Assembly (NCBI GenBank): GCA_030704615.1
Contig: CM060734.1
Coordinates: 39,184,001-39,248,000, forward strand
Direction: 5' to 3'
Origin: Takakia lepidozioides
Lineage: Eukaryota; Plantae; Bryophyta
DNA length: 64,000 bases
A program made the position numbers and the translations under genes. Shown here piece by piece: positions 1 through 64,000 of this stretch; within the stretch, counting starts at the first letter, position 1; each line of letters starts with the position of its first letter. The notes beneath the pieces were generated by a model. The model had not been told where the DNA came from. It ran no database searches and saw only the letters and a list, made by a program, of their open reading frames with translations.

Positions 1-829
1 GGTCTATCCAAGTGTAGATCCGGCGTGGGTAGGGTAAGTGGCTGGTATGAATATTGACATGTGGGACGTACCCGGATTCTAGGTAGGAGTAGGTATGAAT
101 TCCTTTAACGTCCAGTGAATTTACAGAGCTCACAACTCAACACACATCCCATCGAGGGGCCAATGGATGGTTGAAGGTACATGTTGAAGGATTGAACCCA
201 AGATCACCCAGGTTATGCATAGACAAGGCACAAATACCCAGCCACTGTGCCCCTACGGGAGTCGACATGTAGAGTCTGTTGGTGCCCAGTCCGTTGGAAG
301 GCCCGCCGCCGTAGAAGAACGAGGACTTAAAAAATTCAGAAAGAACCAGTACACAAAATAAATAATTAATAACACATTACCACCTGAACAGAATTGAACA
401 CCGAACCTTCTGCTCATTACTCGTTACTCTTAACTACCACATTACCACATTACCACATCACCTTTATACTTTCTTTTGTATGTGCATTACCATAGCCTAT
501 AGGTAGGTCATGGGCCCCTCTTGGTTGGGACCTATCACAGCAGACCTCCTTGCCCCACAGACCCAACATCAACTGAGCTGCAACAGACCCTCCGTCCGGT
601 AGAGGCGCTCCCACCCTTCACGACCCTCTCTGCTACACGTGGGCCCCGCCGTAGGCACTTGTGTGCGCATTGAAGACGCTATTATCTTATAATGAGAAGC
701 TATACATACCACCCCATACGTGAATTCAATTTCATACCTACTCCTACCTGGAATCCGGGTACATCCCACATGTCAATATTCATACCAGCCACTTACCCTA
801 CCCACGTCGGATCTACACTTGGACATACC
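1..829. repeat. ~100-bp inverted repeat pair (1-100 vs 729-829)
   Basis: tccaagtgtagatccggcgtgggtagggtaagtggctggtatgaatattgacatgtggga... is the near-perfect reverse complement of ...tcccacatgtcaatattcataccagccacttaccctacccacgtcggatctacacttgga. The left arm may continue beyond the window edge. Confidence 0.9.
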
Positions 830-1052
830 AGTACAACACTGGTAAGAACCTAGTAAATTATTCAGGGGCCTTCAATAGATGAAATAATGATAAAGTTCCT
901 TTAACGTCCAGTGAATTTACAAAGCTTACAGCTCAACACACATCCCATCGAGGGGCCAATGGATGGTTGAAGGTACATGTTGAAGGATTGAACCCAAGAT
1001 CACCCGGGTTATGCATAGACAAGGCACAAATACCCAGCCACTGGGCTACCTG
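99..1052 (-). repeat. ~150-bp direct repeat (99-248 and 896-1052) carrying a tRNA-like SINE head on the minus strand
   Basis: The two copies are near-identical. The minus strand reads gtagcccagtggctggg (A-box-like) ... gggttcaatcc (B-box-like). Related heads occur at 2465-2525 (+) and 49371-49430 (+). Confidence 0.65.
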
Positions 1053-1359
1053 CTCAAGAGTATTTTTCATGCTATGCCACTGCCATGGGCTGAGATTGCT
1101 AAGATTGCACATACATAGGCAAGTAAGATATTGTTAGATAAAAGAGAAGTATGACACTTTCTGAAGAAATCGTAAATTATGGTGTCTCTTGACACGGAAG
1201 GGGCTACAACTTGTTAGATACTTTTATTGACCAAAGATGCATATGAAGGGTCTGAGTGTTTATGAGAGGTAAACTAGTCTTACATATTTTACGTTATCAA
1301 TATCCCAGCTACCCCGGCGAGTTCGACTCTGAAAGCTCGAATCACTTAAAATAATCCTC

Positions 1360-1920
1360 GCAAGGTGACGCCAAACGAAGGTAGCGTAACTAAGAGCCTC
1401 TTCCCCTTGCCGTACTGCCGCATTTTGAGGGAGGGCTCTATCCAAATCGGACCTATCTACGGGGTTAGGTTGACCACTCCAATTTGGCGTTTGCGTAGAG
1501 ATCTAATAGTAGTAAAATGCATGGCACGAGCAAATTGTGGCATAGGTGTGGGATAGTTTTTGGTTTTGTTTCAAAATATTCATAATATGAGCTATGGACC
1601 CCACCTCAGACACCGGCCATGAAAAAGTCACCGGTGGTGATAAAGTGTGCTGCCCTAGCATGGGCTAGTACAAGAAGTGGTTCATATTTGTGATGTTTGT
1701 TAAAGATTAATTGGTCTGGGTAGTGGTCATGACAAAAGATAAATTCGATTATATGGATGGTGAGGGTGAGGGCTGTTGGTATTACCGAGGAAATATAAAG
1801 TCCTACATATAAGCAATATATCCGAGCATAGTCATGCTAGGCAATGACATGGGTGGATGAAGCATGTGCATGGTTGGGGAATTATGTGGTCCGGTGGCCT
1901 ACCTTGAAATGTGCCATTGT
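1360..1920 (-). mobile_element. Degenerate 3' part of a non-LTR retrotransposon with a restriction-like endonuclease (RLE) domain
   Basis: Minus-strand translation with one frameshift: ...PCTCFIHPCHCLA*LCSDILLI / TIHIIEFIFCHDHYPDQLIFNKHHKYEPL...AGV*GGVH. Reverting CpG-type changes (TGA>CGA, TGC>CGC, TCG>CCG) gives ARLRPDIL, i.e. a PD..(D/E)..K..KY RLE signature. The family 3' motif follows at 1365-1445. Confidence 0.6.
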
Positions 1921-2149
1921 AAAGGGAACTCTAAAGAGGTAGGATAATCAGTGCATAACTAGACAACAAACGTAACAAAGACATCTTAAGACGATATGAG
2001 AGTAACAGTTTCAACAATGACAAAAGCATATATTATATAGGTAAAGTTTCTACAAGTGGACACCTTGATATGATAGTAGTTCATCTCCCACTCAAAATTT
2101 GGGGAGCCATGTTGTCCTTGCCATTTGTAGGGGTTTTTCTTTGTATCAA

Positions 2150-2400
2150 GAGCAAAGAGAGGAATGATGCCAACTGGAGTTATTGTAAACAAGAGTCTCT
2201 TCCCCTTACAGGTATTACACCATTTTGGGAATGGGTTCTATGATACCCGAGTGTCAATCTTGCGTTTGTTGAGAATGAGAGCAAAAGGGGATCTAGTAGC
2301 AATAAATGTAGGCACAAAGACTCTCCTGGAGGTGTGGGAAAGTTTAGATTTTGTGTTAGGAGCAACCAAACTGGGCATGACTTTAAGGATAACTTTATTA
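2150..2400 (-). mobile_element. Second, more decayed 3' fragment of the RLE-type non-LTR family
   Basis: 2164-2300 aligns with 1365-1520 (aagagtctcttccccttac vs aagagcctcttccccttgc; gatctagtagca vs gatctaatagta). Confidence 0.55.
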
Positions 2401-2606
2401 CACCAAATAATCCTTTTGAATTGATGGTGGGGACAAAGCAACTCTCTCACAAGACAACCAAGTTGTAGCCCAGTGGTAATGGGTACATACCACCTCGGAA
2501 GTGGTCGTGGGTTCAATCCACCCTTGGTGTCACAAAGGTGTCAACCTTCCTAACGAAAGGTAGTAACCCTTTGGGATGAAGAGACACCGGGAGGCGTCAA
2601 ATATTA

Positions 2607-2700
2607 AAGAGAGAGAGAAGACTCCGGCCGAGGCCGACGTAACTAAGAGCCACCGCCTTGCGGCTACTGCCTCCAGAAAGGGGGCCCTATGAAGTAAGCA
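2607..2700 (-). mobile_element. Short 3'-end copy of the RLE-type family with a (CT)n tail
   Basis: The reverse complement ...ggcagtagccgcaaggcggtggctcttagttacgtcggcctcggccggagtcttctctctctct matches the element at 17441-17528. Confidence 0.65.
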
Positions 2701-3578
2701 GGTGTCTCCAACAAAACTTTGCATTAACTACTGAGAAAAGGAGAATCCTGCCCTTAGCGCAAGAGTTGAGCTTCACACATCATTTTGCTGGAGATAGGTG
2801 GAGAGGCAGATACTATTCTCTTTCAGGACTCCCAGTCTCCCATGCGCCCCAAGGGCTCCCTACGGATGTTTCTTCAAAGTTTAAAGTAAATTTTCCTAAG
2901 GACCAGGATGAAACCACGATGATCTCAAGGTGTTAGGAAGGTATCACCTTGGTATATGGGATGAATCACTTCACATTGTGGCCAGACCTTGCTGCAGGTT
3001 GTGTGAACATGCCCACATGTTTTTTTGATGATCCATTAGGCCACAGGTTCTTCCCAATGCATGTTCCACTGCACCCAGTACTGCACATGCATATGTTCAA
3101 GGAATTGCGCTGCACTTGGTTAATCTAGTGAAGCAGCAGTGTTAGATCCAGTATTTACAATCTGGTCAAAAAATTTCCAAGCCATCTCTATTTCTTAGTA
3201 TACTGCCAAGGCTTGTAAGTACAAGTATGAAGGTGTCATGCCTGAAAATGTTGGAAACACAGTAGCTGGGCCTCCTTTGAAACAACTACCTTTCAGCGCT
3301 ATGGTAGCCAACAGTTTTGGGCAAAAGTTACCCGAGTCAGGGACGAAGGTAGCCCCATAAATGGTATGTGTGAAGTACATAACCTAGAAAATCTAGATGG
3401 TGAATCTAGATGGCCACAGAGAAGTCGCCAGTACTCTCTTGCTGTTGAAACAGGCTTCAGTATGCCAAGTCATTGTATGATATTACAGCCCCTCGCCGAG
3501 AATTCTCCAACAAAAACCCTGGGGTCTCCTCACCTGCATTGACTGCGTGAGGGGTCAGCAGGACAAGCTTCTCCCAAG

Positions 3579-6500
3579 TTACGGCAGTTCAATGGATGAT
3601 GAAGTGACAAGGTAAGGGTGCTGTGGCAAGTCACTCGAGAGGGGAGTGTTGCAGGTGTGAAGATGATTTTTGAGACGGGGCATATTGGGCTGTGCACTCC
3701 GACAACGGTGACATCGAAGCTCCATGGCCAAGTAACTTTTCTCTGACTCTGAGCTGCAGGGCTTCACTTGACCATTCTTTTCAACCTCATTCAATATATC
3801 TTGTGAGTCCCGGAAAAAACCAGACGTAAAAGAGTTCCAGTGCTTTTTGTTCTTCAAGTTTGGGGAATCAAAGTCTTGGCTTATCACATGCAAGTGCAAC
3901 TGTTGCATGGAAGGAACCTGAACCAATACAAGAATCCATCAGATTTGCACCAGATGAATGAACTTTGGAAACAAACAGGCAGACAGATGGATGAACCTGA
4001 ATGCAAGACATACCTGTCCATGTGAGCTGAAGGTCAAGTGATGGAGCTTGATCCGTGCAAAACACTATCTTCCCCTGAAAACAAGTAAAACAGTGGAGGG
4101 AGGAGGTACGATATATACCGAATGGTAACCCAGGCGGAAAATGAGCGACGGATCCTCCTGCAAGAACGATCTTGCCCAGGTCTGCCCAAGCGAATGCAAA
4201 TGCCGCAAACTAGGAAGATGCTCTCCACGGACGTCATCGATGCTATCTAGCCCATCCCTTCGGGCCACCACCAATACATGTTTCTTCCCCTGGCAATTCA
4301 CCGTGTTGAGAAGCTCAATATTCAGGACAAGCAACTAGTTTGAATGATTCATTCCAATGTACTATATATTTACAGTGGGGCTGAAGCTAAACATGACTTT
4401 ATCACCGGCCAGCCAGTATTAGTCAGAGTGATGACGAAGAAATCTTCCTTTCCCCAGTTATTTACTAAGGACGAGCATCTCTGACCAGTTTGGGTGTTCC
4501 ACACAATACTTGCCTTGGGTACAGAAAGCAGCAGGTAAAACTTCACTCATATGTGTTACATATTTCAGTCCAGTGATTATCAGGTTTTGTACCTTGGGAT
4601 AGAGGTCAACAACCACAACTGCTTCATCTGTGACTTGAAGGACACTTGACGCATGCCGCTCGGGGTGCAAGGCAATGTTGCGCAGCGATTGAGCCCATGA
4701 CCCCCATCTTCTAACCGGTCTGTCTTCATTTCTCTCCCTGGTTCCCCTTTGACTATCTTGAGGCGACGCAGTTCTGCTCCCATAACCACATCTGCTGTCA
4801 TACCCATTCCGTCTCATCCTGATTTCTCTACCTACTAAGGCAATGCATCCATCCATGCCACATCCCCATATCCAAATAATGCACATTCCAAAAACTTGAA
4901 ATAAAATCCTTTTCCAAAACCATGCACACGTTCAAATTCAACATACATACATACCCTAGTCCTTGATTGGGGAACCCCGCATCTCCTGAGAACCTCACAC
5001 CCACTTCATCCCCCTTGCTCTGTTGTACAACTGAAGTATTCAAAGAACCACACCCTTCCCTGATCACTTCATCATCCCCTCCAAGTACTTCCTCAGCAGG
5101 ACGCTCCCGTTTGGATTTGGTGTCCAGCTCCCTGGTGCCCTTTCGCTTAGCTGCTTGCATCAACATTGTGAATGCATTAACAGGTTTTGGCAGGGTACTT
5201 GAAGCACTACATTGGATGGCACTTCCACTTTTGCCACTTCTACTTGCATCGGCATCCATCCGTGCAGATTCTTTAGGAACAGTTTCAATAGGAGTCCCTA
5301 CCAGTGGCTTTGCAACTGTTGAGAAACTGGAAAAGAGACTCACATATGTGGCCCGTAAGAGTTGGGCACCCTGAGTGTAGTCCCCAGCAAGGTAATTGGG
5401 TCTTTTGGGGTTCATATTTGGACCAAGCACATGGATGACATGAGTTACTCCCTCCTCACTTCGAAGGGGACTTGATACAGGCAAAGGAACTAAAACGGCA
5501 CTCCCAGGGATCAGAGTTTTGGCACGTTGCTTTGTGGCTTGCTCCAAGCCTGGGCCAGCAGCCTTGTAAATGGCTGCATTTACACCACCACCACCGGGTT
5601 TCAATCGCCTACCATGTTCACCAAGACAAAGTCTCAGTCAGTTAAGAGTGTACTTAAAAAATGTGACTGCATATACCCAAGACAAAGGGCAATCAGACAT
5701 GTTTTTATCATTTTCATTTTCCAAGCTTTTTAAGAAAAAGGTGCAATCTATCCATTTAGATAGCCCATAAACAAACATACACAAATTAAGCACATAAGCT
5801 ACAGAATACCAGGCTAGTTTATACTGGATCTAGAAGGAGCTGTGAGCTCACCAGTTTGCAGCATTGGCAACAACATTGCACCTTGGGCCTCCAGTTGAAC
5901 GCATCTTGGTTATATCCCCAGCAAAAGTAAGGAACCGCTGTGGATCCAAGCCCCCCTTCATGGCCTTCCTACTGACCCTTGCCAACATGTCAGAATCAGC
6001 TAACAAGTCTACAAATACTAGCCTCAGCCCTGCATACTCTCCACTTCTTAAGAAGTCAGAGACAGTTTCCACAATGATGTCTGCTGCTTTTTCATGGTCA
6101 AACTGAAAGTCTGCGGTGGAGATCGATGGAAATGCTAGCGTGCGAGTCCCCTCATCCTCACCAGCATCAGCAATGCCACTTGAAACCACTCTATCCACTT
6201 TCTCATCTGTTGAACTGTTGTTGTTCATCATAAGACTAATGTCAGAAAGGATGACATTCGATGGGTCTACGGCTCCTAGATGCCTGTGCATGTGGGAACT
6301 GGCATGTTGAACTGGTTGACCTTTGACACCCTCACTCTCGTCATCTCTGCCTGCACTTTGACGGAATGGCTTCAAAGTACCCTTGCCTTCTTTGACACTA
6401 GCACCAAAGATACCAGAGGGAAGGTAAGCTCCAGGGCTCAGTTGCATGTAAAGACTAACAGCATTCTCCACTTCAGTATCTGTTCTACAGTATGTGATAC

Positions 6501-7761
6501 GGATAAACCCCTCTTCTAGGGTGGGGGGCTTCCGACCCCGAGAGAACCGAAGAACCACCCCTGCAACGTCTGCACCCTGCAAGCCCCCTTCGTGCCCAGT
6601 CCGTTGCATTGCCCGCTGCACACACACACTTGCTGGGAGATTGAGGACCAGGGCATGAGCTTCCACACTTTTGCGCCTAACCAATTGTATAAAGTCACTC
6701 CGCTGATTGACGTCAATGTTGCAACGGTCAATCAGAATGCTGTTTCCAGCAGACAGCGCCGCGGCTGCCTGCTTCAAACATTGCACTTTGGTGCCCCGTT
6801 TACCATGTGAAATCACATCCTGCGCCATCAAACAAACAGCAAACGAACATGGGCAACACTGCCTACTCAGGTGGTGGAAAGGCATTACCAGAAAATGTGA
6901 TTTTGCAAACTCCACTAAAAGCCTCGGAAACAAATCAGAACAGAAAAATGTAGATTGATCAATGGGCTTCAACTATTGCTTGTCAAGAAAATGAGCTGCT
7001 GTGTATGTGCAACTGTATAGGAGGAGGAGAAGAAGGGCGGGGGGATAGAGAGGCTAAAATGTGCTATCGTGATTGTGACAAACCTGGCAAATGCGAATCC
7101 AATTCCGAGCTGCATTTTCCATGACTTTATGACAGAAGGTGCTTTTGCCACTACCTGGTGGGCCCACCAACATCAGAACCACAGCACCTCCGTTGTCTCT
7201 GGAAATTGCCTCTCCATGAGCAAACGGGGTTGATGTGTCTGTCGCCTTGTTACCATCCTCTTCTTTCTTCAACAGTCTCTCGTAAGAACCTATGACTGGC
7301 CCCTGTCCTTCTTGGGTAGGTTGGCCTTCTCCGACAATCGATGTTCTATTATTTGAAACAGCATGGCCCTCCCCTGACTTAATCCTTATTTCTGCTATCA
7401 AAAATTCAGGGAGACAATTAAGTCATCTTCTTGCCTCATAACAGTGCCCCTACTGAACGATTCAGCAATGTGTTAGTGGTAAGTGGACTTAAAATGGCCA
7501 CAATACTGTTCCATGGTGAAGACCAAAACAACGTTGCAACACATCATGCTTGCAAACGGAATCATAGCACAGATAGATTTGAGAAGAGAAAGGACCCGAA
7601 AATTGTTTGGTAGAGGCGTCATTGCTAGGCCTGCCATCGTCACTCTCCATTCCCGATTTTAGGGTTGGGGGATGCCAGAACTGGAGCCAATGCTCCGGAT
7701 TCTTTCTGTAACACTCGGCTCCATATTTACAATCCGGGACTTTACCGGCACTTTCCATCAT
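3579..7761 (-). CDS. APTX: Aprataxin-like multidomain DNA-repair protein (PBZ + AAA_33/PNK-like P-loop kinase + macro domain + HIT + C2HE zinc finger), plant APTX/bHLH140-like; 7 exons
   Basis: Phase-consistent GT-AG exons: 7761-7596, 7394-7084, 6819-5852, 5608-4955, 4827-4593, 4289-4119, 3917-3579. Motifs: CKYGAECYRKNPEHWLQFWHP, GPPGSGKST, IDRCN, AFPSIST, GDIT, NAANWRLKPGGGGVNAAI, DLYPKGKKHVLV, GYHSVPSMQQLHLHVISQDF, KNKKHWNSF, CHRC...LKNH. Confidence 0.93.
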
Positions 7762-9024
7762 AGTCCGATCTCGTCCACAGACTTCAAAAGCGACACGAGT
7801 CTCCTGTCTACTCTCCCGCTTCAATCCCCTTTGCCTCTGCTTCTGAGTACCGGGTCTCTTGACTCTGGCTTGGACCTCCGATCCTACTGTTGTCTTTGTA
7901 CCTCTGGGCCCTTGTGTGAAACCAAGAAAGAATCTTCGGAATCTCTGGTGTTTGGGTACAAATCAAGAATGAGGACTTGCAGACCGGTCGCTCTTTACTA
8001 CTCGTATAACCCTGCCGAAATTTTCCTTCGTTATCCTAAGGGCATTGTATCTTGGCGCTCAACTTGAGGTTGGAGTCCGGAAACGTTGTAGAATCACTCA
8101 ACACCGAGACTCAAGCTTAAGGGCACTGGTTCTTCACAATTATCTGCTCAGACGATATAGTTCTGTGCAAGATGGAGGCTTGATGCAGAAGCATTGGTGG
8201 ACGAGCTGTAGGTGTTGCATCCTCTTCGTTATGTCAGGATTAGCGAACCCAGAAGTCGAGCTTCAGAAACCTAGTTTGACGTATTGCAGGACTTCCTAGA
8301 CTAGCAAGTACAGTTTCAGTAGCTTGCTGGTTCAGAAAACTTCATAACTTGCTATCACCTAATAGCTATTAGCCCACCTTTTCATCAGGAAGACCTTCTA
8401 GAGAAAATTTTCTGATCCACCCCAAATGACTATACTCATGGAGAAAGACAGGAACAAGCATACTATCCGATACTATACACCTTCAAATAAGAATGCTCAA
8501 ATCGAGCCTGGTTTTGAGAGTTTCATGCTGCCCGCAAAAATGGAATAACTTCACATATTCCGTATTAAAATTGCAACCTTGCTTTGCAGAACCATTCAAC
8601 ATTGATCCAAATTGACATTGGGGGAGCAATTCAAAAGGTTCCAAGATCACAAAGCACAGACAAATTACTTGAACCTCAGTCTCCTTTCAAGTCGGAATCA
8701 TGGAGAACCTGTGAACTTAACCTCCAATCCATAAGAGGGATAAAATCCATGACATTTCTCCACTGGTGTAGTTGGAACATCCATTATAAAAGCGCTTGGT
8801 ATAAATACTTGACAGTTGAGACCCCACTTTAGGGTGCACATAAGGAGGAATAAGGAGGGAAACACTACTATAAAAAGCAAGACTTCAATGACTCAAAGCC
8901 AGTCCCTCAATCAGCTGGACAGGAAGAAGAGAGGAAGAAAATTGATCTCCAGTCCCACATTACTGACTTCAAAACCTGAAAATGGAAAGAGAGAACTGCA
9001 AGATGAGCGAAATTAGCTAATGAG

Positions 9025-12000
9025 TCAAAGCTTGGCAGACAGTTGTGCCTGCTTGGAGGAGCGACCAGCAATAAATTGCTGCAGGACAGAAAAATCTTCT
9101 GGCCGCATGTTAGCATAGTACTCGTGGGCGCGGTCCTGCAGCAATTGCCCCATCTTCATCACCACCATGACAATCATCTTTGCTACTTCAAGGCAACACT
9201 ATAGTTTATACAGCATACCTCACTAAGCAGAACCAACTCCGAATCAACCCACCAATCTTCTTGCACCCAAGGAAAAACCTAACATTTCAGTTTTCTTTTG
9301 TTCACACACTCTACATCCCACATCATTGGATAAGACCAATACAACAAACCTTCTCGAGCTTGAGAGCCTCGCCAAGAGAGAGTTTGAGACCATCGCGGCT
9401 AACAGCTTTATATCTGATCACCATGCCTTGCTGATTTTTTAGAATGGCTTCTGCAATACCCCTAGCTGTGTTCATTAACTCGTCTGGGGCCACCACACGG
9501 CTCACCAGCCCCCACCTTTCCGCTGTGTATGCATCCAGTGGTACAGCTGCTAGTGATAGTTCCCGTGCACGAACTGGACCTATTATGCGTGGTAGCTTTT
9601 GGGACAGCCCCCATGATGGGAATATGCCAAACCTGCACAGCTTCAAAACGTGTCAAGACATATAAGGCAGAAGGCAGGTGCAACAGATCTTTAAATGAGA
9701 AGAGCTGATCGATCATTACTCCCTCATCATACATAAGAGAAAACATTGCAGATCCTACAAGAATGGAGTCTAAACACTGTCCCCAATTCTTCAACTGCCA
9801 ATCTGATTTGATTTAAAAACCTGACCCTGATTCTTGGGGTAGATTGTGGGTAAATGCCCCCACAGATGGAGTAGAAAAGCAATGGGAGAGAAACATGACA
9901 GAGGGTCAAAGAATGGTGATGATGGAAGTAGGGAGGGAACTTTGGCAAAAATCGGACCCATACTTGCAGTGTGTATCCACGAACTGTGCATTCGAACTTG
10001 CAATGAGAATGTCACAAGCCAAGGCAATTTCAAATCCAGCAGTTATGCAATGACCGTTAATTGCACCGATGATAGGCTTGCTACACCGGTCCATCTGCAC
10101 ACTTACATCCTTGCCCTCATCCTTCACATCGCCCTGGAACACTGTCTGTGCTGCTGTAAGATCCTGCAACCAACCCGTACTTTGTCACGCATGCAGCCGC
10201 CTGGAAATATCGTTTGAATCCACGAGGGCTCCAGGGAAAGCGGCATCCCTGCTCAATCTATTCAAAGAACAACGGACATTTTTGACCAGTTCAACCTTCT
10301 ACAGTTGAATTCACAGCTGATGAAAAAGATACATCTCAAATCAGGTTGCAAGTGGACCAAATTGCACATGACGAATCGCTCCTATTCAGAGTTCAAGACA
10401 GCATGATGTGAAACGCCAGCCTCTCTCTCTCTCTCTCACTGCTCTTGTTCCGCCCAAACTGAGAGCGGGGTCTATGGCCATAACCTTACCGCAAACATTT
10501 TCTTATGAGTACATTCTCTCTCTCTCTCTCTAACTCCAAACTTCCATCCAAGTCGGGGTGCTCAGGGAGTGCATGTCAGCATGCTCCAAAACAGCTAATG
10601 TGGCTGTTCGGGGTGGGTTTGCCATTCCTCCCTTAAGCTCCCGACGCGATGAATTCAAAATCAGATGGTGGGGTCAGCTGCAACGTATGGCTAATAGCAG
10701 ATATCCTAAGTTAATCGACTCTATATCTTGGAAGCAGGACCGCCCTGTCAAACAGGCTAAATCCTGGCGGAAAAGGGTAGAAGAGATTTTCAAGGATCTG
10801 AATCTTAGTCCACTAGCCATGACCCTGCTGGATAAATCTGGCTTCGAAGCTGAAGTTTCCGCAGCCATGTCTATTGCCAGGAAATTGTCTGAAGAAAATG
10901 AAGTTAGGCAGAAAACTTTCCTCAACCTGTTTCCAGTCTGTGACATGGGTGAGGCCATCATAGATGACCTCAAGGGTCTACCCACCCTCGGCACTAGACT
11001 GAAATTCAAACTCAGGGCGGGTAGCCTACCTTTGAACAACAAACAGTCGCAGAGAGGAAAAGGGGGATTGTAAGTGCCCGTTGTGTGGGCAACCTGAAGG
11101 CAATGTTCACTTCCTGATTCATTGTCCTGGGTACTCTCACCAACGGGACACCCTCTTCCATTCCATCAAGGAAATTGTGCCTGTACCTCTGTTTAACAAC
11201 TTTGAAAATCTTGCCCTTTTGGGGTCTATTGGGCAAATCACACACATCAGATTGATGCTTGTGTGAAGGGATTTCTGGAGGATATCTGGAAATCCCGGAT
11301 CCACTGTTTATTCCAAGGTAAATCATACTACCGGCGTCAGCCCCTGACAAAGGTAGTTTCTGTCCCTTTATGTTCCGTTCAAGGCGCGGGGTCAATGGCC
11401 ACAAGGCTACGGCAAACAATGTCCTATGAGTACAATCTCACTCCAAACTGTTGGCCGCAAGGCTCGTGACGAGTAAACGCCACCCGCTCGCAGAAATCGT
11501 CCCGCACAAATTGCTGTAATTCCCTTATATGTGTATCTTGAATCTCGTCATAAACTGTCTCGTGAATTTCGTCGAAGAAAGAACCAACCCTCATGACATG
11601 GAACACTACCTAACAACCAGAAGCTTCTTACATGACCATATTGAAGGATTTACCGAAAATTGAACTGCAATACAGAGTACAGCTGAATTGCTACTATTTA
11701 GAAAGCACCCCGCTTTGCCGAGAGAGCAATCTACTCCTTGCTCATTCACTGGCTTACCAATAACCACTGCCCATGCTGACCTCAACATATTGAGTCCCCA
11801 CCCTGGGATTAAGAGAGAAGGGAGAGAGAAAGAGACCACGCCAGTACTGAAGGCCCGGCCAGAGCCAGTAAGAACTATAACTTTGACATCAGGGGACTGA
11901 TCCAATTCTTGGAAGACTCTGGCCAGCCTGGTGATCAGGCTGTGGGTAAGTGCGTTAAGTGCTCGAGGCCTGTTGAGAGTGATGGTGGCAATTCCGTTGC

Positions 12001-12079
12001 CACTCCGATCCAACAACAATTCTGCCTCTCCACCTTCGTCCCTCGCATCGGAATTGTCATCGTTCTGTTGATACCCCAT
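9025..12079 (-). CDS. ECHIA: Peroxisomal enoyl-CoA hydratase/isomerase (ECHIA-like), 4 exons, C-terminal PTS1 AKL
   Basis: Exons 12079-11837, 10163-9964, 9632-9350, 9135-9025. Crotonase motifs ITLNRPRALNAL, LTGSGRAFSTGVDL, KPIIGAINGHCITAGFEIALACD, FGIFPSWGLSQKL. Ends ...LSAKL*. Confidence 0.93.
10441..10530 (+). mobile_element. ~90-bp 3'-end copy of the (CT)n-tailed APE-RT LINE family in ECHIA intron 1
   Basis: tgttccgcccaaactgagagcggggtctatggccata...tcttatgagtacat(tc)n matches the 3' ends at 11370-11439, 18428-18500 (rc) and 37180-37250. Flanked by (CT)n on both sides. Confidence 0.8.
10543..11439 (+). mobile_element. 5'-truncated LINE (post-RT region + CCHC-type finger + 3' end) with 10-bp TSD
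   Basis: ORF 10558-11073 (..AVRG..LKFKLRAGSLPL) then C-P-L-C..HFLIHCPGY. TSD actccaaact at 10533-10542 and 11440-11449. Confidence 0.88.
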
Positions 12080-12959
12080 CGCTCAACCCCAAAGCTTTGC
12101 AGGCACCGTGACTGTCAGGCATGTCAGGGGTTGATGAACACTCAACGTCGACCCACTGTCGGTGGCCTGGCGGTCCATCCCTGCCACATGGCAGAATTGA
12201 AACAATCCAATCATCCCCTCTCTCCTCTCCTCCCTGATGTGGCATAGTGAACACTATCCTAGGCCTTCTCAAATGGATCATAGCCGGGATACACTCGGGT
12301 TCACAGATACCCACCGAATCCTTTGTGAGCCTGATTTCGTCAAAACAGCCCAGTCAATCCGATGTAGCATTCACCATACTTTGATCCTTGTCTCTTCCGA
12401 ACCTGGGAATATGCGTCTATCCTCTACAGGGACACTACTACCTCTACAGGACATGTAGCAGGTAAGTTGGGCATGTTTGCCTATGACCCAACCAGTGTTG
12501 AACTGGTATGTCCATTCTTGACTACCAGACTGGTCCTGGTATGAACCTTTTTCATACCAAGCTGGTATAGGTATCTATAGCCTCTATATAGGTATGAGCA
12601 ATTTGGGTATGGATTGTATTTTGGGCTGTATATGAGTATGGTACTGGTATGGTCCCTTTTGTTTAGTGGGACTGATGAGAGCATATGAGCACCAGTATGG
12701 TATGGCTGCTGCTCACCAGACATAGAAATGAATGTCATTAAGCACACAGCTAATTTTAGTCTAAACTATGAACACTAGGCAAAGGCAACCCAAAGTAAAT
12801 TGAAAGAGCAAATGAAGTCTGAATTGCAGCATAGTCATGTGAAGCATCCAAGGGATATACTCACTCCTCTACTGTAGCAGGATAAGATGGGATTGTTAGC
12901 TCGTAGGACTTGTCTTGCCCAATAGAATATGGAATCCACTGTAGAGCTAGACTCTTGTC

Positions 12960-13380
12960 TTGCCAGTCACGTTAAGCAGAATACAGATCAGGGGCCTTAT
13001 CCACGCTAAGACTTTCCACATACATCCCTAATTTATTTATAGTCAAGAGAATGTTGAGGTCATCCTTTATCCTGGGCGAAGGAAGGGATGGGATAGATTC
13101 CAAGGTTTGCATCTGACTGAGAGTGGAGTAAATAAGGGGATTCTTCCCTCTTTCAATGCAAAGCTTGCAATAACTTTGGGCTGAGAGGAGGGAGTCCCCA
13201 AGCAATCTTTCAAGGCAACCACCCAAGTCGGCCATTCTCCTTTGCCTAGCCTTTAAAGAAAAATAAACTGGGGAATTATTTCACCAGCTAAAGACCAATT
13301 TAAGCCCTGCTTTCAGCTTAAGAGCATCGTCATAAGATTTCTATGAAGACTAGGTTGCTCTTAGCCTATGGCAATTGGGT
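12960..13380 (-). mobile_element. L1-like LINE ORF2 fragment (linker just upstream of RT)
   Basis: The translation ends ..VESLSVDKAPD, matching the KAPGPDG pre-RT motif. Degenerate. Confidence 0.5.
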
Positions 13381-13399
13381 TGTCCTGATTGGACATGGT

Positions 13400-15258
13400 A
13401 GCTACACTTGCAACGTTGCCACCACCCAACTACCTACTGGATACTTGCCAGTCGAACCCCTGACGATTGATGCAGCCCTCAAGTCTCCGGAACGCTAGCA
13501 ATGGATCGAAGCAATGCAGGAAGAATATGATTCATTAATAGAAAATGGAGCCTGGCTCTTGCAAGATTTGCCAACAGGAAGAAAGGTTGTGCGTTCCAAA
13601 TGGGTCTATAAGGTCAAGCTTGCAGTTGATGGAAGCGTGGCCCGTTTTAAGGCTCGTCTCGTCGCAAAGGGGTTCACCCAAAAAGAAGGTTTGGACTACA
13701 TTGAACTTTCAGCCCAGTGGCCAAGTTTGATTCGATTCGCACCATTCTCTCTAAAGCTGCAGCGGAAGACATGGAGATCACTCAATTTGACGTACGAACA
13801 GCCTTTCTGTATGGCGAAATTGATGAGGAGATATATCTTGAGCAGTCTGCAGGTTTTATTGATGTCAACCATCCCACAAAGGTCTGCCGCCTCATTAAGG
13901 CCCTCTACGGGCTGCAACAATCTTCACGAGTTTGGAACCGCAAATTCCATAGCTTCATCACTGATCACAATCTCTTTCAATCGACTGCAGATCCTTGCGT
14001 CTATGTGAGCACGGATGATCCTCGCCTCATTGTTGCTATTTGGGTGGATGATGGGCTGGCCTGCAACAACCAAGCCCCTTGCATCACTTATGTCTTTGGT
14101 GCCATGAAAGGAGCTTTCAGCATCACCGCATGAAACCCTGAAATTTATGTCGGTCTTCATAGTACCAGGGACAGATTCCATCGCACCATTCAGCTGGACC
14201 AAGAGCGCTACATTCAACATATCCTGGCACGTTTTGGCTTCACCGATTGCACCCCTATCACCGTCCCTGCCGACCCCCATAGCTCTCTGGAATATGTCGT
14301 TGCCATGACAGAGCCAACTGAAACCAAATTTCCATATTGGGAGTGTGTTGGAAGTTTGCATTTTGCTGCTCAAGGAACCCGAGTGGACATCTCCTACTCC
14401 GTAAGTCATGCAGCCAAGTACTCTAAGTCTCCAAAGCTTTCCCACGTTGGTGGTGTCAAACGCATTCTAAAATATTTACGTGGATTTTTGGCTTTGTGGA
14501 TCACATACACTGCACAGTCTACGTTTCAAAATCAGCTTGTGGCATATGGTGATGCCGATTATGCTGGTGACATGGATGACCGCAAAAGCATATCTGGGTA
14601 TGTTTTAATGCTCAATGGAGGCCCGGTGGCATGGGTACCCGCAAACAATCTTGCACAGCTACCAACACCACTGAAGTCGAGTACATAACTGCTCATCTTG
14701 CCACCCATGAACTCATTTGGATGCGCTGCCTCTTGCATGATTTACGCTACACACAAACTAGCCCTACAGTTTTGTATAGCAACAATCAAGCCACAATTCG
14801 TTTGGTATGAAATCGAGAGTACCATAAACGCACCAAACACATTGACGTGAAGTATCACCTAAAGCCCTCCCTCGTGATAAGTTCTACCGTTTCAAGACTC
14901 TACTCGGTCTCACTTCCACCGTTGCTGCTGATAGTGTTGATAGTTCAACCTCATCCCAGTGGGAGTGTTGTAGAAATATACCTATAGCGCATATACGGCA
15001 TGAGGTTGGTAGTGTACCGACCTATAGTTGGGTAGCTTCTTGGCATAACAAAGATAACGATGAGCTTAGCTGAGCTCGTGTAGAGAGTTCTGATTACTGT
15101 GCTTAGGTGGTGCAGCGGGTGTGAGATAAAGTGAGTGATAGCAGTGTACACTTGGATTGTGAAGCTATGTGTATACTTTCACAATCAATGTTAATACAAT
15201 CTCTTTGCTATATCGTTGTGCATAATTCTTAGAGTCAATTCATTGCACTACTTCAACA
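13400..15258 (+). mobile_element. 5'-truncated Ty1/Copia LTR retrotransposon (RT-RNaseH with frameshifts, PPT, 3' LTR 14966-15258)
   Basis: [83 protein letters not shown]. Purine tract agtgggag is followed by TGTTG...CAACA (293 bp). Confidence 0.93.
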
Positions 15259-15471
15259 CAAGGTTAAGGCGGGAGAGCAGACCAACTATTTTGCCCCAGT
15301 TGACAGAGAAACCAGAGGCCGAGCAGAAAACCTTTATGCTATTTAGAGCAGCATGGATAGGTGACATGGCATCATTTCTGAGAAACAAGACTGAATCATC
15401 AGCATACATAAAAGTTTTAAGGTGGCCAGCTCGACCAAGATGAACACCATCCACCAAGGGGTTGCAATCAC

Positions 15472-16181
15472 AGAGGGGTCACTATATGTATTTTTTTCAT
15501 ATCACATGCGTGCAAAGGTATATGTATACTAGGCTATATTTTTAAAATTTTACATTTTTTTCCACCCTATCTTTAGGTAATATTGTAAAACCCTTTGTTT
15601 TCTAACATCATATTTTTTATAATTGTTTTTTGTAACAATTAATTAGACCATATTTTAAATTATCATTTTAAATAATTGCAAAATTTCAAAGCATGTACAC
15701 AAACAAGTACATCCATATAACATAAGTCAAATGCCAGACCGAAGAAAAAATTTAATTTTCATTAGCCACGAACTCATTCAAAGCCGCTGCATAACTTGGA
15801 TCTAAAGAATATAAGTTTTGAGATGGTTCAAATGCCCTAGTCACTCTTGAGATTATGGTATCAACATCAATCCACCGTGTATCACTGGAATCATATTTGA
15901 ACTTCAGGTGATCTCTACCTGATTTGATGGATTGGAGCTGGATGAAATATGATAAACTTAAAAAGGATGGATACATATACTGTGGATAAAACCCTTTATT
16001 ACATTAACTTTTTAAGTAAAACTTTGGATTTTTTGTGACCATTTGTTTTTAAAAACTGGGTGAAAGGATATCGCCTTACCGTATTTTCTAAATAAAGTTT
16101 TTCTAAAATTTACCTCAAAAAAATAAATTGCACCCTATATTTTTTCTCATGTGGTTTTGAAAATACCGGGAGTGACCCCCC
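15472..16181. mobile_element. AT-rich insertion with short terminal inverted repeats (putative non-autonomous DNA transposon) inside the L1 RT
   Basis: Begins ..ggggtcact and ends agtgacccc... The sequence ggttgcaatca occurs on both flanks (~15460 and ~16187). Boundaries are approximate. Confidence 0.55.
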
Positions 16182-16421
16182 CAAGGTTGCAATCAAGAAA
16201 ATAACCAAGATTGACAACAGCAATGACGAAAAGAAAAGGGGATAAATGACAACCCTGCCTGACAGATCTGAATAGGGGAACCGCATTAGAAAGAACACCA
16301 TTGGCAACCACTCTGCTAGAGGCAAAGGTTAACATAATCTTAGTCCAAGAAAGAAAGGGCCACTGAATTTTGTCAAACACCTTTTCAAATCCAGGAGGAG
16401 AGCAAGAGGATGGGTGGAGGT

Positions 16422-16704
16422 CAGTGTTTTTTTTTGGCGAAAAATCGCCAAATGACGACCTCAAAACATTAAAATGGAATATTCTGTCGTAAATTCCCAA
16501 ATTTTTCATGGATGAAATCGCCAAAATTCTACAAAGAAAAAATAATAATGGATGAATTCGCCAAATATGGATGATATAAATGGATGAAAGTACATATGAG
16601 GATGATTCTATCCAAAATTTCAATGGATGAACAGAATATATAGCTATTTCTTGTAAAACTTAATAGCCAGTCGTGCTATTTTTCAAATTAAAAAAAAAAA
16701 ACTG
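16422..16704. mobile_element. 283-bp non-autonomous hAT-type element (MITE)
   Basis: Ends CAGTGTTTTTT / AAAAAAAACTG, perfect 8-bp TSD gtggaggt (16414-16421, 16705-16712), internal atggatga and tcgcca repeats. Confidence 0.85.
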
Positions 16705-17440
16705 GTGGAGGTTTCGGCGATTTTAAGAATTTCATTGACCAGAACCAGATTGTCTAAAATCATTCGGCCCTTAATAAAGCCTGTTTGCTTAGGCCTAATG
16801 AGGGAAGGAAGCAAGCTTTGCAGCCGCAAGGCTAATGCCTTAGCAATGATTTTGTACAAAGAGTTTAAGAGCGTGATCGGTCGATAGTTGGAGAGGAGTT
16901 TTCCATCACCTATTTTATAAACAAGCGTAATAATCCCTTCAGAGATCTGTGAGGGCATGATTCCCTTATTCAAGGTATTATTGGCCATCAGGTAGAAGTC
17001 ATCACTAACGCATTCCCAAAGGGAGCTGAAAAATTCCACCGAAAGCCCATCAGGGCCAGGGGCTTTGTCCTTTCCAAGGAGCTCCATGGCTGCAGTGAGC
17101 TCTGGCTGAGACAGGGGGCATCAAGTGAGATAGCCTGCGGACTAGAGACTTTAGTGGGGACACAACCCATCACCAACTGACGATCTGTAAGCTCTTGAAC
17201 GGAGGGGGGGCAGTGGAGAAGAGAGAGGAGAAGTAACGAAAAGCTTCCTTGGCAATAAGCCTAGGGGACGAGAGCTCAGAGAATGGAAGGAATTGACTGG
17301 GAAGCCCTTCTTTGCTTAGCCTTGACAAGAAAATACTTGTTCATCTTTCGCCCTGGAGTGACCAATTAATCCAGCATGGATTAGTACGCATCGAGTCTAC
17401 CCCAGATTGCTTTATGATTTTTACTAATAATATGATTTCT

Positions 17441-17528
17441 TATAGGACCCACTCCTGAAAAGGGGAAGTAGCCCCAAGGCGAAGTGGCTCTTAGTTACCC
17501 AAGCTTCGGCCGGAGTCATCTCTCTCTC
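17441..17528 (+). mobile_element. 88-bp retroposed 3' end of the RLE-type non-LTR family, (TC)n tail, 10-bp TSD
   Basis: TSD tatgatttct at 17431-17440 and 17529-17538. Core agtagccccaaggcgaagtggctcttagttac is shared with 1365-1445, 2180-2240 and 2607-2700. Confidence 0.8.
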
Positions 17529-17958
17529 TATGATTTCTCATTTTTGAGGCAAAATGAACTTGAGAGTTGGACCCCAATACATAGGCATATGCCAACAGAG
17601 GTGCCACCTCTTGTATAGGCATTATCCCAGGGAGGCATGTCCTGAACTATAAGTATTTTCTGAGGAAGGTGCATAAGGATCATTCTTGGTGAAGAAGGGC
17701 AAGGTCTCCCTCAGGATTTTAGGGTTAGGGCAAACCAAGCACCCGAGCTCAATTCGAGGGAGATCACACAGCGGTGAGAAGATTCTTCCAATCTAATATC
17801 GTCATTGTAATTTGTCGCGGATCCTTTGGCAAGCGCACCCAGCGATTGGAGTGACAGACATTTCAGCCGATCTGTAGAGAGACTTTCAGGTGTGAGAGAG
17901 CTCCTTTCAGAAGGCAGGCGGATTTGCATGAGTGAGGGAGCAGTGGGAAATAGAAGTT

Positions 17959-20900
17959 ATGGACGACAACGCAGATGCTCACACGGCTCGCCGTGCCTCC
18001 ACAAGAGCCCGCAAGATTGCACCGAAGATGGGCGCGGCTATTCTGGATGCCAACACCCGTACTCAGGTCTCCTCCCACTCGTCTCGTCAATCTGTTCCAT
18101 CGACTGATTTGATAGCCTTTGGGGCTTTTGCCCATGTGCTTATCTAGGAATGGAAGCACACACAAGTTCCAATTTTGATCCTGAAACCAATAGCGGCCTT
18201 TGCCATTCTGAATTTTGAATCAGACATTATGGGTTGTCGCGTTGGTTGTAGGCATAGAAAGTTGAGAGAATGCTGAAGCAAGGGGTGGCAGGCAGCGCTA
18301 GCTCGGCTGGATGCCTTGGAGAAGGACAACACGGGCTTTAATGAGTCCATCGACATTGACGACGACGACGATGCCTCTCTTGATGACGACGATCAACGTG
18401 AGCACCATTGTCCGCCCCTTCTTCTTTAGAGAGAGATGCATAAGACTTTGTTTGTAGCCTTGTGGCCATAGACCCTGCGCCAAATTTGGGCGGAACAAAA
18501 GGGACCAGAAACTACCTTTGTGAGGGGCTCACCCTGGTAGCATGAGTTACCTTGGTACAAGCATTTAGTTCGGGCTTCGGGATATCCTCTAGGAAGCCCT
18601 TCACGCAAGCATCAATCTGCTGTGTGTGAGAAGCCCGAAGTTAGACTCCAAGAGGGCCAGGGCTTTAGGCTCAGCCTCAAGATTATGAAAGTTGGGGAAC
18701 AGAGGTTACGAGACAAACGTTCTTGATTGTCCTGAAGAGGATCACTCTCTGGTGAGAATATCCCGGACAATGTATCAGAAAATGGATATTGTCTTCAGGT
18801 GGCCTGCAAACAGTCCTATGAGTACGTCTTTTAACTTCAGTGTTAATCCCTCTGCAGTGGAATTGCATGCGCAGTGTAGTGAGACCCAAAGCTTTGTGTT
18901 TAGCTGATCGAATTGTATATGCGCATCCCAGTTACAGTTGGAGGAAAACTCAACACCAAGATAAGTGTAGGAAGGGAGTACATGAATCTCTTCGTCGCCC
19001 CATTCCCATTTGAGATACCCTCCTCCCTCCTCATGGTCGTTTAATGCCACCACTGCGCATTTCGAACATTAGCTTCTAGCCTCCACAGGTCGAAGAACCT
19101 CTTTGCACAATCAATCAGCTCATGGAGATTGGATGGGGTAATCTCACAGCCAAGAAAATCCAGTTATGTTGTTTGGTAGGCCTGCGAAATCATCTGCAAA
19201 CGTAAGAGCTGGTATGGTGGCATCACCCACCTTTAGCCCAAACCCCTCACTTTCCACATCTTCAAGAAGCTGATTAATGAAAACGTTGAAGAGCAGTGGG
19301 GAGAGGGTACACCCTTGTGCTACACCTTGGTCAATATCAAAGAAGTTAGACTTCTGTCCATTGAACACAACCTTTGGTGTCTGCATAAAGGTTATGGACC
19401 ATCCTCCACATCTTTCCCTTGATCCCAGAAGACCAAGTTGGAGCCGTAGCCCGTCACGCCGTACTATTTATAAGCGTTTTTGACATCCAGGAAGAAGACA
19501 AAAGTGGGCTTTCCTTCTTTTTTCCTTGCCTGGATGGTCTGACTTAGAGTGAAGGAGCAGCCCCTAAGTCTCTGAAAGCCAGCCTGGCCTTCATGGGAAC
19601 CACATCTAGACTCCAGATCCACATCGAGATGGGTGCTCATAATCCTACAAAATAGCTTGCTAACTGCGCTAGAAGCATGACACCGCGGTAGTTCCCAGGT
19701 TCTTCTCTGTCCCCTTTCTTATACAGGTTGTCAATGACTCCCTGTCTCCAGTGAAAGGGGATCACTTCAGTCTGCCAAATAAGGTTGAAGAAAAGGGCAA
19801 GGGCCTGTATCATAGAGTCACCACTGCACCCTTATGGTTCCTTAAAGCCTGAACTTGCTGGCCATGCTTCGGCTTGTACAAGCGCTGCAAGGCCAACCAG
19901 ACTCACCACCATGGTGGTTCAAGTTAATGTCTTGGTACAACTTTCCAGTAAACCCTCTTCTGAGCTCTTACAAGCTGGTTAACATCTTTGCGTAGTATCT
20001 AGACCACAGATGTTTGTCGTTTTTGTTATGTCTCTCAGCAATCTTGAGGTTGATCTCATTGGTCCACCAATGTACTGCTCTACCACAGACAATTAGTTTC
20101 ATCCCAATGATCTTCTCAGCCGCAGAGGTAACCAAACTCTCCCAAGAATCCACAGCTTGTTCGACTTTGCTTCTTGCATCACCTAAGCAAGAAGAGATGT
20201 CTTGAAGTGATTGGATCAAGTGTGGGAGGGCCTCATTTAAGGTCTGGACATAGTCTGTCTGAACTTCTTCCTTCTGGAATTTTTCTATGCACCACTTTCG
20301 AATGGAACGAGATCTCTTGGTGTTAAGAAAACACCTTTTGATCTCAGTCCATACAAGAAAGTGGTCAGAAGATCCTATATTGGTTCTACCTTTGGCACAC
20401 TGGGGGAACCACTCCTTCTCCATGATGGGATAATCAGCTCGTTCCCCAGTTTGGGCTTTTACAGGAGTACACGCAAGTGGTCTTTTATGGGCATATTGTT
20501 CAGGCCAGAAGCTGAAGTTCTACCATCAAATTGATAAGTCTTTTACCTTTTGAAGTCTGCTCATCCTCACCAAAAAGCCCTATGAGATCTTCTTGTTGTA
20601 GACCCTTGCCCACCCGAGCATTAAAGTCCCCTAACAAGACCACATGGCCTCTGGTGAGGAACTTAGCACAATCCAGCTGTGGTCTTCAAAGGCTTTATTG
20701 GTGTCACACTAAGGGTTCCCTCGGTAGTCATGCACAAAGAGGTCCTCAGTCCTCACACCCGTCTCAGCTGATAATATGTTCATACCGAAGTTCCTTGCTG
20801 ATGACTATCACAAATGAAATCACGGACAAAGCTTTCTGACCACTCTTAGCTGAGGCTGCCTTGAGAGCACACATCTTACCGAACCATTTATAAATGTGAA

Positions 20901-21986
20901 TGCCATTAGCTTGAAGAACTTGTCCCGCTTCAAATTGTTTCATTTGGTTAGTTAGCACACAGAAGTTAAAGGTGCCCAGCCGCAGACAAGCTTTATGCTT
21001 ACGAATTGTCTGTCGTCTAGGGAGAGAGAGTGAGAGGGAAGTATGCACACTAGCTGACGAAATGAAAGGAGCAAGCAGAGCGAAGTTAGCAGCTTTTGTA
21101 CGAGGGCTACACCATCTGTGGTCTTGCAATCTGACAACGGTAGGGCATGGCTGGGATGGGACACATGCAGGGATTAGCCAGAAGAAACAATTGAAGGGGT
21201 CCAAGCGGAAAACACGGCAAGCCAAAGCTCTTGAGCGGGTAGCCTCAACCAAGAAGGGCCCCCGAAACTTTCTAGACTTGCTTCAAGAGGTATGGCTCCA
21301 ACGTTTCCTCTCACAAGTAGTCCGCTGTACTCTTTTTGCCCTTGCAACAATACTCAGACCAGAAGAATCACAAGCACCTATTTCTGATTTGTGTTTCTTG
21401 CCTGTGGGTAGTATACCATATTCCTTCTCAAGATTACGTTGGAAGGACACGAGCATGTTCTGCAGGATTCGTCACCACAGTATGGCAATTTTGAGGGTCA
21501 ATTGAGATGTCTAGTGCGTCGGACTTCAAGTGCTCTAAACTAGCTAGAATTAAATAACCTTTTCTGATCCTGGAGCAGTTCCTTTCTTATGATGAATGAT
21601 TCTAATATACAATAACCTGATTTGTACCTGTACTTCAAAGTCTCGATAAGTTTGGGTGGTTAAAATCCTAATTCTCAGAAAGAATTCCATCTCTTCAGAT
21701 AGTGCAGATTCATTCAGTAAATTTGATGTAAGGCGAGTTTCCCGAAGGACTCAATAGGGGTGGAGTATCTGAACATGTGCAGGCCAATTTGGAGGCATGG
21801 CCATCTCATGTGCCCTCGTATCTGAAAGCAGCAGTTGGCCCACCCAGTGTGGGCGCACGACGTCACTTTTGTAGTGTGTGTGGCTACCTGGCCCCATACA
21901 GTTGTACACGGTGTGGAGCTCGATTCTGCTGTGTGCGTTGCCAAACCTTGCATACTGACACACGCTGTCAAAAGTTTCTTGCATAA
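17959..21986 (+). CDS. SWC6: SWR1 complex subunit 6 (SWC6/SEF, zf-HIT), 4 exons
   Basis: Exons 17959-18066, 18292-18397, 21171-21289, 21783-21986 join in frame: MDDNAD..RRASTRARKIAPKM..TRTQ|AALARLDALEKDN..DDDASLDDDDQ|..KGSKRKTRQAKALE..NFLDLLQE|ANLEAWPSHVPSYLKAAVGPPS..RRHFCSVCG..CTRCGARFCCVRCQTLHTDTRCQKFLA*. Confidence 0.95.
18428..21020 (-). mobile_element. Long degenerate APE-RT LINE (endonuclease, RT, C-terminal zinc finger, (CT)n tail) antisense in SWC6 intron 2
   Basis: LRLGTFN, GDFNARVG, SDHFLVW, QAGF, FLDV, QGCTLSPLLFNVFI, FADD, YTYLGVEF, HFLIHCPGY in order. Many frameshifts and deletions; no ORF1 seen. Confidence 0.92.
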
Positions 21987-23059
21987 GCTGAAATCGAACT
22001 TTCTTTCAGCCATATGCTACTTAGCAAGGTTGTATGATAAACCAGCAGGTATGCCACATTACAAGCACAACATAACTTTGTGCTTAGTACATGTCCCTGT
22101 ATTCTATAAATGTAACCTCTAGATCAAACTTGAACAGAAGTTCCTTATTCAAATGTGAGCTCAACTGGCTTTTGTGTGACTACAATGGAAGATATATTTG
22201 TTTGTGCTGCTGACTTGTTCCGCAATGCAGCTGGCTGTGTAATCGGCATGTGGAAATTTTGTTATTTGTTTATCAAGTGATGTCAACGATTGTGGTTCCC
22301 TTGTCAAGTGAGTTCAGATGGCTGGAATGAATTTGGTGTCTTTCGTTCAAAGAGAAAGTTTGCAAGCTGCTTGAAGCAGTTGTACTTCAAGTCAATGATG
22401 CTAAACCAGACATACTATGCTGCTCCTTTCCACAGGTCAAACCAGCAGTAGCCCACATATTGAGGATGACATGAGCATTTGGATTTCTGTTTTGGGAAGA
22501 GCTCTTCATTGAGGATGGGAAACCATTTGCCCGGGAGGGCTGGACTGAAGCTTGCATGATGTTGACTTATTTTGTTAATTTTGTCTCACACTGGTTAGAT
22601 TGATGAATTTGTTTCACCAAAGCAGCTTTTTTGGTTGTACTAATATTATTACAGGCTAGTACCGTGTTAGCTCAGCCTGAAAGTAGGGTGTTCAAGGTTT
22701 ACCGTGGTATTCAAAGTGCCTGGAGCTTTGGTAGTTGTAGCCTGGTCTATGTGTGGCAGTTGCTGGAGCGATGACGCTCAGCTCCTTGGTTGTTTTCCCC
22801 AGAAAATTCCAAGATCACTAGATTTTAGGCATAATTGCACAAGGGAGGCGCTTTGGATTGAGGGTTGGTTTGAATCACCCTTTGGGTGAAAGCAGAGCTA
22901 GCTGCCATCATACAATATCCAGCACTATCTGGCGAGTCTGGTCCAAGGACCGATTGAGGGCAAACATGGCCTGTGGGATGAATTAGAATTTCTCTCACAC
23001 TCAGCAGGACCAAGGGAGGTGTTCAAGAAAAGTTCTCCTGGCATCTGTGGGGATGTAAG

Positions 23060-24790
23060 GACACTATGTAAGGCAGGACAGCTGAAAGCGGCATTGCACA
23101 TTTTGAAGCAAGGATCTGTCCGACTCCTGCACTTGTATTTGTGTCCTGCAGGAGTGTATCAAGAGGAATAGCCTAGCAGCAGGGAAGCAGATGCACCCCC
23201 ATATTACTCAAAGTGGATGCAAGCCAAACATCTTTCTATGCCACTCCCTTTATTAACAAGTGCGGGAGTGTGGTGGCTGCACGGCAAATCTTTGACTCAG
23301 TGCCGGAACAAGATCTGTTCACATGGAGTACAATGATAGTTGGATATGCCAAGCATGGGTGTGGGAGGGACACTATTGCGATTTATGAGCAAATGCAATG
23401 GGAAGGGGTGATGCCTAATGGGGTCACGTTCACTTGTGTTGCTAATGCGCGTTCCAGCCTAGGAGCCCTGAAGAAGGGCAAAGAGGTCCATGCTGACATC
23501 ATCCAATCTGGAATTGTACTACAAATCATTCTGGAGACTGCTCTTGCTGATATTTATGCCAAATGTGGGAGCATGAAGGATGCATGCCAAGTATTTGACA
23601 AAATGGCTAACCGAAATGTCATCTCATGGAGTGTGATGATTACAGGATATGCCAAGCATGGGCGTGGTTGGGAGGCTCTTGAGATGTATACAGAAATGCA
23701 ACGGGAAGGGGTGATGCCTGACAAGTGGCCTTCATCAGTGTTCTAGATGCGTGTGGCAGCCTGGCAGTCCTGGAAAAGGCCAAAGAGGTCCATGCTGGCA
23801 TTAAAAAAGCAGGGATTGCAGCAGATGCCACTTTGGAGACTGCCCTTGTTGTCGTATATGCCGATGCGGGAGCATGAAAGATACACATCAAGTGTTCAAT
23901 GGTATGCCCAAGCGAGACGTGGTTTCATGGAGTGCAATGATTGCAGGATATGGTTAGCATGGGTATGGAAATGAGGTCCTCCAGCTATTTGAACAAATGC
24001 AAAGACAAGGGTTGAAGCCGGATGGTATCACCTTCATCTCTCTCTCTCTGCGTGTAGCCATGCGGGCTCATGGATGAAGGCTCTCATTACTTCGAGTCCA
24101 TGAGTCGAGATCTTGGGGTCACTCCTACTCTGCAACATTTTGCTGCATGGTGGACCACCTTGGTCGTGCAGGGCGATTGGATAAGGCAGAGGACTTGAGT
24201 AACAGCATGCCAATAAAACCAGTTGCTTCGGTGTGGGGGGCCTTGCTTGGTGCCTGCAGAGAAGTTATGAGAATGTGAAGCTGGCTGAACATACAGCAAA
24301 TGCCTCCTCAAGTGGGATCCATGGGATGCCGGAATGTATGTGCTGCTCTCAAACATCTATGCTGCAGTTAGCAGGTTGCAGCGATTCTGCAAAGGTGAGA
24401 CGGAGGACAGAGGTATCAAGAAGGTGCCAGGGAGCAGCTGCATTGAGGTGGATAATCAGGTGCATATATTTTTTGTAGAAGACAAAGTGCATCCAAAAAT
24501 TGAGGAAATCCATGCTAACTGAAGAGATTGTCTGGGCAGATGAAGGAGGCTGGATGTATGTCCCTGACACTCGCTTTGTATTGCATGATGTGGAGGAGCA
24601 GCCGAAGGAGTTTTCTCTTGGCCACCACTGAGAAGCTGGCCATTGCCTTTGAACTGATTAGCACACCCCTGGGATACCTATTCACCTCATCAAGAACCTT
24701 CGCGTTTGTGGGGACTGCCACGCCACCACCAAGTTCCATCTCGAAGATCGTTGGGTGAGGGATTGTTGTATGGGATGCCAACTGTTTTCG
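23060..24790 (+). pseudogene. PLS-class PPR-E-DYW RNA-editing factor pseudogene
   Basis: PPR repeats (FTWSTMIVGYAKHG, YAKCGSMKDACQVFDKMANRNVISWSVMI), E/E+ (YVLLSNIYA, KKVPGSSCIEV), DYW part (TEKLAIAF, KNLRVCGDCH..TKFISKI). At least 6 frameshifts or stops; the terminal CSC.DYW is absent. Confidence 0.92.
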
Positions 24791-25249
24791 GCGACCTGCC
24801 CCACACCCCCCCCATGGGAAGGGGCGGGGACAGGGAAATTGTGAAAGAAGCATTCCGCCAACCAGATAAAATCTAGAGAAGTAATTCTTCAACCAAATTC
24901 TATCAATTCTGAAGAAAGTTCCCGAAGTGTGATGACACTACCTATTCAAACTAATGAAATTTCTCTAGGGAAGTTGTAATTATCTATGTAGTCTCACACA
25001 CAGGTCATCACCTACTCAATCGTCATATTTTCCCCCAACATTGCCATACTGTGGTGATCACCCCTTGATGAACCAGTATATGGCTTTTCAAGGGTCTAAA
25101 AGTCCTTGAAGGAAGTACACTACCTGCAGGCAAGACAGCGCAACTCGAGAAATAACTTGTAATTTCTCTAGAACAGTAATAGTCTCAAAATGATTGTGAG
25201 GACATAACAAACAGAGGTGCACTTGCGAAAGAAATGTTGGAGCAACCCT

Positions 25250-25900
25250 CTTGACCGCTCCTCTTGCTCCTCTCGTTTCATCAGCTAGTGTTCATAACTC
25301 CCCCTTCTCTGGCAAAGCCCAACCCAAGCAAGAAGGTGGGGCGATGTGCTAACTTTGATCATCGACGTTGAAGAGAGGGATGATTGTCGTCGTCAAGGGT
25401 CAATGGACTCATTGAAGCCCGTGTATTCCTTCTCTTAGAGGCGCTAGAGCTGCCTGGTCACCATTCGCTTCAGCGATCTCTCTACGTTCCAAATCCTAAC
25501 CAATCAAGACAACCCAACAATTTCAGAATGCCAAAGAGCTGCTCTCCAACCTTATCATGACTAAACATTGAACTTTTACGTGTGCCTTCCAGGAGAAAAA
25601 CCCCCAACGTTCAGAATAAGCACATGGACAATACCACCAAAGGCTGTCCCATCACTTGATGAAAAAGGACAGAGGAGATGAGTGAGAGCAAACCTGAGCA
25701 TGGGTGTTGGCGTCCCCTGTAGCTGTGCCCACCTCAAACCTGTGGGCTCTTGAAGAGGTACAGCGAGCTGTATGGGCATCTGCATTGTCATCCATGACTG
25801 CTTCTTCCCACTTCTCCCACACTCCTGCAAATAAGTTTACCCTCTGAGAAGAGCTCTCTCTCAGTAGCACACCCTTGAAGTGTCTATAGATCCGCCTGCC
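25250..25900 (-). pseudogene. SWC6 5' fragment (upstream region, exon 1, degenerate exon 2, start of intron 2)
   Basis: ATG at 25795: MDDNADAHTARCTSSRAHR..DANTHAQ|gt. Exon 2 remnant at 25355-25455 has indels. Exons 3-4 are absent. Confidence 0.88.
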
Positions 25901-26741
25901 AGCTGACATGTCTGCAACTCCCAGTGCTGGGTCTTGTTTCCAGACAACCCCTTTTGCTCCAATTTTCTAGGCCGAATTGCCAAGGAAGAGGCAGGAACAA
26001 AGAACAACTGTAGAAGAATTGTATGACAGGCAGAGTGTGAAGACAGGTTTGCTGTGTCTTCCTCAAATCTTCTCCTGAACCCTCCCAGGTTTCGCCATCA
26101 TGGGTCCTCGCTGCAATTACCTAGTTCATAATTGTATGTGTTGATCCTTTGGAAGGCCATGGACCCACATCTGCTTGCTGCTGCAGGTAAGGCAGGATAG
26201 GCAAAAGCAGCAGCAATGACTTACACTCATCTCTTAACCAACACATCCGAGACAGGAACAGAGACAGAGAGATGGAAGCAGAAGTGCTGGGGCTGGTGAA
26301 ATTTACCCCAACATCTCCACCACTGCTATTTAATGATGACAATGACAACCCACACAAAATGAAAGAAAATCACTTTGGTCTTTTGTGTCTCTTGATCTCA
26401 GATCCAACAACTTAAAACCTCAAAGAATGAGAGAATTTTCACCCTGTTTACCCCAGCATAAAAAACGCTCTGGTTAGCCCGAGTAAGCTGAAGAAAGTTC
26501 TTGTGCCAGATGAATCCTGATCAAGCAAGAGTCTATTATGGAACCTAAGAAGTAACAGGCCAAGCAGAGTCTGGGGAGCTGTACATTAAAGTAACATGCA
26601 AGCATCACACCCAAAGAAGGGCTTATGTACAAACTGGAAGCAAGACTGCTGCTCTCCTGTGATGGCAAACATGTCCTGGTTGTAGTTGTTTTCTCTTCAC
26701 TATTGCAATCTGAAGCCCCTCAGACTCACCAAAATGCATAA

Positions 26742-29059
26742 CTATGACTCTATAGTGACAGATTGCTGCCTTTCTTCAGCAGAGTCACCAAACAGATCGT
26801 TATCTTCTACCAATACGGCACTACCGTCTGACAGACTCCTCATCAACTGGGGACCTGCCTCCTTACCACTTTCTGGTGTTTCCTTAGTCTTCGCTTCCTT
26901 AATCCCAGGTGAGGTGCCCTCTTCATCTAAAATTAGCCCATCCCCTGACTTTCGGGCAGGGCCTGCCCAGGAGCCTCCCACAACCCCAGCCACCGAATCC
27001 CCATACAAATCGTCATACAAACCACCTTTCCCAGGAAACTTGACCTTATCCAAATATTGCTGCAATCTTTGAGTGACCGCTGGCAACTTTTCTTTCTCCT
27101 CTTTTCCTTTTGCGTCATCATGACCTTTTGGAATGATTGTGACCTGCACTAAAGACTCATACTTCCCAACCAGACTCCCTTCTCTTACACCCACTGGTCC
27201 TGGCTCCGTGCTAACATCAACACCATCCGAGATACCGACCACTTCAACAAGAACCCCTCCATATTCGTCTCTGAATGTAACCCGTGAATTCCGAGCCCGC
27301 TTTGCAGGCCTTTCAGTCTGCTGTTCTTCCTCTCTTGGTCCCTGTGTTGATCCAGAGGAGCTGGGGAATGGAACTCCAAGTCTGTTGAGCGAGGTGTTGT
27401 AAGAAACTAAAGCCTCTTCATCGGAGGGGTCGGGAGGCGGAGGGTATACAAAATTGGCTGGCACCTGTGAAGCTACCCAAGGCGAAGTTGGGGCATTCTT
27501 TCTCAGAACATAGCTTCGGGTTGATGCCCCAAATCGCAGTGACTGGCCTACTTCCAGTTCTACAGGGTTGTCCTTGGAGAGCCGCTCGTTGGCCACAAAT
27601 GTGCCATGCACAGAGCCAAGATCAATGACGTACACACTGCCATCAGTGGTCACCATAATCACATAAGAAACAGAATACATCGGTGGCTGTAAACTCAATT
27701 CAAACCTCCTTACAACTGTAGAGCCAAGGAATATGAAGTAGGTACAAAATGTTCATGCCTCATCCAGCGTACTCACAACTGCTTCTGGTAATTCATTTTG
27801 GGCTGGACAAGATTGGACTTGATTCCACCATCGTACTCACCCCACATGCCCAGGCCTTTCCACTAGAATTCAAACAATAGATTGGGAATAGACCATACAA
27901 AAGAAAGCCCTTTACCCTCCATTCTTGTGGTGTACGATGACTGCATGCTGCCGAGAGACCGATGGATGATCCAAGACATAATCACACATAACCGCTTGGC
28001 GCCCAAAAAGTGCCCGCCGCTTCTCCAAACATATCTTATCCACAATGCCACCCTCCTTCAGCACTTCCAGAAAATAAATGCCAGGCTTTGGCTCCACCGA
28101 CCAATCAGGCGGCTGCCAGTTGGATCCACCTGATCCTGTCGCTGTGCTTGAGGTCTACATCATGACAATGTTGCGCGGAGGCGCACAATAAGAAAATGTT
28201 AACGCTTCCAGATACTCGCACAATCACTCAAGGCACCTCCAGTTTTTGGAACATATGAAACCCTAGCTGAGTGGTGCATGTGAGGCATAAATTCCGCAGT
28301 TTCAAGAGATTTCAGGGCACTTTCCACGATTTCACAGTGTGTGTGCAGGGGGTTCCCCAGCAATGCCTTTAGATGCGATTGGTACCTCAATGCAATTAAC
28401 AAAAACCTACTTCTTTCCACCAGGGTGACCAGGTTGGGCATTGATAACAAGCTTGGTAAGCTTCTGGAAACTGTTAATGAAGATGACAGTGCAGAGGCCC
28501 TGGCTGCAGCAATCAATGAGAATGCCCTCGTTTTGGCTGAGCTGAAATCTCAGCTGAAAGCAAATGTTAAAAAGGGGCAGCAGCAGCAAGCCAGGGATTA
28601 TGAAAGGAGGCACAAAAAGGGGCATGAGTACAGAGAACTTCCAGCCAATGCCTTGGTCAAGATGCTTAGGCCTGGAAAACGAAGTTCAATGACCAGTCCG
28701 TGGGAAGGGCCCTACTCTTTCTTGGGTTACAAGGATCACAATGATCAAGACAAAGAGATGGAGGCGGAGGGGGATCCCGACAAGATCTACCACAAGATAC
28801 ATCGCTTGGGTAACTCGCAGTATAACCTGGCAGGAGGTGACACCCCTGGGATCGAACTGGAAAACAAACAAATCGTGCCAGACTAAAAAGGACATACCGG
28901 AGGTGGTGCTTGAGCGTCGGCTGCCCCTGAGGTGGGGAGGGCATGTGGCTGTGACTGCTCTTTGCGTAGTGTCTGCTTAACGGAGCCGACAGACTTAACA
29001 GAAAACGGCTCTGCCGATTCAGCCTTCTTAAACCTGTTGAGTCCAAATCTGTTCAACAT
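26742..29059 (-). CDS. FHA-domain protein, NIPP1-like (PP1-docking RVTF motif), copy A, 3 exons
   Basis: Exons 29059-28898, 28154-27916, 27636-26742. WQPPDW, FGRQ..CDYVLDHPSVSRQHA, IDLGSVHGTFV, FGASTRSY, YNT.LN, RVTF, DVSTEPGP. Confidence 0.92.
28420..28880 (+). mobile_element. Ty3/Gypsy integrase C-terminal fragment in intron 1 of FHA copy A
   Basis: ..ANVKKGQQQQARDYERR..ALVKMLRPGK..SPWEGPY is a post-integrase coiled region plus GPY/F motif. Absent from the equivalent intron of copy B. Confidence 0.7.
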
Positions 29060-30302
29060 TTCCTAGAATCTTTGATGGCAGAGGAAGCAGTCAATATCCT
29101 CCAACTCCCGCACCACAGTCTAGTCCCAACTCCTCAAATGCCTCCTCCATACAGTGAGTTCTGTCTCTTCAACTCGACCATGCCTGTGTCAGCCATTGTC
29201 CGAGTAACTGTTTTCAACAAATTAAGTGTGCGCACTAAGAATCAGAGCACTATGATGCTCCCTCTTAAAGCTTCATATAAGGGAAGACTAAACCCTAGAG
29301 CGCTGGAGCACGCACACAAAGGATATTGCTGACACGGTCAGACCGCGCTTCTTTGCATCCTCGCCCTCGACAAGCCTTTGGCTCTTGCAATGTGATAGCC
29401 AGGATTCGAACCCAACATCTTTTCTGATCGTGTACATTGGTGGCCAGTGGGTGTGGGGTTCAATCCCCTGTGGTTTCGCCTGTTGACAAATGTTCAAGAA
29501 TCAGGTTCACTACAGTATTTCTCCAGAGGTTCAGGTGCCTACAATATGGAAAAGGGAATACCGTAATAATTAACTAATTTTACATGACTTATAACACTCA
29601 CTGAAGATTTGAACCAACATACCAGAACCAAGAAATGTCATCTGATTTTTGAATAAACCCTAAGTTACTATGGATCAAATGCAGACAATGAATACTCTCA
29701 CTGTCTTCCTATCGACCGTCTAGGAGACTGACCTTCCACTCTCATCAAAATTACTCAAGTAAACAGAGTGGCATCTTTGAAGTTAAGATCACCAACGGAG
29801 TTAACACGAGAATTGAGAAGGAAGCATCAAATATGAACTTTCCAAAGCGCTGTTGCCAGATTCCAGGGCTCTGAAACTCCGTCCCGTTTGTGCACATCCT
29901 TTTGACACAAACTTGAAAAACATCATTTAGAGATTTTTTCAAGTGCTTGGTCTCAAACCTCAGAAAGAGAAGCATGATGAAGGGTGTCAGTATGCTTTAT
30001 TTCAACAAGAATTACCCCCCATGATTCACAGAGTCGCTTTGCCATCTACTATCACTTTCAGTTTCACCAATATATATATGCTTCCAGAAAATAGACTACC
30101 TTGAAGACAGACCTGATTTAGTGTTCTGTTTCTGTAATTTAATTTGCAATACAATTTTTATGAGGGGAACTAGCAAATTCAACATTGTTCCAAAAAGCAG
30201 AGAAGAATTTGTGAATCAACTCCCATAGAATCATCTACTGTACATTTCCACCCAAGGTAGCCGCAACGGATCTAGAATCTACAATGATAATCTCATAGCC
30301 TT

Positions 30303-33300
30303 CTATAGCTTGCCTTCTACAACCAATTCTTGATATTGCCTCCAGCCAGCTCGTGTTACAGGCATAACATGTATTCCTGCCACTCCTACACACATCAACT
30401 CAGTGAGCCCTCTTTGCACAATGCAGAGGTGACTTCAGGATGGTTCAACTTTTGTGACCCTTCACAATTACAAGCTAAACTATACTACAGACAAGGAGTT
30501 CGGGGCCACATTTAAGGCAGGTGGAACATAGTTGCAACACAACACTTCAATCACACCCAAACTGCAGAATGTTGAACACACCAGGTAGACGTCTAATAAA
30601 CTTGATCAGCTGGAAACTCTCCTCATGACAAAAACTGGCAAAGGCAACCAGGTCACCAGCATGTTCAGCCTCCACTCTAGTCCATCGAGCTTTGATTGCA
30701 TCTGCTTCCTTTCCTACGAAGACAAAGAAAATTGGTCACATTAAGCAGAACCCTCCATGATATTCTAGGAGGCTATATATCAGTACATAGTCTTGGGTGC
30801 CTTTAACAGAAGGCATACCCTTACAATAATGTTGAATATTGAACTGCCTGTTCGTACAGACCATCTACCACACATACTGTACTGTGCACCTTTGCAATCT
30901 GATCAATTTGGGATCTAGTATTATCAAGTATCCTACTTTTTATTTATCTCCACAAATAACGGCTTTCACGTTCAATCTCTATTCAAATCAAAAGTACAGG
31001 TAAAATCTGCACCTTGTCCACAAAGACCATTCCCATACACAGACCACACGTCCCAAAAATTGCTATGCTCAATTGCAAATTCAGACCTGATGCCCCCGTC
31101 AGCTCAAGCCAGAATGAGAAACTCCGAGATGAAGTCAACAAAGGGAGACCAACAATCACCGGTACTGCCTTTGTCAATCTGATAAACCAAGGCCACATAA
31201 TATCCCATTATCTGAAGCTTTCAACAAATAATATCCTCGTATGTCACAAACATAGCTAGAGTCACGCAGAGCCACAGTAGACTGAAGCAATTGATTTTTC
31301 CTACTTAGCAGACAGGAGATACCAGGAGCTAGGAGTAAGGTAGCATCTGATCCTCCAGAAATAATGCTCATGTAAAGAATGAAGAAGCACATCAGGAAAA
31401 AGGACAATACAAAGGAAACATCCCGCAATGACTCAACAAATCTTCACTATGTCCATGACCATGTCAAAAGAATCACCAAGTTACTGAGGGGTTTGAGAGA
31501 CAGCCAATACCCTCTCTGTCGTGCTTTGCTCCACCACTCCGCAAAACAATCTGGAAGTAAAGGTGGTTGCACTATAACAGCTTCTGCGCCTGCCTCTATC
31601 TAGAAGAGAGAGACATACATTGGTGAACAATAGGTAGTACATAATCACAAAGATTGCAATCAACACGCCCTAGGTTAGATATCCATTAGACAGGCCCACC
31701 TAAATCCAGCTCTTTGTATATGGATAGTAGCTAGAGTTCTAGAGTATCCATGTCTTACAGTAGATATGCTCCACACAAGTAATCAAGATTGTGAGGACAG
31801 ACTTGTACCACTCTATGTGAAACCTAACCAAATGCATACAGCTTGGGTCTTTATATCATGGCTGTCATCCACAAAGGCACCAAATGTCAACCACATCACA
31901 GCTGCAGGCAGTCAAATTATGATGCCCACTGATTTCAACACTCAACACAACTCTCAGATAATTATGAACAGCTTGTTGATAAATTCGAGGAAACTGTTGT
32001 ACAGAAATCTGCACCAGAAGTTTCTTCAACTTTGTCGAAAGTCTAGGAAGCCGCCAACATAACATAGGCAAGAGACATATAACAGATCAGCAAGCTTGTG
32101 AGAAGATCGCTTATAAACACGAAAGGAGACTACATTCGTTTGTGATGATTAGGCAATGACCTTTTTCTCAAGACGTTCAATGGGATTGATGAGGGGATTC
32201 TCCACACACCAGAGCTGCAGTCCTTGCACAATGAACACAATAATGCAGCATGGTTGTTAGCAGCAGTAAGGTATTGGCACTCCTGCCTTGTGATTGTCAG
32301 ATAAGTAATTCTTTCAAGCAAAGCAGCATGTGAGAAGTACGCATCACCGTACACTTGATTGGAAAGACACAACAGTGGTTCACATAGAATTACCAGGCGA
32401 CAATAGACCCCTCTTTCGAAGTTGATGTGCTGCATGTAACATAGCGAATGAATTTGCTGGAAGCAGGTGGTTGGCAAACCAAACTCTTCTCAAGGGGTGT
32501 CCTGCACATGACCACTATGATAAACTGTTATGAAGTTACCACAGAACCTCTGCAGATCATAAAGTGCTGCTGTCATTCTAGGCACACAACAACATCAGAT
32601 CAACAACAGAATGCACAAGCAAATGCCAAAGTGAGCTTTCTCGATAATCATACAAGCGAGCCCTATAAAGCATCTGACAAAGAACTGGTCAGTCCAGATT
32701 TATGACATCATCTAACAGATCTAAACTGGACAGGAAATCACACACTGACAAGTTATGCTGCCAGCTGGCTAGGTCAGATGTCTATCTTCTTTCGACATGT
32801 AACATAACACAAATATGTCAGGCACCTCTAGCTCATGGATTAGAGGCTCCAATTCCTCTGATATTCCCACTTTACAAGTAAATCTTACCTCCAGATAGAA
32901 GTAGCAGAGAGCCTCCACATCCTGCCACCTCAATGTCCCGAGCAGATTTAATCATGCATTCTTGGAGCTCTGGCAGCGATCTCGTTTGAGCAGCAACTGT
33001 TCTCACTTGCCAACAGTTGAAGCCTTGCAAAGTATCAGAAAGCCCCACTTGGCCATCAGACGATGGCCTACATTCTGTTTTCTTCTCAGCTACACTTGTA
33101 AGCCTTAGGCCCATAAGCAATTGCTTTAAATTGAAAGTGTGGAAGTATTCCATCAGAGAAGCTTTGATTGGTAAGTCTGGAGTTACAACCCCATTGATCG
33201 GTCCGAGTGAAGGGCATCTGCATGTCTACACACAAAACCACAGGCTCACAATTAGAATAAAAAGAGATGTATCGACCACAGTGTACAGCGATTCATAGTC

Positions 33301-34209
33301 ATCTCATACCAGAATTTGAGTGGCAACCTAAGTACACTGTACCGAGCAATGTGCTCCTCTAAAAACTTGAGGAAACAACTGACATGGAATCAACGTTAGT
33401 GGCGGCAGACTTATAAATAGACCATAATAGAAAATGTACCCGAGCTGAAACATTGACAATGTATCTTACCCGATTGCCCTAGGTTTCGGAAATTTTTATG
33501 CTTGCTAAGGAAGTTATTTAAGATACTGAAAACAAGAATTCGAGCTCACAAGTTGAATAATATCAACCCCGGAAATCCCTACGAACCACTCTGGAGCGGG
33601 AAAGTACATTCCAACCTCTGAAGCTCTAAATACAACCAAGTCGGTGACAAAACATGACATTGTGAGGATGTAGATTGACCTACTTACAATGTGAAGTGCT
33701 ATCCTCCCCGAGACCTACTTTACAAACTAAAGACCTTTGGCTTTGACATCCTCACATCATTTTGTTAGCCAAAAACTTCTAAAAGTCTCTTTGTATCTAT
33801 ATGCACCATCCTCTTCATCAAAAGCACATAAGTATCATTCACCCTCCAGACGATGCAGGTGGCAGTAACGCTGATCAACTTCGCATCTTTCGGCCAGAAA
33901 ATGACGTACTGATCATCAAATGGGAGGTCCGGCCAGTGAGGAACCACAAAATACGACAATGAAGGGCAAACCTCTTTGCCGACTCTGTGTAAGCTGTGCA
34001 ATGATAGCCGATTCTATTTGAAAACCTGACGACTGACATTTCAATGATCATAATTTGGGGCTTTATAAAGCGTTGTTTAGTTGTACCTGAAGAACAGGGA
34101 GTGAGGACGAGGACGTTGCAGAAGGAAGCTCAAGGAGGCGGACGAAGGCATGCTGCTCAAAGAGCGATGATCGGGCGCCGGCCATGGCCATAGCAGTGGC
34201 CGTAGCCAT
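30303..34209 (-). CDS. Divergent MTHFR/MetF-like FAD-linked oxidoreductase, catalytic barrel only, probable N-terminal transit peptide; 5' exons uncertain
   Basis: Seven phase-consistent GT-AG exons: ~33217/33225-32889, 32501-32394, 32222-32161, 31599-31511, 31178-31087, 30713-30582, 30385-30303. Translation: GVVTPDLP..VRTVAAQTRSLPELQE..SLLLLSGGHPLRR..LQLWCVENP..IERLEKKIEAGAEAVIVQPP..VPVIVGLPLLTSSRSFSFWLELTG..LPGVAGIHVMPVT..*. Candidate first exon 34209-34087 (MATATAMAMAGARSS..); its link to downstream exons is unresolved. Confidence 0.75.
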
Positions 34210-34828
34210 TGCCAGTCAGAAAAATTGCTGCAAAGAGAGGTTTAGGGTTTAAGGTAAAGGCCACTAGCGTTTTTACGAGACACTTGCACCTCACACGACA
34301 ACTGGAGCTATAATTATCTAGGAATGAGGCTTCTCGCAAGCAGACACATAACACAACTCTACGTGTAATGACATGCAATGACTGGGCAGATGCGGTCCAT
34401 TCACCAGATATGCAAGATGTATCAAGTGTGCCTTCCTAAGAAACACACCTCGTAACACGCTCATTTTTGCTCCTTTGTTGACTACCCTGCCCTGTTGATT
34501 ACGTTGCAACTAAAAGAGAATCCAAGACAAACATGAATCTATAACTATGAATTGAAGAATCACCACGGACATCGCAGGTGATTCACCCTTCTTCAACGAT
34601 CAATAGATCTTCAGAGACAATATGAATCTCATTACTAGCTAATGGAGTTCACTACATGATATGGATTGGCGACTGTAGTCCAGCAGTGATGGTCAGGATA
34701 CCATGGCCACGAGACAGTTAGGTTTTTCTGGCAACAAGTTCACACAGGCGTATGATTCAAGTGAGATAACCCAGCCGCGGGGATGGGGATGGTGCCACGA
34801 GCCCGGTTTTCTCTCTTGGGAAAGGACT

Positions 34829-35053
34829 TGTTCTCACTTGCCAACGGTTGAAGCCTTGCAAAGTATCAGGAAGCCTCATTTGGCCATCAGACGAGGGCCT
34901 AGCCTACAGTCTGTTTTCTTCTCCCCTCCACTTGTAAGCCTTAGGCCCGGAACCAAGTGCTTTAAATTGAAAGAGTGGAATTATTCGATCATAGAAGCTT
35001 TGATTGCTAAGTCTGGAGTTACAACGTTCATTGATCGCTTCCAGTGAAGGGCC
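34829..35053 (-). pseudogene. Duplicated single-exon fragment of the MTHFR-like gene
   Basis: Aligns with 33000-33215 in the same orientation (ttctcacttgccaac.gttgaagccttgcaaagtatcag...taagtctggagttacaac), with a small insertion. Confidence 0.85.
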
Positions 35054-35609
35054 TCTGCCACACGAAAGGGCCTCTGCACTTTTGTGTGGCGGGATCAAGT
35101 TTGTGTTCTTTGTGCCACCCGCAGCCTCGCAATGTAACATGAATTCTAACATTAGCTGCGATTAATTTAGTGCAATATGTACTTCTGAATTAAGTTCCCA
35201 CATTCATGCCTGTGAATTTCCCAGACGTTTCTTGAAATGCATTGGGAGTTGACGAATCACGATTGCAAAAGTGCATGCATACTTAGTGAGAGACGAGCAT
35301 CCCACGCTGGTGCTAGTCTGAAGGACGAGGCACTGTGGCTCGGACCGAGTGCGAGGTTCGGGGCGCCGAAGCAATGCGAGCCGGCAGTTCCACCTCGGTC
35401 GGCCTCCCGAGTGTAGCATTGGTATGGCCTCGCAACGCTGCACTCCACCCACCCCGCGACAATTCCTAGGGCGACAATTCCAAGGGCCTGTAGGTACTCC
35501 GTCTGAGCTTTCCATGCCAGTCGGCCCCCACCTCATGCTTCTCATTCCTTTGCTGCTGTGTACTTTTCGGACGCTGGAGCGATCGCGGAGCACCACGTGC
35601 GCACGCTGC

Positions 35610-36395
35610 TATACATCGAAAGATTCTAAAGCCCGGGAGAATATTCCATAGCCCGAGACAATATTCCATAGCCTAGGACATGCAATGTCTCGGGGTTTTG
35701 TTCCTCAAAAAGAATAACTTTCAACTAAAGAAAGTTGTCGTATCCCACATGCCTCCTGTATCCTATGGGAACGTAAGGGAACATTTTGTGGCCCGAGAGT
35801 GAGCCTTGGACCGGGCCTGGGGTATTTCATGAATCTTTCTAGCCTAGGACAGATTCCTAAAATGATTCTATAGCATAGGCTGGGTCTAGGGTCCAGGGCT
35901 ATCTTATCGCATATACAATTGTCCATACAGTAAACAACTGATCCGTTTATATGATAAGATAGCCCTGGACCCTAGGCCCGAGCCTAGGGTATGAAATCAT
36001 AGGCTAGAAAGATTCCTGAAATACCCCCCCCCCGTGTGCAAGGCTCACTTGCCGGCCACAAAATGTCCCCTTACGTTCCCATAGGATACCCTAGGGCACT
36101 CGGTAGCCCCAGGGAAGGCCCAAAAATTCGGGAATGCCCTCCACTCAAGGCATTACACTGCATAAAGCACGTGCAACAAAAAGGTACAAAAAGGTACGGC
36201 GGGCATTACAGGGGAGTGTAATGCCCCGCCCGCCAAGCGATGAATTCTGGTTTTTGACGGCACGATAAATACAAAGAGAAAAAATGCAAAGTGCTTTATG
36301 AGGAACAAAACCCCCAGACATTGCATGTCCTGGGCTATGGAATATTGTCCCGAGCTTTGGAATCATTAGCCCGGGCTTTGGAATCTTTCAATGTA
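35610..36395. mobile_element. Nested fold-back/MITE-like elements: outer ~95-bp inverted arms (35610-35706 / 36298-36395), inner ~160-bp arms (35758-35920 / 35945-36089)
   Basis: gtatcctatgggaacgtaagggga vs tccccttacgttcccataggatac; ggacatgcaatgtctcggggttttgttcctca vs tgaggaacaaaacccccagacattgcatgtcc. Confidence 0.85.
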
Positions 36396-36628
36396 TGGCT
36401 CGTTTTCCATTCCATCCGCCTCGTCTTCTCCGCCATCGCTGCATCTTCTCCGCCATCGTTGTCTGAGCACCACATTTTAGGCAGCCAGAGAAGGTCACAC
36501 TCTTGTGCGATCTCTAGTTTGCTTGCGGAGGGGAAATAGCATTGTTGTAGGTTCTGAGAGGAAGGATCACCGTGCTTTTCTGAAAGACAGCTGTGTTTTC
36601 TAGTCGAGTTGGTGGAAGGGAAGTCGGA

Positions 36629-39600
36629 ATGGCAGCGGTGGCGCACGACCTGATGGCCATGGCCGCAGTAGCGGTACCGGCTACTTCTCTGGCTTCTTCT
36701 TCTTCCTCTCACGTCGCTCGTCTGCAGCTGGCTGCCTCATCGCCCTCACTCGGTGAGATTTTGGAGGAAACCGATTGAGCATGCTGTCATACTGTTTGCT
36801 GGACTTGAATAGCGGGGAGGGATGATGATTCAGAGAGATGCAGTCATGTCGGTCGGTTGTAGTTAAGAAACATAGATGTTTTCCTGGATGATACTTCTCC
36901 TTGTAAACTTCCCTTACATCCTTGGTGAAGTTTCCAATTTACCTTGGATATTTGAGGTTTTCCTCTCTATCCCTCTCTCACTCTCTGAAGCTGAAAATCT
37001 CGAGGCTGAGCCTAAAGCCTCTGCTACTGTTGGGGTCAAATTGCTGGGCAGCTCACACACAGCAGATTGATGCTTGTATGAAGGGCTATGTAGATATCTG
37101 GAAAGCAAACTAATTGTTTATATCATGGTAAGTCCCACTACTGGAGTGTGCCCTTCACAAAGGTAGTGTCTGTTCCCTCTTGTTCCACCCAAACTGGGCG
37201 TGGGGTCTATGGCCACAAGACCACAAGACCACAGCAAAGTATGTCTTATGTCTCACTCTCTCCCCCTCTAATGTACTGCTCCCTCGGGAGAAAACGTGAG
37301 ACTGTTCTCACATCTGACCAATTATTGGGAACTGCAGGTGCTGCTAAGTGCAGGCTTTTAGTGAGATCTTCTGCAGTAAGTGATGGTAGCTTCGGTTCTT
37401 CTCCTCAAAAGCGGGAAGTTGCGAAATTTTCCACCAATGCTGTTGCAGTGAGTATACTTACAACTTTATTGCTGCTTCCCCTGGTCTAGTGCTTCTTTCA
37501 TCTTCCTAATTCTAGTGTATATTGAGAGAAATTAAGGTAATTGTAACTTCAGAGTTCTCCATACTCATGCAGGTGCTTTTGCCACAGCTATGGTAGTTTA
37601 CCTTTGATGAGCCAGCGACAGAGCTATAGTGAATTATTGTGTGTAGTCTCTTACAAGATAGTTCCGCTTGGATGAAGATAACTCTGACTAATGAAGATAA
37701 ATAAAGATAGAAATTGCTAGGTTTCAGATCAGGTGTGCTGCCTACAATGGCTTACCATTATGAGTGGATGGGTGATGCAGACAAAGGAGGCAGCTACAAG
37801 TTCTGCATCTGCCAAGACAGGGTAAGTTGATTTTAACTTGACTATTTGTATGTTATGAGTGATAACTTCAGCTTACAATGTTCCTTCTAATGTGTAAGAT
37901 CTTTTTTGGTCCTGGCCACTGTTTGTAAATAGGTCTAATCATCCTCAGGGTAACAAACTTCAAAATGGTGCCACAATCATGAAGTTGCGCATGGGCAGGC
38001 TGAGAAGCTAAAACTTGGTATTTAATGGCAATGCTGAAAAGTACACTTCAAACCTGCTCCTAAAGAAACGTGTGGCCTACTGGAAGGGCGGGTATCGAGT
38101 CAACACCAGCATTCCTCCCAGCCACTACCCAGTCGACAACTTGAGGCCAGCTCATATTACAGATCAGTAACACCCTCCTTTTGGACCTGGGATAAGCAAG
38201 AGTTATGACAGCAAGCCAGGGGTGGGAAGAGAGATAGCAGGAAATTACTGGAGAAGACATCTTTCACAGATTCTGGCTCTGCTGGAGCACAATCTGGTAA
38301 AAGCGGCCGTAGATAACCAGGCTGGAGATACACAAATCAGATAAAGAGACAACCATTAAATCACTGATCTGGTAGCAGCTTAGTTAAACAGAGCTCTAGA
38401 GGACAACTCTGTGGAGTCGGAACTATTGTAGAAAGTCTAAAGAGGGCACAAAGTATGCTCTTTGATTGAAACTTCGACTGGACTCCCAAATAATTCTTTT
38501 AGGTATACATAGAGCATTACGGGTAGACATTGAGATCGACAGTGCTGAGACTATTCTCCACTGTTGGAGGAAAATTGATGGCCATGCTTCCAGTAGAGAG
38601 TAGGGCAGGTAAGTAATGCAAAAAAGTTTTCCACTTCACCAGCCAATTCCTCTGGTTATCTGCAATGTAATCAGCCTTTCCTGAACCAGTAGCCAGACGT
38701 GGTATTTGAAGCCGGAGTCATGTGCATATAAGACTATGAGAGTGCCTTAGTGTTGGTGTACCTTCACTTGGCTGCGTACTGGGAAATTCTCGATGTCACG
38801 GTGATAATCAACCATTCTGTGTGCACGCTTCCTAAACTCTTCCACATCGAACAGTTTGGTGAGCCTTGACCCTGTTCCTCCTTCGCTTCCCCTGTCACAG
38901 TTCAAACTGTCAGTAAGCGTTCGTCCTCTCCTTTGCGTTATGCTGACTCAAATAGAATCAAGGTAATACATTTCGTCTTTACCACCAAATTTTCTTCCAT
39001 TCTGCTCTTACATTGTGACGAAAAACCGTGGCAGCGCCCCAGATTGTGGAGTAGTTAACAACACATGATCTCCTTATGTCTTATCTTGGCAATGAGTAGG
39101 GCATCTTTCGACAGGGGACTTGGATTGGAACTCCTTGCAGTGTGTGCACTAAATTCTACTGACAGGATATTTTCTTGAGATGTTAAGTAGGAGAACCACA
39201 CAAGCACCTGCATTGCCTTCCTCTAAGGGTCAGCTGTTAGAACGTAATTGCAAGGAGTTTTCTGTACATGGGAGGAGTCGCTGATGTGGTTTCATTCTTA
39301 TTCAATTACCCAAATGAGGTAGCTCAGTAGCAGACATGCATGAAACCAGTATTAGGAAAATGAAAAAAGGGAGTTAAAAGGTCTGTGGCTACTGAGACCA
39401 GATTGGCCTAATCAACAACCAAGTTAAGCTTGCCATGGCCCCCATGGTTCTTGTGGCCATGTCAAGCTGAATATCTGGTGGTCATTTTAGTACTCGGCAT
39501 AACATGTGATTGCATTGAAGTCGGAACTTGACATAGTAATTCTTAGGATGTCCAGACTACAAGGCAGGGATGACTGGTAGATACGTGTCATCTCATAGCA

Positions 39601-41908
39601 GGTTTCTGCTACAATCTTGAAGTCTATCTGTGCAGGGCTGTTTGTTGCTCGCTAGTAGAGTCACAATTGTGCCACGTTTTTCTTCTGTTGTTTCCATCCC
39701 TTATCTCACCATTGTAGAATTGCCAGTTCAAAAGGTGTGGGGAGTCCCAACCAAACCCACTGCAACAGGCCTCTAGTATCATTGGATCAGATGTGGTTTG
39801 CAAGACAATTTGGAAGCCACCTGGAGATCACATGGAGAATGAAGTATCTGTAGGTTATTGCATGTCACTCCTTGTTGCTCTGAGGCAGAGGGAGCACAGG
39901 GAGTTACATAAAATGCAGGGTTTTGTTATTTGCAGTTTCTGTCCATATAACCCAGATATAAAAGGCCAGAGTGTGAGTCGTCTTCACCTAGGACAATGAA
40001 GCTGGTGGTCCAGTTTAGGTTCGAGCATAAATCAGATGTTTATGTATACGATTCATTCTGACACCCTGAATCCTATATAAAAGAGTTGTATAACTTTGAG
40101 AGGAAGGCTGAATGGAATATAACAGGTACAAATATGATCAGGGCACCTTTGTGGATACATTTATTTATATTGGATAATTTGTAGATGTTTGGGAACCATA
40201 TCCTTAGCTGGTGTGATCTGTAGGGCACTCTGATGTTCATAACGTCTTGTCGGGTTGTCAGTTGCTTCCTTCAAAATGAAACTCTGGGCTTTGGTCATCA
40301 AACTGTAACAAATATGTGAAGTAACTGAGCAAGAACTGCAACTGGACTTTCTTTTCTGGTCAATCAGCTCAAAGAGTGTGTGGTGATATTCTGCATCAAT
40401 GTGGTTTGGAGGATTGTAGACAAAGCTTGCACAGGATGTTCAAATGTCTAGCTATTATATGATGTGTGATGCAGTGACTTAGAGTGGCTCCCTCTGGACT
40501 ACTTGTCCAGTGTGGCCATCTCTAAGGCATCAGACTTTGGTATATTTGGAAATCGAGATGATTTTTCTTGTTCGAAGCTAAGTGTTCTTACATAAATGAA
40601 GCACTTCATAGGATGTCACCTTTTTACATGGCTGTTCACACTAATTTGGAGTCGGGTTGGATCTCTGCTGAACAGTCATGAGCTGCTTCTGTTTGAGGCC
40701 CTCCGAGAAGGACTGGAGGAGGAGATGGACAGAGATCCCAAAGTATGTGTGATCGGAGAAGATGTTGGTCACTATGGCGGCTCCTACAAGGTCACCAAGG
40801 GCTTTGCTGAGAAGTTCGGGGATTTGAGACTGCTAGACACCCCCATTGCTGAAAACTCTTTCACTGGGATGGCCATTGGTGCTGCCATGACAGGTCTGCG
40901 GCCGGTAATTGAGGGCATGAACATGGGTTTTCTTCTCTTGGCCTACAACCAGATTGCAAACAACTGCGGTATGCTTCATTACACCTCAGGAGGGCAGTTC
41001 ACAATTCCTGTTGTTATCAGGGGTCCCGGAGGAGTGGGCCGGCAGCTGGGTGCAGAACACTCACAGCGTCTCGAATCTTACTTCCAATCAGTTCCAGGGC
41101 TGCAGATGGTGGCTTGTTCCACCCCATACAATGCCAAGGGGTTGATGAAGGCTGCCATCCGCAGTGAGAACCCTGTGATACTGTTCGAGCATGTGCTTTT
41201 GTACAACCTGAAGGAGAGGATTCCAGATGAGGAGTACACATGCTCCCTGGAGGAGGCTGAGCTAGTGCGGCCTGGGGAGGATATCACCATCCTCACCTAC
41301 TCCCGCATGAGATACCATGTGACGCAGGTGTGTCTTCGTTCCTCTTCTTTGTCTTTCACTTTTCAAAATTCCTCGCTTCTCATTTTTTTTAACATTAGTC
41401 TGGAGTGTTTTGGCTAGTCTTCAGCTTTTTACTTCTTGTCAGATGTCTGTATTTTAAAGAGTAAATTCCTATAGTGCTTAACAGGCTGCTTGAATATATT
41501 CATAGGAGATCACTATAGTGGCAGGTGAGGTACTACATTATTGGTGACGAACATATGTGGTCTATTGGATTGTGATGGCAGGCTGCCAAGACTCTGGTGA
41601 ACAAGGGTTATGACCCAGAGATTATTGACATCCGCTCATTGAAGCCATTTGACATGTACACAATTGGCCAGTCAGTCAAGAAAACTCACCGTGTGCTGAT
41701 TGTGGAGGAGTGCATGCGAACTGGAGGCATCGGTGCTAGCCTGCGAGCTGCTATCATGGAGAACTTTTTTGATTACCTTGATGCTCCTATCGGATGTCTT
41801 TCCTCCCAGGATGTACCAACTCCATACTCTGGGCCATTGGAGGAGTTAACAGTGGTTCAACCTCCCCAGATTGTGGCTGCTGTTGAACAGTTGTGCTCAA
41901 GAGAGTAA
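36629..41908 (+). CDS. PDH-E1beta: Plastid pyruvate dehydrogenase E1 beta subunit, 5 exons
   Basis: Exons 36629-36752, 37338-37447, 37781-37821, 40676-41327, 41582-41908. Ser/Ala-rich transit peptide, then [68 protein letters not shown]. Confidence 0.96.
36987..37250 (+). mobile_element. 5'-truncated copy of the (CT)n-tailed LINE family in PDH intron 1, 11-bp TSD
   Basis: Homologous to the reverse complement of 18428-18690. TSD tctcactctct at 36976-36986 and 37251-37261. Confidence 0.85.
38100..38870 (-). pseudogene. Aromatic L-amino-acid (Tyr/Trp) decarboxylase 5' fragment nested antisense in PDH intron 3
   Basis: Exon ~38860-38762 [32 protein letters not shown]|gt and exon 38321-38249 ag|[24 protein letters not shown]|gt match the group II PLP decarboxylase N-terminus (FIAD deleted). 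The rest is missing. Confidence 0.82.
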
Positions 41909-43343
41909 ACATTTTGTTCAAGAGTTGAGAGGAACGGGCATTCAAGGACCAATTGCAGATGAAAACCAAAGAAAGCAAGAGAAGGTTGTTGGAGTGCACG
42001 TGTGAATGTGTAATTTCTGGCAAGCAGAGTGGTGAAGGTACTTGTTTGCGAGGTCCAATGCCCCCTGTAATGGTTTAAGTAGCTTAGCTAACCATTTGTT
42101 TCAATAAGCTGCAAGTGTGGCTTATCCGAGAAAATTTAGCATCATCATTTCTTCCTGGTCGAACCTTGGTTATATCATACAGTATCAGAGTATTGAATGC
42201 CAGCATCATTCCTCCATTTTTTCTAGAAAAGTGCCTTTGATGTAACATGCTGAACTCCCTGTAGCAGGTCAGTTCATCCTAGAATCGCAGTAAGATAGGG
42301 TCAAGTAATTTCATAGCGAAGGTAGCTGTGAAAGACATGATTTAGCTGCAAAAATTGCTACATTTCTCGAGGATTTGCTCTGCTGATTGCATGCCCACTT
42401 CGATTGTGCGACATAGGTTTTTGTCAACTACCTAGAATTGGTGAAAATTTGAGCTTTATATATGCACTCTCCTTTTTCCTTCCCAATTTGTCTGATAGTT
42501 TTATTTGTGCATGCCTGTATTCACCATTGCAGTTGTACTAAAGGTTATTAAGGGCACTCTACCCTTCTTACAAATAGTCATATGGTTTAATTGGTAAGGT
42601 TTGCATTTGCCTCTCATTTGCAAATCAGCTTTCCAATCTGTAAGGAACGTTAGTTCCATTTGAGATGTACCTTCTTCTCCTTGTACATCACTTTGAATGC
42701 TAATCTGCCCTTCACTTATGTTGATTTTCTTCATGCATCACTTCTTCTTTTCTTACCTTTCACTCCCACAAAGCGTGCTTTCTGAGGCTCTGTAGCCATT
42801 ACATTTTAGTATGAGTGGATGACCCATATCCTTGCTGCAAACTTCAAATTCATTAGAAGTCTTAGTTCCATGACTTCCAAGATATGATTTGAATAGATAT
42901 TGGTTGGAACATCGTTTGAGAGGGACTTGCTGTTTACAAGAGTATAGCAAGCATGCAAGATTGGCTTCTGCTGGAACCTATTCGATCTGTGTTCTTGTCA
43001 GCTCGTCAGGATCGTTCGCAAGCTCTAGGTTGATCAATTGTCATGGGTGACAAAAGGAAAGGAGACAGAATGAACAGAAATGGGACCCCCAACCAGCCAT
43101 CACAACCATTAAGCTATTTTTCAACCTCCAGGTTAGACCTTAAGATTCGGTTGTCACCATGGAAAAAGTTGTCGTACTCCAACTTTATCCATGATGAAAG
43201 ATAAAAGCTGACTTTCGAGTACAGTTCAAATTAAAATGGAGCTGTAAGGAAGCTGGATGGAAGTCAAGAACAAAATTGTTGCAAGTTCACTCAAAACACT
43301 GGAATCATACAATAGTTCCAAAACCATGGGGAATAGCAGGTAC

Positions 43344-43930
43344 CCTGAAAAAAGCCGCAGGGAAAAGGCGCAGGAACCGCACTGATCGGTAGGCCAGTTT
43401 GTCCACAAAGGCTGAGGGCGTATAGTGTTTCTTGACGGCTATGGAAACGTTAGGCAAGTACGTTTCCGACGGCTGCAACCATGACCACCTGTCTTATTTC
43501 AGAAGAGGAAAGGGAAAATGAAAGGGTCAGCATATTTGCAAACTGAGGCACCATCGTCATGAAACCAAGGTGATACTCTGTGCTTGCATGGACAATATAG
43601 GGTGCTAATAACACCCAGTAATATTGCTAGAAAGAACGGGAAAAGAGAACTACCATCTGATGGCTGATCCGCTCAGTTTGTTGGTGTATGCGAGAGAGTG
43701 TCAGAGAGATAGAAAGAAACTTTCGACCGGCCAAAGGGGGGCCATGAATAGAACATAAAAACTTCAGAAAGCCTCAAACGGCAGCGGAAAACTAATGAGT
43801 GTCTCATACAGATGGGCTGCCAAGCGTGTCGGGTCCTTAAAACTGGAAGCATCTGTTAAAGACTGGGGGTCCTAACTTAGAGAGAATGGCATCTAGTAAG
43901 AAAGAGTCAAAGAAAGAAACTTTACAACAT

Positions 43931-43968
<38 letters not shown>

Positions 43969-44878
43969 GTAACTGACCCTGAATTCATGCCAGGGCCATG
44001 CGGTACCGTCCTCCCTAAACAGTTTTTGGGAAACAATACCCCAATACGAGGAACGCGCTTCGGACTTAGTACTGGGAGCCTGTCCTTGATCCTCCGCTGT
44101 TCCTTCCGAGCTTTTGGTAGCTACTACATCTTGCGTGTCCAACACAGCCTTAGCAGCCTGTCCGCTCAGCAGCCTTACTGGAGCGATAGAAAATCTGGAT
44201 GAACTCCAAAATCTGTCAACCGTAGAGAACGTCCTGCACAAATGAGAGAGAGAGAGAGAAAGGGATAGAAATGTCAGGGTATCCGGCAACTGTGGCCTTG
44301 GAATTGCATTATACGACGATTGCCTGCTAGGACAGCGAAATCGCAAGAAAGAAAGAAACTTCATAACCTCCACAAACAAAAAACTACAGCACAACGAGAA
44401 TACAGCCTTATCGCCTCATGAAGACGGACCGCCTAGTGCACATGTGTGTGTATGTGTGTGTGTGTGCGTGTGTTTTGAAAGAGACAGCAACAGAGAAATT
44501 TCTACCAGCAGGTGCCAATTAGCTGGCCCATCCATGTTTTATCCTGTAGATGTGCTAGACGCACTTAGGCACTGGCATCAACCTGGATCCTCCCAGTTAA
44601 TCAAACTACCCTTACATGTATATCTACAGTGTTTTCATAGCGGAGAAATGAGGAAGAGGTGGACTGGACCTTGAGTAATCGATGCCTATGGAGAAATTGC
44701 CATGGGCAAGAGACTGGGTCCCTCGAGCAGTCTTCCCTCCTAGTGCAGGTTGAAACAGAACAGCTTCATTATCCGGCGTAACACCATGTCCCTGAAAAAA
44801 GCTTGTTGTGCGGGCCACCGGCCCCACGCTTCTCTGTAAGAACTTCGCAATACCTCTCCCTGTGGGATTCATCGCCAT
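43344..44878 (-). pseudogene. AOX: Mitochondrial alternative oxidase, 3'-truncated (three intact 5' exons, no di-iron domain exons)
   Basis: Exons 44878-44670, 44233-43978 (SYWGI..REDGTAWPWHEFR) and 43472-43344 (129 bp, PSETY..KKHYTP..DKLAYRSVRFLR). No LETVAAVPG/EAENERMH-coding sequence found before the convergent PDH gene. Confidence 0.82.
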
Positions 44879-44955
44879 TCAGGGATCCAGTCCTTCCGTC
44901 GAGTCTCCCCTCCCTCCTCCCTCGCCAACCTCTATCGAATAATTCCTCTGCGCTG

Positions 44956-44986
<31 letters not shown>

Positions 44987-46429
44987 TCAGGAAACCTGCT
45001 GGGCTTTCTTCTCAGTGGGATCCAACAAAGACTACAGGCATTAGCTGCTAGCCGATACTCAAATTGAAGCTCCACAGATACAATTCTTCCTGCTTCTCCG
45101 ATCTCTTGTGAATGGCTTCCGACACCTCTTCACAGCGTGCACACATTTCATCAAAGCATGCATGCACCCCACTCTCATCACTCTCCCACTTGCGCCCTGC
45201 ATGTGGGCTGCGGCCTGGGAATTGAAGCCCACGTGACTGAGCGCCGTCGAGAATTGGACCCCCGCCGCCAGCGTCAGCGCATATGCCCTTCTGCAGGGAA
45301 CAGGTTCCCAAAGGGCCCACCACTGTCACCCAACAGACCCGACAACTGAATTCCTACTTCTTCTTCTTCTTCTTTTTCTTAAACAAGAGGGCCGGGGTGG
45401 ACGCCCGGCTACTAGTCGTCATTTATCGATACTATGTAAGGGGGAAGAAAATTCTAAGTAAAGACGAAACAAAAAACTTTGATCCTTTCTTTTTTCTGTT
45501 TTGGTTTTAGAATAGAAGGGGACTGTCACGCCCAAAATAGATTGAATGATGACGGGAGAATAATCTGTGGGATCAAACGACTCAGGATTAGAGATGTGGT
45601 TTCCTGCTGACTGCCCAGGACTTAGCCGCGGCTCTGCCCCGCCCCAAGAAATCGCTGGATGCTTTCTCTCCTCTGTAAGCATCTCTCAATGCTCTTGTGA
45701 ACGAAGTTTGGCTCTCATTCTTCCGCCCAACTACTCTCTTTCATCTTCCTGTCTCTTCACTCTCTTTGCTAGTGTCCAAATCCATCATTACCAATCTTTC
45801 TTAATCTTTCAACCGAAGGAAGATTGCATGGCTCTTCACTGTGAGCTCTTCCATGCTGAACTCGGACTAGCCATGCTTAACTGTGAGCTCTTCCATGATG
45901 AACTCGATCCACAGGATGTCGGCGTAATGGATGCTCTTATCTTCGTCTCCACAGAACTTCCCGCTCTCCCTTAACTTATTAGCTTTCATCCCTTGTCTCT
46001 TCTTCACCCCTTTCTTTCTTTCACTGTGTTCCCTGTCTTTGTGTGCTGAAGGCTTCCTCTGCGCTGGGTTACGATGGCTTGTTGCAGTTGTCCCTCAGCC
46101 TGGAAGAACCTCCCGTTCTAATCGTAACTACTTACAGATCCCGTAACAGGTCAGCAGAATGTTAAATTCTCCTGAGAATGCTTCCACAGCTCTGAAGTAC
46201 AACTTGTCACGGTCTCGCCAAAGGGTCCACATTTTCCCAGGGTCTGCTGCCTGGGGACATAGGCCACGTGGACTTCCAGGATTGGGCAGCTAATTGCCCC
46301 AGATTTTGAAGTTGTCTTCTGGCGGGAGGAAGGGGTGATAGGTTTGGCATTTTGGTGAAAGTAATTCTCTCTTTTTCATGGCACATATTCACTCCGATGT
46401 ACCCTAGTGGGATAGCCCGTTAGGCAGAA

Positions 46430-48560
46430 ATTAATTCGAAAAAAAAGTGCCTAATCAAAATAAATTATTTTTGACAAGAGCGCCTAATTTTAAGAAATTA
46501 TCTTCAAAGAGTGCCTAATTTTCAAAATTTCTCTAAAAGTGCCTATGGTATAAAAACTTGAATTTAATTTTTTTAATGTAAAATAAAAAAATCTAAAAAT
46601 GATATCCATTTAAAATGATATTCATTTAAACGTCATCCATGGACTCAGTTTTCAATTTTCATCCATGATAGCGGCTGAGTTTTCATTTAAAACGTCATCC
46701 ATGGACTCAGTTTTCAATTTTCATCCATAGCAGCGTCTGTATATTTATATTTTTGTGTTTTCATTTTTTGATCATTATTTTTAGGGTTTACACTAGACAT
46801 AGGATGGGAGTTGAATGCGCGGCTAAGCTTGCCGGTACGATACCCGGAGCTAACCAGAGGCCCCCTGTGGGCCCGCAGTCAAATCCCCACCCCTGCTTCC
46901 CTCGTGTATGCTTCACGCCCAGCCCAAAGTCCCACGCTCCATGTTCCTGCCGTGGCGCTCCCTCGTTCCCGCTCCGCCACTCCCCTGCTCCCCGCCCCTC
47001 CACTCCCTGTTATTGCTCCCCGCTCCTCCGCTCCCATGTTATTGGAGCGGCAAAGCAGTAAAACAAGGGAGCAATAGCACAAGGGAGCCCCGAGTAGTAA
47101 GGGGGAAGCGGTAACAGGGAGCGGCGGAGCAATAACATAGGGGAGCAAGGAGGACAGGGGAGCCCTAACACATGGCCCCACATGGTTATTGCATGCCATG
47201 TGAAATTGGCAGTTGCATGTTCGGCCCACATGCAATCCATGCCCAAGATCAAGCTGGAAACAAGAAATCCTATTGGTCAAGGTCCTCAAATCAGGCCCAA
47301 GTGGTTTACACGAGGTTCCGGGCCCAAGACCAAGAAAATGACATGGCTACCTACATGGCATGAATTATGGCGCCAAACTCTTGGGCCCAGCCCAACAAAA
47401 GGAATGCTCCTGGGATGGAGACCCAATTTTTTCTCTTGGGCCCAAGAAACCTACCATTAGGATATATTTTCTTGAGCCTATCACAGCCGTAGGATTGAAA
47501 CAGTCATAGATGAGGTTGCATGCAGGTATAGACTAGAGACTCTCGCGGCCCACCTCGCGGCAAGCACTTAACGTAGGTTTTGCCCATAGAATCATCAGCC
47601 CTCTTTATCTCTTGACCTCCTCCTTCCATAATGAACACAAACATCAAATTGCTTGTTTATAAGTTGTTGCAATGCCAAAATGGTTGCTTTTGAAGGCCAT
47701 GAAGAGGACCAAGGCCACAAGGAGATTATGCTTTATTGCTTCCATAATGTAGGGATACACAATTTGATGGGAGACAACATGAAGTGTAAAAGACAGAGAA
47801 TGGAAGAAGGGGGAGAGTGACTGATATTGGTGTAGGTTGGGCCTTAGGCTTGGGCCCAATAGGTTTACACAAAGAGGACCCAATTCCTTGAAATTTGTAT
47901 TTTAATCGGTTCATTCAGCCCAATTGTCTAGTCTTGGGCCCAAGCCGTCCTATAAACCGGCCTAAGGAAGGTTCTAAAAATGAGGAGGTTCTAGAGATCT
48001 GGCGAGGTCAGTTGGGCAAGCCATATCCAAAGTGGGAGCCCAGGAAGCCGAGGAAGTGACGGAGGGTGCAGGATCTGAGGGTCGGAGCAGGATCGAAGGA
48101 GGAGGAGAGGGCAGGATCGAAAAAGGGTTGGTGGCAAGGTGGGCAGTGGATGCAAGCGGTAGGTCTCTTGGGGTCCTGTTGCACAACACCTCTTTTTCTC
48201 TTATGTACACCTCTTTTTCTCTTTCTTGAAGTGTACAGGTGGATTGACCCTCATTATAACCTTCTTAGCATGAGGATGTGGCTGGTAGACGACCTATTAA
48301 TATAACGACCAACTGATGAGGTTCTACACCAACTTGTATTATTATAATGTCATGCTCTCCATATTGAAGGCTAAATTTTGTGCTCAAAATTACATCTCCA
48401 ACGCACTTGGTTGTATTCCATTTCGACGCAATATGCCTCTACACCGAATAAGTGCCTACCTAATAATTATTTTTGGGGCCATTTGGTAGTTAGGCACTTT
48501 TGAGAAAAAAAAATTAAATTAGGCATCTTGGATGTGTAATTTTTCAAATTAGGCAACTAA
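46430..48560. mobile_element. Decayed DNA-transposon mosaic with oppositely oriented subterminal gtgcctaa/ttaggcac motifs and internal fold-back/tandem repeats
   Basis: gtgccta-type motifs at 46447-46546 and taggca motifs at 48491-48556; ~61-bp tandem duplication at 46621-46735; imperfect palindrome at ~46970-47150. Confidence 0.5.
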
Positions 48561-51118
48561 AAATAAGAACACACTAGATATAGGATGGGAGTTGAATGCG
48601 CCTGTGTGCCAGCTTGCAGGTACGGTCGCCCAGGGCTTGCGGAGGCGGGACGCCCTTGGCGAGGCCCGTGGTCAAATCCCCACCCCCCCCCCCCCCCCAC
48701 CTCACGCCGTGCTGTTATTGCCTGTATTATAGTACAAAACATTAAAATTCCAAGGGGTTTGTAAGAAAGTGGCGGGTAGCTTGGTGGCTGTATGCACATA
48801 CCATTACTGCGGGGGTATTGGATTCAAGCCTCCTCGGTGGTGCGATGGTAATTGTATGTTTAAGTATTTGACTGAGATACCATTAGATTTTTGCATCTCC
48901 AAAAAATTTCTAAGTCCCTCAAGCGGATTTCTGCTCCCCTATTCCCACATACATACCGCTCCTGTGTGTCCGCCGCTCCCCTCTTCTCCTTGCTCCCTTG
49001 TGTCCGCTGCATTCATTGTATGAGTTTCTTAATGAACTACAGTAGGCCATATTGGCTTGAATAAAGTTCATATATTTTGTTGTTTGCTCTGCATGTGCTC
49101 CTTCAAATTGAACTTTATATAATACTTTAAAGTAAATTTGGGTGCTAATAAAAAAAGAGTATTTTTTATAATTCAAAATAGGGTGTTTACAAAAGACCCA
49201 TATTACAAAATTATGTAATGCCTTGTGACGCTGGGATTCCTCCTCACCTGCTTATTCAACTTGGATGGACTAGTACTATCTATACAATGTCTGTCCCAAC
49301 ATTTCAAGGACCCATCCCCAACTCACTAATGTGTTCCTTCCCTTCTTAACTCATTACATCCCTCTATCGGCAGGTAGCCCAATGGTTGGGTGTTTGTGCC
49401 TTACCTTGCCTACATATGGTTCAAAGTGTCCCCTTTTATGGAAGGTAACGGTCCTTCAGGTGTAACTCAGCCACCATAACTTATGCTTCGACCGGGAGGA
49501 ATCCTCTTGCTTTCCCTCCCTCTATTGTGAAGTCTAAGTAGTGAGGCAAACTATTAGTATGATTATGTTTCATGTTCCAATTTGCATTTGTAAGTGAGGC
49601 CCTACAATTGCACACCAAAGGAGATTGGGTAGCACGCGAATGCGAAAGTCTTCGAAATATGTACTCATGGGAGTATAAGCCATAGACTACCAATAATTCC
49701 AAGACATTTCATATATTGTCTGTATGTACAGATGACACTGCTAAAGAGTTCTGTCACATTCCATTGACTTAACCTCAACTGTGCTGCACCCATAGCCTGC
49801 TAATTCTCTTCATCTTAAAGGGGGGAACCTCCTATCTGCCCCTTCTACTCCCACAACTTCTCATCCTTCTCCGATATTATTGTGCTCAGATCAGTCAATT
49901 CACGGACATGAGTGCTTGGTTACCAACCGTTTTCTGTACAGGCCAGGTTTGATCCTGCCACCTTCCGCATGTCAGGGCTTGGTCCCTTATGAATTTGGCG
50001 TTGAACGAGTGTGAGTGCGTGCAGCGAATGACGTGGCAAACGTGGTGGGTTAAAAGAAGTTGAAGGGAGCGATGTGCTGCATGGCCGCTCTCGATCTCAA
50101 ATTTCCATCTCCAAATTTCCATGTCGTGGGGTCCCTGCGCTGTTGCTTGTCGGGATTGTGAGCTCTGTGTGGGGTATGGCTGACCATCATCTCCTTTGCT
50201 TTTGCATTCTATGCTTTGATTCTATGGAAAGAGCCTCTAAAATCACACGCTTTTCATGATTCTTTGTTGACTCGTCTTGCTTGAGTCTGTTGCTTGATTC
50301 TTGTACAGCTGATTACATTGCAGTAGCCCACGTAACCGTGAATTATGTCTTCTATGATATCTGGATTCAAGCATCATCCCTCGTCAACAATTAAACAATG
50401 GTTCACTCTTTTTTCGTCCACATTATAGCGAGGTTAGTTAGACAGACAGAATTTGCGTTCTTTTTGCGAACACAGACTTTACTAGTGCCAGCAATCGACC
50501 GGGTCTGCTCCGTAGGCTAACATATTTCTTGCCCAATCCATTTGTCTAATTGTATGTAGCAAAAACCAAGATTTGATAAGAGTACTGAAATGGGAACTTT
50601 GATCTTGCGTAGCAGATGTTGTTACGGGACCCTCGCTTGATTGATGCTAGAGGACATTGTGCAGAAACTTTATTCAGTGGTTCTGTAGTGGTCGACGCAA
50701 ATTCAGGCTCTTTGGGGTGAAAGGCTTTGGCACTTTCTGCTGTCTTCTTGCTCATTTTATTCACCATATGACGTAAATTGGGTTCCTTCCCCAATGTTTT
50801 CCTTAGCTTTCTCGTGTCTAATTGCATACCATGCGATCAATTTCTAGTCCTGTGTTTCTGTGCGTGGTGGTGAAAGGTCCTAGGTTTAGTCTTCCCTGTT
50901 GTGAAGCTTCGAGAGTAAGCATAGTTGCTCTGATTCTTGGTGGTCACTCTTCAATTGTTGAAAACAGTTCCTGATACAATGGCTAATGCAGGGTGCGCAG
51001 GTGGAAGAGAGAAGTATGGAGCAGCCAGGTGATCCTGGGCAACTGAGGAGTTGGGACTAATCTCGGGTGGGGGGGTTGGAGATATTGACTGCTTCCGCTG
51101 CCATCAAAATTCGAGGAA

Positions 51119-53417
51119 ATGTTGAATAGATTGGGACTCAACAGGTTTAAGAAGGCTGAATCGGCAGAGCCATTTTCTGTTAAGTCTGGCAGCTCTGTTC
51201 AGCAGACACTAAGCAAACAGCAGTCACAACCATATGCCCTCCCCACCTCAGGAGCAGCATCCGCTCAAGTACAACCTCCGGTATGTCCTCTCCTAGACCT
51301 GCAATGGCTTTGACTCCTGTATACTGGATGCAAGGAGTGTACATTAGTCGTCATGTCACCAATTGGAGTTTGTGGCACAACCTGTGAGGTTTGCATTCAG
51401 GTAGGTTGGTTTGGCTTTGTCCGGTCCTTGATGTGTCAAATTTTATCTCAGCTGGTCATCACTACCCTACGCGAACACTGCGGGACTCCCGCAGCACTGT
51501 AAGCAGGGAATGTTCCCTGAAATCCTCAAAACTGCTGAAGATGTGCTTAACATGGAGTGAGCAGCTTGCAGACCTGGCTAGGGTTTCATGCATGCAAACA
51601 ACTGCAGGTGTCTTGAGTGATTAACATCTTATTCTAGGTTGGTTCAATATTGCCATGATGTAGATCTCAAGCACATCCACAGGCTCGGGTGGATCCAACT
51701 GGCAGCCTCCTGATTGGGCAGTGGAGCCAAAGCCTGGCATGTATTGTCTAGAAGTGCTGAAGGAGGCAGCCATTGTGGACAAGATATGTTTGGAGAAGCG
51801 GCGGGCGCTTTTCGGGCGCCAAGCGGTTATGTGTGATTATGTCTTGGATCATCCTTCGGTGTCTCGTCAGCACGCAGCCATTGTACACCACAAGAATGGA
51901 GGGTAAAGGGTTTCTTCTTGTTAGTCTATTGTTGAAAGTCTTAGTCCAGAGGCCTGGGCATGAGGACATAAGTATGGTGGAATCAAGTCTAAACTTGTTC
52001 AGCCCAAAGTGAATTGGCAACAATAGTTGCAAGTGCACTAGATGAGGCACAACACTTTTATGTGTACTCCATAATAATTGGGTCTATAAGATAGGCATAG
52101 GTCCTTCTTATTTCCAGTTCCAGGGATTTTTCCCATACCATGAGACTTTGTGCATTTGGTGTCCTAAGATGTCTCACAGCATTTGCTCATGGATTAGTAA
52201 TTGGCAAGCATCTAAGGTTTGGACCTTGCAAACAAGATTGGTTAACTTTGTGCTGAGTTTAAAATACGGATTATTTTATTTGTCAGCATACACTACAGTG
52301 GTCTCACTTATAAAGGGGTGTGAGCTGAGCTGATAGCCACCCGTGAATTCTGTTTCTGATGTGATTATGGTGACTACTGAGTGCAGTGTGTATGTCATTG
52401 ATCTCGGCTCTGTGCACGGCACATTTGTGGCCAACGAGCGGCTCTCAAAGGACAGCGCTGTAGAACTTGAAGTAGGCCAATCACTGCGGTTTGGTGCATC
52501 AACCCGAAGCTATGTTCTGAGAAAGAATGCTCCGACTTCCCTTTGGGCAGCTGCACAGCCATCGGCCAATTGTGTATACCCTCCCCGTCCTGACCACTCC
52601 GATGAAGCAGCTTTAGTTTCTTACAACACCTCCCTAAACCCACTTGGCGTTCCAATCCCCACCTCCCCAGCAACGGAAGTGTCTCACATGCAGTACAGGT
52701 ACTGCTACATCATAAACCCTGACCTCTTCACTGTCATGTATCACCGCAAGGAAATTGAGATTCCGATCAAATTCTACTAATTATGAGATAATTAGGACTC
52801 TAATACTGTACAGATGCAGGAATGGATCAACACAGGGACTGGAAGAGGAAGAACAGCAGATCGAAAGGCCTCCAAAGCGGCCCCGGAGTTCGCGGGTTAC
52901 ATTCAGAGACGAATATGGGGGGGTCCTTGTTGAGGTGGTCGGGATCTCGGATGGTGTTCATGTTGGCACGGAGCCAGGGCCAGTGGGTGTAAGAGAAGGG
53001 AGTCTGGTTGGGAAGTACGAGTCTTTAGTACAGGTCACAATCATTCCAAAAGGTCACGATGATGCAAAAGGAAAAGAGCAGGGGGGAACATTGCCAGGGG
53101 TTACTGAAAGATTGAAGCAATATTTGGATAAGGTTAAGTTTACTGGGAAAGGTGGTCTGTATGGCGATTTGTATGGGGATTCCTTGGCCGGGGTTGTGGG
53201 AGGCTCTTGGGCAGGCCCTGCCAAAAAGTCAGGGAATGGCCTAAACGCAGATGAAGAGAGCACCTCACCTGGGATTAAGGAAGTTAAAGGGAAGGGGACA
53301 CCAGAAAGTGGCAGGAAAGTGGGAGATCCCCAGTCGAACAGTAGTTCAATAAGAGACAGGAATGTATTGGAGGCAGTAGAAGATAATGATCTGTTCGGTG
53401 ATTCTGCCGAAGCATGA
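51119..53417 (+). CDS. FHA-domain protein, NIPP1-like, copy B; 4 exons if the extra intron 52699-52813 is spliced
   Basis: Exons 51119-51280, 51664-51902, 52387-52698, 52814-53417. Paralogue of 26742-29059 with identical exon 1 and 2 lengths (162, 239). Confidence 0.85.
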
Positions 53418-54069
53418 TCCGTCGCTGGGTCTGTCACTATGGAGTCATAGCTACGCACTTTGGTCAGTCTAAGGGGATTCAGATTACAACTGTTAAGAAA
53501 CACCAATCACAGGGAAGCAGTGCCAGGACATTCACGAAAGAGCCAGAGTCTCACTGTGGAGTGGACACTCCAGTTTGTATATAAGCCTTTCTCTGGGTGG
53601 AATGCTTGCATGCCATTCAGTCTACAGCTACTGAACTTTCAATCTCACAACAACACTCCATTTCTATCGAGAGACATTCTTGGTTCTCCGTGGTGATAGA
53701 GTCTTGCGGGTGCAAGAATTATCCAATGCCTTCAGTTTTTACGTTGTCGGACTCGGGACCTCCCTGTGTTTTTATGTCAAAGTGTCAGAAGACTGAAGTG
53801 ATTGCTTTTACTATATGGGTTTGCCGTGACCATTGTCATGTAACAGTGGCAGACATGTGGGCGTGAATTTCACAGGTCCTATATAGCAAGATGAACAGAA
53901 CCATTTGCATGTTGCATTTCAGCTTCTCCCTCTCTCAGGTACATGTTGGTTAGGGATGAGTAGGTCATTTCTGCTGCTTGCACTCATCCTGCCTTGACTG
54001 AAGCAGCAAGAAGATGTAGGTCCATTGCCTCCCCCACACAAGGTGAACTAGGTAAGGCTGTGAGGAGCC

Positions 54070-54770
54070 TGAGGACACAATTGGAGGAAGACACAGAAGA
54101 CTTGTCCACACTCTCTGCGGTTATACAATTATTCTACAATTCCTCTTGCATATCCTTGTAATCCTTTCAGTGATGTGGAGCAAAAGCATTTGTCGTGGAT
54201 CCTTTGGAAACCACACCTAGCACTGGGAGTTACAGATATGGAAGACTGGATCTGCAGAGAGACTTTAAGGTTTGCTTCTGAGAGAGAGGTCCTTTCAGAA
54301 GGCGGGCTGATTCGCATGAATGTGGAAGCAGCGGGCAAAAGCAGTCATGGACGAGAATGCAGGTGGCCACACAGCTCGCCATGCCTCCTCAAGAGCCCAC
54401 AAGTTTGCACTGAAGGTGGGCATGTTCATGCTGGATGCCAACACCCGTGCTCAGGTTTGCTCCCTCATCTCTTCAATCCTTTTTCATTTAGGTGTGACAG
54501 CATCTGGGGCTTTTGCTCATGTGCTTATCTTGGACATTTGGAATTTTTGTGGTGGAAGGCACACACTTACTTTATCATGAAGAGCAGCCCATTGGCATTC
54601 CTGAATTTTGAGACAGACATTGTTTGTTGTCACGCTGGGTTGGGTTTTGGCCTGGAAAGTAGAGAGAAATTAGCGGGGCTGATGCTTTGAGGAAGGACAA
54701 TGCGGACTTTATCAATTGGTCCGTTGACCTTGACAACCACGATGATCAAAGTCAGTGCCATTGCCTGGAT
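54070..54770 (+). pseudogene. Second SWC6 5' fragment
   Basis: ATG 54347: MDENAGGHTARHASSRAHKFALKVG..LDANTRAQ|gt. Broken exon 2 remnant at ~54675-54750 (gatgctttgaggaaggacaat..gatgatcaaa). Confidence 0.85.
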
Positions 54771-56864
54771 TGAGGGACGCACTCTAGGAGAAACATCTGA
54801 AGGTGTCCAAGCGGCCCCAACTTACTAGACTTCAAGAGATATGGTCCAACATTTCCCCTGACAAGTGGGTAACTTCCACTAGATGACAACGGCACTATTG
54901 TGGTGTGTGGCCTGGTCCACAGTGCTGTATACATTGCGAAATGCTGCATACAGACATGGGCTGTAAAGAGTTTTCTTGCTTAATCTTGTCTCTTTACAGT
55001 ACTAGGAAGTAAAGTTGCATGTTAATCATTTCTCTAGCAAGTTGCTTGCTAAATGAAGCAAGAGACCAGTAAATGCTTCTTGGATATTGTTGGAGACATT
55101 ATGCACGACTATTGATAATAAAGTAGAGGATGCCACATGCAGCTGCTGCGATCTAAAGCATTGGACAGTTGTGCCTGAAGCCACCATATCTAAGAGCAGT
55201 CTATCTATCCAGGCAAAGCTAAAAACCCATTGAAAGCCAGCCAGTTGCAATCAGGTCAGCTTGCACAGATCCTGTCCCGTTGGTATAACTTAGATACAGC
55301 TTGTAAGCATCAAGGAAGAGGAACAGACCCCCACCCGGAGGTTGCAATGTACTTCCTACTGAGAAGGAAAACCCGAAAGCCCTGTAGTCATATACCTGGA
55401 GCTATTTCCATCCCAAGCGGACCTTATTTGACCACTGAGCTACTGGTAGAGACTAGAGTCGTAGAGACTCTCCAGCCTAGTGTCTAACATTTGCTTCACT
55501 AGCAAATTCATCAACAGTTTGGACCTAATTTGCATAGCTAGCGAGGGTCTCAAGCACCTTGTCACCTAAAATATAGCCCAGCCTCAGCAGAAAGCGCCAG
55601 CACTTCTGAGTGTTAGAACTATCACTGGCAGAGACAGTTTGGGGGGCTTTGAGACATCATCTACAGCCGCTCTGCTGAACCCTGCTTGGAAGATGGAGTG
55701 CTGCTTATGTTGATACTTTGAAGGTGATAGACCTTGCCACTGTCCAGAGCCTGGGTGATGGTGGTGTGCAACAGAACTGTTACTAGGCACTAAATGAAGT
55801 CCAGCTTGGCTCATACGCGTGTGGTACCAACACTTCCTTGCAATGGAAATGGAGAGAAGCGGGCAGTGGCTGCCGCATTTCCTTTTAAGATAGGGTATCA
55901 GGAGCAGCAGGAGCAGCAGGAGCAGCAATTGTGGGAAGTAGTTCCACTAAAATTTAGTTTCCAAGGTGCGAGGAGGCTTGGGAAGTTTGCAACGTCCCTT
56001 ACAATTTGTTAAATGGTTTGCCATGGCTCAATAGTAGTTGCGAAAACAGAAAATAGGATCAATGAGCGGGTCGAAAAGTAAAATGCAAGACCACATATGT
56101 TCTGGGTGATGTTTCTTTTGGCCAGGCAGACCATATCAAAATCTCTGTGACCTAAATCATATTTTTCGGGAAAGGTTCAGATCTAGTCATGATATTCTGA
56201 CTACCATGTTAACAAAAATTCCAAGTCCTACCTACTCAAAAGGTCATAATATTCCACAGGGATTATCCTGTTGTATTTTTGTAGCAGACACCTCAAGTAG
56301 GCACTTCAGTGAGAAAGAAAAAGAGGAACAGGATTCATGAGCAACCAACAGTCAGGTCCAACTGCGACAATATCCATGAAATTCAGGTGAAACTTAGGTT
56401 CAAAGATTCATGCCCTGTTGGTACATACCACCAACATTCTCTTGAGAAATGAAACTGACGCACGCCATTAGTAGCACATTCCAACTCCAGATGATGGATC
56501 CAGGCCTGAGAGGCTCGCATAAAAAACTCTCAGATTTTATCATGGCTAAGAAACGGAGACGTGCTCACAATAAGCAACATGCTGAGAATGGAAGGCGTTG
56601 ACCTAACTTGTAGATAGACCCTGGGTGGAGACTTTTCTCAACTCAAGCAGCTCTAGTCAAATAGAGGGCTTGGCTTCTTCAGCAACGCATGAACTACGCA
56701 CAGATCAAGAGGAGCCGAAAGTATACATCCAAATACCTAGCACTTGCATCGGCACATGCATGGGTTTGGCTTCCCACAGACTGATTTTGGCGCCCCAACT
56801 CTTCAAACTGAATTGCCTATTAATACAGTACGACCATGTGTCCTGAGCCACAGTAGGAGGCCTC

Positions 56865-59800
56865 CTACGCGGCCACTGCCACTGGCCTCTTGCTTGTCTT
56901 GATACCCTTAATCGCTGTGCATGTCACCAGAATACCTTAGTCAGAAATAGAACAGAGCACTGATATCCTCTGCCACACTTAACAATAGCAGGCAGACTTC
57001 TGCAGACAACTCAGTAGTTACTGACATTTGAGTTATCGATTAAATATGCTGGTGCACTCTCAAGAAGCTACATAAGCAAAAAATCAATCACAAACACTTG
57101 GGATGTGCCCATCCTAACCTTCAAAATAGCTCTTAGCTCCAAAGACAGCAGATCCTGCCACTAGTGCATTTGCTCCCGCCTCAATCACCTGTAACTAGGA
57201 CACACGGACAGTCAGCCTGACTTCAAGCATCGTCTGGGGTTTGTCATGATTCATAAAGAACATTAGTATCCTTGGCATAGCTGCTTATTCCAGAGTAGTG
57301 CTCTGTCACACTGGTCTTCAGTGAGGGTGTGAGTGCACCTTGTACGCATTGGAGGGGCTGACACCACCATCCACCTCAATCCATGGGTTGACCCCCTGCA
57401 TCCCATAACCCGTTTGTTGATTCACAGTAGTAACAAGTACAGTGTAAGGAAATTAATATGCCAGAATTTTCCAATTACTAGACATTCAAAATCAATTTCA
57501 AGTGCACACTCGCTCAACTGGAGCTGACATCCTTATAGCTACTAGCCTAAACACAAACTTTCCCACACCTCTACCTAAATCAGGCAGAACAAGGTTTCAT
57601 TTACCTTCTCAGCACATAATCTCTTGAGATCAGCAATCTTTTTGACTTGGCTCTCAATGAAGCTCTGTCCTCCAAACCCAGGGTTGACCGACATGATCAA
57701 AACCAAATCCACAACTGTTGCCCATCAACCGACAAACACACACACATAAGCAAGCTGCTGCAACCATCTCATTTTAACATTGAACCAAGGAATTCATACC
57801 ACTATCTAGCAGTGAGACAGGATATTCCACATGATCCACATAATGTGGACATTCTGAGAACAGGTGATGGGATTTTGCTGTGGCAACTGCGGGTGCAGCA
57901 TCTTGACAATATACACTAATCTGTTGGTGAGCACACTTGTGTCACCTTTAAGGCTATGCTTGAAGTCTGCTGTCTCTAAATAACGAATAGTATTAGGAAT
58001 CAAAGAGTCCTACATGTGTGATTTCCCCTCCTCACCTCTCAGTTCAAGGAAAATGTCCCAGCTGATGAAGAGGTAATTCAAGATCCTTCGTAGGGTCAGA
58101 CAGCACCTCCAGGTTCCACATTGACTTGGTATCACCCAGTACACTAGTTTGCTAATATTGGAACTTACTCATGGATTAATCTATATTCAATCACATTTCT
58201 ACATGCTATTCATCAGAATGGTATGAAAATCAAGGGGCATGGATATGTACAATCAAGGACATATTCGATGGCAGATAAAGGTGTGCCAGGGTTGAGCACC
58301 ACTCCAGCCTTGGCTCCGAGGCTTTTAATCTGCACACATCACAATCACCCCTAAATGTATCTGTTAGCTCTGGTGAATTTGATACCTAAGCTGACAGGCT
58401 TTTCAAACCACAAAAGCTCTGTGGTCAATCCTAATTGTGTTAGCTGGCTAACCTTACTTACATTTCAAAGGCCTCATACTAAAGTCTTGGCACTGGCTTT
58501 GCTAACAATCCCACAGTACATCTATGGTTAATCCAAATCGAGTTATTCCTATAGCAATAAAAGCTGGCTTACGTTACTTAAAATTATTCATACTAAGGAC
58601 TTGGAACTGGCTTTGCTAAAATTTTGAACAGAATGTGGGCCTTACATAACATCAGTTCCTCACATAAGCAGTGAAGATTTAGACTTCAATAAATTTGTCC
58701 CAGATACGTTGTAGACATTCCTTACTTTTACACAAAAAAAACGTTCCCCGCCTAAAAACACCACACATTTCCTCCAGGCTTCAACTTGATTGGAACCCGG
58801 CATTTGTCACCACTCTAGCAGAAAACACAAGGCTTAAGACTGAATAATAATCATCCTGAACAGGAAAAATAAGTAGAACATCTAACGTGCTTGCCTGTCC
58901 AATTGTACGGTGCAAATGAATGGTTGATGCATTCTCAGCATGCACGCTAACAATGTCAGCACCAGCCTTAATAAAGTCAGCAACACGCTGCTCTGGCTCC
59001 ACAATCATCTGCAACATAGTTGAAAGAAGAGAAAAACCTCAATACCTTCGAACAATATTGTCAAGACAAGTAAGCGTACATACGACACCAACTACAAGCA
59101 CGGAATGATAGAAAAAGATAAAGCAGAAAGGGGCACGCTCAAACCAGGTGGACATCTAGTGGTAGGTCGGTGACAGGGCGCAGGGCATCAACAACAAGAG
59201 GCCCAATGGTAATGTTGGGTACAAAGCGACCATCCATGACATCCACATGAATCCAGTCACACCCGGCCTCCTCCACAGCCTTTACCTGCCATGATCCAGC
59301 ACAAAGTATTATTACATAAACTCCCTTTAAGAGAATTGCCCCCAATTCGGAAATACAGGCTTCAATTGACCAATTAACAAACATTGTTCTCACATATGAC
59401 TAGCAGTTAGACCACATTACCGTGCTTGCATTTCCAACGCAGCCAGAAGAAATCAGCAAGCTTACCTTTAAAGATCTAGAGTAGTTACACTTTCCAAGGA
59501 GGAGGCGAGTGATATGGCAGAGGCTTATAATCTATGAAGAGATTGCAGGAAAGAACTTACCGAAATGAGAACAAAATGTGCCATATTACTACTTCAGTAA
59601 AGTGGGAATCTGCACTATGCTTTTCAAGCAGAGCAGGATCAGAAAGGCTTTCTGCTGGCTAGGTGTGTTCCTCCCCCAGCTTAGAGCGAGAGAGTGATGA
59701 CCTAGGAGGACGTTTTCCGTGACACAAGCATTGCCTCCAGAATTATAGAGACAGAAGAAAACAGAGAAGACCAAAGCATAATGAACAGACCTGCTCGCCC

Positions 59801-61437
59801 AGTTTGGCAAAGTTTGCAGACAAAATGGAGGGCGACACAATGATGTCATCCTTGGAGCACTTGTCCACCCGGGAACTGGCCTTGATTGCTGGTAATACAA
59901 CCCTACCGCTGCAATCACAAAGAAGAAAGGGAATTTGGTCAACATCTGCAATCAGCACCCCTGTTGATCGTGGATAGTCAAATATTTCACTGGGGTTGAC
60001 CCCTCCTTGGACGGAAGAGGAGGGAGGTGAAAGTTGCCAGGGTGCCACTACCGCCTGATGGTGCTCCATTTGTTCAAGTTATGAGAATGTGAGTTAGAAG
60101 CATGCCTGAACAGACCACATAATCCATCCCTATTAAAACAGTGCTAACTCACATAACCATCTTTTATTCTTTCCTCAATCAACTTGGCCAGAGGACAACA
60201 CTTGGAAGAGAATGGCTATGGCCTACCCCATTCAGCTCTCTGTCACTACCTGCCCAGAGAAAAACCACAGTATCTTTCAGCTGTGTCATACCATGAACAA
60301 TATGACCATGGGCCTATCTGATGCCCATTTCCCTAGTTGCAGGCACGCAGGCACCATATCCAGGTTCCATCAACAATAGATCAAATTAGAATGTTATGTA
60401 TCGAGACAAAGAGGAGATAGCCATCAACTTCCATTACACAATGAAGGAGACACTGAAGACATTGCTTTTGAGGTTCCAGAAAAAGTTGATGCAATTACGC
60501 TTTAGACTAACATATCTGATATTCAGGGACTGGTGGAGTGCATCTCCCAAGGTTTTGGATATTTCCAAAAAACACTGAAACTGAGAGAGATGCAAATAGA
60601 TTCAGACTGATTTTAAAGCTCAGAATCCATTCACAAATGTTTGTTCCTTCAAAACTTGGCCACCAAGTTTGCTGAGCTGGTGCAAACAGGTTTCTGGAAT
60701 GCACTCCATGTTTGAGACACTTGAGGACAACTGAGATTATGTCCTCGCATGATATTGTGGCTAAGAGGATTGATCAAAATTGCACCTCCCGTAGATGCAG
60801 TCGTTCTCTCTTTGCAGAACTCCTCAGAATAATATAGGTTTCAGATCAACAGCTGGTAACCACCGAAATGGTGTTTTTCTAAAAACAATCGGCCATCATT
60901 GGTCGTTATCGACTATGCCAAGTCTACTGCTTGGCGAGTAGTTACCGGCACACCAGGAATATCATAAAATGCTGAAATTTCAGCCTATGAACACCGGCCT
61001 TGAATTCATCAAGATGAACAAACATGCTTGGATATTTGCCTCAAAGTTTATTACGATATGTCGCAGGAAATTTCGAAACTTGTGCGTCTCGCGACGCTGA
61101 CAGAGAATTGACCACAACTTCCCCCTCACCGAATTGCATCTCTCTTCGACTGAATGCCCCTAAAATTGAGGACCGTTTCTCTTCAGCTCCAAACAGTGAC
61201 TAGAGCACAACATCAACCTCAACAATTCTTGAACAGGCACCGAAAACTCCTAGAAAAAGAGAAAAATTTGATTCCAAAGAACCTGGTAGACACAGAAGCC
61301 TTAGAGAACCGGGCAACGCTAGCCTTTCCTCCCCAGAAAGAGCTCGGACAAACCGCACCGGTAGATTTCTGAGACGGCGAAGCCACGGCCAATGCCGCAC
61401 CAGCTAAGGACCCCACCACTTGCGTCGTCGTCGCCAT
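56865..61437 (-). CDS. RPE: Plastid ribulose-5-phosphate 3-epimerase, 9 exons
   Basis: Exons 61437-61283, 59908-59791, 59285-59145, 59008-58895, 58329-58251, 57714-57605, 57395-57339, 57188-57119, 56914-56865. [55 protein letters not shown]. Confidence 0.96.
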
Positions 61438-63049
61438 TGCTCTCACACAATCTCACAATGGATTCAAAGAAGGAGGGACAGCGGATCTCTGCTGCGGAGA
61501 ACGAGCGAGAGAGACTCCGCAAGCAACATACCCACACTGAGGGATAAGGAAGACGGACCTACTACCGTGGATGCCCTTCCACCGTGGCGGTCCATAAACC
61601 TTCCGATTCTTAATTCCACGGTTGAGATTAAATGCAGTATTAGGCGGTGGCCTTTTCGGATAGACAGTTTAACTGGAAAACCGGCAGACTGGCCACCACA
61701 CGTACTCGTGTGGCGCTGCTACCTCTACACAATACGTGTGTTATACTTACATATATACGTACCATTGCGTATATTTGTATACGTTTATGTACTAGAGAAT
61801 GGCCATCGGGCGGACCCGTGCGAGCGGCGGGGCCGCGACCAGGGTCAACCGGTGGCCATTATCGAACGTAATTGGAATAGGGGAGTATTACTCGGGCTAC
61901 GAACCCAGATGTCCATATCAGAGCTAGGATAGCCAAGAAAAACGTGCCACGTGGTGAAATGTGGCAAACTCTCTTGACAAGTGAAGGGCCAAACCCTGAG
62001 AAACCTTGGGTGGCAGCGGAATTCGACCCCATGTCCAATTACGTACTGGATAGGAAGTTTTGGCTAGAGATAGAGACATATTTTTCTTCAACCCATAGTG
62101 TTTTATTTTTCATATTTCCAAAATCGCTGGCACGGCCACCTGTGAATTCCACCCCAGTGCCTATGTGGCGAGAATATCGAGGTGACAAAGTTAGAAAAGT
62201 GGCTATATTCCAGGTTTCACGTTTTCATTGGTCCACGTCTGCAAGATAAGGCTCCTGCAATTTATCTCCAGGTGCTTTTTGGCGAAAATCTCGGATTTTA
62301 CCCCCCATAATTCCTTTGTACAAGTAGCTGAGCAAGTTTCCAGGTCCAAATCTGGCGATTTTTCGCCAGAAAGAAAAACAGTAGGCTACCTACTCATAAT
62401 TTCCTTTACTGTATGTGGGACACTGACTGTGAGACATAAGAGGTAATATCTTCCAGAATATGTTTGAGTATATTATTTGAACAGCCAACTGGACATCCTT
62501 TTTGGTAGGAAATCAGAAGGCTAAAAAAAAAAGCAAAAAAATAAAAAAAGGCTGGAGTGCACTTTTTCGAACTCATAAGAGCTTCACCGCGGGATCTATT
62601 GACTTTTTCGAAAAAAATGACCCCCGCCTAGTAGAAACCCCCTCATTTTGATGATTCAACCCGACTATACCCAGCCACCTATCCCCGCACGCCCTGTCCA
62701 AATTTGGGGCCCAGCAGACCTGCAAAAACAGGGCTACCGTCTGGGGCCCTATTTTTGGCATTTTTCAAAAATAAACTAGAAAATTACAAGATTTTGTAGA
62801 ATTTGGATGTCGGGTGGAAATCTATTGGGCCGACTGGCCTCCCAGAAGTGAGGGGATAACTTAGTGCCGGGGCTGCCCAGCCTCGCGCCTGCCCGCTCCG
62901 CCACTGTCCTCTATGCCACGTTGGCGCACCAGCCACCGTCCTCATGCCCGCCCATCCACACCCCTTGCCCGAAGGTGGGCAGTGTCGCTACTCTCCAACA
63001 TACACTCAAAAGTGTGTGGCGAAAAACAAGTTGAACCGTACACTTTTAG

Positions 63050-63165
63050 AGAGGCTATCACATCTCAAAGTCCCTAGACGACGAATTGTTAATGGTTTTT
63101 GTACGGATTCCATTAGGCCATATATTCGTGTCAATTCTATTGGCTTTGAGATGTGAAAGCCGCTC
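63050..63165. repeat. Small MITE-like inverted repeat
   Basis: ggctatcacatctcaaag ... ctttgagatgtgaaagcc. Confidence 0.55.
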
Positions 63166-64000
63166 AACCATTATGATAACACAAATAGCACATCTCTTTT
63201 GTGTTTGACAACAATGTGCTAAAATACCACATAATGTGTGTGTGTGACGTATTCCGTGCCATTTTCGCACTTAAACAATGTGCGATGATACCAGCACGAC
63301 ATTAGTATTCAATTAGCACCTAGGGATTTAGTGTTACTTTCACACAAAATCGGTGCCCCACACTGCAGCCGTATTTTGTACTAAAATATTTCGCACAGAA
63401 TCAATGCAATCACTTTGGTTGGCGCAAGTCGTACAACCAATATAACTCGCAGCTGAAAGCTCAAAATGCTCGGAAAACTCAAACAATGAGCTGCAGTGAT
63501 AGCAAATCAGCTTCCTAAACCAAACCAAATAGCTTGGCTTCAAAAGAACCAAATATATAGACTAAAACCCACTTGTTCAAGGAAATAAGTTACAAGGTGA
63601 CTTCCTTCCTCTTACAGAGATTTGTACGGTTTTCGCAGTTGACAGATTGGCAATATAGTGAAAAAAATGCCAAAATGGTCGGAGCTATCTGGGTGAGGAC
63701 CGCAAAAGCTCAAAAAGCCTCTCCACATGTTAGTACAAGACATAATTCAAGTGAAAGCAACATAGGCGAGATTTAGAGGTCTGAACAAGGTTTGGAATGT
63801 CAGCCTCTCTCCTAAACGTACCACCCTACTTACTCCTCACCAAAACTAGCCCTTCATTACTTGTTACTAAAAGGGTTCTTCTACGACTTATCTGACTAGA
63901 TTTGAAACTGCTCCAGAGCTATATTTGAATTAACTCTTTACACATATTTATACTTGTTGGTGTCCAGGTGTTGCTAGTACCATCTGTTGCTGCATCTGTA

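What the first reader, a model, noticed from the sequence alone, without database searches (positions are those of the whole stretch)
30303..34209. Non-canonical, probably organelle-targeted MTHFR/MetF-like gene hidden in small exons
Seen: seven exons, most too small for the ORF track, splice in frame with canonical sites. They give a protein with the MetF barrel motif order (VTPDLP; LLLLSGGHP; VENP; RLEKKIEAGAEAVIVQP; VPVIVGLP; GVAGIHVMP) that stops right after the barrel. Known: characterised land-plant MTHFRs are cytosolic and carry a long C-terminal domain, while plastids have a methionine synthase that needs 5-methyl-THF. Positions matching E. coli MetF Gln183 and His273 appear retained, but the HLT His and the LRGD Asp appear replaced (VRTVAAQ, LSGGH). 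Inference: this is a separate, little-described flavoprotein family, possibly a plastid or mitochondrial one-carbon enzyme or a neofunctionalised oxidoreductase. The Ala/Ser-rich first exon and the divergent position next to plastid PDH-E1beta are suggestive only. The 5' exons do not join cleanly (a possible 16-nt micro-exon near 33343-33358, a possible frameshift in exon 1), so this copy may be decaying.
Basis: partly seen in the sequence, partly recalled or inferred. Interest (0 to 1): 0.8.

Follow-up and report, generated by a model that had tools for sequence, protein, structure and literature searches.

The report
Divergent short MTHFR-like gene in moss
This is an intact eight-exon moss gene for a short, single-domain enzyme barrel distantly related to methylenetetrahydrofolate reductase; its uncharacterised family occurs in green algae, bryophytes and conifers but was not found in flowering plants, and it has lost several residues that the classical enzyme needs.

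Summary
It lies on the minus strand at 34209-30303. It has eight GT-AG exons, not seven, which join in frame to 341 codons. No micro-exon or frameshift is needed.

All exons are colinear with Ceratodon purpureus KC19_5G085000 (77% identical) and with Physcomitrium patens LOC112277145, so the window is moss DNA. dN/dS against a close relative is 0.19, so the copy is not decaying.

The protein belongs to the MTHFR superfamily:
- Pfam MTHFR is the only hit, just under threshold for the mosses.
- hhalign against canonical MetF gives 95.9% probability.
- The AlphaFold model of the Ceratodon orthologue is a (βα)8 barrel. Its best PDB matches are all MTHFRs (Z 22), ahead of flavin-free mycobacterial reductases (Z 18).

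The counterparts of E. coli Glu28, Lys172, Gln183, Phe223 (here Trp) and His273 are kept. Those of His88, Arg118 and Asp120 are replaced.

The family occurs in chlorophytes, Mesotaenium, liverworts, mosses and conifers. I found no angiosperm member, no prokaryotic member and no paper on it.

Organelle targeting is not supported for this copy, which has only about 15 residues before the conserved core. The joined spliced model was neither searched nor folded.

The parts
34087..34209 (-). Exon 1: start codon at 34209, 41 codons, ends in phase 0. It encodes the short Ala/Thr/Met-rich N-terminus and strand beta-1 (LLELP). Glu27 (codon 34131-34129) is the counterpart of E. coli MetF Glu28.
   Evidence: It is 92% identical to L002 and 78% to P0012 residues 21-61. 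An in-frame stop lies 9 nt upstream of the ATG.
32889..33225 (-). Exon 2: 337 nt, starts in phase 0. It encodes strands beta-2 (VVTPDLP), beta-3 (WQVRTVAAQ) and beta-4 (LLLLSGG), plus a variable, low-confidence helical insert.
   Evidence: It is conserved as one exon in L002 (67%) and Sphagnum (45%), and maps to P0012 residues 62-173.
32394..32501 (-). Exon 3: 108 nt, encoding HPLRRVWFANHLLPANSFAMLHAAHQLRKRGLLSP.
   Evidence: It is 89% identical to P0012 residues 175-209.
32161..32222 (-). Exon 4: 62 nt, encoding strand beta-5 (LQLWCVENPL...RLEKK). The productive acceptor is cAAG|GA at 32222. A second acceptor 8 nt downstream (gCAG|CTCTGG) breaks the frame.
   Evidence: Annotated and transcript-derived proteins P0008, P0012 and P0014 use the in-frame junction. 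P0011 and L003 use the frame-breaking one.
31511..31599 (-). Exon 5: 89 nt, encoding IEAGAEAVIVQPPLL. Gly214 is the counterpart of MetF Gly176, and Gln221 the counterpart of Gln183. The counterpart of Lys172 is Lys210, the last codon of exon 4.
31087..31178 (-). Exon 6: 92 nt, encoding strand beta-7 (VPVIVGLPLLTSS) and the FW motif. Trp263 is the counterpart of MetF Phe223.
30582..30713 (-). Exon 7: 132 nt, encoding helix alpha-7 and the following helices. It is the least conserved exon.
   Evidence: In the Sphagnum contig L001 exons 6 and 7 lie in one continuous reading frame (protein P0007), which confirms the junction. The genomic Sphagnum loci L005 and L007-L009 keep this intron.
30303..30385 (-). 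Exon 8: 83 nt including the stop codon, encoding strand beta-8 (VAGIHVMPVT) and the last helix. His320 is the counterpart of MetF His273.
34829..35058 (-). Dead partial duplicate of the first two-thirds of exon 2, in the same orientation, 620-850 bp upstream of the start codon. It is not part of the coding gene.
   Evidence: 87% identical to 32998-33221, with indels and stops. Absent from the L002 locus.

Best explanation
A functional, single-copy moss nuclear gene encodes a 341-residue, single-domain (βα)8-barrel protein. It belongs to a green-lineage branch of the methylenetetrahydrofolate reductase (MTHFR/MetF) superfamily that nobody has characterised.

Shown: the gene model, its conservation under purifying selection, homology to MTHFR over the C-terminal half, and a predicted fold closest to MTHFR over the whole barrel.

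Inferred: the protein binds a reduced folate or pterin at the C-terminal face of the barrel. It would use the retained general-acid Glu on beta-1, the Gln on beta-6 and an aromatic residue (Trp) in the position of Phe223, and would carry out a methylene/methyl-tetrahydrofolate-type redox step.

The canonical Asp120, Arg118 and His88 are replaced by Gly, Ser and Thr, and a new invariant PD(L/I)P loop follows beta-2. Its folate grip and its hydride carrier (FAD, or direct NAD(P)H as in mycobacterial Mfr) therefore probably differ from classical MetF.

An alternative acceptor 8 nt downstream at exon 4 yields frame-broken transcripts, which may limit how much protein is made.
For: Gene model:
- Eight GT-AG exons sum to 1026 nt in frame.
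- The exon peptides are colinear with Ceratodon P0012, 260 of 336 residues identical, with exactly one split-codon residue at each phase-1 or phase-2 junction.
- The same exon order is found in L002 and in the Sphagnum loci.
- dN/dS is 0.19.
- The productive junctions are seen in transcript-derived proteins P0014 and P0040.

Family:
- Pfam MTHFR is the only family hit. Scores are 19.6-22.9 bits for mosses and 28.3 for Mesotaenium against a cut-off of 24, and 17 of 22 members hit.
- NCBIfam gives only MTHFR models, weakly.
- A PDB profile search puts human and Thermus MTHFR on top.
- hhalign of the family against nine canonical MetF sequences gives 95.9% probability, E 6e-9, over 146 columns.

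Fold:
- The AlphaFold2 model of P0012 has pLDDT 81.9 and pTM 0.79, with eight strands.
- The top 50 Foldseek hits are all MTHFR.
- VIA-align gives Z 19-22 for FAD-dependent MTHFRs, rmsd about 3 Å over 250-269 residues. It gives Z 18 for the flavin-free MSMEG_6649 and Mfr, and Z 15 for Mer.

Residues:
- Lys172, Gly176, Gln183, Phe223 (as Trp) and His273 align to invariant family columns.
- Glu28 matches Glu47 of P0012, from the start of the structural alignment (model 41 to MetF 22) and the LELP/FEFFPP motifs.
- The roles of Glu28, Asp120, Gln183 and Phe223 are taken from PMC11094777.
Against: - No activity, cofactor or localisation data exist for any member.
- The N-terminal half has no significant sequence match to MTHFR, so its residue mapping rests on the predicted structure and on motif matching.
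- Asp120 is lost. In E. coli, Asp120Asn leaves 0.3% of kcat (PMC11094777). Arg118 and His88, invariant in my set of nine MetF sequences, are also lost. The protein may therefore not reduce methylene-THF at all.
- The structure was predicted for the Ceratodon orthologue, not for the window's own joined model.
- Three assembled transcripts from two lineages carry a frame-broken exon 3/4 junction.
Confidence: 0.72

Rival explanations
1. It is an ordinary FAD-dependent MetF-type MTHFR, sent to the plastid or mitochondrion, that supplies 5-methyl-THF to an organellar methionine synthase.
For: The fold is closest to FAD-dependent MTHFRs. The alpha-5 K-x-x-x-G-A motif, which in MetF carries FAD contacts (from my own knowledge of the 1B5T structure), is kept. 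Relatives in algae and conifers have 30-96 residue basic presequences with few acidic residues.
Against: His88, Arg118 and Asp120, invariant in nine canonical MetF sequences, are replaced by Thr, Ser and Gly, which are themselves nearly invariant in the family. The window protein has only about 15 residues ahead of the core, with an in-frame stop just upstream. No prokaryotic genome carries the family's motifs, so a recent endosymbiont origin is not visible. No angiosperm member was found, so it cannot explain the angiosperm plastid puzzle.
Confidence: 0.15
2. It is a flavin-independent reductase that transfers hydride directly from NAD(P)H to methylene-THF, working like mycobacterial Mfr/MSMEG_6649 although it arose from the MTHFR stem independently.
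For: The canonical flavin/folate-site residues are lost while the shared catalytic Glu, the Gln and a hydrophobic or aromatic residue at position B are kept. That is the same set that Mfr shares with MTHFR (PMC11094777). In Mfr the acidic 'position D' residue (Glu55) lies early in the chain, and this family has an invariant Asp in the PD(L/I)P loop after beta-2. Mfr structures match at Z 18.
Against: Canonical MTHFRs match better than Mfr in structure (Z 22 against 18). They are also the only sequence hits, as no Mfr chain appears in the profile search of the PDB. The role of the PDLP Asp is a guess.
Confidence: 0.2
3. It is a neofunctionalised barrel that no longer acts on methylene-THF. It could be a folate- or pterin-binding protein, or an oxidoreductase for another substrate.
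For: Asp120 is lost. Pfam scores are sub-threshold. A lineage-variable, low-confidence insert of about 45 residues lies between beta-2 and beta-3. PDB 3ijd, an uncharacterised MetF-like protein that binds 5-methyl-THF, matches at Z 18.5.
Against: The catalytic Glu, the Gln and the His are strictly conserved from chlorophytes to conifers, which argues for retained chemistry at the same site.
Confidence: 0.2
4. This copy is a decaying pseudogene.
For: A dead fragment of exon 2 lies upstream. Frame-broken transcripts exist in relatives.
Against: The reading frame is intact across eight exons with canonical splice sites. dN/dS is 0.19. The gene is colinear over its full length with annotated orthologues.
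Confidence: 0.03

Closest known systems
FAD-dependent MTHFR / MetF (Pfam PF02219; E. coli MetF, Thermus MTHFR, catalytic domain of human and yeast MTHFR)
   Same: It has a (βα)8 barrel of the same size and strand order. It gives the best structural matches (Z 19-22). Profile-profile homology is 95.9% over the C-terminal half. The counterparts of Glu28, Lys172, Gly176, Gln183 and His273 are kept, and the aromatic at Phe223 is kept as Trp. It is a single domain like bacterial MetF.
   Different: Sequence identity is 10-15%. Pfam scores are below the gathering threshold for the moss proteins. The N-terminal half is unrecognisable by sequence. His88, Arg118 and Asp120 are replaced by Thr, Ser and Gly. 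The family has its own invariant motifs (PD(L/I)P, QVRTVAAQ, SGGHP, VENP, QPPLL, HVMP). An insert lies between beta-2 and beta-3. It lacks the C-terminal regulatory domain of the classical eukaryotic and plant MTHFRs.
Flavin-independent methylene-THF reductases of mycobacteria (Mfr of M. hassiacum, PDB 8bgr; MSMEG_6649, PDB 7wmw/7wmx/7wmz)
   Same: It is a short single-domain barrel that has lost canonical flavin-site residues while keeping the catalytic Glu and the Gln. The structural match is Z 18.
   Different: There is no detectable sequence similarity. Its structure is less similar than that of FAD-dependent MTHFRs. The family is eukaryotic (green lineage) rather than actinobacterial. Flavin independence is not shown here.
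Classical plant MTHFR (Arabidopsis MTHFR1/2 type)
   Same: Same superfamily and the same presumed substrate class.
   Different: The classical enzymes are about 600 residues long, with a C-terminal domain, and are predicted to be cytosolic across algae and land plants (PMC6451014). That survey does not mention this family. This protein has 341 residues and no second domain.

Membership tests
MTHFR superfamily (PF02219 fold and homology) | (βα)8 barrel whose nearest solved structures are MTHFRs | tested here: met
   AlphaFold2 model of orthologue P0012: pLDDT 81.9, eight strands. The Foldseek top 50 are all MTHFR, E about 1e-10. VIA-align gives Z 22.4, rmsd 3.0 Å over 260 residues. Tested on the orthologue, not on the joined window model.
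MTHFR superfamily (PF02219 fold and homology) | Significant sequence or profile similarity to MTHFR | tested here: met
   hhalign of the family against nine MetF sequences: 95.9%, E 6.3e-9, over the C-terminal half only. PDB profile search: human MTHFR at E 0.003.
MTHFR superfamily (PF02219 fold and homology) | Pfam PF02219 score above the gathering threshold (24 bits) | tested here: inconclusive
   Moss proteins score 19.6-22.9 bits, below the cut-off. Mesotaenium P0015 scores 28.3, above it. 17 of 22 members hit at E < 0.01 and no other family hits. Single exons of the window give nothing.
Canonical FAD-dependent MetF/MTHFR enzyme | General-acid Glu on beta-1 (E. coli Glu28) | tested here: met
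   The LLELP Glu is Glu27 in the window and Glu47 in P0012, and is conserved in every member that has an N-terminus. The structural alignment starts at model 41 against MetF 22, which places Glu47 on Glu28.
Canonical FAD-dependent MetF/MTHFR enzyme | Asp120 of the LRGD motif (folate N3/NH2 ligand next to the flavin) | tested here: not met
   LLLLSGG aligns without gaps to IVALRGD, so Asp120 becomes Gly and Arg118 becomes Ser. Both are nearly invariant in the family.
Canonical FAD-dependent MetF/MTHFR enzyme | His88 of the HLT motif on beta-3 (invariant in nine MetF sequences) | tested here: not met
   Beta-3 reads QVRTVAAQ. Matching the following helix (PEL against DEL) puts Thr at the His position. 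The mapping comes from motif and secondary-structure matching, not from a significant alignment.
Canonical FAD-dependent MetF/MTHFR enzyme | Gln183, His273, Lys172/Gly176 and an aromatic at Phe223 | tested here: met
   They align to invariant or nearly invariant Gln, His, Lys, Gly and Trp.
Canonical FAD-dependent MetF/MTHFR enzyme | Bound FAD and NAD(P)H:methylene-THF oxidoreductase activity | not testable with these tools
   Needs purified protein.
Flavin-independent Mfr family (mycobacteria) | Sequence membership in the Mfr/MSMEG_6649 family | tested here: not met
   No Mfr chain appears among the PDB profile hits at E up to 10. There is structural similarity only, at Z 18, below the canonical MTHFRs.
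Organelle-targeted protein | N-terminal transit or presequence ahead of the mature domain | tested here: inconclusive
   The window protein has about 15 residues before the core, and a stop 9 nt upstream of the ATG. Relatives in other lineages have 33-96 residue basic presequences. No targeting predictor was available.

The most novel reading that the evidence does not exclude
The family is an ancestral green-lineage methylene-THF reductase with a rebuilt active site. It would either be flavin-independent like mycobacterial Mfr or use a different electron donor. It would work alongside the classical cytosolic MTHFR, in an organelle at least in algae and conifers, and would have been lost in flowering plants.
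Probability: 0.25. Interest if true: 0.75.

Novelty: new variant of a known kind. Interest (0 to 1): 0.55.

Why it matters
Plant one-carbon metabolism is modelled with a single, cytosolic, two-domain MTHFR. A survey of folate enzymes across algae and land plants (PMC6451014) reports only that type. A second, short, strongly conserved MTHFR-like protein would be an unrecognised player in folate or methyl-group metabolism. It is present from chlorophytes to conifers and was not found in angiosperms, which may be why Arabidopsis-centred work has missed it.

Its altered active site makes it a natural experiment on how this barrel binds folate and flavin, next to the recently described flavin-free bacterial enzymes. 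It is directly testable: P. patens has one orthologue (LOC112277145) and efficient gene targeting.

For this window itself, the result is that the gene is real, intact and orthologous to proteins already deposited in databases but uncharacterised.

Tried and rejected
- Pfam on single exons or stop-free stretches of the window gave no MTHFR hit. The pieces are too short.
- A PDB phmmer search with one exon found nothing. A PDB phmmer search with full-length P0012 found only a chance ribosomal-protein hit.
- A word search with exon 7 found nothing, because of the length filter.
- I spent the one big HMMER search on exon 7. It turned out to be the least conserved exon and returned only ORF fragments and one spurious repeat protein, P0004. 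The fragments were still the way in to loci L001 and L002.
- I took 32998-33221 for a transposon-like repeat that would make VTPDLP spurious. I rejected this once the stretch proved to be conserved coding exon in Sphagnum and L002.
I rejected both because orthologues have no residues between exon 1 and exon 2.
- I considered programmed frameshifting to explain the frame-broken transcripts. I rejected it because the shift is +1 in one lineage and -1 in the other, while an in-frame AAG|GA acceptor is conserved and is used in annotated and transcript-derived proteins.
- Two scans of 185,579 prokaryotic genomes with family motifs found no relatives. These scans are limited to the chosen patterns, so they are not proof of absence.
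- Global hhalign gave no reliable alignment of the N-terminal half beyond the beta-4 motif.
- Literature searches by accession numbers, and for a short or plastid plant MTHFR, found nothing.
- Exons were searched by reference, and the 77%-identical Ceratodon protein stood in for it.
Full report
**Observation.** The region 30303-34209 was read on the minus strand.

Exact borders were fixed by motif position and splice consensus. There are eight exons:
- exon 1, 34209-34087
- exon 2, 33225-32889
- exon 3, 32501-32394
- exon 4, 32222-32161
- exon 5, 31599-31511
- exon 6, 31178-31087
- exon 7, 30713-30582
- exon 8, 30385-30303

Their lengths (123, 337, 108, 62, 89, 92, 132 and 83 nt) sum to 1026 nt, which is 341 codons plus a stop. 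The intron phases are compatible at every junction.

In fact exon 1 ends in phase 0 and joins directly to the acceptor at 33225. An in-frame stop 9 nt upstream of the ATG rules out a longer N-terminus within that exon.

**A false lead.** The stretch 32998-33221, which contains VTPDLP and part of VRTVAAQ, recurs at 34829-35058 with 87% identity. I first took it for a dispersed repeat. The comparative data reversed that. The same peptide, in the same frame and joined to the same downstream motifs, is encoded in Sphagnum and in a closer relative. The copy inside the gene is therefore true exon. The upstream copy, which carries indels and stops, is a dead partial duplicate of exon 2.

**Finding relatives.**
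- Single exons gave nothing in Pfam or the PDB, and nothing in the length-filtered word search.
- The one exhaustive HMMER search, run with exon 7, returned ORF-call fragments from plant contigs.
- The contigs of two of those fragments, P0007 and P0001, were fetched as L001 and L002. Both hold all eight exons in order.
- An alignment of exon 2 peptides was used to scan JGI metagenomes. It found eight more loci, three of them spliced transcripts.
- A stop-free 256-residue stretch of transcript L010 then reached full-length database proteins. A family alignment reached 29 in all.

**Identity of the gene.** The window's exon peptides map colinearly and completely onto Ceratodon purpureus hypothetical protein KC19_5G085000 (P0012, 361 aa). 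260 of 336 residues are identical, and exactly one split-codon residue lies between exons at each phase-1 or phase-2 junction. The Physcomitrium patens orthologue is LOC112277145 / A9TUK6, named 'uncharacterized protein' and seen on more than 100 transcript contigs. The window is therefore moss DNA, which agrees with earlier notes of this scan on the same genome.

Against L002, summed per exon, dS is 0.66, dN is 0.13 and dN/dS is 0.19. This copy is under purifying selection and is not decaying.

**Distribution.** The hits are:
- mosses: Ceratodon, Physcomitrium and several Sphagnum species
- liverworts: Calypogeia and Riccia
- conifers: Cryptomeria and Taxus
- the zygnematophyte Mesotaenium
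- trebouxiophyte green algae: Trebouxia and Myrmecia
- several unnamed transcriptome or metagenome proteins

No angiosperm protein appeared, although the collection holds NCBI and UniRef. Since conifer proteins at 42-48% identity were found, loss in flowering plants is the likely reading. It is not proven, because the search depends on shared words.

Two pattern scans of 185,579 prokaryotic genomes with the family's signature motifs found nothing.

Source names are 'uncharacterized', 'hypothetical', or the automatic 'Methylenetetrahydrofolate reductase (NAD(P)H)'. No paper mentions any accession. The survey of folate enzymes across algae and land plants describes only the classical, cytosolic MTHFR (PMC6451014).

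**Family assignment.**
- Pfam MTHFR (PF02219) is the only family hit. The C-terminal halves of two transcripts score 22-23 bits. Full-length moss proteins score 19.6-21.9, against a cut-off of 24. Mesotaenium scores 28.3. In all, 17 of 22 members hit at E < 0.01.
- NCBIfam gives only MTHFR models, far below their cut-offs.
- A profile of the family against PDB sequences puts human MTHFR first (E 0.003), then Thermus MTHFR.
- hhalign of the family against nine canonical MetF sequences (E. coli plus eight taken from plasmid records) gives 95.9% probability and E 6.3e-9 over 146 columns. It covers beta-5 to beta-8.
- The N-terminal half is not alignable by sequence.

**Structure.** AlphaFold2 was run on P0012 with the 22-sequence family alignment. 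The model has mean pLDDT 81.9 and pTM 0.79, with eight strands alternating with helices. The first 28 residues are disordered, and there is a low-confidence insert at about residues 85-130.

The top 50 Foldseek hits in the PDB are all MTHFRs. By VIA-align:
- FAD-dependent MTHFRs lead at Z 19.2-22.4, with rmsd about 3 Å over 243-269 residues.
- The flavin-free MSMEG_6649 and Mfr follow at Z 17.6-18.8.
- The uncharacterised 5-methyl-THF-binding Cthe_2304 scores 18.5.
- Sphingobium MTHFR scores 16.5.
- F420-dependent Mer scores about 15.
- Luciferase-like barrels score about 13-14.

The fold is thus nearest to classical MTHFR over the whole barrel, although the margin over the other methylene-pterin reductases is moderate.

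**Active site.** E. coli numbering was checked on the MG1655 sequence.

| E. coli MetF | Window protein | Status | Basis |
|---|---|---|---|
| Glu28 | Glu27 | kept | structural alignment starts at model 41 = MetF 22; LELP/FEFFPP motifs |
| Lys172 | Lys210 | kept | |
| Gly176 | Gly214 | kept | |
| Gln183 | Gln221 | kept | |
| Phe223 | Trp263 | kept as an aromatic | |
| His273 | His320 | kept | |
| Arg118 | Ser152 | lost | LLLLSGG against IVALRGD, no gaps |
| Asp120 | Gly154 | lost | same alignment |
| His88 | Thr117 | lost | beta-3 reads QVRTVAAQ; motif and helix matching |

All three lost residues are invariant in my canonical set, and their replacements are nearly invariant in the new family.

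According to PMC11094777, Glu28, Phe223, Gln183 and Asp120 are the four functional positions shared by MTHFR, Mfr and Mer. Asp120Asn leaves 0.3% of kcat in E. coli. In Mfr the acidic residue at that spatial position comes from elsewhere in the chain and is not strictly conserved.

The new family has its own invariant Pro-Asp in the loop after beta-2, the PD(L/I)P motif. My suggestion that this Asp substitutes for Asp120 is an inference only.

**Mechanism.** The most likely reading is a folate- or pterin-dependent oxidoreductase. It would use the conserved Glu/Gln/aromatic triad at the barrel mouth, with a changed pterin anchor and an uncertain hydride carrier.
- Retention of the alpha-5 Lys and the G-A motif speaks for a bound dinucleotide.
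- Loss of Arg118, Asp120 and His88 speaks against a canonical FAD site.

I cannot decide between FAD and direct NAD(P)H use with these tools.

**Targeting.** The window protein has about 15 residues (MATATAMAMAGARSS) before the first conserved element. P. patens has 18. Cryptomeria, Mesotaenium, an unnamed conifer-like transcriptome protein (P0019) and the chlorophyte proteins have 33-96 residue basic presequences that are poor in acidic residues. Organelle targeting is therefore plausible for parts of the family but is not supported for this copy.

The neighbouring pyruvate dehydrogenase E1-beta-like gene (Transket_pyr domain, 40596-41417) is real. It says nothing about the function of this gene.

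**Splicing.** Exon 4 has two acceptors 8 nt apart (tgtgcAAG|GActgCAG|CTCTGG), conserved in L002. The upstream one is in frame, and is the one used in annotated and transcript-derived full-length proteins. The downstream one breaks the frame, and is seen in P0011 and L003. Sphagnum transcripts L006 and L010 use yet another acceptor, 20 nt upstream, which is also frame-breaking. Unproductive splicing at this junction thus recurs across mosses.

**Verdict.** The 'decaying copy' part is refuted. The 'organelle-targeted flavoprotein' part is unproven.

The gene is an orthologue of proteins already deposited but uncharacterised. The family itself appears undescribed in the literature I could search.

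Noticed in passing
window 34829-35058 (minus strand sense): A dead partial duplicate of the first two-thirds of exon 2 lies 620-850 bp upstream of the start codon, in the same orientation. It is 87% identical, with a 5-nt and a 1-nt insertion and stops. The related locus L002 has no such copy.
   Followed up: partly
window 35608-35712 / 36294-36399 and 35758-36089: An inverted-repeat pair (89% over 106 nt) flanks a roughly 330-nt self-complementary stretch (75%), just upstream of the exon 2 fragment. It looks like a foldback or MITE-type element. Other notes on this genome report transposons that capture gene fragments, so it might have carried the exon 2 fragment. I did not test this.
   Followed up: no
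window 32222 and 32214 (exon 4 acceptors); L003:1210-1225; L010:885-909; L006:905-935: Tandem acceptors at exon 4 are conserved between the window and L002. Assembled transcripts from a related moss (L003, P0011) and from Sphagnum (L006, L010) use frame-breaking acceptors, 8 nt downstream and 20 nt upstream respectively. This suggests recurrent unproductive splicing at this junction.
   Followed up: partly
L001 (JGI 3300056956 contig, 3708 nt): A Sphagnum contig ends in a poly(A) run. Exons 6 and 7 are joined but the other introns are retained, so it looks like a partly spliced polyadenylated pre-mRNA captured in a peat metatranscriptome.
   Followed up: no
P0022 (Cryptomeria japonica LOC131051153 isoform X2): The annotated conifer isoform X2 lacks the exon 3 equivalent (309 aa against 344 aa). 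This is another sign of alternative processing around exons 3 and 4 in this family.
   Followed up: no
window 40596-41417 (+), 26742-27698 (-), 23213-23746 (+): Neighbouring ORFs carry a transketolase pyrimidine-binding domain (pyruvate dehydrogenase E1-beta-like, E 5e-43), an FHA domain and PPR repeats. This is ordinary plant gene content and is not linked to the finding.
   Followed up: partly
P0004 (1726 aa): A long, highly repetitive Ala/Asp/Leu/Arg-rich protein hit exon 7 at E 7e-7 with no aligned stretch reported. I take it as a compositional false positive.
   Followed up: no
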